Part shown: positions 1-45,353 of the stretch, piece by piece | Numbering within the stretch: position 1 is the stretch's first letter | Layout: each line of letters begins with the position of its first letter | NCBI RefSeq assembly: GCF_006345805.1 | Contig: NW_021834958.1 | Location: 1 to 45,353 of the forward strand | DNA: 45,353 nt | From: Octopus sinensis | Taxonomy: Eukaryota | Direction: 5' to 3' | The notes under the pieces: model-generated | Told to the model about the DNA's origin: nothing | The model's input: only the letters and a program-made list of their open reading frames with translations | Databases searched by the model: none | Made by a program: the position numbers and the translations under genes

Positions 1-78
1 CGGGAAGATAAGACAGGTTTGTTAGAGGTTCGTATAAAGGGACTATAGTAATAAATAAGAGTTGAATGTTATAATAAG

Positions 79-320
79 TTTCTTTATTGGCCACACAGGG
101 CTGCACATAGATGGGACAAGTTAGAAGGTAGAGCTTTTCTTTTGGGGCAAAAAAAATAATAAAATATGGCGTAGGTTTTCGATCAAAAGGGATCGTAAAA
201 GTGAAAAAAGAACAAAAAAAAGAAAAAAAAGAAAAAAAGGAAAAAAGGGAAAAGGGCCAAAAGAAAGGAAAAATGAAAAAAGAAGACAAAAGAGGAAAAA
301 AGGGGAAGAGGAACAAAAAA
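79..320 (-). mobile_element. 5'-truncated non-LTR retro-insertion (3' UTR only) with 11-bp TSD
   Basis: GTTATAATAAG occurs at 68-78 and 321-331. The minus strand ends ttgtcccatctatgtgcagccctgtgtggccAATAAAgaaa after a T-rich tract. Clade not determinable from this fragment. Confidence 0.7.
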
Positions 321-769
321 GTTATAATAAGACGTAGGAATGGTCATGTTCATTCTCTTCTTATAACCTGGCCAAATATTATAACTTTGGTCGCTGTGGC
401 GAAAACTAGTAAAACAAGTGTATCTTTGATCGATATTTGATTTTAACTGAGGCTGAGTTTGTGTAACGTTCAATGATTCTCTACTATATCCTTCTCAGTC
501 ACGATTCTGAGAGACGCGGCTTGAACTGCCAATGGAAGTTATATGAGTCCATAAGAAATGAAATGTCGAGGGGTACGGGTTTTCGAAACGAAACATCTTC
601 AAGCACGCAATGTGTGATTTATTTACCGAGTCTCTCTGGTTCTGCTTCCGTTTTATGGCATGGACAATGTGAGGTCTGTTGTGCTTCACAACGTATGTAT
701 ATTTATACAAACATGGCATAAACATCTTCAGACAAACACAAACAAAAATATATACTAGATACATATAAG

Positions 770-1125
770 AGAAACACATATGTTTATATCCCGTACATGT
801 GTATACATCCGTATATATTATATATATATAATATATATATATATCTAATATGAATTTTATCTATGTATGCAGTTAAAATACACACACACATAATCTATAT
901 ATACATCTATGTATATATATATATGCATGTATATACATGTGTGGTGTACATATATGCATACATATCCATATATATAATACACACACACACCACACACACA
1001 CACACCCACACAACACAACATTATATATATAATATATACTATATATATATATATATGCATATATATATACATATACATATACATACATACAAATATATAT
1101 ATATATAGTATATGCATGCATTTCA
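770..1125. repeat. Compound (TA)n/(CA)n microsatellite
   Basis: Direct reading; explains the YI/HT ORFs here. Confidence 0.95.
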
Positions 1126-1211
1126 TGTACGTATTCCTCTTCTATTCTTTGACTTGCATTTTTATTACACAGCAGGAAGAAACATGAAGATTTTCAATGA
1201 AATTTACTCAC

Positions 1212-1263
1212 CCGGAATTCAATAACTTAGAAAAATACTTCGATGGATTCATTCTGTAAATAC
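1212..1263 (-). other. Candidate 52-nt exon
   Basis: Minus strand: pyrimidine tract plus ttgcAG acceptor and GTGAGT donor. Splice signals only, no homology support. Confidence 0.25.
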
Positions 1264-1753
1264 CTGCAAGGTACAAAACGGAGAAAAACAGACGACAAAT
1301 AAATCCAGCGAAATAACCTTGCTTTTATACTTTGTTTCCTAGATTCCTTCAAAGAAGACATTTTAAGATGCCTTAGAATTCTTTTAGAATAGATGTAAAC
1401 TCATTCCAATGGAATACAAATTGTATTTCCAGGCGTCCTTTTGTTGCTATTTATGGATTTCATTGATTCAATATGGTGACTGAAAGGATCAGAGGTACAA
1501 ACCTGTGCTAAGTGAACGTAAAGGATTGGCATTCATGAATAATGTTCTGACAGGCAACAGTGCTAAGTCCCTTCCTGTGTGGATACTGAAGTAAGTGCCG
1601 GCATACTTAATTAATCGAGATTATGGCAGTACTGGGGAGAGGCAAACGCTGTAGAACGCTGCTTAGCGAAACAAAATTCTAGGGTGAGAAAAGCAATTAC
1701 GAATATACACGGGCAAACAAAAGAGGCAAGCACACATATATATATGTTATGCG

Positions 1754-1849
<96 letters not shown>

Positions 1850-2315
1850 CACTCACACAGGCACACACAAACATTTACACACATACATCATGCATATATA
1901 TATATTGTTTAGTCAAACGTTTTGCAATATTATAGTAACTTATTTGCTTTGCTCGTTAAATTGCTACAATAGTAGCCAAGCATTCAAAGTAGAGACCGTC
2001 GTGTTGCATCGTCTGAACCCACCATTCTGCTAGCATTTGGATGTATATATATACACACACACACACACCCATATATATATATAACTCCAAGAAATTTAGA
2101 GGTTGTGAATCCAACCCACTAAAGGATAATATCTATCCAATATACTGCTGGTAGTACACCCAATTATTGATACACAAGTGTTTTTTATTGCATTGCAATT
2201 ACATTACCTAGTGTATTAAATGGGTGAAGGTAAAGAGATATTTTACCATTAATTTATATCGCAAATAAGAAAATGGAGAACAATAGGTGGTTCATCAACT
2301 TTTGGACATTATATT

Positions 2316-2486
2316 AACTTATTTATTTACTAAACTGACAATTACAAGAATATACATACATGTATACCATATTATGCTTTACATATAAAAATATCTTAAT
2401 ATATAAAGATACCAGTTATTATTAAAATATAACGTTATACATGTATGTATATTCTTGTAATTGTCATTTTAGTAAATAAATAAGTT
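2316..2486. repeat. Inverted repeat, 51-bp arms, 69-bp spacer
   Basis: 2316-2366 equals the reverse complement of 2436-2486 except for one mismatch. Confidence 0.9.
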
Positions 2487-2498
2487 GACATACATATA

Positions 2499-2730
2499 TG
2501 TGTGTGTGTCGTTGTGAGTGTGTATGTCGCCCAAAACCGCTTGATTCATGGTGTTGGCGTATTTACGCCCACGTAACTTAGCGGTTCGGCAAAAAAGACC
2601 AACTAGATAAATACCAGGCTTCAAACAATGCAATAAATAATGAAGACAATTCAGTCCACTGAAGCAAATTCTTCAAGGTAATGCCCCAGCATGGCCCCAG
2701 TCAATGAAACAACTAAAAGATAAAAGAGAA
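2499..2730 (+). mobile_element. SINE family A, degenerate 3' half
   Basis: cgtaacttagcggttcggcaaaa and cagcatggcc..cagtcaa..gaaac match the intact copies at 11428 and 25291. Confidence 0.75.
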
Positions 2731-3202
2731 AAGATGTAACCAAACAACAGTATATCTTTATGGGCAGATTATGTGTATTATTCCACCTAGCGCAGTCCGC
2801 ATGGCTGTGTATAGGTCCGCGTATTTGGAATAACAACGAAATTTTATGCAGCTGCAGTATTTGAAATCTGAGATATGGTTCATTAATTTGTTGTACTGAA
2901 TTCAATTGCTTGAATTGAAATAGTTTGGATATCATTAAAACTTGGCTCCGTTGATTTCCCTCGATATATACTCCATAACGATTCAGTCTTTAGAGAGGGA
3001 ACCAACTTCTGAACGTGTTATGCTATTCCCTAATTTGCGTTCAGAAATATTACTTATGTCAGGTCTCATGTTTTGCTAAATTTATATTCACGGCTATATA
3101 CGGAAACTGAAATACTAAAAGGAAGTAATTCATAGCTTTCTCGGATGTCCTTTGGGAGAAGAGCGTTATGTAATCTATATTTGACGTGGTTCGATAGAAC
3201 TA

Positions 3203-3213
3203 GTAATAATAAC

Positions 3214-3257
<44 letters not shown>

Positions 3258-3262
3258 TGATG

Positions 3263-3294
<32 letters not shown>

Positions 3295-3362
3295 GATGAT
3301 GATGATGTTGATGATGATGATGAAAAAATAAAATAATAATAATAATAATGATGATGATGATG

Positions 3363-3419
<57 letters not shown>

Positions 3420-3462
3420 CGATGATGATGATGATGCTGATGATGATGATGATGATGATAAA

Positions 3463-3519
<57 letters not shown>

Positions 3520-3620
3520 CATAATGATGATGTTGATGATGTTGATGATGATGATGATGATAAAAATAAAAAAAATATTATAAATAATAATAATAATAAT
3601 AATAATAATGATAATAATAA
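3203..3620. repeat. (AAT)n/(GAT)n compound microsatellite
   Basis: Direct reading. Confidence 0.95.
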
Positions 3621-4338
3621 AAAGAAAGTCTATTGCGAGTGAGGCGACAGATACACGAACAGAAAAGGGAAAAAATAGAGCATTATATTATTTGGAAATT
3701 GAATGATAAGATTTATCAAATTCGAAGCAAATTTTTAATATGAAATGCAATATCAATGTTAAAAATGACGTATTTATTTAATGTATAACAAAATGTGGTC
3801 GCTATTGATTTACAGACTATTAAGGTTTTCTGTTTTGCGGTATGAAAGTAAGCAAAAAGAAAAGAGAAAAGACACCCGGGAAAAGTAATAAGAGTAACAA
3901 TAAATAAAAATAAAATACATCAAACAAAGAAAGAAAAAAAGATTATTAGAAAACAGATAATAGAAATATATATTGTGAAAATATGATGAGCATTATATAC
4001 ATACATATGGAAATATATATGTATATATATATATATACATGTATATATATACATATATATACATACATATATATACATATATATATATACATATATATAT
4101 ATACATATATATATGTAAATATAGATATATATTTACGCACACAAAAATATATATATTTACACACATGTATAAATATTTATATGTATATACATATATGTGT
4201 GAGTATGTATATGTGTGTGTATGTGTGTATGCATATATTTGTGTGTGTATGTATGTATATGAATGTGTATATATGTATATATATATGTATATATATATGT
4301 GTGTGTATGTGTGTGTGTCTGTGTATAGCTATACGCAC

Positions 4339-4371
<33 letters not shown>

Positions 4372-4959
4372 ATATATATTAAAGATACTATATATATGAA
4401 TATATATTAAATATACTATATATATATGTATAAATATTATATATTATATATATTTTCTACATGTATTGTCAAAATAAATGAATAAATAAATAGATAAAAA
4501 TAAATATAAATAAAAGTTTAAAGCTGTGTATTGTCAAATATAAATATTGTTTTCTTTATCGGTTAAGAAATATGATATAAATTTTATGGAAACCCATGGA
4601 TATTATTATTATACTGAGAGACTCAAACAGCTGTCACATTCATTTGTCGATTTAAAAGTGATATAAATGCTAAAATAAATATCTGCTTTTTCTCTTCAAC
4701 TTTAGAACACCACGATTCAAATAAAACAGAACTGTTTTCCATTTTGTATTTTTTGTTGTCGCTTCAGAAAGGAAAAAAAAAAAAAAAATCATTGTTAGAA
4801 AACTCAAAGTTTATAATCGATTCAGAAGGTTTCGTTCTTTAGAATAACAAAGTTAATGTATGTATGCCTAGCAATTATGTTGTATGTGTAGGTACGTATT
4901 TAGCTACATGTCTGCACGTTTTGAGTTCGGGTTCTTCTATCGCTTTTTTATTTTATTTT

Positions 4960-5156
4960 ATTTTTTTTAATTGTTTTAGTAATTGGAGTGTGGCAATACT
5001 GGAGCCCTGTCTTGAAGGGTTTAGACACAGAAATCGATTCTAAAACCTATTTTTAAAATTCTGGTACTCAATCAATCGATTTCTTTTTCCGGGCCTCCAA
5101 GCTACAGTGGCGTAAAACAACCCGGTACCGGTTGTCAAACGGTTGTGGGGAACAAA

Positions 5157-5190
<34 letters not shown>

Positions 5191-5336
5191 CACACACATT
5201 CGACAGGCGTTTTTAAGTCTCCGCATACCAAATCCGCTCACAAAGTTTTGGCTGGCTCCAAAATGAAGTAGAAGACACGTGCGCCAGGGGCCACGCTGTG
5301 GGAGTGAATCCGAAATCAAGCCGTTGGGAAACAAAG
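4960..5336 (-). mobile_element. SINE family A, old diverged copy
   Basis: taccaaatccgctcacaa, gtagaagacac, an internal (CA)n and cggttgtcaa are colinear with family A. Confidence 0.7.
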
Positions 5337-5923
5337 GTGAAATTTAGGAAAGAAGGTGAAGATATAGCAACGGTGAAAGAACAACCAGTAAAGAGTCTGT
5401 AAAGATGATAAGACGCAAAGCAAAGCAAACGCATGATTTAGTGGAACAAGGGCTAAAGGCAATTGACAGAACAATATTACCAGGGAAATGAATCTACGGA
5501 TTAAAGTAGCGTCTGGGAACCCTAGAGAATCTCTGATCTGTAGGACATATCCATTTGAAAAAAAGAAATGCCCTTTGCAGACAGGTGCTGTGTAGTGCAT
5601 AGCGTAAGCCCTCAGATATACCGTAAAAGGTGTACAAAGGAACAGTGCTGATACGAAACCAGACAACGACGTACATTGCAAAAACAGTAAGTATAATAGA
5701 TGAAAGGATACATGAACATTGGTGGGAACTCTAGGACGAGAAAAGCTCATTAGTGTTATATGAGCATTCTAAATTAGAATACGGGAGCTCGGTGGATAAG
5801 AGAAATATTAGAATATTATCGACATAGAGAGGATACGACATTCAAACTTATTAAGAAAGGTACACGTATGAGAGAAAACAGACTGATCTTCAACAGAAAA
5901 CCGTGAATGGTGTAATATCTCAC

Positions 5924-5958
5924 CCAGTCCCATGCCACTACATTCAGTAACATGACGA
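5924..5958 (-). other. Candidate exon (35 nt, or start of a terminal exon)
   Basis: Minus strand: tttttcttctcattgtctttAG acceptor; GTGAGA donor 35 nt later. Confidence 0.25.
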
Positions 5959-6130
5959 CTAAAGACAATGAGAAGAAAAAATAAAGACATGTGTACAAAC
6001 AGTGTCATATACAAACCCATGTACACGCATACAGCACACATATACACATACTAAACACACATACATACACACATACATATACATATACATATACTCACAT
6101 ACTAATAGATATGTAAACGCATGCTCAGCG

Positions 6131-6731
6131 GAAAGGCAAAGTCGACCTCGGCGGAATTTGAACTCAGAACGTAGCAGCAGACGAAATACCTATTTCTTTA
6201 CTACCCACAAGGGGGATAAACACAGAGAGGACAAACAAGGACAGACAAACGGATTAAGTCAATCATATCGACCCCAGTGCGAAGCTGGTATTTAATTTAT
6301 CGACCCCGAAAGGATGAAAGGCAAAGTTGACCTCGGCGAAATTTGAACTCAGAAGGTAACGGCAGACGAAATACCTATTTCTTTACTACCCACAAGGGGG
6401 CTAAACACAGAGGAGACAAACAAAGACAGACAAACGGATTAAGTCAATTATATCGACCCCGAAAGATGAAAGGCAAAGTCGACCTCGGCGGAATTTGAAC
6501 TCAGAAGGTAACGGCAGACGAAATACCTATTTCTTTACTACAACAAGGGGGCTAAACACAGAGAGGACAAACAAAGACAGACAAACGGATTAAGTCAATT
6601 ATATCGACCCCAGTGCGTAACTGGTACTTAATTTATCGACCCCGAAAGGATGAAAGGCAAAGTCGACCTCGGCGGAATTTGAATTCAGAACATAGCGGCA
6701 GACGAAATACCGCTAAGCATTTCGCCCGACG
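6131..6731 (-). mobile_element. Head-to-tail array of four partial SINE family B (B2-tail) units
   Basis: Repeated gaaaggcaaagtcgacctcggcggaatttgaactcagaa; identical junction acgaaatac|ctatttctttac at 6190, 6375 and 6527. Confidence 0.9.
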
Positions 6732-7044
6732 GATATTAATAAAAAATATGTATATCTTTGGCAACTATGCTTTATATGTATGTGTGTATGTTTTAACAAT
6801 GCAGACGAACGTATTAGGTATATCAGTTCTTAGTTATATTTAATGATTTCAGGTGTGTAAACTCAACTAAACAATGATTGTAACTTTATCTTCTGAAAAA
6901 TCTCATTCATTGTCAAACAAACACCACAAAAAAAAAAAAAAAAGAGAAAAGAACTGAAAGAAAAAGCAGCAGATGCGAAATAATTAGGAATATGGCAAAT
7001 GTAATTTGGAAACTGCATGAATAATTAAATAAACATGACATTAC

Positions 7045-7074
7045 CTGTGATGAAATATAATCTGGAGGATGGAA
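7045..7074 (-). other. Candidate 30-nt (or 17-nt) micro-exon
   Basis: Minus strand: long T tract, AG at 7075-7076 (alternative at 7062-7063), donor CAG/GTAATG. Confidence 0.25.
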
Positions 7075-7219
7075 CTAATATATAAATAAACAAAAACCAA
7101 AAAAAAAAAAAAAGAAGCGAAAAACGAGGCGAAAACTTTTGGAAATGAAAAATTACAAACTCAGAATTAGCACTTTACAATAAATTGATTGATAGCAAAA
7201 CTCACCAGTCTGAGCAAAA

Positions 7220-7233
7220 CTACTACCACTATG

Positions 7234-7310
<77 letters not shown>

Positions 7311-7332
7311 ACTACTACTACTACTGCTGCTG

Positions 7333-7376
<44 letters not shown>

Positions 7377-7450
7377 GATGAAGATGACGACGATTATGAT
7401 AATGAGGATGATGGTACTACTATTAGTGCTGCTGCTGTTGTTGTTGTTGT
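7220..7450. repeat. (ACT)n/(GCT)n/(GAT)n trinucleotide tract
   Basis: Direct reading. Confidence 0.95.
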
Positions 7451-7608
7451 TAAGCAACAAGACGGGTAAGGGTGATTAGGTGATGGTCTAGGGCTTAGGG
7501 GTGGGAGACCCCAGACCTTGGAAAAAAAACAAAAACTTTCGTCGTCATGTTGTAGTCGAGGGCTCTTCGTTATATATTACTGAGAGAGTGGAAGAAGTGA
7601 ATATTTTG

Positions 7609-7777
7609 TAGGAGTGGTTGTGTGGTAAGTAGCTTGCTTACCAACTACATGGTTCCGGGTTCAGTCCCACTGCATGGTACCTTGAGCAAGTTCTTCTACT
7701 AAAGCATCGGGCCGACCAAAGTCTTGTGAGTGGATTTGGTAGACCGAAACTGAAAGAAGCCCGTCATATATATGTAT

Positions 7778-7825
<48 letters not shown>

Positions 7826-8019
7826 GTTTGTGTGTCCCCTCAACACCGCTTGATAACAGATGCTGGTGTGTTTACGTCCGCGTGACTTAGCGGTTCGGCA
7901 AAAGAGACTGATAGAATAAGTACTAGGCTAACAAAGAATAGGTCCTGGGGTCGATTTGGTCGACTAAAGGCAGTGCTCCAGCATGACCACAGTCAAATGC
8001 CTGAAACGAGTAAAAGAGA
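7609..8019 (+). mobile_element. SINE family A, near full length
   Basis: tRNA-like head (A box tggttgtgtgg, B box ggttcagtccc), ccttgagcaag core, internal microsatellite, gtaaaagag tail. Confidence 0.9.
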
Positions 8020-8252
8020 TATGGCTATGCATAACGCTTCTCGTTTTTAGCCATGACCTCATCGACATTTTGTTTTTAAATGAAAAGGAAAATGAAGCTT
8101 AAGTGGGAGATGTTGTCAACAAGTAAATAAAGATACGTCTGGTGATCGAAGGGTGGCAGTCGACGCAGGCGATTGACATTTCAAGGGGCTCTTGCATCTC
8201 TGGAATTTCTCAACTGATTCTAGAAATTATCCTCTATTCGGAAGATTGCATA

Positions 8253-8414
8253 TTCTTCTTCTTCTTCTTCTTCTTCTTCTTCTTCTTCTTCTTCTTCTTC
8301 TTCTTCTTCTTTTTCTTCTTCTTCTTCTTCTTCTTTTTCTTCTTCTTTTCTTCTTCTTCTTCTTCTTCTTCTTCTCCTCCTCCTCCTCCTCCTTCTTCCT
8401 CTTCATCATCATCG

Positions 8415-8461
<47 letters not shown>

Positions 8462-8603
8462 TTCTTCTTCTTCTTCTTCATCATCATCATCATAATCTTC
8501 TTCTTCTTCATCATCATCATCATAATCTTCTTCTTCTTCATCATAATCTTCTTCTTCTTCATCATCATCATCTTCGTCTTCTCCTCCTCCTCCTCCTCCT
8601 CCT
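8253..8603. repeat. (CTT)n/(CAT)n/(CCT)n tract
   Basis: Direct reading. Confidence 0.95.
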
Positions 8604-8604
8604 G

Positions 8605-8900
8605 GGCAAAATGGTTAACACACCGCGCAGAATCGTCAGCATGACGGACATAATCGTTAGCACGCCAGGCAAAATCGTTAGCAAATCGGACATAATCGTT
8701 AGCACGCCACACAGAATCGTTAGCACCCCTAGTGGAATCGTTAGCACACCGGACACAATCGTTAGCACGCCGGACAGAATCGTTAGCAAGTCGGACAGAA
8801 TCGTTAGCACACTGAACAGATTCGCAAGCACGCCACACAGAATCGTTAGTACGCCGGACAGAATCATTATCTCGGGCAGAATCTTTAGCGTGCCGGACAG
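8605..8900 (+). repeat. 21-bp minisatellite (~14 units) derived from the SINE B head
   Basis: Unit acagaatcgttagcacgccgg matches the SINE B 5' end gcagaaacgttagcacgcc; the last unit runs into the SINE body. Confidence 0.9.
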
Positions 8901-9068
8901 ATTGCTTAACAGTATTTTGCACACCTTTACGTTCTGAATTCAAATTCCGTTGAGGTCGACTTTGCCTTTCATTACTTCGGGGTCGAAAATTAAGCTGAGC
9001 ACAGGGGGTCGATGTAATCAATTCACTCCTTCCCGAAATTGCTGACCTCGTGCCAAAATTTGAAACTG
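8875..9068 (+). mobile_element. SINE family B (B1 tail)
   Basis: gttctgaattcaaattccgttgaggtcgactttgcctttc followed by the cgaaattgctgacctcgtgccaaaatttgaaac tail. Confidence 0.85.
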
Positions 9069-9708
9069 ATATCAAAAGATTGGAGACAGGAGTGGGTTAA
9101 AGAACCACAGAAAACAATTAGCGAAAACATGGTACAAGTTACCGAGCCATACTCATCTACAGGTGACAGCTGGGTCTTAAAATTAATATTTCACGGTGAA
9201 TAGAACAGCACAGTTCATACTTCTCACTGGTTTTCAAGGATTAAACTGATAACAGACAATGTCTGTTCAATTATAACTAATTGTAAATGACAATTCTAAA
9301 CCTTTCCCTCAAATCTCTGTTATCTACACGCTAAAATTAAATGAGTCGCTATACATGAAATTAAGTCTACTGTCAAATTAGCTTTGGAAACACCTGCTGC
9401 GGAATTGAATTGGTAATACTGAGGTTGTAATTGTATACCTAGAAAATAGTTGTATACGTCTCGAGATAAAGTTGATTAAGTATGTTGTATGAAATATAGT
9501 AAATGATTAGAAATGCTTTAAACGCATTTACAACGGTTTATCAGATGCTGGTTGCGTCCATGTCGCCTCGAGAGCATACAGATAGCATGTGACATGTTCT
9601 AAGGAATTTTATGCAAAAAAAAAAGCCTGATTTCTTATCGGCAGAATTATTATCATAATTAATACGATAATAATTATGACAAAAATTACTATTATTATGG
9701 TAATTCAA

Positions 9709-10050
9709 GGCGGCGAAGTGGAGGAGTCGTTAGCACGCCGAACGCAGTCCTTAGCGGCATTCCATCCGTGTTTATGTTCTGAGTTCAAATTCCACCGTGG
9801 TCGACTTTGCCTTTCATCCTTTCGGGGTCGATAAATTAAGTACCAGTGACGCACTGGGGTCGATATAATCGACTTAATCCGTTTGTCTGTCCTTGTTTGC
9901 CCTCTCTGTGTTTGGCCCCTTGAGGGTAGTAAAGAAATAGGCATTCCATCCGTGTTTACGTTCTGAGTTCAAATTCCACTGAGGTCGACTTCGCGTTTCG
10001 TCTTTTCGAGGCCGATAAAATAAGTACCAGTTGAGCGCTGTAATCGGCTG
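9709..10050 (+). mobile_element. Nested SINE B: B2-tail unit inside a B1-type host
   Basis: gcattccatccgtgttta at 9757-9774 and again at 9941-9958, directly after the B2 tail aaagaaatag. Confidence 0.85.
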
Positions 10051-10954
10051 ACCCCTTCACAAAATTGCAATAAAGAAAAGGTTTTTCTGGCATTTTCAGG
10101 TTGTCTTTCTTATTTAGTATATTTCTAAATAATATGCGATAGTATTTATATATGGTGTGTGTGATTGTGTGTGTGTGAGGATAGGAAACATGCTTTTCTG
10201 TATGTTTTTGTATTAAAGCGTCAGATTTATTCGTTCATTTGTTTTAACAGCCTTTCTTCCTTCCATGTTTATCTTCATCTTTTCTGATTTTATTCCCTTT
10301 AGCATGAAAAATCATTTCTAACATATTGTTTTGTGTTGTATTTTGCAGCTCTATTCTCCTTCTACAACTTTTGCTTATTGTTCTTAAAATTTGAATATGT
10401 TTTACCATTTTTTAAATTCAGATATGTGACTATAAGTGATAGTGGTGTTGGGGGCAAGTATAAAATACGAACGAATTTATCTCACAATCCAACAGTTTCG
10501 CATGGTCTGCGAGAAAATATTGATGACCCTGAGAGAACTGAGATAAATTTTCTCCCAGGCCAATCTCAACAGAAACCAGGGGCACTTGTTAAGAATGAGC
10601 ATAATATATTTTCCAGAAATATAGTCACACAAATATCAATAATTAGACATATATATGACCAAAATTAGTGTAAATATTCTCCTGAAGAAACCATTAAAAC
10701 ATCTCAAAGAGTATTTAATAGGAAAACCAACCAAAAACCAAAAAGAAAGCAAATATTTTATATTTGAATAAGAAATTAATTTTAGTTTAAGCTTTGAAAT
10801 TTATAATTTAATCATCTGAAATCTCTGACCGGAAATAAATAATGTTACAAGCAAAAAAATATATAATTATTGATGAAATATAAAATAACAATAACCGACT
10901 TAGTTGATATCTTAAGCTAAGAACAACAACACTATTATCACCGCAACCACCACC

Positions 10955-10985
<31 letters not shown>

Positions 10986-11427
10986 CAACAACAACAATAA
11001 AGGTAATATTGATAATAATGATGATGGTGATGATGATGATGATGGTTATGGTGAGGATGATAACAATACGAAATTGTGTTTCTGGTATCATCAATATTGT
11101 TTAAACAAAGACAGAGCAGTCAACAACAATAAGTCTGGACAATCAGTGGAAACATGAATGGTAAATTAACACCTACGCTTTTTTTTTGGAACCGCTAACA
11201 TAATCTTTAATAAAACGTTAGCAGCAAATTTAGTAAAAACTGACAACGCAAACTTTCGGTGGCCATAAGCAACAGTTTTGTTAGACATACAAAAGGAACT
11301 GAAAAAAGCCTCGCGTCTGTTACTAGAAATACGAAAAAATAAATTTAGTAAAATTTGTAATATTACATTTAAATTTAAATAAAGATTGGTACTACTGCTA
11401 TTACCTTTATTAATTTTAATAATAATA

Positions 11428-11589
11428 GGCGCAGGAGTGGCTGTGTGGTAAGTAGCTTGCTTACCAACCACATGGTTCTGGGTTCAGTTCCACTGCGTGG
11501 AACCTTGGGCAAGTGTCTTCTACTATAGCCTCGGGCCGACAAAAGCCTTGTGAGTGGATTTGATAGACGGAAACTGAAAGAAGCCCGTC

Positions 11590-11630
<41 letters not shown>

Positions 11631-11774
11631 ATTATATAGAAGGAGCTTCTACAGGACTAGAACTGTTTCATTCAAGAGAAATCTTCAGGAAGCTAGTTAA
11701 CAAGAATTGTATTGGCATTTATACATTTAGGCAGGTTTAAAGGGGTGTTGGTGGGGGACACACAAAGACACGCA

Positions 11775-11826
<52 letters not shown>

Positions 11827-12052
11827 TGCGTGTGTTTGTGTGTCCGTGTTTGTCCCCCTAGCATTGCTTGACAACCGATGCTGGTGTGTTTATGTCCCCG
11901 TTACTTAGCAGTTCGGCAAAAGAGACCGATAGAATAAGTACTGGGCTTACAAAAGAATAAGTCCCGGGGTCGAGTTGCTCGATTAAAGGCGGTGCTCCAG
12001 CATGGCCGCAGTCAAATGACTGAAACAAGTAAAAGAGTAAAAGAGTAAGAGT
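11428..12052 (+). mobile_element. SINE family A, full length, interrupted in its internal (TA)n
   Basis: Head ggcgcaggagtggctgtgtggtaag and tail gtaaaagagtaaaagag; foreign segment at ~11627-11760. Confidence 0.92.
11644..11694 (-). ncRNA. Type I hammerhead ribozyme fold
   Basis: Minus strand: AGCUUC CUGAAGA U UUC-ucuu-GAA U GAAA CAG-uucuaguc-CUG UA GAAGCU. Stems I, II and III pair; GUA cleavage triplet. Confidence 0.8.
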
Positions 12053-12115
12053 AATGTCAATATTGTTTCAATTTAAATGCAATTTTATTGAAACAATGCA
12101 GGAATTTTAACAATG

Positions 12116-12326
12116 ATTTCAATATTTGGTACAAAGTCAGTAATTTCGGTGGAGGAATGTAATCGGGTTATATCGACTCCGTTGCTCCACTGGTGCTTAT
12201 CTTGTCAACCCCGAAAGGATGAAAGGCAAAATCGCCCTGGGCGGAATTTGAGCTCAGAACGTGGAGACTGACGAAATATTGCTAAGCATTCTGCCCGGAT
12301 GCTAATGATTCTACCAGCTCGCTCAC
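12116..12326 (-). mobile_element. SINE family B (B1 tail), diverged
   Basis: ccccgaaaggatgaaaggcaaa..ggcggaatttgagctcagaacg..ccagctcgc. Confidence 0.85.
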
Positions 12327-12349
12327 TTAGTTGGAATTTTAACAATAAT

Positions 12350-13002
12350 AATCCTTTCTACTATAGGCACAAGACCTGACATTTTTGGGGAGGTGGATGG
12401 TTGGGAGTAGTCGATTTCATCGGCCTCAGTACGCAACTGGTATTCAATTTTCGACCCCGGAAGGATGAAAGGCAAAGTCGACCTCGGTGGAATTTGAACT
12501 CAGAACGTAAAGACAGACGAAATACCTACTTCTATACTACCCACAAGGGGCTAAACACAGAGAGGAGAAACAAGGACAGACATACGGATTAAGTCGATTA
12601 TATCGACTCCAGCGCGTAACTGGTAATTATTTAATCGACCCCGAAAGGATGAAAGGCAAAGTCGACCTTGGCGGAATTTGAACTCAGAACATAACGGCAG
12701 ACGAAATACTGCTAAGCATTTCGTCCGGCGCGCTAACGTTTCTGCCAGCTCGCCGACAGACGAAATACCTATTTCTTTATTGCCCACAAGGGGCTAAACA
12801 TAGAGGGGACAAACAAGGACAGACAAACGGATGAAGTCGATTATATCGACCCCCCAGTACGCAGCTGGTATTTAATTTATCGACCCTGAAAGGATGAAAG
12901 GCAAAGTCGACCTCGGTGTAATTTGAACTCAGAACGTAGCGGCAGACGAAATACTGCTAAGCAATTCACTGGGCGTGCTAACGTTTCTGCCAGCTCGCCG
13001 CC
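12350..13002 (-). mobile_element. Triple nested SINE B (two B2-tail units plus host remainder)
   Basis: Unit 12526-12754 is flanked by direct repeats gacagacgaaatac at 12512-12525 and 12755-12768. Confidence 0.9.
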
Positions 13003-13033
13003 TTAATGATAACAATAATAATATATGCATTTA

Positions 13034-13245
13034 GGCGGCGATCTGACCAAATAGATAGCGTGCCGGGGAAGATGCTTAGCGGCACTTTGTCCATCTTTAC
13101 TTCCTATTTTGAAATTCTGCAGCAGTCGATTTTGTCTTTCATCCTTTCAGGGTCGATAAAGTAAGTACCATTTGGGCACTGGGGTCACTGCAGTCGACTT
13201 AACCCATCCCCTGAAATGCTGGCTTGTTGATACAATTTGAAAGCA
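13034..13245 (+). mobile_element. SINE family B (B1 tail), diverged
   Basis: ggcggcga head, ctttcatcctttcagggtcgataaagtaagtacca core and B1 tail. Confidence 0.8.
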
Positions 13246-13284
13246 ATAATATCAAATTCATTAGAATATATTTAAAGCAGGAAT

Positions 13285-13634
13285 TGTTGACATGTTGACT
13301 CCCTTCGGTCACGACACTGACCATGGGATTGCACCTAGAAAGTTACCCTCCTAGTCACAAGTCTGGGCAAGGTGGTTTTATGGAAGACCAGCAGTCGCCC
13401 ATGCATACCGGCCTCCCCTCTCCATGTCACCGATGTCATCCAAGGGAAAGGCAAAGGGGCCGATACAGCTTGGCACCTGTGACGTCGCAACTCATTTCTA
13501 CAGCTGAGTGAACTGGAGCAACGTGAAATAAAGTGTCTTGCTCAAGAACACAACACGCAGCCCGGTCTGGGATTCGAGCTCACAACCTCATGATCGTAAG
13601 CTTGACGCTCTAACCATTGAGCCATGCGCCTTCG
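13285..13634 (-). mobile_element. tRNA-derived SINE family D, full length with 10-bp TSD
   Basis: Head gaaggcgcatggctcaatggttagagcg..gagctcgaatccc, core cttgagcaagacactt; aagcaggaat at 13275-13284 and 13635-13644. Confidence 0.9.
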
Positions 13635-13976
13635 AAGCAGGAATACTCTTCATATTATCAGGTGTCTCTCTATACTCTGTAGTAGCCGAATCCTTTACAG
13701 ATGACTCTGATTGATTAAAACGTTACTAGGGACAAGCGGTGGGAATGTCAACTGGTTTGGAGCGCTCACCAAGCCATAACGTCTAAGCAGCGCGCTGATT
13801 CGTTAAAATACTATGCTTAAGATTCAGGCTGCTGGATCCTATAACAAGGTATTTAAAGGACAATTTCTTCTACTACACGACACTTATCAATTGTGAGGTA
13901 CAACTATCGGTTAATACTACTGCTCAATAAAAATGTGTGTGTGTGTGTGTTGCAATGTATTACATCAAATTATGAT

Positions 13977-14369
13977 TCTCTTTACTCTTTACTCTTTTAC
14001 TTGTTTCAGTCATTTGACTGCGGCCATGCTGGAGCACCGCCTTTAGTCGAGCAAATCGACCCCGGGACTTATTCTCCGCAAGCCCAGTACTTATTCTATC
14101 GGTCTCCTTTGTCGAACCGCTAAGTGACGAGGACGTAAACACGCCAAGCAATGCTACGAGGACAAACACACACACATACACACATATATATATATATACA
14201 TATATACGACAGGCTTCTTTCAGTTTCCGTCTACCAAATCCACTCACAAGGCATTGGTCGGCCCGGGGCTATAGCAGAAGACACTTGCCCAAGATGCCAC
14301 GCAGCGGGACTGAACCCGGAACCATGTGGTTGGTTAGCAAGCTACTTATCACACAGCCACTCCTGCGCC
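13977..14369 (-). mobile_element. SINE family A, full length
   Basis: Reverse complement of family A; tatgat on both flanks (13971-13976, 14370-14375). Confidence 0.92.
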
Positions 14370-15201
14370 TATGATATATTAAATTTTTAAAAAACTTTTA
14401 CCCAATTTTACAAGATTATCTGAGAGAAAATGTTTAGATTGAAACAGTAACCAAGAAATTCCAAACTGAGTGGATTAACCATACGGCCCCTAGTTGAGCC
14501 CACAAATAGTTCATTAAATTTATCGTGTTTTCTACTTTACTAACGATAATGAAATACGTAGCGTGGGACCTTTTTTCTGGATGCAGATGCACGAATTCCT
14601 GACTTCAATTTAGTCTCTGTTATTTGTAGGATAAGTGGATATTTCGAAATCTATTAAATATTTGTTAAAAATACATACCAAAAAAAATATATAAGAAAGT
14701 AAAAATGTAATAAGAATATTAAAAAAAACCCCCAAAATACCACTGTTTTTTTTTTTTCATTCTTGAATGGCGCGAGAAATCAGATTTCGTTTCGACTTTT
14801 CTGTGACTGTTGCATGCAAATATATTTTGTGTTTCAGAATAGTGACACGCAAATCTAAACCGTTTAAATATCAAAACGAAAACATCTCCGTCGCACCCAC
14901 CTCTCTAAAAAGGCAAGAATATTGTCAATAATATGAAAAGCAGAAAGAATCGAAAACTCCCCCCCCCCCCTTATACACACACAGCACAGAAACATACACA
15001 TGAAAGCGATGATATCAAAATCAATGAAGTAAAATGAAAGAAAATAATAATAATAATAATAATATTAGAGCAACAATAAGAGCTTTAGAAATTGATGTAA
15101 GAAAATTGTATTTTACACCGAGTTTTGGCTGCGTGTTAACAACGTTGTTTTATTATTCCTTCAGTAATACTATATTTACATGAATACTAATATATGTGTG
15201 G

Positions 15202-15294
<93 letters not shown>

Positions 15295-15500
15295 CAAAGA
15301 AGGATACGGATGAGACCTACGCAGGCATATACACACACGTACAGCTTGATAGATTGAAAGATATATTAAATAACGTTCTCTATGCTACAAAATTTCTTTA
15401 TATATCTTTATATATACGTATGTGTGTGCGCGCACACATGCACAAATATATATGTGTTTATTATATACTTATTAATATATATTTAGCTATATGTATATAG

Positions 15501-15561
<61 letters not shown>

Positions 15562-15760
15562 GGGAGGAGGCTTCTAAATGGCATTACATGCGTACGGGTG
15601 AGTAAAACATTACCAGAAAGGAATTGACGGAATTCTAAAGGTATGTGAATATGTATAACACTATAGGTGTTTATATTTTTAGAAATCTGTCAATAATTCA
15701 TGGAAAATGTCATCCTGTCTTTCTTCGTTCTCTCTGTATGCATACACATTTATATATATA

Positions 15761-15798
<38 letters not shown>

Positions 15799-15860
15799 GT
15801 GTGTCAATGTGTGTGTATGATTCAGTTAGTATTTCTGCGCGTATATATATATATATATAT

Positions 15861-18024
15861 AGGTAAACAGTAAAAATAATTACAGACATGGACAAGAACA
15901 TGAAACACCACAGAGACGACACAAGAACCACAGGACGGGACATTCGAAGCCCTCAGTCATCAGTCAAGAACCAGATCATCTTAGCAATTTCGGCTGATTA
16001 ATCTTGAGATTGCTCCGATATGGCCAGCCAGCCAAGGGAAATCTAAGCCAAGCGCATTAGATCCCCTGGAAGAAAGCTTCGAATGTATACAACGCGAGGA
16101 CGGAAAACGAACGAAGTATATAAACAAAAATACAGAATACGTGACACCAATAAGAATACAAAAACGTAAAAACAATAACGGTAAAAATAAAAATAAAAAA
16201 TAAACAACAAAACAAAACCAGGACGTGGGACAAGGGTCTTTCGACAGGACGAGTTGAGTATGGGGCTGGCTTGTGAATTGTGCCTAATGGCCACGGGGAG
16301 ACGAACAAATACGTGTTGCTTCTGCGGCTGCTGAAAACGAAAAGAGCGCTCAACGGCGGCTAGCTGTCACGTGAGAACAGAAGACAGGAGAAAGGGACAG
16401 ATGAAAAGAGAGAGAAGGTGGACGAGGGAGGAGAAGAAAGAGACAGATCGAGGGGGCTGGAGGTGAGAGAGATAGAGAAACGTAGAAGGGGGGGGGGAGA
16501 CGGATGGAGAGGGAAAGAAAGGAAGGGGAATAAGGGAGGAGAGAGAGAGAAAAAGAGACAGATTAAGAGTCGTATCAATGCTAGAGAAAAAATATACTTA
16601 TCGTATAAGGTCAATTGTGGATACGTAGCCGCCGATTATATAGGTAAACAGTAAAAATAATTACAGACATGGACAAGAACATGAAACACCACAGAGACGA
16701 CACAAGAACCACAGGACGGGACATTCGAAGCCCTCAGTCATCAGTCAAGAACCAGATCATCTTAGCAATTTCGGCTGATTAATCTTGAGATTGCTCCGAT
16801 ATGGCCAGCCAGCCAAGGGAAATCTAAGCCAAGCGCATTAGATCCCCTGGAAGAAAGCTTCGAATGTATACAACGCGAGGACGGAAAACGACGAAGTATA
16901 TAAACAAAAATACAGAATACGTGACACCAATAAGAATACAAAAACGTAAAAACAATAACGGTAAAAATAAAAATAAAAAATAAACAACAAAACAAAACCA
17001 GGACGTGGGACAAGGGTCTTTCGACAGGACGAGTTGAGTATGGGGCTGGCTTGTGAAGTTGTGCCTAATGGCCACGGGGAGACGAACAAATACGTGTTGC
17101 TTCTGCGGCTGCTGAAAACGAAAAGAGCGCTCAACGGCGGCTAGCTGTCACGTGAGAACAGAAGACAGGAGAAAGGGACAGATGAAAAGAGAGAGAAGGT
17201 GGACGAGGGAGGAGAAGAAAGAGACAGATCGAGGGGGCTGGAGGTGAGAGAGATAGAGAAACGTAGAAGGGGGGGGGAGACGGATGGAGAGGGAAAGAAA
17301 GGAAGGGGAATAAGGGAGGAGAGAGAGAGAGAGAAAAAGAGACAGATTAAGAGTCGTATCAATGCTAGAGAAAAAATATACTTATCGTATAAGGTCAATT
17401 GTGGATACGTAGCCGCCGATTATATAGGTAAACAGTAAAAAAATTACAGACATGGACAAGAACATGAAACACCACAGAGACCGACACAAGAACCACAGGA
17501 CGGGACATTCGAAGCCCTCAGTCATCAGTCAAGAACCAGATCATCTTAGCAATTCGGCTGATAATCTTGAGATTGCTCCGATATGGCCAGCCAGCCAAGG
17601 GAAATCTAAGCCAAGCGCATTAGATCCCCTGGAAGAAAGCTTCGAATGTATACAACGCGAGGACGGAAAACGAACGAAGTATATAAACAAAAATACAGAA
17701 TACGTGACACCAATAAGAATACAAAAACGTAAAAACAATAACGGTAAAAATAAAAATAAAAAATAAACAACAAAACAAAACCAGGACGTGGGACAAGGGT
17801 CTTTCGACAGGACGAGTTGAGTATGGGGCTGGCTAGTGAAGTTGTGCCTAATGGCCACGGGGAGACGAACAAATACGTGTTGCTTCTGCGGCTGCTGAAA
17901 ACGAAAAGAGCGCTCAACGGCGGCTAGCTGTCACGTGAGAACAGAAGACAGGAGAAAGGGACAGATGAAAAGAGAGAGAAGGTGGACGAGGGAGGAGAAG
18001 AAAGAGACAGATCGAGGGGGCTGG

Positions 18025-18028
<4 letters not shown>
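15861..18028. repeat. ~781-bp tandem repeat, 2.8 copies, flanked by (TA)n
   Basis: Unit starts aggtaaacagtaaaa at 15861, 16642 and 17426; the third copy stops at 18028. Confidence 0.95.
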
Positions 18029-18056
<28 letters not shown>

Positions 18057-18059
<3 letters not shown>

Positions 18060-18327
18060 TGGTTGAATGAATTATCCTAGTATGGATAATTCGGTTAACC
18101 GATACCCGGGTTGCAAATTTACGTCAGAAAGCACGGTTGAAGCTACATGCCAAGGGCAGAAATCACGTGCTTTCGTGTGGAAATTTGTGTGTTTTTTTTA
18201 CTATAGATAAATGAAAGAATGGAGTCGAACGACGATTTAACAAAATTCCTTTATTCTCGACACATGTTTCGAAGACTGCATATTCTTAATTCTGAAGGAA
18301 TAAGGGGTGCATTATGCCGTCTTCTCA
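18057..18327 (-). mobile_element. Palindrome-rich element end with a partial hammerhead-like motif (possibly Penelope-derived)
   Basis: Hairpins at 18069-18092 and 18127-18174, palindrome at 18091-18102. Minus strand GAAGAC..GTCTTC GAAAC ATGT GTC without an intact CTGANGA. Confidence 0.4.
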
Positions 18328-18434
18328 TATATTTCTGTGTTATAGGAAACAGATAAATAATATGATTATGAGTATTTATTTTTAGAGATAAATAATTAAA
18401 AGTGTATATAAAATATACAACACTATTCTAATAG

Positions 18435-18493
<59 letters not shown>

Positions 18494-18623
18494 AATAAAT
18501 ATATGTAGAATTCCAATAGACAGTGTCGTGTACTTCATTATATACACATACTCTCGGACGCATTCATTCAGATGCCTCACTGACAGACATTTCATATACA
18601 CAGAAACACACACACACGTCCCT

Positions 18624-18830
<207 letters not shown>

Positions 18831-19297
18831 TACACACACACACACATATATATATATAGACATAGAAAAAAATATATATGTATATATATATGCATATATT
18901 TTTACACACACATACACACACAAATGCACACACATACACACACACACACAAACACACATATATATTGTATGCATACATATACATGCATACAAAAATGCAT
19001 ACTCTCATGTATAATATGCATGCGGCATATTGGATTAGGTGATAATAGTGTTATTTCCCTTGTTTGATTTTCGATTAAGAATCTTTATTGAACACTTTCA
19101 GTTTTGCTTGCAACGACATTGTCAGATAAAAGGCAATTTCAAACCGCCTATGTAACACGTCAGGATCTCCGCATATAATATTAACCATCCTTACAGCATC
19201 TCTGGCAGCATTTCCTTAGCCCTATTTTTAATGTTCGCTGTTACTGCCATTGCTTTACATATGGCAAAACCCAACATCTTACAAAAGCAATGAGATA

Positions 19298-19691
19298 TCT
19301 TTATATATAAAAGTGAGGTTGTGTGCTGTCTGTCTCCTACGATTTAGATTCCTAACTACTACCACATTTTGCGGTGCAGTTTAACCAAAAGCGGGTATCT
19401 TATAGTCGTGATTCATATCGACCCCTTCTGGGTATTAGCGCGCGTCTACGATGAGTCTACGGTTTTAAAAAAATTTACCATCACTTTTTCCCATTTTTAA
19501 TGCATTTTTTGCTATTATATAAGGGAAGTAACTCGCGTCTACGATGAGTCTACGATTTAAAAAAAAATTACCATAATTATTCCGCATTTTAATGCATTTT
19601 CGCTCGGTTTATATAAGGGAAGTAACTCTCTATAAATTCTTATATAGTTATTTCTCTTACAAATCCGAGCAACGCCGGGCGATACTGCTGG
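19298..19691 (+). mobile_element. Non-autonomous Helitron-like element
   Basis: 5' A|TCtttatatataaa, subterminal hairpin ccgagcaacgccgg, 3' CTGG|T (CTRR); ends shared with 34365-34792. Confidence 0.75.
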
Positions 19692-19971
19692 TAATAAAAT
19701 ATAAACACTCGCAGCTACCTCAGATTAGTTTCAAAATACAAGATTCGCTGTTAACCGCATTATCATTGTTTTCCAAAAGAAATAATGATTTCCAGGTAAT
19801 ATCGTAGTTATCTCCCTTGGTTACCTCTTTTGTTTTTTGAAAACATTCTCGGCTGTTCTGTCTTTCATATTAAACACCCATAGAAAATAAGAATTCATTC
19901 TTCGCATTACAAGGATAAAGTTAATTAATCCAGCTTTTTCAAGTTACTCTATTACATTTGTGAAAGATTAC

Positions 19972-20008
19972 CGTATTCCTGTTTGGTATGCAGAAATTTG
20001 GTACCATG
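19972..20008 (-). other. Candidate 37-nt micro-exon
   Basis: Minus strand: tctccacAG acceptor, ACG/GTAATC donor; open in all three frames. Confidence 0.25.
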
Positions 20009-20607
20009 CTGTGGAGATCAATTAAAGATAAAAACAACACGACAACAAAAGCTGGCAAATGTAATTGCAATCTAATGACGTTTTAAATCCTCATTTTCGT
20101 CGTTAATACAAATTAGAAAGAGAAAATATGATTCCACATTTTATTGTTATTACCTTGAATTAGCAAGAAAGAACAGCTCTTTTCCTTTTACGAAGAAGTA
20201 AAATGGACAGACCAATCAAAGCAAGGCTTCTAAAAAGAGGCCTTTAGTCAACTTCAATTCCAGAAAGTTCAATAAGTGTGATACGGACAGTACGTGCTGA
20301 CCTGAAGGCGATAACCATAGAAATACGTTGAATTTAGCGTATATTTCACTTGCCTTAATAAATATATGCATACCGAATTATGGCAAGAACGAACAGCTCA
20401 AAGTTTAAGCTGAGAAGAACGAAGTCTATAAATATTCAAACATGAACACGCACACAGGCGCGCGTGCACAAACACATTCACATATTCATAACAAAACAAA
20501 GACACATTTATAAATAGGTAGATACTCGGTACAACGTAGCTCTCGGGTAAATATTATTCAAATTGGTAATCAGTATCAAATTTGATACTGATTAGAAGAT
20601 CGAAAAT

Positions 20608-20650
20608 CCACCTGAAGATTGTCGGAGCAGACATGAAACATTTGTAGTGG
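20608..20650 (+). ncRNA. Minimal type I hammerhead ribozyme fold
   Basis: CCAC CUGAAGA U UGUC-ggagca-GACA U GAAA C-auuu-G UA GUGG. Confidence 0.7.
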
Positions 20651-20840
20651 CGGTTTATTTAATTTATATTAAAATTTTATGTATTGATTAAGTCTTTCCT
20701 TGTTTGGTTTTAAAATAGTGGTTTTGTCTCGAATTATATTATATAATATTTTACTATAAAATTGGATTTAACCCTAAATCTGATCTTTCCCTGTAATTTT
20801 GGATTCATTCCCTAATATTTATTATTATATATATATATAT

Positions 20841-21164
20841 ATGTATGTATGTACAGACACATACACTATATTTGGTTTATATACATATATATATATGTAT
20901 ATATGTATGTATGCACAAGAAGTGGCTGCAAAATCCTTCGCTTTCAGTGTAGAAACGGCTGTGTACCGGCAGACAGCTTCTAAGTTTTCATTGTGTGAAA
21001 TACTTTAGAAAGTGGAGATAATGGGTGGATATAATAGGTAATTTTGTTACTGGGGGAGTTGGCGTTATTGTATATATTTCTATGTATGTATATATGGATA
21101 TACACGTATATATAATTCTACGCATATACAAAGTGATATATACATACATACATACATACATACG

Positions 21165-21202
<38 letters not shown>

Positions 21203-21533
21203 ATATATGTATGTATGTACAGACACATACACTATATTTGGTTTATATACATATATATATATGTATATATGTATGTATGCACAAGAAGTGGCTGCAAAAT
21301 CCTTCGCTTTCAGTGTAGAAACGGCTGTGTACCGGCAGACAGCTTCTAAGTTTTCATTGTGTGAAATACTTTAGAAAGTGGAGATAATGGGTGGATATAA
21401 TAGGTAATTTTGTTACTGGGGGAGTTGGCGTTATTGTATATATTTCTATGTATGTATATATGGATATACACGTATATATAATTCTACGCATATACAAAGT
21501 GATATATACATACATACATACATACATACGTAC
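20841..21533. repeat. Tandem duplication, 366-bp period, (TA)n-bounded
   Basis: 20841-21167 is repeated at 21207-21533, apparently identical. Confidence 0.95.
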
Positions 21534-21543
21534 ATATATATAT

Positions 21544-21576
<33 letters not shown>

Positions 21577-22436
21577 GTATACATACATACACATAGATAC
21601 ATATATTTACTCCCACGCACACCTGCACACACTCTCATATACACATAAGTATATGCATAACTATATGCATAATCGTATCTGAAAACATACGTACATATAA
21701 ACATACATACGAGAGAACATCCATATATAAACGCGTGGGTATATGTATGCATTTGTATATATATATACATATAAATGCATACATACACACACAGATATAT
21801 ATATGTATAAATATATATATATATACATATAAACATATATGTATGTGTATGCGTATATCCATGTACTTACAAACATACATAACGTTCGTGTATAAATAAT
21901 TGTCTAAGACTCTCAAATTAAACGAATTAGCGAATGAATTTAAAAAGAAATCTTCTCTGATTCTCTTCCTTTTATATTTTTAAAACCATTTCAGAGCTAA
22001 TTTAATATAACTTAATTGCAAATTTAATGGTCTTCTGTCTTCCGAATTAGTTCCATAATCTACATTATAGAACATCAGCGTAAAAACGAAAAGTCTCCGC
22101 CATTCCATTAAAATCTCAATTTGTTTATTGATAGAAATAATCAGATTGCTTCTAACTCAATATTTAAATCTGTTGTCCGTTATAATGTGATAACCCTGTG
22201 CGTGTATAGCTTCAGTCTAGTACTGGCCAGTATGCGTTTCAACAATTCGTGTTTAGATTCTTAGGTTTCACGTCCGTGGATAATGTTTTTTTCTCTCCTA
22301 TCTCACAGGCGCTGAAAGCGGTACAAGTCTGCGTCTTCTCAGATATGAATGCTTCAGGGAATGGTATTATAAGATTTAGACATCATGATGCAATCACACA
22401 CATGCGCTTTCACGTTCTAAAAAGTACGTAAACACG

Positions 22437-22543
<107 letters not shown>

Positions 22544-22564
22544 GTACATGTATATACACATATT

Positions 22565-22736
22565 TGCGGGTGGAAAAAAGCACCCGGAAGACCTCCACGA
22601 CGGTGGAGTGACGATTTCAAGAGGACGATTGGGATCACGTGGATGAGAAAGGCGCGATCCAGAGAGGAGTGGACAGCGTGCTGTGGGCAGCGGTGTCAAA
22701 TGGACGCCTGACGGACTGGTCGGTCAAAGTGATCAA
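22565..22736 (+). mobile_element. RTE-clade LINE 3' end fragment
   Basis: 22586-22711 translates GRPPRRWSDDFKRTIGITWMRKARSREEW..MDA*, the GRP-x-x-x-W-x-D / W / R-x-x-W C-terminal pattern of RTE-type ORFs, then a very short 3' UTR. Confidence 0.75.
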
Positions 22737-22769
22737 ATATACACATATTTACAAAATATGGGGATTTAA

Positions 22770-23313
22770 TTTACAAGTGATCTAAACGGTTAGGTACATC
22801 CCGATCAGCGCAGACGGTGGCAACGGTGCAGGAAATGTTTAATTGAAGCCCACAAAAATCAACATGTCAAACAGCTCGTGAAAGTGGACCAACAAAACAC
22901 ACAATACATACATTGTTGCATAAAGAATTGAATTTTCGTCCATGGAAACCCCATTACGCCCGGAAGTCTAGAATTCCAACAAGTCCAGATCTCACTCCAT
23001 GTGATTTTTACCTGTGGGGTTACACAAAAGGGAGGTGTACAAGACAAACTTCGAACACTCGAGGACTTGGAGAGACGGATCCAGGAGGTTTTCAATGATA
23101 TCCCAAACGACGTCCTTAAGAAGGCTGTTCATTCCTTCCATGGATGTTTGAGGAAACTGGTTGGCGCTACCGGTGCCTACAGGGAAATATGAAGATTTTC
23201 TGTCCTCTGCCCATGTAATAAAGAACATGTATCATTTGCTTAAATAAATTTGTAAAAGAAATATGGATTTTATTAGCAATTTTTAATGCCTACTTACTTT
23301 TCACCCACCCTGT
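22770..23313 (+). mobile_element. Internally deleted Tc1/mariner transposon remnant
   Basis: SPQKST..ARESG..LLHKELNFRPWK joined to SPDLTPCDFYLWGY and LEDLERRIQEVFNDIP; right end ttttcacccaccctg|TA. Confidence 0.8.
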
Positions 23314-23377
23314 ACACACACACATACATATGCATTCTATACATGTTATATATATAAGTATGTAGAAATATGCTGGG

Positions 23378-23568
23378 TTCAAAGTTTAGCTCATGGCCAG
23401 CAATTTCAGGGGTTGTGGTGCTTCTCAGCTGGGGATTATTTCATCGACTCCAAAAGAAAATAAGGCAAAGCCGACCTCTGTGGTACATGATTTCAGAATG
23501 TAAAGACGGACGAAATGCCGCTCAACATTTTATCCGGTGTGTTAACAAATATGACTGCTCACTGCCCT
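23378..23568 (-). mobile_element. SINE family B, strongly degenerate
   Basis: aaggcaaagccgacctc..tcagaatgtaaagacggacgaaatgccgct. Confidence 0.7.
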
Positions 23569-24068
23569 ACACACACACATACACACACACATGTATAGAT
23601 AGATATGTGAATATATTACACAAACACATACACACTAACAAACACACAAGTACATATACACACACACTATACGTTTATATAAATATATCCGTTTGCATAT
23701 ATCTCTGTATACGTATATATCTTTAAACATGTATATATTTATATGTGGATGTACATTTATAAATACATATATACATACATACATACATACACATATATAT
23801 ACGAGTGGGTGTATATGTGTATATATATTTGAATTTTAGTTAAAGCGACGGAAGCCATCATTGCATTGAAATCATCTCTGAAGGTAATAAATAATACTAA
23901 ATGTTAAATGATGTCTAAATGTTAGATTGCTTCAAACATCGCAAGAACGCTTTGACGACCAGATTTAAATCGGCTGCAATTTTAACGTGGGATAAATTAG
24001 CAGACACATTTATCGAGAGAATCTCCCCGCCTCACACACATATGCAATAGATATACATACATACACAC

Positions 24069-24102
<34 letters not shown>

Positions 24103-24103
24103 A

Positions 24104-24993
24104 TGGGCAGAAAAAAACAATATGCTGCTGAACGAGGATAAATTTGAGCTAATCCACTTTGGAAAAGAGGATGCCTGAAACTCCCATACTCCCTTCCTTC
24201 AGGTGAAACTCTCGCGGCGTCCAACAACATCAGAGACTTGGGAGTAATTGTGGACAACAACGTAAGCTGGGCCACTCATATAAACACCAAAGTTGACATG
24301 GCCCGCAGAATGTGTTCCTGGATTCTCAGAACTTTCCAGTCGAGAGATATCCACACCATTATCCTTCTCTTCTCCACTTTTGCCCGACCCCACCTTGAAT
24401 ACTGTTGTCCACTGTGGTCTCCCCACACAATACAAGGTATCATAAAAGTTGAAGCACCTCAAAGGGCAATCACAAAAAAGATAGATGGCATGACAGGCCT
24501 CGACTATTGGGGTCGACTAGAAAAGCTAAAACTCTATTCTCTCCAACGTCGTCGTGAGCGCTACATCATCTGCATGATGTGGAAAATATTCCATCAGCAT
24601 TGCCCAAATGATGTTGGCATCACCTTTAAGGTACATCCAAGGCTTGGGCCCCGTGCCATCCGCCCAAAACAAAAATCGCACTCTCATCTCATAACAACAA
24701 TACGGCACAATTATTTCACCTCAATTGGCCCCGCTCTCTTTAACATTACGCCAAAACACATTAAAACAGAAACAGACCCTATAGGGTTCAAGAAGTCTTT
24801 GGACGGATTCCTTCAAGAAATCCCGGATAAACCCCCTACACCCGATATGTCTCTGTAAACAATAACTCTCTACTTGAGTGGGCTATAGTGTCCAAATTCT
24901 GACTTGAAAGACTTCACCAGGTGGTGCTATTAAGTTAGACATGGCCTGGGCCAATAATGGCCGAAACCTATCAAAGTATCAAAGTATCAAAGT
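24104..24993 (+). mobile_element. 5'-truncated CR1-group LINE (RT C-terminus plus 3' UTR)
   Basis: RDLGVIVD..RPHLEYCCPLWSP..RLEKLKLYSLQRRR motifs (ORF 24238-24858), one frameshift near 24175, (TATCAAAG)x3 tail, (TA)n on both sides. Confidence 0.92.
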
Positions 24994-24996
24994 ATA

Positions 24997-25700
<704 letters not shown>

Positions 25701-25705
25701 TATAT

Positions 25706-25751
<46 letters not shown>

Positions 25752-25954
25752 GTAGGTCCCGGGTTGAGTCGGGGTTAACTACAGTAAATAAGGTACTCAA
25801 TACATAGCAGAGTAAATTAATTTATTATATAGAAGGAGCTTCTACAGGACTAGAACTGTTTCATTCAAAAGAAATCATCAGGAAGCTAGTTGACAAGAGT
25901 TGTTTTGGCATTTATACATTTAGGCAGGTTTAAAGGGGTGGTGGTGGGGGACAT
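25752..25954 (-). mobile_element. ~200-bp hammerhead-carrying element next to (TA)n
   Basis: About 130 bp shared with 11627-11760. Confidence 0.75.
25837..25887 (-). ncRNA. Type I hammerhead ribozyme fold (second copy)
   Basis: Minus strand: AGCUUC CUGAUGA U UUC-uuuu-GAA U GAAA CAG-uucuaguc-CUG UA GAAGCU. Confidence 0.8.
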
Positions 25955-26235
25955 TATATAAATAATGTGTGGGTGTATATTATGTGTGTGTTTGTGTGTC
26001 TTCGTGTCTGTGTTTGTCCCCGCCACCCTATGCTAAGCGGTGTTGGCATACACGTATTCACATACGAAATGTTGTAACTTTCAGTTGTAGATCTCAATTC
26101 TATAGAATATCTGTAGATATTACAATAGAATAACTGACAGAAAATAATAAAAGAATGGGATAATGTTCCCGGGTATATGTATGTGTATGAATGTGCGTGT
26201 GTTTGTGTGTGTATATATATGTATGTATGTATATA

Positions 26236-26455
26236 GGGGAGCCGCAATAGCACAGTGGTTAGGGTAGAGTACACGCGGTTTGTGGGATCGCAGTTTCAAT
26301 ATTTAGACCGGGCGTTGTGAGTGTTTATTGAACTCGACGAGTCTACGGCAGGGGCTGGTGGCGAACCCTGCTGTACACTTTCACCACAACTTTCTCTCAC
26401 TCTTTCTTCCTGTTTCTGTTGTACTTGTATTTCAAAGGGCCGGCCTTAGTCACGC
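26236..26455 (+). mobile_element. tRNA-derived SINE family C, diverged
   Basis: agtggttaggg..agaccgggcgttgtgagtgtttattga..ccacaactttctctcactctttcttc matches 41825-42131. Confidence 0.8.
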
Positions 26456-26460
26456 TTCAG

Positions 26461-26662
26461 ACTCTCCAAGATGTGTTTCAAAACATGTGTAGAAGCGTCG
26501 ACGTATCTATTGAAAACGAAGGACGACACTTTCAGCACCTCTTATAAATTTCTTTAAAGTCTTGTAAAGTCTAACATATTCTTTTGTAGTTTTATATCAT
26601 CTCATAAATCTTTATTTTGCAATGAAATACTTACTGCGGAGAGACTTTTTGAACACCCTGTA
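26461..26662 (+). mobile_element. Mariner-like 3' end fragment
   Basis: 26461-26547 reads TLQDVFQNMCRSVDVSIENEGRHFQHLL* (G-x-HF-x-HLL terminus); right end tttttgaacaccctg|TA. Confidence 0.7.
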
Positions 26663-27047
26663 TACTCTTTTACTCTCTGTACTTGTTTCAGAAATTTGAC
26701 TGCGGCCATGCTGGAGCACCGACTTTAGTCGAGCAAATCGACCCCAGGACTTATTCTTTGGAAGCCTAGTACTTATTCTATCCCCGCTAAGTGACGGGGA
26801 CGTAAACACACCAGCATCGGTTGTCAAGCAATGCTAGGGGGACAAACACAGACACCCCCCCCCATATATATATATATACATATATACGACAGGCTTCTTT
26901 CAGTTTCCATCTACCAAATCCACTCACAAGGCATTGGTCAGACTGAGGCTATAGCAGAAGACACTTGCCCAAGATGCCACGCAGTGGGACTGAACCCGGA
27001 ACCATGTGGTTGGTAAGCAAGCTACTTACCACACAGCCACTCCTGCA

Positions 27048-27049
<2 letters not shown>
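26663..27049 (-). mobile_element. SINE family A, full length
   Basis: Reverse complement of family A with a small internal deletion. Confidence 0.9.
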
Positions 27050-27100
<51 letters not shown>

Positions 27101-27102
<2 letters not shown>

Positions 27103-28055
27103 TTCACCTATCGCGAGGGGTTTTGGAACGTAAGACCCGCGATAGTCGAGGAATTAAAATATATAAAAATTTAAAAAATACAAGAAGGAAAATGCTCACA
27201 GTTTTCTTTCTTTTATTTTTATATATAAATCTTTTATTTTCATTTTTATTTTTACATATTTACTTTTTATATATTTATTTATATAAAAATATTTTTTGCA
27301 TTACAACTCACAACGCGGGGATAATCAAAATTCCTCCTGCTCCATTTTTACGGCGGTGCTCCAGAATGGTCACAGCTCTGAGCTGAAACGACAAGAAAAA
27401 AAACTATATATATATGTTTGTGTGTGTGTATACTTAGATACATACCTGTACATGAATATATTTGAATTTGTATGCGCTTGCCAGCGTATAATACCTGTAA
27501 GTAGCGAGAAACCACACACATTTCTTAGACTACACTGACATGAATCCATATATATATATATATATATATAATATATATATATATATATTATAATATATAT
27601 ATATATATGAATTTCACCTATCGCGAGGGGTTTTGGAACGTAAGACCCGCGATAGTCGAGGAATTAAAATATATAAAAATTTAAAAAATACAAGAAGGAA
27701 AATGCTCACAGTTTTCTTTCTTTTATTTTTATATATAAATCTTTTATTTTCATTTTTATTTTTACATATTTACTTTTTATATATTTATTTATATAAAATA
27801 TTTTTTGCATTACAACTCACAACGCGGGGATAATCAAAATTCCTCCTGCTCCATTTTTACGGCGGTGCTCCAGAATGGTCACAGCTCTGAGCTGAAACGA
27901 CAAAGAAAAAAAACTATATATATATGTTTGTGTGTGTGTATACTTAGATACATACCTGTACATGAATATATTTGAATTTGTATGCGCTTGCCAGCGTATA
28001 ATACCTGTAAGTAGCGAGAAACCACACACATTTCTTAGACTACACTGACATGAAT

Positions 28056-28057
<2 letters not shown>
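27101..28057. repeat. Tandem duplication, 510-bp period, (TA)n-bounded
   Basis: 27101-27547 is repeated at 27611-28057; only homopolymer-length differences were seen. Confidence 0.95.
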
Positions 28058-28120
<63 letters not shown>

Positions 28121-29244
28121 AATAAAGTCACACATACACTTTAAAATAAAATCCCTTATTTTTCTTCCTAAGAGTAAGGTGACGACAGAATATTAAAATA
28201 GGGGAAAAAATAATAAATAGATAGAAATATGAAAGAAAAAAAAGAATATATAAACACATAAACAATTTCGGAGAAAAAATTCCAATATGAACAAAACTGA
28301 GGGAAGAAAAACAAGCGAAAAACCAAAAAGAAATAAAAAAAAAGAATCATATCAAAATATGATATAAAAATATGATATAATTAAGATGATATCAAAACAA
28401 TAAATTTGATATCATCAACGTCAATAAAACATCAGATAAATCACAAACATTAACAATGATTGACGCTAAAGCAAAAAAAAAAAAAAAGAAAAAAGAAAAA
28501 AATGAAATAGAAAGCGAAAGTAAATAAATGAAATAAAATAACATAAAACAGAGGGAAATAAAATAAAAAAGCAAAATGGCGGCGTAGAAAAAAATGAGAG
28601 ACGAGAATGATATTTCAATACATTCAATCAAATAACCAGAAATACATTGATTTATTGTGTGTTTTTGTTCTTGTTGTTCTCCATAATTCCATTCATTATT
28701 CATAACATGGCTTTGCAGAATCGTCTGTTGTGTTTTAATGGCAACGAAAATGCGCTGAATTTGATGTCGAATCTGATATAGTGATAACTTTATTGAATTT
28801 TGCAATCATTATTATTCTTTATGTATGCGCGGTTTCGAGTATGTGTGTGTGTGTGTGTGTGTAAGTGTGCGTATGTGAGAATGTGTGTGTGTCTGTGTGT
28901 CACAATGTGTGTGATAATATCTTTGTAGCTGTCATTTTTGGTTATTTTTTTTTCAAAGGTCATATATTTTACGTGAATATGAAAAGTTCGTGCCATTTTC
29001 AAACTTCTTAGCTTCTCCTTCACATAGTTGCACGACCTGTTCGGAACAAGATGCGAAATTATCCTCACATCACACAGTCCCGACAAAAGTCAAAGGAAAT
29101 GATATAATTAGATGATGCATTGTTTAACAAATTTGTGTCTAAATGAAAAAAAATATGTTAGGATGATCACGAATGGAACGCCTTTCTCCATAGACATTCT
29201 GGATCATAACTGTTTACCTATATGAAAATATATTTATATGTATA

Positions 29245-29468
29245 GATTTCTTTATTACCCCTAAACATAGAGGGGACAAACGAGGATAGACAAACGGATT
29301 AAGTCGATTATATCGACCCCAGTGCGTAACTGGTACTTAATTTATCGACCCCGAAAGGATGAAAGGCAAAGTCGACCTCGGCGGAATTTGAACTTAGAAC
29401 ATAATGGCAGACGAAATACGGCTACGCATTTCGCCCGGCGTGCTAACGGTTCTGCCTGCTCGCCGCCT
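29245..29468 (-). mobile_element. SINE family B (B2 tail), solo full-length copy with 17-bp TSD
   Basis: atatatttatatgtata at 29228-29244 and 29469-29485. Confidence 0.9.
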
Positions 29469-29487
29469 ATATATTTATATGTATATA

Positions 29488-30882
29488 CCATATATACACA
29501 AGTAATACTCGATCCCATGCAAAAATCGACCCCCTATTTTGGGGCAAAAAGGTGGGAATTTTCCATAAACCCCGTATAAAACTCGACCCTAGTATTTCAC
29601 GAACAACAGGATAACATTTGTGCGCCAAGGTACCGTATTATCCTGTACGTAGAAATAACACTTACAAAATTGTGTGGCTGCCTTACTGTCGCCTGCTCTA
29701 TACGAGGAATGCTTGGCTCGGTACTTATAGTAAAACACCATCTAATAGCGAGCACTACGTATCTGTTCATGGCTGCTACATCATTATTACTAAAATGTAT
29801 GCACGGGACATGATGCAAGCCTGCATACATCTTGAAGCACAATAAACACATGCGTCATACACCCATTGTTTACAGGTTTCTCAGACAGCACTATTGGTGA
29901 ACACTGTTAAACGCCACAGTCTGGATTCGTACAAAAGCCTGACTTTGGTAAGGCGAAAAACATTAAATTAATCCCAAGATCAGTGGTTCCCATGCGATGT
30001 TTATATTTTCTTCATCTCCAAATACAATACGTCATACGTTCGTCTATTTACATAGTGAGAAATGTGTTTCACAGGCAGCACGATCGGCGAACAGCAGCAA
30101 GCATCACTGTATGAATTCGTACTTAGTCATGACTTCGATAAGCCTAAAAACATTTAGTTAAAATCGCTAGATCAATGGTTCCTAATATTTATTTATATAT
30201 TTTTTTTGCTGCGGAATCCTTCGACATTTTTCTTAAAAACGTGGAACCACTGATAACTTTCAGGGAACCCTAAGGTTTTGCAGAACACACTTTGGGAATC
30301 CCAGCTCCAGATTACCAATTCTACACCATATTGTGGACATTTACTGGTAACTGCACATGCCATCCTGCAACTTCTTTTTTCATTTCTGTGGGGGGACAAC
30401 ATATACACAGAATACGACACACTGTTTCCCTTATAAGAATCTTGTGGTGAACGCCCTCCATGAAATGCAACTGATCATGAGCTTGATAACGATAGCACCT
30501 AGGCCGAAATGCATTAATGTTATATTGTGAGATATAATTATTAGATATATTTATGAGATATCAATTTATTTCCCTCAGCATCAAATTGCTAAGTTTGATG
30601 GAGACAAATAAGAGAGAAAGTGTAAATATATACAAGAGCTACGCGGTTTTGTTTACGGGTTTTGATATTTACTAGGACGTGTGTTTTGGTGTATAGAATT
30701 GGTAATAGTAATGTAATTAATTATGTTTTTGTTTTTATTCGCTTGGAGATCAGTTGGACTCCTGCTGCTGATATGGTAATTCGGATTCTAGCTGGAGTTT
30801 CAGCCCCTCAAAAGTAATGTCAATTTATAATGGTCAACCCCATAAATTTGACCCTAAAAATTCGACTTTTACACGAGTATAT

Positions 30883-30886
<4 letters not shown>
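29488..30886. mobile_element. Old non-autonomous pogo/Tc2-like DNA transposon
   Basis: Left ccatatatacacaagtaatactcga versus right reverse complement ccgtatatactcgtgtaaaagtcga (19/25 matches), TA on the left flank. Confidence 0.55.
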
Positions 30887-30921
<35 letters not shown>

Positions 30922-31040
30922 GTGTGTGAATATATATTTATATGAATCTATATATGTATTATATGTGTGTGTATATATGTACACATACATACATACATAT
31001 ATACAAACACACACACACACACACACACATACACACACAC

Positions 31041-31098
<58 letters not shown>

Positions 31099-31558
31099 TA
31101 TTTTATGTGTATTTATTTACCACAAATATTTTTGTTAGCATGGTGTATTTTTCTCTTTTGTAGGAAGCTTAACTACTTCACCTGGATCGCTAATCCATTA
31201 TTAATCCTCTTTATTTTGATATACACACAGACAGACAGACACACCCTACACACACACACGAACACATGTATATGTGTCTCGCGTACACGATAGCCTCATA
31301 AATTTCTCTCAGATGATTGCTTGTGTGACGCTAGGAATAATAGCTTGGTAAGTTGTTCAGCTTCACATAAACAGAATGCTTTACTCTATTTGTGGTATGT
31401 GAGTTCTATTCTCTCAGATTTATTTCGAAATCAAGAGCTCTCGCATCTCTGGATTACTCATTACAACCATCCATATGCATGCACACACACACACACACAC
31501 AGATACACATACACACACACATACGCACATACACATATGTATATGTATATATACATAT

Positions 31559-31798
31559 AAAAGGTGGAACAAAAGTAGGTTTACAGTTATCACGTAGGCA
31601 CTTTGAATTTCTTTTAAAAACATTTTATTACATTTAAATTCCTATCTTACAAACTCAAAAGAGAGCTCGAAAAAATTAACAAAATTAGCATAGAATAATG
31701 GTTTCACATTTTTTTTTTATAATTAAGATCTAAACGTTTAATATATGAATGCGAAAGAGAGAGTTGAATAACTGTAAACCTACTTTTGGGTCACCCTG
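31559..31798. mobile_element. Mariner-type MITE (copy 1)
   Basis: TIR cores caaaagtaggtttacagttat / ataactgtaaacctacttttg; ends ccctg|TA. Confidence 0.8.
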
Positions 31799-32005
31799 TA
31801 TATGTGCTAAACAAAGTTTACAGTGCACTGTCTTCCCTGTCAATTACTTAATTATATATATATATAATATATATATATATATGGGTGTGTGAATATATAT
31901 TTATATGAATCTATATATGTATTATATGTGTGTGTATATAGTACACATACATACATACATATATACAAACACACACACACACCACACATACATACACACA
32001 CACAC

Positions 32006-32057
<52 letters not shown>

Positions 32058-32517
32058 TATTTTATGTGTATTTATTTACCACAAATATTTTTGTTAGCAT
32101 GGTGTATTTTTCTCTTTTGTAGGAAGCTTAACTACTTCACCTGGATCGCTAATCCATTATTAATCCTCTTTATTTTGATATACACACAGACAGACAGACA
32201 CACCCTACACACACACACGAACACATGTATATGTGTCTCGCGTACACGATAGCCTCATAAATTTCTCTCAGATGATTGCTTGTGTGACGCTAGGAATAAT
32301 AGCTTGGTAAGTTGTTCAGCTTCACATAAACAGAATGCTTTACTCTATTTGTGGTATGTGAGTTCTATTCTCTCAGATTTATTTCGAAATCAAGAGCTCT
32401 CGCATCTCTGGATTACTCATTACAACCATCCATATGCATGCACACACACACACACACACAGATACACATACACACACACATACGCACATACACATATGTA
32501 TATGTATATATACATAT

Positions 32518-32757
32518 AAAAGGTGGAACAAAAGTAGGTTTACAGTTATCACGTAGGCACTTTGAATTTCTTTTAAAAACATTTTATTACATTTAAATTC
32601 CTATCTTACAAACTCAAAAGAGAGCTCGAAAAAATTAACAAAATTAGCATAGAATAATGGTTTCACATTTTTTTTTTATAATTAAGATCTAAACGTTTAA
32701 TATATGAATGCGAAAGAGAGAGTTGAATAACTGTAAACCTACTTTTGGGTCACCCTG
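32518..32757. mobile_element. Mariner-type MITE (copy 2, inside the duplication)
   Basis: Same sequence as 31559-31798. Confidence 0.8.
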
Positions 32758-32806
32758 TATATGTGCTAAACAAAGTTTACAGTGCACTGTCTTCCCTGTC
32801 AATTAC

Positions 32807-32854
<48 letters not shown>

Positions 32855-33561
32855 GAGCATAAAATGAACCATACACATTCGAACCATAGGATATGGTATA
32901 GAAAACTTGTTCAGAGATCCACGCAGTGAGTCGCTGCCTGAAAACAGGTGGCCATCACGCGAACATTTGTAACCCACAGAACTAATCAGAGTTTCCTGTC
33001 GAAGGGTAACGTGATAATTACTCCTAAAATTTAACTTAGAATGTTGTTCTGCTGCGTAGAATCTATTTACAGTAAAGTAGAATAGAATACTGAATGCTGT
33101 AACTGGGCCGAATTCACCTCTCAGAAGTAGTTCTGTTCTATATCTTATATGTTCTCTGTACTTCTTTATCACTCAATTTTTAATGTAGGCTGGACATTAA
33201 ACGCGGTAAAAATATATAATATACTAAATAAAATAAATACACACCAGAAGCGTTCACTCATATTTATTGATTGCATTAAAGATTCCGAAAGTTGTCAGTG
33301 TGGTGCGAAGGCATTTATAAGAGATTCCTGTCACCATTCTTTGAAACTGTCAGTTGAATGGCTGACGGTAATTCAAATTAATACATCTCACAACCAAGAC
33401 ACGTAATTGTCAAATATAGTAGAAACAGCCTCTCTATTTCTACAGCACATCATTTCAGCATTGATTCATGCTTCGTTATCCTACCCATAAGGAATTCAAA
33501 TCATAATGCGTGTCTAATTAATCCACTCTATGTGGATTAAGTAAGCCACTTCACTGTCATA

Positions 33562-33930
33562 TTTGGCCACTTTACTGTTAAAATAAACTAATTCTTCGAG
33601 CATCTAGTGTGTCGAGATTATCTTCATTTAGATAATTATAACTATGTCTAGATAATCCACTCTATTTTGCGCCCCAAAATTCTATTCTACTATGTTTCTA
33701 GATAATCCACCGCAATTCTAGATAAGCTACAGCACTGTTTGGCCACTTTACTGTTAAAATAAGCTAATTCCCCGTGCATCTAGTAGAGCCAGTTCTCAGT
33801 ATGTCGAGATTATCTTCATTTAGATAATTGTAACTATGTCTAGATAACCCACTCTATTTTGCGCCCCTATATTCCATTCTACTATGTTTCTAGATAATCC
33901 ACCGCAATTCTAGATAAGCTACAGCACTGT
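33562..33930. repeat. Diverged ~180-190 bp tandem duplication with tctagataa sub-repeats
   Basis: ttggccacttt..gctacagcactgt occurs twice, with substitutions and an indel. Confidence 0.9.
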
Positions 33931-34364
33931 GTTGATGTAATCAATTCCATTCATGATCTAGAGAAGTCACACCGCTGTGTCTCGATAAACAAGTTAACTG
34001 TGTGACAGGATAATCCCTTTTAATTGTGATGAGATAACCCACTCCAGCACCACAATTTCCTCTTTTGAGCCCCGTTTTGGCACTCTCCACCCAAGTCTTA
34101 GGCCTCCTGTCTATTGTAAAAATGATTATTACTAGTGTGAGATCGGAGAGCTCGTCTGTTTCACACGGGTGGATGAAGCAGACAAGCTTTCCATTGGACC
34201 TCTGTGAATATCAGTTTAAACATTACTATGCACTCTCCATAACTGTGCATTGAGTCCTCATTTATCACTGAGTCGTTTCACATTTATACTGTATATATAT
34301 GTATTATATTTCGAGACGGTCATTTTTTGTAGCCAAACAAACACACGCACTATATATCTATATA

Positions 34365-34792
34365 TCTATATGTATAAAGCTGAAGTTGTGTGTGTGTGTG
34401 ACAGGTTTGGTAACCTTCAACTAACACTATTTACTCCGAGATCCTGCGGCGCAAGTTGACCAAAATTGAGGGTATGATAGAAGAAGGCTTGCTCTTCATT
34501 CCGTAGAAGAAAAAATTCAAATCGGACCATGTTAACACCAAAAATTATTTATGTAGAAAAGGTGCTTTTTTTTCTCCATAATGTTAATAGAAGGAATATT
34601 AACCAACAATATCAACAATTGAAGTCGCCTTTACACATTTGCAGCACATTCAGAGCAAACTCGAGCATCGCCACACTATACTTTTATTCATAGATTAAAA
34701 CTATGTCAAAAATGTGTTAACGCGACATCAAAGTCTGCCGTTTTAAGCGCAACTAAAAAACAAACCCGAGCAACACCGGGCTATACTGCTAG
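34365..34792 (+). mobile_element. Non-autonomous Helitron-like element
   Basis: A|TCtatatgtataaa start, hairpin cccgagcaacaccggg, end CTAG|T. Confidence 0.8.
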
Positions 34793-35228
34793 TATATATA
34801 TATTCACTTGATTGACCGGTTTCACTTTTTTAGAAAAAGATTGTCAAAAGTAAAATGTAAAGCTTTGTATGAACTTTGTTGTGTTAAGTACTGGTTGTCA
34901 CAAAAATATTACAATACATATAAACATTCTTTGATAATAATAAGAAAATGTTAAAAACAGAAAATATTTGAGAAAGTATTTAACAAAAAGTATTAAGATT
35001 TTAATAAAAATCATGTTGGTTTGGTAGTGTATATATACATAAAAGGAGGTATATTTAAGAGTTTACAAAGGATTGGAGATGAACCAACCTGTTATCTTAT
35101 GCATTCTGTGTGTATGTATACTCGAAATGAGGAGTGGATAGGCAACCGACAACTGAGGAAAGGTCGTTCTTTATGTTTTTGTCCTGTTTTCCATTTGTTT
35201 CTTTCATTTTCTTTTTTTTTTTGCGTAT

Positions 35229-35551
35229 TCTACTTTAGCCTCGGGTCGACCAAAGCCTTGTGAGTGGATTTGGTAGACGGAAACTGAAAGAAACACATCG
35301 TATATATTATAATATATATATATGTATGTGTGTGTATATGTTTGTGTGTCTGTATTTGTCACCCCAACATCGATTGACAACCGATGCTGGTGTGTTTACG
35401 GCGTCGGAACTTAGCGGTTCGGCAAAAGAGACGGATAGAATAAGTACTAGGCTTACAAAGAATAAGTCCTGGGTTCGATTTGCTCGACTAAAGGCGGTTG
35501 CTCCAGCATGGCCACAGTCAAATAACTGAAACAAATAAAAGAATAAAAGAG
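35229..35551 (+). mobile_element. SINE family A, 5'-truncated
   Basis: tagcctcgggtcgaccaaagccttgtgagtgg through the aataaaagag tail. Confidence 0.88.
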
Positions 35552-35725
35552 TATATATATATATATATAATGATAAATTTCAGAGCGAGTTATATATATA
35601 TATATATTGTTATATTTCGGAATGGTCATTTTGCCAGTTTAGCCAATAAAAACACACGCACTATATATTTGGTGTTACTTTGCTTCAGTGTTATTTATTT
35701 TTTACATTAATCTTAATCTTATTTC

Positions 35726-35770
35726 GGCCAGAGTTCTTTCGTCACACTCCTGTGACCGCATCAGTGGTCC
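35726..35770 (-). ncRNA. Hammerhead-like variant (CUGAUGC core)
   Basis: Minus strand: GGACCA CUGAUGC G GUCAC-aggagu-GUGAC GAAA G-aa-C UC UGGCC; A9 is replaced by C. Confidence 0.45.
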
Positions 35771-36245
35771 TTTGTTTTCTTCTTACTTATTTCTGTCTCT
35801 CCTTACTAACCGTCAGCCATTTTGTATTTCTATTGTATGTCTTCATTTGCGCATGCTTATATCTTATATTTAAACGTATATATATATATATACATACATA
35901 CATACGCCCTGATAACTCCACCAATAGATCGCTACCACCTGGTACTTCATTCACCGACTCCGATAATGAAAAAAAAAAAAAACAGAACGGGAAATAATTT
36001 AAGCGCGGAACAAACGCGACACCGTTCTAACCATTTAACAAATTCATCACCTCAAGACTAATATCAAATTAAGTCTACAGCGACGAAGTATATACGAGCA
36101 GTACACGCAATCTAATTATCTTCTTAATTACCATAGAATAATTATCTACTTGACATTCTATTCAACATTTACCAAAGAGGAATTGTACAGACTAAAACCA
36201 ACGAAAACCACAACCGTACAACTCCATTGACATCGCAAATATATT

Positions 36246-36247
<2 letters not shown>

Positions 36248-36296
<49 letters not shown>

Positions 36297-36501
36297 GACG
36301 ACGACGACGACGACGACGACGATCACTACCACCACCACCACCTCCACTGCCACGATAGTGCAACCACTACAATGACAAATACCATGGCCACCACTAATGT
36401 TACTACCAAGACTGCCAAGATCACCGCTACTACCACCACCACCACCACCACCACCACCACCACTACAACCATTACCAGTGCCATTACTGCTGCTGCTGTT
36501 G

Positions 36502-36544
<43 letters not shown>

Positions 36545-36765
36545 AACGTCGACAACAGCAACGTTGACTGTCATCATCATCTCAACCATCTCCACCATCA
36601 TCACATCTAGCAACATCACCACCACCACCACAACTACTACCACTACTACTACTACTACTACCACCACCACCACTACCACCACCACCACTACCACCACCAC
36701 CACAACTACTACCAATACTACTACTACTACTACTATCACTATTACCACCACCACCACCACCACTG

Positions 36766-36848
<83 letters not shown>

Positions 36849-36853
36849 GCTAC
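36248..36853. repeat. (ACT)n/(ACC)n/(ACG)n tract
   Basis: Direct reading; explains the poly-T/V/S ORFs. Confidence 0.95.
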
Positions 36854-37144
36854 TCATTATGCTTTCGACATAATTCTGGTTTCGGTTTAGGAATTTCAAT
36901 CATTTTTCTCTTCTGCAAACGACTTTGATGAACACTCGTCCGTTTCGCATCGCCGTTTCGCTGGCTTTTAGTGTCATATCTGAGGACGGACTACTTAGAT
37001 TGATATCAGCCGGCACGCACTCTCGCAGACACCACGCACGTAAAAGCATTACACACACACACACACACACACACACAATATATATATGCATGTGGGTGTA
37101 TATGTGTATATACATATATAAACACATACACAAACAGACACACA

Positions 37145-37180
<36 letters not shown>

Positions 37181-37256
37181 ATATATATGTATGTGTGTGT
37201 ATGCGTGTATATACATATATAAACGCATACACACACATACACAAACACACACACAA

Positions 37257-37291
<35 letters not shown>

Positions 37292-37967
37292 TCTATGGTT
37301 AAATGTATGTGTGTATGTATACATACACAGACATACACAAACACACACATATATATATATACATTTATATATATATATATATGCATATCTATGGTTAAAT
37401 GTATGTATGTATGTATCCGTACACACACATACACACACACGCAGGAACACACACACGCAGGAACACACACACGCAGGAACACACACATATAATATGTATG
37501 TGTGTGTATGTGTGTATATACATATATACACATATATATATATATATATACATATCTACACACATATATACATATACACACACATATATACATGCATATC
37601 TATGTTGCAATGCTTGTATGTATACGTACACACACCTACACACACACGTGTGCGCACACATGTATATATATAGACGTCACGTATATAGATATGTGTATAG
37701 ACATGTGCTCGTATCTTTGTAGGTGGTTCTACGAATACATCGATGCACATTTTTGCTTATGCCGATGAAGCTTTACTTTTGCTTACACATACACCTGTGC
37801 TCATAACTCAAAGTCTCTTTCTGTCTGTCTGTCTCTCTCTTGTTTCTTCCTCTCTCTGTCTGTGTCTCTGTCCCTCTCTCACACACTAATGCGTATGCAC
37901 AACACAGCTGATAAACAATAAAGTGGGAGAACTACACTTACGCGCACATGCCTTATGTATGCAAGAA

Positions 37968-38045
<78 letters not shown>

Positions 38046-38046
<1 letters not shown>

Positions 38047-38362
38047 CAGGCGATCCATTTGCTGTCAACACCCGTTAAAAGGAGGGCTGGGCATGCCGTG
38101 GTTGATGATGCGCAGACACGCGCTGAGACTGCGACATCTCAGGCTCTTCGTAGACGACGGTGAACAGGTGTGGTCGCCGTTTGTGAGGCACGCTTTCCCG
38201 CAGCTCGTCTCCATGACCGAACTGCAGTCGTGGTTCAAAAAGAGGCCGAGGAAGGGCGAATGGCACCGCGAGTGCCGCGTTGCTCTCGAGTTGCAACTCC
38301 GCCGTCCCGGGTCTACCTTGAGCGACTCCATCACAACCCAAGCATTCTATAGGGGATTAGTG
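38046..38362 (+). mobile_element. Tx1/L1-group LINE ORF2 internal fragment
   Basis: GC-rich island translating RRSICCQHPLKGGLGMPWL..LRLRHL..W..F, the P-x-x-GGLG motif found downstream of RT; follows (TCTG)n(TCTA)n. Confidence 0.7.
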
Positions 38363-38436
38363 TCGGCCTTGGCACATTTCCTGTGCCCTTATGTTTAAAA
38401 AGAGGGAGATAAGCACCTCCACCCAGCTAAGCCAAC

Positions 38437-38475
38437 CAGACTGATGACGAGGAAATACTCAGAAACTAGTCTCTG
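38437..38475 (+). ncRNA. Minimal type I hammerhead ribozyme fold with palindromic stem III
   Basis: CAGA CUGAUGA C GAG-gaaaua-CUC A GAAA CUAG UC UCUG; ACUAGU palindrome, GUC triplet. Confidence 0.7.
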
Positions 38476-38669
38476 TATGTATGTATGTATGTGTGTATGT
38501 ATGTGTGTGTGTATGTATGTGTGTGTGTGTATGTATGTATGTATGTATGTATGTATGTATGTGTGTATGTATGTGTGTATGTATGTATGTATGTATGGAT
38601 GTAAGCATGTATGTGTGTATGTATGCATGTATGTATATATGTATGTATGCATGTATGTATGTATGTATG

Positions 38670-38703
<34 letters not shown>

Positions 38704-39373
38704 TGTATGTATGTATGTATGTATGTACGTACGTATGTGTGTGTATGTATGTATGTATGTATATATGTATGTATATATGTATGTATGTATGTATGGGTGT
38801 ATGTATGTATGTATGTATGTATGTATGTATGTGTGTATGTATGTGTGTATGTATGTGTGTATGTATGTATGTAAGCATGTATGTATGTATGTATGTATGT
38901 ATGTGTGTATGTATATATGTATGTATATATGTATGTATGTATGTATGTGTGTATGTATGTATGTATGTATGTATGTATGTATGTGTGTGGTATGTATGTA
39001 TGTATGTATGTATGTATGTGTATGTATGTATGTATGTATGTATGTATGTATGCATGTATGTATGCATGTATGTATGCATGTATGTATGCATGTATGTATG
39101 TATGTATGTATGTGTGTATGTGTGTATGTATGTATGTATGTATTTATGTGTGTATGTATGTATGTATGTATGTATGTATGTATGATATATGTATGTATGT
39201 ATGTATGTGTGTATGTATGTATGTATGTGTGTATGTATGCATGTATGTATGTATGTATGTATTTATGTGTGTATGTATGTGTGTGTGTATGTATGTATGT
39301 ATGTATGTATGTATGTATTATGTATGTATTATGGGTGTATGTATGGGTGTATGTATGTATGTATATATGTATG

Positions 39374-39404
<31 letters not shown>

Positions 39405-39922
39405 TATGGGTGTATGTATGTGTGTATGTATGTATGTATATATGTATGTATGTATGTATATATGTATGTATGTATATATGTATGTATGTACGTGTGTATG
39501 TATGTGTGTATGTATTTATGTATGTAATTATGTATGTATGTATTATGGGTGTATGTATGGGTGTATGTATGTATGTATGTATGTATGTATGTGTGTATGT
39601 ATGTGTGTATGTATGTGTGTATGTATGTATGTAAGCATGTATGTATGTATGTATGTATGTATATATGTATGTATATATGTATGTATGTATGTATGTATGT
39701 GTGTATGTATGTATGTATGTATGTATGTGTGTATGTGTGTATGTACGTGTGTATGTATGTATGTATGTATGTATGTATGTATGTATGTATGCATGCATGT
39801 ATGTATATATGTATGTATGTATGTATGTATGTAGTATATATGTATGTATGTATATATGTATGCATGTATGTATGTGTGTATGTATGTATGTATGTGTGTA
39901 TGTATGTATGTATGTATGTATG

Positions 39923-39956
<34 letters not shown>

Positions 39957-40674
39957 TGTATGTATTTATGTGTGTATGTATGCGTGTGTGTATGTATGTA
40001 TGTATGTATGTATATATGTATGTATGTATGTATATATGTATGTATGTATGTATGTGTGTATGTATGTATGTGTGTATGTATGCATGTATGTATGTATGTA
40101 TGTATTTATGTGTGTATGTATGTGTGTGTATGTATGTATGTATGTATGTATGTATGTATTTATGTGTGTATGTATGTGTGTGTGTATGTGTGTATGTATG
40201 TATGTATGTATGTATGTATGTATGTATGTATGTGTGTGTATGTATGTATGTATGTATGTATGTATGTATGTATGTATGCATGTATGTGTGTATGTATGTA
40301 TGTATATATGTATGTATATATGTATGTATGCATGTATGTATGCATGTATGTATATATGCATGTATGTATGTATGTATGTATGTATGTATGTATGTACGTA
40401 CGTATGTATGTATGTATGTATGTATGTATATATGTATGTATGTATGTGTGTATGTATGTATGTATGTATGTATGTATGTGTGTATGTATGTGTGTATGTA
40501 TGTGTGTATGTATGTATGTAAGCATGTATGTATGTATGTTTGTATGTATGTATTTGTGTATGTATATATGTATGTATATATATATGTATGTGTGTATGTA
40601 TGTGTGTATGTATTTATGTATGTATATATGTATGTATGTATGTGTGTATGTATGTATGTGTGTATGTATGTATG

Positions 40675-40708
<34 letters not shown>

Positions 40709-40927
40709 TGTATGTACGTGTGTATGTATGTACGTGTGTATGTATTTATGTATGTATGTATTATGTATGTATGTATGTATGTACGTATGTATATATGTGT
40801 GTATGTATGTATGTGTGTATGTATGTATGTGTGTATGTATGTATGTGTGTATGTATGTATGTATGTATGTATGTATGTATGTATGTATGTATGTGTGTAT
40901 GTATGTGTGTATGTATGTGTGTGTGTA

Positions 40928-40958
<31 letters not shown>

Positions 40959-41568
40959 ATGTATGTATGTATGTATGTATGTATGTGTGTATGTATGTAT
41001 ATATGTATGTATATATGTATGTATGTATGTGTGTATGTATGTATGTGTGTATGTTGTATGTATGTATGTATGTATATATGTATGTACGTATGTATGTACG
41101 TATGTATGTATGTATGTGTGTATGTATGTATGTATGTGTGTGTATGTGTGTGTGTATGTATGTATGTGTGTGTGTGTATGTATGTATGTATGTATGTATG
41201 TATGTATGTATGTATGTGTGTATGTGTGTATGTGTGTATGTATGTGTGTGTGTATGTATGTGTGTGTGTATGTATGTATGTGTGTATGTATGTATGTATT
41301 TATGTATGTATGTATGTATATATGTATGTATGTATGTGTGTATGTATGTATGTATGTATGTATGTGTGTATGTATGTATGTATGTATGTATGTATGTATG
41401 TATGTATGTATGTGTGTGTGTATGTATGTGTGTATGTATGTATGTGTGTATGTATGTATGTATGTGTGTATGTATGTATGTATGTATATATGTATGTATG
41501 TGTGTATGTATGTATGTATGTATGTATGTATGGATGGATGGATGGATGGATGGATGTATGGATGGATA
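38474..41568. repeat. ~3.1-kb imperfect (TATG)n array ending in (TGGA)n
   Basis: Direct reading; source of the 1065-aa and other YIHT/MYVC ORFs. Confidence 0.97.
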
Positions 41569-41824
41569 GGTATCAACCTCGCTTTGCAACAACTGCGTGG
41601 ATAAGATACTTCCACTCTACTCTGGGTCGACCGTTCCTTACAAATTAATTTGTTAGGCGCCAACTTTGTGGAATTCCTTTCGCCAAAAAGTTGCCGGCTT
41701 TGTGCTAAAAGCTGGAAACAATTAATATAGAATATATAGGTGCGCTGATGATAAGAAGCATTGCACCGTTTAGTGCTCGGCCTGTGTATTAATCAGGAAA
41801 GGATATATATATATATATATATAT

Positions 41825-42130
41825 CACGTGATCACGTGACCGACTAGGCCATCAGATGTTGTTACACATCGCTGGTCACAATGCGCTTCGCATTGTTGTA
41901 GCCTTCAAATGACGCAACCCCGCTGGCTAAGTGAGCAGGCCAACAGAAGAAAGAGTGAGAGAAAGTTGTGGCGAAAGAGTACAGCAGGGACCGCCACCAC
42001 CCCCTGCCGGAGCCTCGTGGAGCTTTAGGTGTTTTCGCTCAATAAACACTCACAACGCCCGGTCTGGGAATCGAAACCGCGATCCTACGACCGCGAGTCC
42101 GCTGCCCTAACCACTAGGCCATTGCGCCTC

Positions 42131-42131
<1 letters not shown>
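41825..42131 (-). mobile_element. tRNA-derived SINE family C, full length
   Basis: Head ggaggcgcaatggcctagtggttagggc..ggtttcgattccc; tail ends gtcggtcacgtgatcacgtg. Confidence 0.92.
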
Positions 42132-42183
<52 letters not shown>

Positions 42184-42206
42184 GATTATGTATATATGTA
42201 TGTATA

Positions 42207-42249
<43 letters not shown>

Positions 42250-42898
42250 GTGTACATGTTAATATCGTTGAATCATGGTGATACTTTAACTACCACATGT
42301 TCTAATATATAATTACACCGGATGCCTGTGATTTACATCATATTTTGTTGTATTAGTTGCAGATATGAAAAATGTAACTAATTCCGTCAGATTTATTAAT
42401 TAGAGATACGAACCAATATGTGATTAGTGGAATGTATTTCAAAGACTGTTAGCAAATAGGAAATATTCCTCAGAATGTCTTTATGTCTCGCATTAATTAG
42501 AAATTAAGTTCAGTACTGAGAATCTACGCAAATACGAGGCGCCGCCATAACAGGAGTTCATTTGATCAATTATAGAGTATACTTGGATGACAAAGGCGCG
42601 ACCTTATTTGAGTATCAGTAGTCGATCGGCTGGGTAGTGATTTTGCAATCAGATGAGATCGATGTATGAGGCTGCTCGAGTGTGTGTGTGTCTGTAAGTG
42701 TTCGACAGTGGAACAGTGAAAAAGGCTGTACTTAGACATGGGCACTTCTTTCCTGATTATAAGGAAAAAAAGGCATGTTGAAAAAGTCATGTTCAGGAAA
42801 GATTATTGAAAAGGTGAGAGAGCATGATACAATAGGCTGCACGTAGCAAGGCGTCTATGCAAGCAAAATTCTAGGGATTCGAATAAAATCTGACTTAA

Positions 42899-43340
<442 letters not shown>

Positions 43341-43371
43341 ATAATAATAATAATAATAATAATACAGGCAT

Positions 43372-43560
43372 CGGTGAAGAAAAAAGAAAAAAGCTTGCAT
43401 AATCATCGACATAGTATGTCCCGGTGACAACAGCATCAAAGAGATAGAAGGAAAAAGAAACTGAACAACGACGACGATTTGAAGAAATAAGAAGGTCATG
43501 GTCAATGAGGAGAGCAAACATGATACCAATAGTAATTCGCGCGCTTGGGAATATCAGCAT
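43372..43560 (+). mobile_element. Second, older RLE-domain fragment
   Basis: ACIIIDIVCPGD..IKE..IRRSWSM..MIPIVIRALG with frameshifts. Confidence 0.7.
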
Positions 43561-44620
43561 TTGGACCACTAACCTCGGGGACCACTAACCTGGGATGACC
43601 CCCAACTCCATCAGGCAAAAGCATTAAGCAAGCAGACATATATGTGTGTGTGTGTGTATGTATTTATTTGTGGAAAAATTTGTGTTTATGTATGTATGCG
43701 TGTGTGTATGTGAGTGCATGCGTCCAGTATGTGTGGCTTTGCATGTGCGCATCGATACGACAAGATTGTGCGCATCGCCCTCAAAGGGTCGCTCAGTCAT
43801 TCGTTAATTAGAGAAGGATAAAGTAAGTACCAGACTGCAAGAATTATTCAGATCTTTATGGGCCGCTAATAACCTCGACACCGGTGCCATAACAAGATTA
43901 GCACAGTGCCAAAAGTATTAAAACTAGTAAAAGAAAATGGGAAAATAATAAAACTGCTGCATTCGATATAAGGGTTAAGCGTTTTAATTTCCCGCTCTAA
44001 ATTGCGTTCGTAGAGGGAAAAAAATATACAGGAACAAAAAAACAAATTAAAATACACAAATGAAATAAGAATAGCGATGTGAAATCTTTATCGATATTTA
44101 TCCTTCGTCTCAAACAATCTAAACCTACGGGTTAATAGAATAAGTATGATAGATACGATTGGAACAGAAGTTGAACGAGAAATATCGATTGTGAACACCT
44201 TTATTATAATGTTTAATAAAACATCTCATCAATAACACGAAACGATCTTGTGATCATACAGAAGCCCCGGCTGAGGGGGAAAAAAATTATATATTGGAAC
44301 CAGGAGGTCAGAAAAATATAGCAATTAAGTGTGTTATTATTATTAAAAAAAAAAAATTTCTGAAGAAAATCTTTGTTTTTCCTTTGTAAATATAGGTCTT
44401 GAATACATTTTATTGACACTTTAAATTTCTTTTATTTTAATTGCATATTTATTTTTTTGTTGTTGTTTATATTTTAATGTTTTTTTTTTTAAAACCTATT
44501 TTCGTTGATAAATTACTTTAAGATTTGAAATGAAAGACACCGTAAATGCGTTTTACTTAGACTCATAGTTCACGTTTCATTGGTCTTTTACTGGTGCACG
44601 CAATAGCGAGATCACTTTCT

Positions 44621-44658
44621 AACAACAACAACAACAACAACAACAGTAAAAATAATAA

Positions 44659-44703
<45 letters not shown>

Positions 44704-44711
44704 TAATAATA

Positions 44712-44752
<41 letters not shown>

Positions 44753-44966
44753 CATCATCATTATTATTATTATTATCATTATTATTTATTATTATTATTA
44801 TTATCATCATCATTATTATCAATATTATCATTATTATTTATCATCATCATCATCATCATCATCATATAGTATCATCATCATTAGTATTATTATTATATAT
44901 TATTATTATTATCAATCATTATATAATTATCATATTAGTTATTTTCATCATCATCATATCATCATC

Positions 44967-44997
<31 letters not shown>

Positions 44998-45022
44998 TTA
45001 TTTCTTTATTAATAATAACAAT
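44621..45022. repeat. (AAC)n/(AAT)n/(TTA)n/(TCA)n tract
   Basis: Direct reading. Confidence 0.95.
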
Positions 45023-45353
45023 AAGGGAAGAGGAAACGACCTTCACTAAAACCGCGTCAGCAGTAGCCCTTAATAGTTCCAACAATTGTTTCGCATTTAT
45101 CAGAGAAAATTTGATGAATCGTTATGAACCCCCCCCCACATACCCACAAATACACACATATATTAGACAAAACATGAACAAAAAAAAAGCAGATGATTGT
45201 TGATAGGCTTGGCCGATTTTAAAGATTATTTTTGCGCCAAATAACACTACTTTCATTTTGTGTATACCACATGTGATTTATCACGTTTAACATGCTAACA
45301 TACGCTCACATTTACGCAGGGTAATACTACTTATACATACATGCGGGTGCACA

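Follow-up and report, generated by a model that had tools for sequence, protein, structure and literature searches.

Introduction

Why should the tail of one short interspersed element (SINE) run repeatedly into the same base inside the head of another copy of its own family? This question is raised by a stretch of 45,353 nucleotides of Octopus sinensis (contig NW_021834958.1), which is referred to at its full length as the window. A preliminary description of it proposed that a sequence-preferring LINE endonuclease mobilises the SINE into sibling SINEs, by which arrays would grow.

Comparable preferences are on record for the Tx1 clade, where Tx1 targets Tx1D, Keno targets U2, and Kibi and Koshi target microsatellites (Kojima, 2015; PMC4494074). 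The crocodilian SINEU-1, -2 and -3 share the target preference of the LINE Tx1-Mar, the target being a Mariner DNA transposon; their target site duplication (TSD) measures 16 bp, tandem copies sandwich it by sequential insertion, and the preference ranges from 13% to 90% by family (PMC4494074). The same source regards an element as sequence-specific when more than 20% of its flanks are of one sequence type. Squamate SINE satellites (PMC10702118) and bivalve tandem SINEs (PMC11481361) have been explained by recombination; in the bivalve richest in them, tandem copies make up about 3% of SINEs. For octopus, the OK, OR1 and OR2 SINEs (Ohshima & Okada, 1994) are cited as CORE-SINEs in PMC4758252 and PMC4824008, and a 2026 repeat annotation gives 13 recently active L1-Tx1 families.

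Results

Structure of the SINE

The family-B SINE of subfamily B2 has a consensus of 233 nt, drawn from 19 full copies in random DNA. It is short, non-coding, dispersed, high in copy number and flanked by TSDs: 104,717 exact 22-nt tails were counted in the genome (G000, 2.72 Gb), and 36 of 59 solo copies carry TSDs of 8-24 nt, versus 1.4 in shuffled pairings. Its 3' terminus is ...AAAGAAATA. Because the base right after the tail of solo copies is the TSD base, the G that adjoins the tail was assigned outside the element; at junctions it is nt 50 of the next head. An A-box-like word at nt 13-23 and a B-box-like word at nt 75-87 are by-eye readings against the box consensus; the head shows no cloverleaf, no tRNA match in ARAGORN and Rfam and no snRNA match in Rfam, and neither head nor tail had a significant folding z-score. 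No T4 terminator is present in the consensus. The B1-type SINE has head and core in common with B2, with differing tails, and is older (13% vs 5% from consensus). The repeat landscape of the window being octopus-like, B2 may be one of the octopus SINEs OK, OR1 or OR2. Three short words of the SINE were absent from two supplement files of PMC4824008.

SINE insertions in the window

The features of the window that bear on the question are as follows.

79-200, minus strand: 3' end of an L1/Tx1-type LINE family (TATC-associated), the last 42 nt resembling the SINE tail
6131-6740, minus strand: second array with three nt-50 junctions, composed of partial head and unit (to 6528), 6527-6376 (internal deletion), 6375-6191 and host remainder 6190-6131
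9707-10033, plus strand: third array, unit 9707-9939 (B2 body and tail), junction 9940, B1-type host remainder
12340-12352, minus strand: outer 13-bp direct repeat, 3' copy, ATT-type, adjoining the B1 tail
12353-12526, minus strand: remainder of the host, a B1-type SINE (like B2 in head and core, unlike it in the tail), nt 50 to 3' end
12512-12526, minus strand: 15-bp TSD copy, 12526 being host nt 50
12527-12754, minus strand: B2 SINE unit 2, nt 6-233, with visible TSD
12755-12769, minus strand: 15-bp TSD copy (host nt 50-64) separating unit 1 from unit 2, identical to 12512-12526
12770-13004, minus strand: B2 SINE unit 1, full length (nt 1-233), first unit of the array
13010-13022, minus strand: 5' copy of the outer 13-bp direct repeat, lying upstream of the unit 1 head
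29245-29468, minus strand: solo B2 copy, G45/C50 head variant, TATA-type target
38045-38368, plus strand: piece of ORF2 from the TATC-associated LINE family of 79-200, located behind (TGTC)n(TATC)n repeats

Exact copies of the tail word number five (junctions 6190, 6375, 6527, 9940 and 12769), every one running into head sequence, and a variant copy stands at 12526, so that all six junctions of the preliminary description are present. They had been placed about 48 nt into the head; one position is indeed used at all six, but it is nt 50, and the boundary G belongs to the next head and not to the tail. A direct repeat around 12527-12754 had been given as 14 bp; it is a TSD that carries the host variant, as had been said, but it measures 15 bp.

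Read along the minus strand, the first array consists of the outer repeat, unit 1, the 15-bp repeat, unit 2, the 15-bp repeat again, the B1-type remainder and the outer repeat. The 15-bp repeat (12512-12526/12755-12769) differs from the own nt 50-64 of both inserted units, and the outer 13-bp repeat (12340-12352/13010-13022) is likely the original TSD of the B1-type host. In the third array a 19-bp variant of the host sequence, itself diverged, is found twice, at 9756-9774 and at 9940-9958, flanking the B2 body as a hidden TSD. The solo copy is bounded by a 17-bp TSD at 29228-29244 and 29469-29485.

Other repeats lie close by. Copies of a second SINE family, family A (about 410 nt), occupy 7610-8020, 11428-12054 and 14020-14372; their interior holds a run of (TA)n/(TG)n, and their end is (AAAAGAGT)n-like. 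Two family-B heads stand head-to-head, 30 bp apart, at 12971-13064 and form a long hairpin; the miRNA models of Rfam that matched there stayed below gathering scores and were set aside as a chance product of this SINE pair. At 8620-8915, tandem units of about 20 bp resembling SINE nt 15-35 directly precede a family-B copy.

Site use in the genome

In the genome, 23,201 of the 104,717 exact tails (22%) run directly into an exact nt 50-60, nearly equally on both strands (11,574 vs 11,627). Among 43 tails in 40 random 10-kb stretches, 14 lie at nt 50, three at nt 17, one elsewhere in a SINE and 25 outside any SINE; about one third of the SINE tails thus lie at nt 50 within a sibling copy. In 60 stretches chosen by the first listed exact tails, 39 of 99 tails are at nt 50 and six at nt 17. 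Both the 22% of exact tails and the 14 of 43 random ones lie above the 20% of flanks that marks sequence-specific elements in PMC4494074. The junction is enriched beyond chance, with 14 junctions at 63 heads versus three at 536 other GGTAT sites of the random stretches (Fisher test, p = 3e-12); per site this means a 23-fold (eight arrays) to 40-fold (14 junctions) preference of nt 50 over other GGTAT words.

A single fixed site had been proposed for the family. It holds insofar as nt 50 is the dominant site within SINEs, but a second one exists at nt 17 (1,996 exact matches, e.g. L031:4157 and L143:1259), which is used chiefly by tails of the GGGC subtype: counted by eye, GGGC tails made up 89 of the first 100 matches listed at nt 17 and three of the first 100 at nt 50. 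The same subtype also takes AGAA sites outside SINEs, where flanks begin mostly with TATA, GGTA or AGAA. Hence nt 50 is a hot spot atop a short general preference for GGTA, TATA and AGAA, and the solo copy at 29245-29468 and the 25 of 43 random tails outside any SINE bear out that the preference is not absolute, as the preliminary description had it. Heterogeneous 3' flanks throughout the genome, which it had considered as counter-evidence, were not found.

A young LINE at the same base

Through a tail-like match at 79-119 of the window, a LINE family was reached that is seated in (TATC)n and counts 7,699 exact tails. As partner of the SINE it was rejected, its copies lying in (TATC)n and none of 30 at nt 50; two further candidate tails (L084, L002) had no ORF upstream. 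When all tails were scanned for non-SINE sequence upstream, a relative of the TATC family was found (L114) whose 3' end runs into SINE nt 50. With a LINE-only query, all 30 best copies, one of them the locus of the query itself, end at nt 50, and 119 of 146 exact tails (82%) are followed by the nt-50 word, so that full LINEs with a related tail do occur at the site, a point that the preliminary description had named for checking. The LINE ends are identical (median 100%), and their flanks agree at a median of 89%, from which it follows that the hosts are different SINE copies; only one of 435 flank pairs is at least 99% alike. The LINE thus sits at the same base in many unrelated hosts, and a truncated copy (L211) does so with a clean TSD of 14-15 bp. 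More than 20% of its flanks are of one type and the insertions are independent of target copying, the properties of a sequence-specific element.

Eight full-length copies measure 5,337-5,360 bp (about 5.35 kb) and are 2-14 substitutions apart. SINE nt 1-65 stand upstream in all eight; in seven of them nt 50-65 on the 5' side do not match the 3' copy, far beyond the age of the LINE, and one pair with a common LINE substitution also has a common variant in the 5' nt 50-65. ORF1 (520 aa) has a zinc knuckle (zf-CCHC, PF00098), ORF2 (1134 aa) an APE endonuclease (PF03372) and a reverse transcriptase (PF00078), and zf-RVT was found in ORF2 of a relative of 55% identity. The nearest solved structure to ORF2 is human L1 ORF2p (E = 2e-41), the sole named animal protein among 58 homologues is the TX1 149-kDa protein at 29% identity, and the ESM Atlas holds only generic APE-RT clusters. 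The LINE likely belongs to the Tx1 clade.

At the level of aligned letters, the 3' tail of the SINE is common to this LINE group, with 39 matches in 48 columns for the nt-50 LINE, 36 of 42 nt for the TATC-associated family and 29 of 30 nt for a third family (L155).

The 5' part of the LINE is present in sequencing runs of 12 studies; the search of sequencing runs listed no RNA runs that contain it. For the truncated copy (L211), four sequencing runs gave no contig across the locus and revealed no empty allele, its joints being indistinguishable from other SINE copies; the best contig over the LINE-SINE junction reached 28 letters on one side where 31 were needed.

Several relatives were observed besides. 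The TATC-inserted L1/Tx1-type family comprises several subfamilies, about 26 of 30 copies (L161-L190, by eye) being followed by TATC units. At L155:1-990 and L116, the third relative, whose tail agrees with the SINE in 29 of 30 nt, ends inside a family-A SINE head, and a B2 copy with a 17-bp TSD lies near the same kind of place in a family-A head. Further members of the group end in (ATT)n runs (L058:7660-8310, L046:7465-7900), and the SINE that hosts one LINE copy has an open frame of 344 codons upstream (L227:253-1284).

Nested insertions and composition of arrays

Host nt 51-62 followed by a new head was matched exactly 108 times, some matches lying in tandem runs, versus eight times for a control site. 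The first 30 of the 108 matches represent 24 independent loci, 15 of which show, by eye, the target, a full insert and the target again; in L093, L094 and L071 an older host (83-85%) contains a younger insert (90-95%) with a TSD of 14-16 bp. TSDs are accordingly present at junctions, as in the 15-bp repeat round 12527-12754, although most arrays are without a visible one. At non-SINE targets the G is present in both TSD copies. Since nested cases with visible TSD make up only about 1% of junctions, insertion is inferred for most arrays. A single outer TSD often flanks an entire array, which is expected also from the host's own insertion.

For the composition of arrays, 41 of 98 were used. Loci chosen by likeness to the window tail were kept; arrays picked by TSD pattern or LINE, with heads of less than 34 of 49, or with units more than 25% diverged or unalignable were left out. 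Adjacent units share a median identity of 89%, units of different arrays 88%, so that arrays hold mostly unrelated units; pairs at least 97% identical amount to 9 of 56 adjacent pairs, to 0.4% between arrays and to 2 of 820 among the last units of different arrays. First and last units show no link across arrays (Mantel p = 0.38), and descent of all arrays from one multimer, which would have spoken against the original proposal, was not seen. In 9 of 9 arrays that end in a B1 unit, this unit is older than the first one; for arrays ending in B2 such an age difference is not significant (13 vs 10, p = 0.40).

In 14 B1-ended arrays, nt 3-49 of the first unit are shifted towards B1 (p = 1e-4 versus solo B2; short of solo B1, p = 0.04), a shift that diverged or partial heads (3 of 14) may inflate, and nt 50-168 are B2. 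First units match the nt 58-65 variants of the last unit in 11 of 54 cases (background 10%), and within the array set head divergence correlated with neither first- nor last-unit divergence. A simple model of hidden TSDs, with host nt 1-65 kept in every array, was rejected, as first units mostly carry insert-type nt 50-66.

Identical inner units occur in L015, L203, L210 and L211. With 9 of 56 adjacent pairs at least 97% identical, a minority of units are later tandem duplications. The homogeneous tandem units of a SINE satellite were not found (median 89%), except in these 9 of 56 pairs and in 65-bp head repeats. The latter are tandem repeats of SINE nt 1-65 alone, with a period of 65-67 bp and up to at least 11 copies (L074-L082), seen also at G000:C7:15322785-15323079, C3430:1378-2207 and C18:40399010-40399169; the repeat unit ends at the same base as the 5' junction of the LINE.

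A head variant and the age of the LINE

The double variant T45G/G50C was found in 33 of 107 B2 heads (31%) and in none of 43 B1 heads. It is younger (4.6% vs 5.8%, p = 0.011) and keeps the 45-50 pair of a hairpin at whose tip the site lies. Such heads are less often first in an array (8 of 33 vs 35 of 66), and their solo copies are mostly in TATA targets. Among the junctions listed, 62 of 100 LINE copies sit in C50 hosts (by eye; p = 8e-6), whereas SINE junctions at C50 number 239 versus 23,201 (99% G), about what is expected from mutation alone.

With 2-14 substitutions per 5.35 kb the LINE postdates the arrays, whose units are 5-6% from consensus, and its tail is of type CAAT, whereas SINE tails at nt-50 junctions are TAGT or TAAT. 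The LINE being younger and favouring C50, most SINE junctions were likely made by an older, G50-requiring relative or with the help of RNA pairing; of the two we consider the relative the probable maker. One pattern for such a relative at nt 50 gave 60 matches in the genome, which resemble mutated SINE tails. The original claim that a LINE endonuclease drives the SINE into its siblings is supported in its substance, though the LINE found here is probably not the one that made most junctions.

Discussion

Proposed mechanism and its alternatives

On the sequences compared here it seems quite probable, with some room for doubt, that a sequence-specific LINE endonuclease steers SINE RNA to nt 50 of older siblings and so builds the arrays. 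This reading brings together the observed site, its enrichment, the TSDs, the presence of the LINE at this base in numerous unrelated hosts and the shared tail, as well as the unrelated units within arrays and the older B1 end units. The endonuclease would cut at nt 50 and prime reverse transcription of SINE RNA into the older sibling, the first nick falling before nt 50 and the second, judging from the length of the TSD, perhaps 15-16 nt downstream. Since the host head and the SINE cDNA are alike in sequence, the 5' end of the cDNA would usually join by homology, which would hide the TSD; alternatively, collapse of a 65-bp direct repeat may hide it. Homology joining or collapse would give head + (50-233)n and rebuild an intact head and target, and a rare non-homologous join would give host(1-65), full insert, TSD and host. 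The mismatch in seven of eight LINE copies at 5' nt 50-65 may fit homology joining of the kind described for R2. In that element, according to work from 2000 and 2004 attributed to Eickbush and to Fujimoto, RNA with upstream target sequence reportedly yields a seamless 5' junction and may replace upstream target DNA. R2 differs in its restriction-like endonuclease and its 28S rDNA target; in the octopus case it is the SINE's targeting of itself that would supply the homology. The same products, and head-only repeats in addition, would result if direct repeats of 65 or 184 bp collapsed after insertion. Several related LINE families with different targets may have served the tail subtypes, one nt 50/GGTA, another nt 17/AGAA, another TATA.

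The specificity might instead lie partly in the RNA, the endonuclease reading only a short word, and the bias for nt 50 and the strict G arising from pairing of tail-readthrough RNA with the nicked target. This would be an addition to nested insertion rather than a full alternative. The SINE consensus has no T4 terminator, so that transcripts must extend beyond the tail; 99% of junctions have G though 31% of heads are C50; and the tail subtype predicts the site, GGGC tails making up 89 of 100 matches listed at nt 17 and 3 of 100 listed at nt 50. However, the LINE, with its fixed 3' end, takes the same base in G50 and C50 hosts, for which recognition at the protein level is needed, and G stands in both TSD copies at non-SINE targets. 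We therefore hold such priming to be unlikely as the source of the preference.

That each array stems from a single event, be it a multimeric master read by Pol III or template jumping of the reverse transcriptase at nt 50, would agree with the one outer TSD that often surrounds a whole array, with first units that usually have their own head and nt 50-65, and with the lack of an age gap where the last unit is B2. It is largely refuted, and we give it little credence, by last units that are unrelated (2 of 820 pairs at least 97% identical; Mantel p = 0.38), by B1 end units that are older in 9 of 9 arrays and go with B1-shifted heads, by nested copies with TSDs and by a LINE seated at that base. 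Unequal crossing over or slippage, the process invoked for the SINE-derived tandem repeats of squamate satellites, can claim the 9 of 56 adjacent pairs at least 97% identical (0.4% between arrays), the identical inner units of four loci and the 65-bp head satellites, and as a secondary process it is supported. As the main cause it is refuted and has a very low probability: in 47 of 56 adjacent pairs the two units resemble each other no more than unrelated copies do, B2 units stand on B1 ends, and a fixed boundary at 23,201 places, with a LINE seated there, is left unexplained. An artefact of long-read consensus in repeats could be suspected from the few arrays with identical units and from the window being a short unplaced contig, yet units that differ by about 11%, TSDs, the fixed boundary, its strand symmetry (11,574 vs 11,627) and the presence of the LINE 5' part in runs of 12 studies make it negligible.

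Beyond steered insertion into siblings, a three-way loop of LINE and SINE with an arms race is conceivable, though as a whole rather doubtful. The Tx1-type LINE might use the SINE that parasitises its machinery as safe harbour and, inserting between the A and B boxes, silence that SINE copy; SINEs at the same base might overwrite and rejuvenate older siblings; a younger SINE subfamily might have escaped through the compensatory T45G/G50C, its hairpin still paired; and the currently active LINE might have re-adapted to favour the escaped C50 form. Built on the C50 counts given above, the arms-race reading is speculative: one double change inherited by many copies amounts to one event.

Relation to known systems

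In the parts of PMC4494074 that describe them, SINEU and Tx1-Mar resemble the octopus system in that the SINE inherits the preference of a Tx1 LINE, the target is an abundant transposon and tandem copies arise sequentially. Unlike there, the target is the SINE's own family, so that insert and host are alike, most TSDs are hidden and every copy provides a new target; and unlike Tx1-Mar, the nt-50 LINE lives in a parasite of its own group. The snRNA-derived head and the Mariner target of SINEU were not found here; the working is similar, without membership. With the Tx1-clade LINEs, as that paper presents them, the nt-50 LINE shares two ORFs, an APE endonuclease and a fixed base in a multicopy target, and its TATC-seated relatives are comparable to Kibi and Koshi in (TC)n/(TTC)n; a SINE head is not among the targets given there for the clade.

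Arrays of self-nesting non-LTR elements have a parallel in Zepp of Chlorella, which is said to insert into existing Zepp copies. Zepp is autonomous, near telomeres and low in copy number, whereas the element treated here is a non-autonomous SINE with more than 100,000 copies. Tandem arrays of SINE parts are also common to the squamate and bivalve cases, as described in the relevant parts of PMC10702118 and PMC11481361; unlike those, the octopus arrays take in a third of the tails, mix subfamilies and share one fixed boundary, at which a LINE also sits.

The full-text literature searched yielded no account of a SINE that targets itself or of a LINE aimed at the head of a SINE, earlier notice in Repbase, Dfam, SINEBase or subscription papers being possible; nor was a description found of a host-parasite loop in which LINE and SINE both insert at SINE nt 50. 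The main text of the 2026 octopus annotation gave no match for 'nested' or 'target'.

Significance

The 'tandem SINEs' of this single genome, numbering in the tens of thousands, become a record of site-specific retrotransposition; in addition, a LINE that is intact and very young is available, with a 16-base target in more than 100,000 copies. As close relatives of this LINE have different targets within one genome, gain and shift of APE specificity become testable, as do 5' joining where the cDNA matches its target and a possible conflict between LINE and SINE over the target as well as the enzyme. Repeat annotation and dating are affected, because the heads of arrays are chimeras of host and insert.

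Follow-up and report, generated by a model that had tools for sequence, protein, structure and literature searches.

The two short hammerhead-bearing copies in the stretch of Octopus sinensis DNA analysed here (45,353 nt of contig NW_021834958.1, referred to below as the window) are very probably 3′ ends of a Penelope-like element (PLE) of the Hydra clade, members of a family of thousands of copies in which the predicted hammerhead ribozyme likely stands at the first base of a capped transcript. Judged by sequence, both are 5′-truncated 3′ ends of a 5-6 kb PLE predicted to code for an RT (reverse transcriptase) of telomerase-like type and for a GIY-YIG endonuclease (EN). Taken by themselves, the two copies are ordinary truncated insertions, and their value lies in the junction evidence on PLE hammerheads and retrozymes.

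The two copies and their surroundings

Both copies lie on the minus strand, and each contains a 51-nt segment that can be folded into a type I hammerhead (Table 1). An earlier reading of this DNA made from the letters alone (the sequence-only reading) had placed the two folds at these positions and counted exactly two differences between them, and the sequence agrees: the only mismatches are core position N7 (A/U) and one base of loop II. In both copies a 6-bp stem I is accompanied by a 3-bp stem II over a U.U with a 4-nt loop, a 4-bp stem III whose 8-nt loop is built round the palindromic CUAG, GAAA and a GUA cut site. The claim that all stems are kept stands for the core with its three stems, but it missed the U.U at 10.1/11.1 of stem II. 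A generic type I hammerhead descriptor matched only these two folds in the whole window, and when applied to 100 local shuffles it matched once in two and twice in none. A type I hammerhead of the PLE kind had been proposed, and this is upheld. The Rfam search suggested at the same time gave nothing reaching the gathering score across the whole window, and no hammerhead at E<=5 over 25600-26100.

The copies align over 136 nt at 94.9% identity (25818-25953 versus 11625-11760), with the copy at 11625-11760 ending before the final ~68 nt, a tail that only the 25752 copy has. Each adjoins (TA)n, as had been noted, and does so at its 3′ end. Searches with tblastn and blastn found no other pieces of this family (family A) or of a second one (family B, see below) in the window.

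Table 1. Coordinates of the features discussed (window positions unless a contig is named)
Feature	Position	Strand	Basis or remark
Type I hammerhead fold, CUGAUGA core, U.U at stem II base	25837..25887	-	base 25887 is the likely transcript start
Type I hammerhead fold with CUGAAGA core; cut predicted between 11650 and 11649	11644..11694	-	sequence
Predicted cleavage site, after GUA	25842..25843	-	hammerhead rule applied to sequence
5′-truncated 3′ end (pseudo-LTR and tail) of Hydra-clade PLE, 'long end' form, terminus GGGACCTAC	25752..25954	-	matches L069 3142-3343 and 8979-9180, flanking the RT-EN ORF
Second 5′-truncated copy, 'short end' form without tail, other subfamily	11625..11760	-	99% to L069 positions 93-228
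TATAAA, putative TATA box, 29 nt ahead of the likely transcript start	25911..25916	-	sequence; putative function
TATAAA of second copy	11718..11723	-	sequence
Tail (~68 nt) between short and long 3′ ends, with TACTC...GAGTA hairpin	25752..25819	-	3′ ends of 100 copies
Predicted competing hairpin GUAGAAG/CUUCUAU over cleavage site and stem I 3′ strand	25828..25845	-	MFE and centroid of 68-nt RNA
(TA)n target tract, directly past end of dispersed SINE-like repeat	25701..25751	.	sequence
(TA)n target tract within SINE-like repeat split by insertion (halves ~11425-11590, 11824-12047)	11591..11624	.	'SINE' is a putative reading
Inverted duplication of host flank round (TA)n at 5′ junction of second copy	11756..11845	.	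self-inverted BLAST match
Tandem locus L147: 249-nt unit, 8.1 + 5.4 copies	G000:C16:42874575-42877907		
Tandem locus L148: 423-nt unit, 2.5 + 3.3 copies	G000:C9:87420150-87422563		
Tandem locus L149: 188-nt unit, under two copies	G000:C4, about 149176900-149177300		
Family B, second Hydra-type family: 725-727 aa open frames, ~3.4 kb	L079-L082 (G000:C2, C17, C3)		

SINE-like dispersed repeats of at least two families are found in the window (6131-6731, 7610-8018, 9708-10040, 11425-12047, 12409-13205, 13983-14379, 25072-25698, 26663-27102, 29246-29468 and 35225-35555); one of these families carries an internal (TA)n tract that serves as target, and tRNA gene calling on them called none. Two plus-strand open frames (24148-24855, 236 aa, and 37922-38395, 158 aa) had no match in Pfam and are taken here to resemble LINE fragments. 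Other repeats include three near-identical, strongly A/G-skewed blocks of ~610 nt spaced ~780 nt apart (15856-18028), a 3-kb (TGTA)n array (38474-41564) and, similar to a dispersed repeat, a 21-nt minisatellite x14 (8610-8901). Recent-looking local duplications, either real or assembly artefacts, occur at 20815-21580, 27210-28115 and 30888-32854 (366 nt x 2.1 at 99%; spacings of ~510 and ~960 nt).

Parent element and clade

A non-autonomous family of ribozyme retroelements had been the first interpretation of the two copies, and it gave way once the segment was found to have a fixed 3′ end, variable 5′ truncation and a physical attachment to elements with an RT-EN ORF. Searching the genome with the segment gave 988 candidates, 40 of which were scored, and in the 30 loci that were fetched one and the same terminal base preceded an AT tract (30/30), while the shared sequence upstream ranged from nothing up to >1.5 kb. 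Two fetched loci held an inverted RT fragment, the protein of which was used as the next query, and 10 kb were fetched round 14 close and 4 distant matches, selected chiefly because their open frames were long. Of the 14 close RT loci, 12 have the 203-nt segment, or else its short form, on the same strand in a downstream position, and one of the remaining two runs off its contig. At L069 and L078 the segment is also present directly upstream of the ORF start, forming direct repeats as a pseudo-LTR, and there it continues through GGGACCTAC-ATAT into a leader and then the ATG.

The order of the unit is hammerhead, ~130-nt leader, ORF of ~720 codons for RT and GIY-YIG, 3′ UTR, TATAAA and the next hammerhead, with 4.9-6.2 kb from hammerhead to hammerhead (5 loci) and 2.1-4.3 kb separating the stop codon and the hammerhead that follows (12 cases). 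The 3′ UTR is made of 2-4 kb of TA/TG microsatellite-like sequence (L069:5545-9044 and similar loci) and, since this is common to the copies, the element appears to spread its own target sequence. Nine leader-bearing copies yielded no complete intact ORF (the longest, 679 aa, is frameshifted); L070 and L071 are 5′-truncated copies in which the frame is open through RT and EN.

At the protein level, the predicted model (AlphaFold, pLDDT 87) had TERT as its top PDB match (3du5, E 6e-9), YRDDG is invariant in 60/60 aligned proteins, and GIY-YIG, C-terminal in position, is marked in the ORF by VY...YIG plus the E and N motifs. The Pfam cut-off for GIY-YIG was passed by two of the four homologues scanned and not by the family's own protein; Pfam gave no RT or GIY-YIG match for family-A proteins, and PDB sequence searches with these proteins or their profile were blank. 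Motifs of the Hydra clade are present, namely RWR and SDKT in family A (DKT being nearly invariant in A1), the CxCX5C linker as CNCPDKTTC, CxxC as CDLC and CxH as CMH. CCHH is absent, with a Cys pair between the two Tyr motifs in 1/60 rows. On these motifs the element would be placed in the Hydra clade of EN+ PLEs. The Naiad clade, a first guess, was rejected because Naiads have an N-terminal endonuclease.

A second Hydra-type family, family B, has 44% amino acid identity to family A and carries RWK and SDKT motifs. Its hammerhead has a 12-bp stem I with one mismatch and a 1-nt loop III. The family also has a tail of ~70 nt, and its pattern has 2,922 matches.

Copy number, targets and two fixed 3′ ends

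The intact-core pattern has 4,789 matches in the genome, and the reversed control pattern has 0. End counts were made on the first 100 intact-core matches of contig C1, all of which were fetched. Their 3′ ends fall into 50 long, 47 short and 3 other, and the window copies represent one long and one short end from different subfamilies. A TA-rich tract follows directly after 91 of the 100, in line with the suspected preference for TA tracts. Head-to-head arrangement is frequent (64/100 copies, in 32 divergent pairs), and of 10 palindromic loci viewed, 9 combined a long arm with a short one. Because both end points are AT-rich inside the element, either can pair with the target. Just past the short 3′ end of both families (window 25752-25819; L080:3357-3385) there is a TACTC...GAGTA hairpin, a candidate RT recognition signal.

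A 5′ boundary at the first base of the hammerhead

The 5′ starts of the same 100 copies pile up at the ribozyme, with 37 at base 1 of the hammerhead, 3 at base 2 and 2 starting a base earlier; a further 12 are scattered over 88 reference positions (60-147 upstream) and 46 extend further up. Starts at base 1 or 2 (40/100) lie 29 nt past TATAAA and mostly have an extra G or form head-to-head palindromes. Genome-wide, palindromes centred on AGCT (bases 1-4 of stem I) are found at 464 loci and a non-native G ahead of base 1 in 706 matches, with no subfamily having G there. After removal of 18 palindrome arms, 4 base-2 starts and 5 native variants from 47 copies flagged as non-native upstream, the base before the 20 remaining base-1 junctions is G in 16, C in 2 and T in 2 (p 4e-7 versus 25%); G also precedes 8 of 9 junctions with filler bases. 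Many extra Gs are equally explained by pairing with the partner arm. Most subfamilies have a pyrimidine-purine step at -1/+1, and TATAAA has an inherited variant (T/C) at its first base only. An extra G from cap copying is cited in PMC4038843 as reported for LINE-1 and a retroviral RT.

The pile-up of 5′ ends at base 1, the extra G and the palindromes together point to a capped transcript that begins with the ribozyme and is copied uncut, and with TATAAA at -29 it is likely that the transcript starts at ribozyme base 1. None of the 23 leader-bearing copies listed as reaching the reference end starts at base 1. Contigs of four presumed RNA runs cover the segment without joints; they resolve neither ends nor strand and carry no weight in the argument.

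Family B offers a partial parallel. Of 76 copies, 30 had their 5′ end called in the range -5 to +1 of stem I (2 being small indels), and ends at -5, the A of CCATTCT, are preceded by G in 5/6, where the native base is C. We take CCATTCT to be initiator-like. A conserved TATA at -30 was not found in family B, and G directly before stem I gave only 15 matches.

The boundary could also be produced by the same element through a structural stop, that is, 5′ exonuclease trimming back to the stem I base or RT pausing, combined with AGCT annealing and a C added by the RT. Such a stop would suit the AGCT palindrome being the commonest single junction, the other inversions centred on short palindromes (TTTAAA in L148, CTAG in L147) and the clustering of family B near stem I with no clear TATA, but it leaves aside the TATAAA at -29 with its pyrimidine-purine step in most subfamilies and the G ahead of nearly all filler-bearing junctions, and it would place the G-marked end of family B at the stem base rather than 5 nt ahead of it at CCATTCT. 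We therefore consider a structural stop unlikely and keep to a capped start at base 1.

Two other accounts of 5′ ends were rejected: a common hot spot at the start point of the window copies, where only 1/100 of the C1 copies begins, and a stem I splice acceptor of the kind found in D. virilis, as the sequence upstream of the junctions is variable with no fixed exon.

Constraint, folding and possible cleavage of the predicted ribozyme

Sequence variation was surveyed in 136 copies that were not picked by the core pattern and were drawn from a few subfamily-centred searches. Inherited variants were present in 0/38 core and stem columns versus 5/13 tolerant columns (p 5.5e-4, with subfamily variants not independent). 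The varying tolerant columns are N7, three of loop II and one of loop III, and all 12 core columns are invariant. The supposed tolerance of N7 and loop II is thereby supported across the family, and the even spread of substitutions over core and loops that the sequence-only reading named, together with an absence of self-cleavage, as a refuting outcome was not seen. The two differences between the window copies do fall at tolerant sites; they are alleles common to many copies (at N7, A in 66 and T in 62 among 129 copies) and not two independently tolerated changes. Upstream of base 1, 21/63 columns vary, and the downstream tail, with 5/86 columns varying, approximately matches the stems in conservation (Fisher p 0.32). 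As the tail is also conserved and the subfamily variants are non-independent, the constraint is evident but not specific to catalysis. Covariation across copies, suggested as a further check, did not materialise as compensatory change within the family; the same core is found with different stems in family B and in published Hydra families (no statistical score).

Predicted folding is weak. In stability the fold does not exceed shuffles (z 0.04 and 0.17), the hammerhead makes up just 2-4% of the predicted ensemble, and the predicted pairing probability of stem I falls from ~0.99 to ~0.2 when downstream sequence is included. A dimer is favoured by loop III in prediction. Metazoan PLE hammerheads are described as cutting weakly and as dimers (PMC4209133), and an axolotl hammerhead with the same U.U was cleaved to 22% in 1 h as monomer and better as dimer (PMC7229834). 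The predicted ribozyme probably cuts slowly or in a dimer-dependent manner.

Traces of cleavage among genomic copies are few. A pattern for copies starting at the cut site had 39 matches, 30 of which were viewed and comprised 10 true junctions, 13 stem-I-mediated ones and 7 point variants. The cleavage site was not demonstrated to be enriched in 5′ ends, as a control pattern, which was mis-indexed so that one mismatch sufficed, gave a comparable ~8 true-looking junctions in its first 100 rows. In a few loci (L213/L214, L220, L226) both arms start at or beside the cut site. Separately, L156 (G000:C2:87784500-87794499) has a tandem unit of ~2.1 kb in which the interior of the endonuclease region is joined to the hammerhead cut site with a 2-nt overlap, which may possibly be a trace of cut RNA.

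These observations can also be read as a catalytically silent hammerhead, conserved as a protein-binding or promoter element, with the template RNA never cut. The weak stem II with its U.U, the competing hairpin, the low fold probability and the scarcity of cut-site starts would all be expected then, and in a study of PAc, a Poseidon PLE of Anolis, hammerhead mutants left insertion in vitro unaffected (PMC11167929). A silent element sits poorly with 12/12 core columns being free of inherited variants while N7 and the loops vary, with the retention of the core in family B and published Hydra families despite different stems, with the cleavage reported for the axolotl U.U hammerhead (PMC7229834, as above) and with the few loci whose arms both start at or next to the cut site; silence is accordingly rated as rather improbable, and a slow or dimer-dependent ribozyme is preferred. 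One possible role, by analogy, may be of the kind described for some RNA viruses, in which cleavage by a 5′-UTR hammerhead drives cap-independent translation (PMC13725137).

Retrozyme-like tandem loci

Three tandem loci (L147, L148 and L149; Table 1) were found among 40 scored leader-bearing candidates. All are head-to-head and have one long and one short PLE end each, within (TA)n; their tandem units derive from the pseudo-LTR and leader, and the unit junction is common to both arms in L147 and L148. The core pattern is matched by 11 of the 13 hammerhead-spanning units of L147, L148 has consecutive intact units, and both loci conform to the tandem-unit definition of a retrozyme. The window copies do not, being monomers 14 kb apart with no tandem of 150-450-nt hammerhead units in the window. 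The retrozyme idea of the first interpretation thus fails for the window copies and applies only to these three loci elsewhere in the genome.

It might still be argued that the window copies represent a separate non-autonomous hammerhead retroelement of ~200 nt (retrozyme or SINE-like), mobilised in trans and with fixed ends of its own. Short copies far exceed ORF-bearing ones (988 versus 102 first-look candidates), the start points of the two window copies are at most 3 nt apart and both copies keep TATA and hammerhead, and retrozyme-like units exist at the three tandem loci. Such an element should not have 5′ ends scattered upstream of the ribozyme, with 1/100 at the window start point, or longer copies running on into UTR and ORF; each window copy is a monomer, the two belong to different subfamilies and their 3′ ends are not the same, and the 249-nt unit junction of L147 is confined to that one locus (9/9 matches). 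A separate non-autonomous element is already largely refuted for the window copies and is very improbable; truncation of a full-length PLE is the reading retained.

Ten L147 units contain 19 substitution cells in 2,510, and array units fold as circles mildly better than shuffles (z -2.3, -1.6). The arrays are most simply read, with slight preference, as one insertion whose copying went round a circle. Ribozyme activity as the origin of that circle is more doubtful, because the analysis turned up no source dimer. Local amplification after insertion is the account favoured by Li et al. 2026 (bioRxiv 10.64898/2026.07.22.740005).

A proposed model of insertion and its meaning

In the proposed mechanism, a TATA promoter in the pseudo-LTR would start capped RNA at hammerhead base 1, and the protein would nick (TA)n on both strands, with cDNA primed at the two AT-rich end points. 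Priming from the downstream repeat would give copies truncated to varying extents, like the two in the window, and priming from the upstream repeat would lead to run-off at the cap after ~70 or ~140 nt; run-off cDNA would gain a C opposite the cap and join its partner cDNA, creating small palindromes. Since both priming sites are 3′ of the cleavage site and most ends are at base 1 and not at the cut, the template would likely be uncut RNA, which the competing hairpin may keep inactive. The ribozyme would be conserved in source elements, where slow or dimer cutting could trim tandem or capped transcripts and occasionally free small circles.

A bolder and tentative extension is that the Hydra-clade hammerhead acts as the first structure of the capped RNA and as a switch, with uncut RNA serving as insertion template and cut RNA losing its cap for translation or circularisation, and that the same RT could write arrays in one step by rolling-circle copying of the circles so formed; L147, L148 and L149 would be three independent newborn retrozymes, with the long and short ends of their parent still at their borders. 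The origin of animal retrozymes from PLEs rests on co-occurrence and trees (bioRxiv 10.64898/2026.07.22.740005). The family is young, and its thousands of junctions keep a trace of the RNA used for copying. On their evidence, transcripts would have a capped start at the ribozyme, templates would be uncut and priming would occur at two sites; three loci resemble retrozymes at birth.

Comparison with known systems

Hydra-clade EN+ PLEs were described by Craig et al. 2021 (PMC8557442) as generally <3 kb and inserting into (TA)n, with the role of the hammerhead in EN-bearing PLEs being unclear, and the CUGANGAU...UGAA / U.U form is common to most hammerheads tabulated there. The present family has in common with this clade a C-terminal GIY-YIG, RWK-like, DKT, CxCX5C, CxxC and CxH motifs, no CCHH, (TA)n targets, and a hammerhead lying close to the 3′ end, in which the base of stem II has U.U and stem III has the ACAG/CUGU-A form seen in several of the families tabulated. 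It differs in its unit of 4.9-6.2 kb, which is due to the microsatellite-rich UTR and departs from a size trait that is descriptive, not defining, in PMC8557442, as well as in a loop III of 8 nt versus mostly 1-3 and a tail of ~68 nt versus 30-40. Compared by eye with Hydra-1_Obim, the sole cephalopod Hydra family given there, both the N-terminal protein sequence and the hammerhead are different.

For PAc (Frangieh et al. 2024, PMC11167929), the in vitro results reported are a tail produced by the use of two RT start sites, priming on both strands and uncut RNA as the main template. Two internal RT start sites with an optional tail, an AT-rich target cut on both strands and an uncut template are thus features demonstrated for PAc and proposed here. 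In PAc, however, the start sites are inside the ORF and non-homologous to the target, and the ORF begins within the hammerhead, whereas here both end points are in the leader and have an AT-rich sequence that matches (TA)n, and the ATG follows the ribozyme at ~130 nt.

Animal non-LTR retrozymes (Cervera and de la Pena 2020, PMC7229834; bioRxiv 10.64898/2026.07.22.740005) share with these copies the type I hammerhead, low GC and an origin in the PLE pLTR, but the window copies are monomers, and the L147 and L148 arrays are head-to-head, bounded by long and short PLE ends, with the counted junction single-locus. Penelope of Adineta vaga (Arkhipova et al. 2013, PMC3846280) likewise has an inverted 5′ pLTR, an optional tail, junction palindromes and a putative TATA and initiator in the pLTR. 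The palindromes were interpreted there as self-priming on an antisense template, whereas here hundreds of them share one centre at the likely cap site together with an extra G, and run-off on sense RNA appears to fit better.

Hammerheads located in pLTRs, tails, inverted ends, palindromes at junctions and TATA-like motifs of the pLTR have all been published already (PMC8557442, PMC11167929, PMC3846280). In the open-access literature nothing was found that places a capped start at the first base of the hammerhead, or that describes arrays bounded by PLE ends. The element itself is a new family of a known clade and works like a canonical PLE.

Follow-up and report, generated by a model that had tools for sequence, protein, structure and literature searches.

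Small hammerhead ribozymes that cleave as dimers were reportedly described by Lunse and colleagues in 2017. For the minimal hammerheads of metazoan Penelope-like elements it was described that single dispersed motifs are the rule, that several invertebrates carry a small palindromic helix III and that the minimal monomer does not cleave while dimers cleave weakly (passages of Cervera and De la Pena, 2014, PMC4209133). A lizard Penelope hammerhead required the protein of the element; insertion in vitro did not depend on cleavage, and reverse transcription begins internally (passages of PMC11167929). Moreover, Penelope-like clades show a bias towards microsatellites (parts of PMC8557442), and ACAY and TC repeats are targeted by LINEs (parts of PMC3812793). 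In Octopus vulgaris, Penelope-like elements account for 6.83% and fall into 190 families (part of the supplement of PMC13282606). A literature search on titles and the openings of abstracts, with most subscription papers outside its scope, yielded no paper on a cephalopod hammerhead family.

A type I hammerhead motif at the start of a TATG array

The window, i.e., the whole analysed stretch of 45,353 nucleotides, contains at 38437-38475 on the forward strand a motif that can be drawn as a type I hammerhead, with a full core, a helix I of 4 bp and a palindromic helix III. The 5' strand of helix I, CAGA (38437-38440, from motif reading and descriptor), is followed by the first part of the catalytic core, CUGAUGA (38441-38447), by helix II (38448-38461), by a segment at 38462-38471 which comprises GAAA (38462-38465), the palindrome ACUAGU as helix III (38465-38470) and the predicted cut after C38471, and by the 3' strand of helix I, UCUG (38472-38475), which is in register with the array. 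CUGANGA, GAAA and UH are all present and helices I-III follow each other in the type I order. Thereby the complete core (CUGAUGA/GAAA/GUC) and the palindromic ACUAGU in place of a stable stem III, both claimed in the preliminary description of this DNA, were borne out; its statement that the 3' arm UCUG runs straight into the satellite agrees with Tandem Repeats Finder, by which the array begins at 38474, 3 bases past the cut.

A feature absent from that description is the composition of helix II, which has only three Watson-Crick pairs and a six-base loop and in which C38448 faces A38461 at the base beside the core. If helix II is taken as four positions, position 10.1-11.1 is a C.A; otherwise the helix starts with a G-C pair and one extra base lies on each side. 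Matches mispaired at 10.1-11.1 were discarded by Perreault et al. (passages of PMC3088659), and an active axolotl motif starts its helix II with a U.U (passages of PMC7229834). A U.U is also found at the helix II base of the three other hammerhead motifs of the window.

A chance origin of the motif is rejected. Four hammerhead motifs of the window match a descriptor that allows Watson-Crick pairs only, compared to none in 600 block-wise dinucleotide shuffles, although the shuffles do yield core words (14.5 CUGANGA per shuffle compared to 18 in the real window), and 38437-38475 is the only one of the four with a perfectly palindromic helix III. The three others lie 12, 92 and 169 bases before TA tracts. 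Two of them form a second hammerhead family at 25818-25953 and 11625-11760 (minus strand), with cores at 25881 and 11688; these copies are 95% alike over 136 bases, have a 6-bp helix I and a longer helix III with a CUAG loop, and both end towards TA tracts within an abundant short repeat, the 25881 copy carrying about 80 more tail bases. They look like Penelope-type ends. The remaining type I motif (about 20608-20650, forward strand, core at 20612, 169 bases before its TA tract) has helices I and II of 4 bp each.

The Rfam hammerhead models gave no match at the locus up to E 10 and none at the second family either, and no hammerhead was among the 150 of 292 matches listed for the whole window, which were mostly low-complexity microRNA models. 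This null result is uninformative, since the same models also miss well-formed look-alikes on four metagenome contigs (L002, L003, L006 and L007). These came from a metagenome scan with a pattern that ended at the cleavage triplet and left out the 3' arm of helix I. It gave eight matches in seven loci (L001-L007), and in 7/8 the arm TCTGG closing helix I follows, even though it lies outside the search pattern. The match in L004 was dismissed as a chance match within a prokaryotic gene. With L001 and L005 near-identical and L002, L003 and L006 related, the seven supporting matches amount to about three independent lineages. None of the look-alikes belongs to the family of 38437-38475 or has a blastn match to the window at E 1e-4, and none of the eight has an array behind the hammerhead; L007 has a single TATG after its 3' arm. 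The small hammerheads of L002, L003 and L007 recur at repeat spacings of about 1021, 727 and 936 bases, respectively, like tandem or circular retrozyme units. A hammerhead-bearing repeat of 428 bases, 97% alike, is shared by L001 (about 2175-2602) and L005 (1-428), and in L001 it interrupts a LINE-like reading frame, which in L005 is unbroken. Neither the viral contigs nor the prokaryote genomes scanned contained a match to the pattern.

Folded in its context, helix II has a pair probability of 0.98-0.99 and helix I of 0.007-0.021, helix I hardly forming because the core pairs with the cleavage triplet. The self-duplex of ACUAGU has a predicted energy of -4.8 kcal/mol and two strands pair through this palindrome; the best two-strand fold forms the palindrome, yet it also draws in G12/A13 and the 3' arm. 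A second copy of the hammerhead is absent from the 45-kb window, and for the lone window copy poor or no cleavage is predicted. Since folding programs ignore the non-canonical pairs of the hammerhead core, such folds are weak evidence on activity.

The array, the insert and the repeated family

The array behind the hammerhead is a degenerate (TATG)n repeat of 3.1 kb on the forward strand (38474-41564; 778.5 units and 87% matches in Tandem Repeats Finder), which ends in GGAT units. The downstream cleavage product had been expected to be almost pure (UAUG)n RNA; this is overstated, as TATG units make up 75% of 38476-41530 and the longest pure run has 13 units. Exact internal repeats of 101 and 92 bases occur at offsets of 760 and 887, compared to 20-33 bases in 30 unit-shuffled controls, which break local clustering and thereby overstate the contrast. 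The rare variant AAGC recurs at 38603, 38873, 39633 and 40520. Such recurring variants and exact repeats are the mark of DNA slippage and block duplication. The window contains ten other TATG-rich blocks, and none of them directly follows a hammerhead. Past the array, 70 bases behind its end, lies a near-perfect palindrome of 22 bases (41636-41657). Elsewhere in the window near-identical tandem duplications (98-99%) are present at 15856-18028 (about 780 bases), 20815-21595 (about 366 bases), 27050-28116 (about 505 bases) and 30889-32841 (about 960 bases), which are either recent duplications or assembly artefacts.

Upstream, the hammerhead forms the end of an insert of 422 bases (38048-38469) composed of a LINE fragment, a flank and the hammerhead itself. 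To its left lies the compound microsatellite (TCTG)15 (TCTA)4 TCTC (37968-38047, forward strand). The insert is flanked by TCTC as direct repeat on both sides, with a left copy at 38044-38047 and a right copy at 38470-38473 that overlaps the cleavage site; a target duplication or microhomology could account for them. The four-base register passes unbroken from TCTG, TCTA and TCTC over the insert to TCTC and TGTA, each unit being one change away from the next, and excision of the insert on paper leaves a single continuous four-base repeat running from TCTG to TCTA to TCTC to TGTA. The TCTC on both sides together with the unbroken register points to an insertion into an older repeat. However, a four-base match of TCTC in a TC-rich repeat can be due to chance, and the right copy belongs to the ribozyme itself.

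The LINE part (38048-38362, forward strand) is an internal ORF2 fragment from the region between RVT_1 and zf-RVT. It is cut at both ends, occurs in very high copy and shares 64-71% identity with RVT_1 plus zf-RVT proteins, one of them from Argonauta hians, its limits being set by tblastn. This relative suggests a cephalopod as source of the window, whose sequence is animal DNA rich in repeats. From its domain layout we take the LINE part to be of the L1/Tx1 type. None of the 108 low-repeat ORFs of at least 70 aa in the window gave a Pfam match to a reverse transcriptase or a GIY-YIG domain; Pfam missed the LINE fragment as well, so short remnants can escape this search. A frame of 236 aa at 24148-24858 (forward strand), likewise without Pfam match, presumably resembles the C-terminal portion of the reverse transcriptase protein of a LINE. 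Between the LINE fragment and the motif lies the upstream flank of the hammerhead family (38363-38436, forward strand), which is repeated elsewhere and whose left limit was placed at the end of the LINE homology. A hammerhead belonging to the LINE family was considered and rejected: contig depth drops more than tenfold past 38362, and a LINE contig continues differently there.

Contigs of four public sequencing runs (X1, X3, X4 and X17; three organisms by their codes; 24 runs are listed) were aligned to 38047-38479. A single-copy motif would have spoken against the preliminary description; instead the motif has deep contig coverage in all four runs. The summed depth over 38437-38466 is 32,000-36,000 in X1, 2,700-3,200 in X3 and 35,000-46,000 in X4, compared to 40-91, 5-11 and 45-74 for single long contigs of these runs, which suggests a hammerhead family of roughly hundreds of copies, the summed depth itself being no copy number. 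For the LINE part the summed depth is near a million in X1, and for the flank (38377-38436) it is 5,600-89,000 in that run, with peaks of 68,000-89,000 which are separate from the ribozyme peak. The join of flank and ribozyme as present in the window is rare, with a depth of 145 across 38434 in X1. Loose ends before 38436 were seen in 37, 41, 50 and 5 contigs of the four runs; they resemble the flank plus about six bases and thus indicate a private deletion in the window copy just before helix I. The 24 loose ends listed, of 835, include none behind 38475.

Furthermore, six of the 15 joints listed (35 exist) connect 38475 or 38479 to 38431-38434 on the opposite strand. These fold-back joints were found in 19 contigs of X1, 10 of X3 and 22 of X4, a total of 51, with sides of 23-42 bases, and in all of them the reverse complement of the upstream flank, not the array, comes after the hammerhead. 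This is a long distal helix I or fold-back arm in those family copies. For the family of 38392-38479 the fold-back was seen in X1, X3 and X4 over 23-42 bases or more. The fold-back contigs have a share of about 3-4% in the depth over the ribozyme, and the remaining copies may continue with the same arm or with another sequence. Among the joints listed no fold-back is from X17, although an absent joint in contigs proves nothing. At its far end the array lacks the distal arm that follows the ribozyme in those family copies; the window's best match to this arm is an 11-mer at 12192. In 23 of the 51 fold-back contigs the alignment runs through 38479, the last base aligned, and the first TATG may therefore belong to the element.

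The 40 substitutions listed, of 85 and each reaching at least about 20% in one run or another, include none within 38435-38479, for which reason the C.A of helix II is probably the state of the family and not a decay of the window copy. On the assumption that the substitution table is ordered by share, as it seems to be, the ribozyme is well conserved, a result towards which short contigs at 80% likeness are biased. Contigs over the motif at a depth of about 114 were also present in X17, which we guess to be an RNA run; strand, locus and ends are not carried by the contigs. No contig listed spans the whole stretch 38047-38479, and the fraction of sampled words present in the best run is 0.48. 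The family motifs are absent from one supplement each of PMC8557442 and PMC13282606; repeat libraries may contain the family.

Origin of the junction between ribozyme and array

The reading that we favour and consider rather probable is that the 3' end of a truncated Penelope-like or retrozyme-type element, together with the L1/Tx1 piece, was inserted into an older microsatellite that was later expanded, and that the window copy is poorly active. It builds on these observations: the motif is repeated, a LINE fragment precedes it, TCTC lies on either side of the insert, the register is continuous and the array contains duplications. From them we infer the enzyme involved, the order of events and the inactivity. 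The RNA of the element would be copied by a reverse transcriptase, probably that of a Penelope element working in trans, starting just 3' of the ribozyme core, where UCUCUG(UAUG) of the RNA matches the target repeat. A template switch to a LINE RNA, or a later deletion joining two neighbours, might have brought the LINE piece in. The right-hand repeat would then have expanded to 3 kb at the DNA level by ordinary slippage and block duplication. The ribozyme of intact family copies may work as a dimer via the ACUAGU palindrome, with the distal arm extending helix I. As neither a Penelope reading frame nor a tandem unit is linked to the locus, the mobilising element stays putative; an empty insertion site was not seen.

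The array might instead descend from the element itself, which would have carried a TCTG-TATG proto-microsatellite 3' of helix I that grew by DNA slippage after insertion and without any ribozyme chemistry. The array indeed starts in register with the 3' arm of the ribozyme, the first TATG lies within the alignment of 23 of the 51 fold-back contigs, the unrelated look-alike L007 has one TATG after its arm, and seeding of repeats by the 3' ends of retrotransposons is published (parts of PMC6050309 and PMC3812793). However, an array that opened inside the element should have the distal arm at its far end, where it is absent, the register extends into the microsatellite left of the insert, and 0/8 look-alikes of other organisms have an array, which makes this origin rather unlikely. 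A later accident, i.e., a deletion, recombination or assembly join that set a decayed element against an unrelated TATG array by the likeness of TCTG and TATG, would suit a patchwork locus with a LINE piece cut at both ends and a flank with a private deletion. It would also suit a window of which arrays with a period of up to 12 fill 19.7%, and contigs of which none listed spans the stretch and which in the best run contain only 0.48 of the sampled words. Yet an array start within 5 bases downstream is found for 0.8% of the non-array positions of the window, and a further coincidence would be needed for TCTC and the register to match on either side of the insert; we regard such an accident as quite unlikely.

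The idea put forward as speculation in the preliminary description, namely that the ribozyme has a role in seeding or expanding the array, is not supported: the register of the microsatellite crosses the insert unbroken, the far end of the array shows no distal arm, and some family copies continue into a fold-back arm and not into an array. In its explicit form, cleavage by an active ribozyme would leave a (UAUG)n transcript with an exposed 5' end, which would seed or lengthen the array either directly or once reverse transcribed. The intact core, in which no listed substitution falls, and the contigs of X17 over the motif at a depth of about 114 would fit such activity. Against it stand the missing partner copy in the window, the lost distal arm and a helix I that is predicted to be almost unformed, the behaviour of minimal hammerheads, which as monomers did not cleave and as dimers did so weakly (passages of PMC4209133), and an array that is degenerate and contains block duplications; moreover, that X17 is RNA is a guess, and its contigs give no strand, locus or ends. 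This makes array growth by ribozyme products highly improbable.

A further reading concerns the family as a whole. It may be a cephalopod family in which the ribozyme tips a fold-back of 23-42 bp or more and in which the arm UCUCUG-UAUG mimics TCTN/TATG, so that the repeat would prime reverse transcription behind the ribozyme and would restore helix I after insertion. Such an element would home to and nucleate TATG arrays, and it would render the transcripts of these arrays self-cleaving. We consider this improbable. If it were true, it would explain how a Penelope-type element selects four-base microsatellites by pairing of RNA with DNA, and in which way satellite content could be shaped by an element with a ribozyme.

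Comparison with known hammerheads and microsatellite-targeting elements

On the favoured reading, 38437-38475 represents one more truncated end of a hammerhead-bearing retroelement in a genome of a kind in which Penelope-like elements are abundant, and both Penelope-type hammerheads and their microsatellite bias are already published. Of possible interest to specialists are the apparent C.A in helix II of the family and its long fold-back arm.

The Naiad, Chlamys and Neptune Penelope-like elements, which target microsatellites, likewise end directly in a simple repeat; their targets are (TA)n, (CA)n and (C)n, whereas TCTN/TATG is found here and targeting is putative (parts of PMC8557442). The elements Waldo (ACAY), Kibi (TC), Koshi and Dong also end in simple repeats, and ACAY corresponds to the opposite strand of the TATG/TGTG found here (parts of PMC3812793). 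In the passages of PMC8557442 and PMC3812793 considered here there is no mention of a hammerhead family with TCTN/TATG as its target. Similarly, in the seeding of AATAG repeats by CR1-L3 in squamates the 3' end of a retroelement adjoins an expanded repeat, with an enrichment that is genome-wide, in contrast to the one locus here and to family copies of which some have no array (passages of PMC6050309).

With the minimal hammerheads of metazoan Penelope-like elements the motif shares the type I topology and the 4-bp helix I, an unpaired base on the 5' side of helix II with a G-C pair after it, a palindromic 15.2-16.2 region that needs a dimer, and the occurrence mostly as single dispersed copies of truncated elements. 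It differs in a helix II of 3 bp instead of 6-8 bp, in an extra A before GAAA, in having no linked Penelope reading frame or pair of pseudo-LTRs and in the long distal helix I arm of the family copies, loop 1 being poorly defined in the minimal form (passages of PMC4209133). The assignment to the dimer-dependent minimal form of Penelope type made in the preliminary description is supported by the type I order, the short palindromic helix III and the multi-copy state, whereas a linked Penelope reading frame was not found. Without such a frame and with a single copy at the locus, the motif is placed no more closely than in the class of hammerheads carried by Penelope-like elements and animal retrozymes.

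The canonical type I hammerheads of non-LTR retrozymes (passages of Cervera and de la Pena, 2020, PMC7229834, and of the preprint by Li, Clavereau and Pollet, 2026, 10.64898/2026.07.22.740005) have in common with it a helix II region of 14 bases (four positions and a six-base loop), a helix III of two pairs with a palindromic loop, the occurrence of solo monomers, a mismatch at the base of helix II as in HHR_Amex2 of the axolotl and, in the family copies, a helix I that extends beyond an internal loop. Unlike in these retrozymes, there is no tandem unit here, the hammerhead being single in 45 kb, and in the window copy the distal arm and a part of the loop 1 region are missing. By its helix II region of 14 bases and the distal arm, the family is closer to this canonical form than to the minimal one as these are described in passages of PMC4209133, PMC7229834 and PMC6155905.
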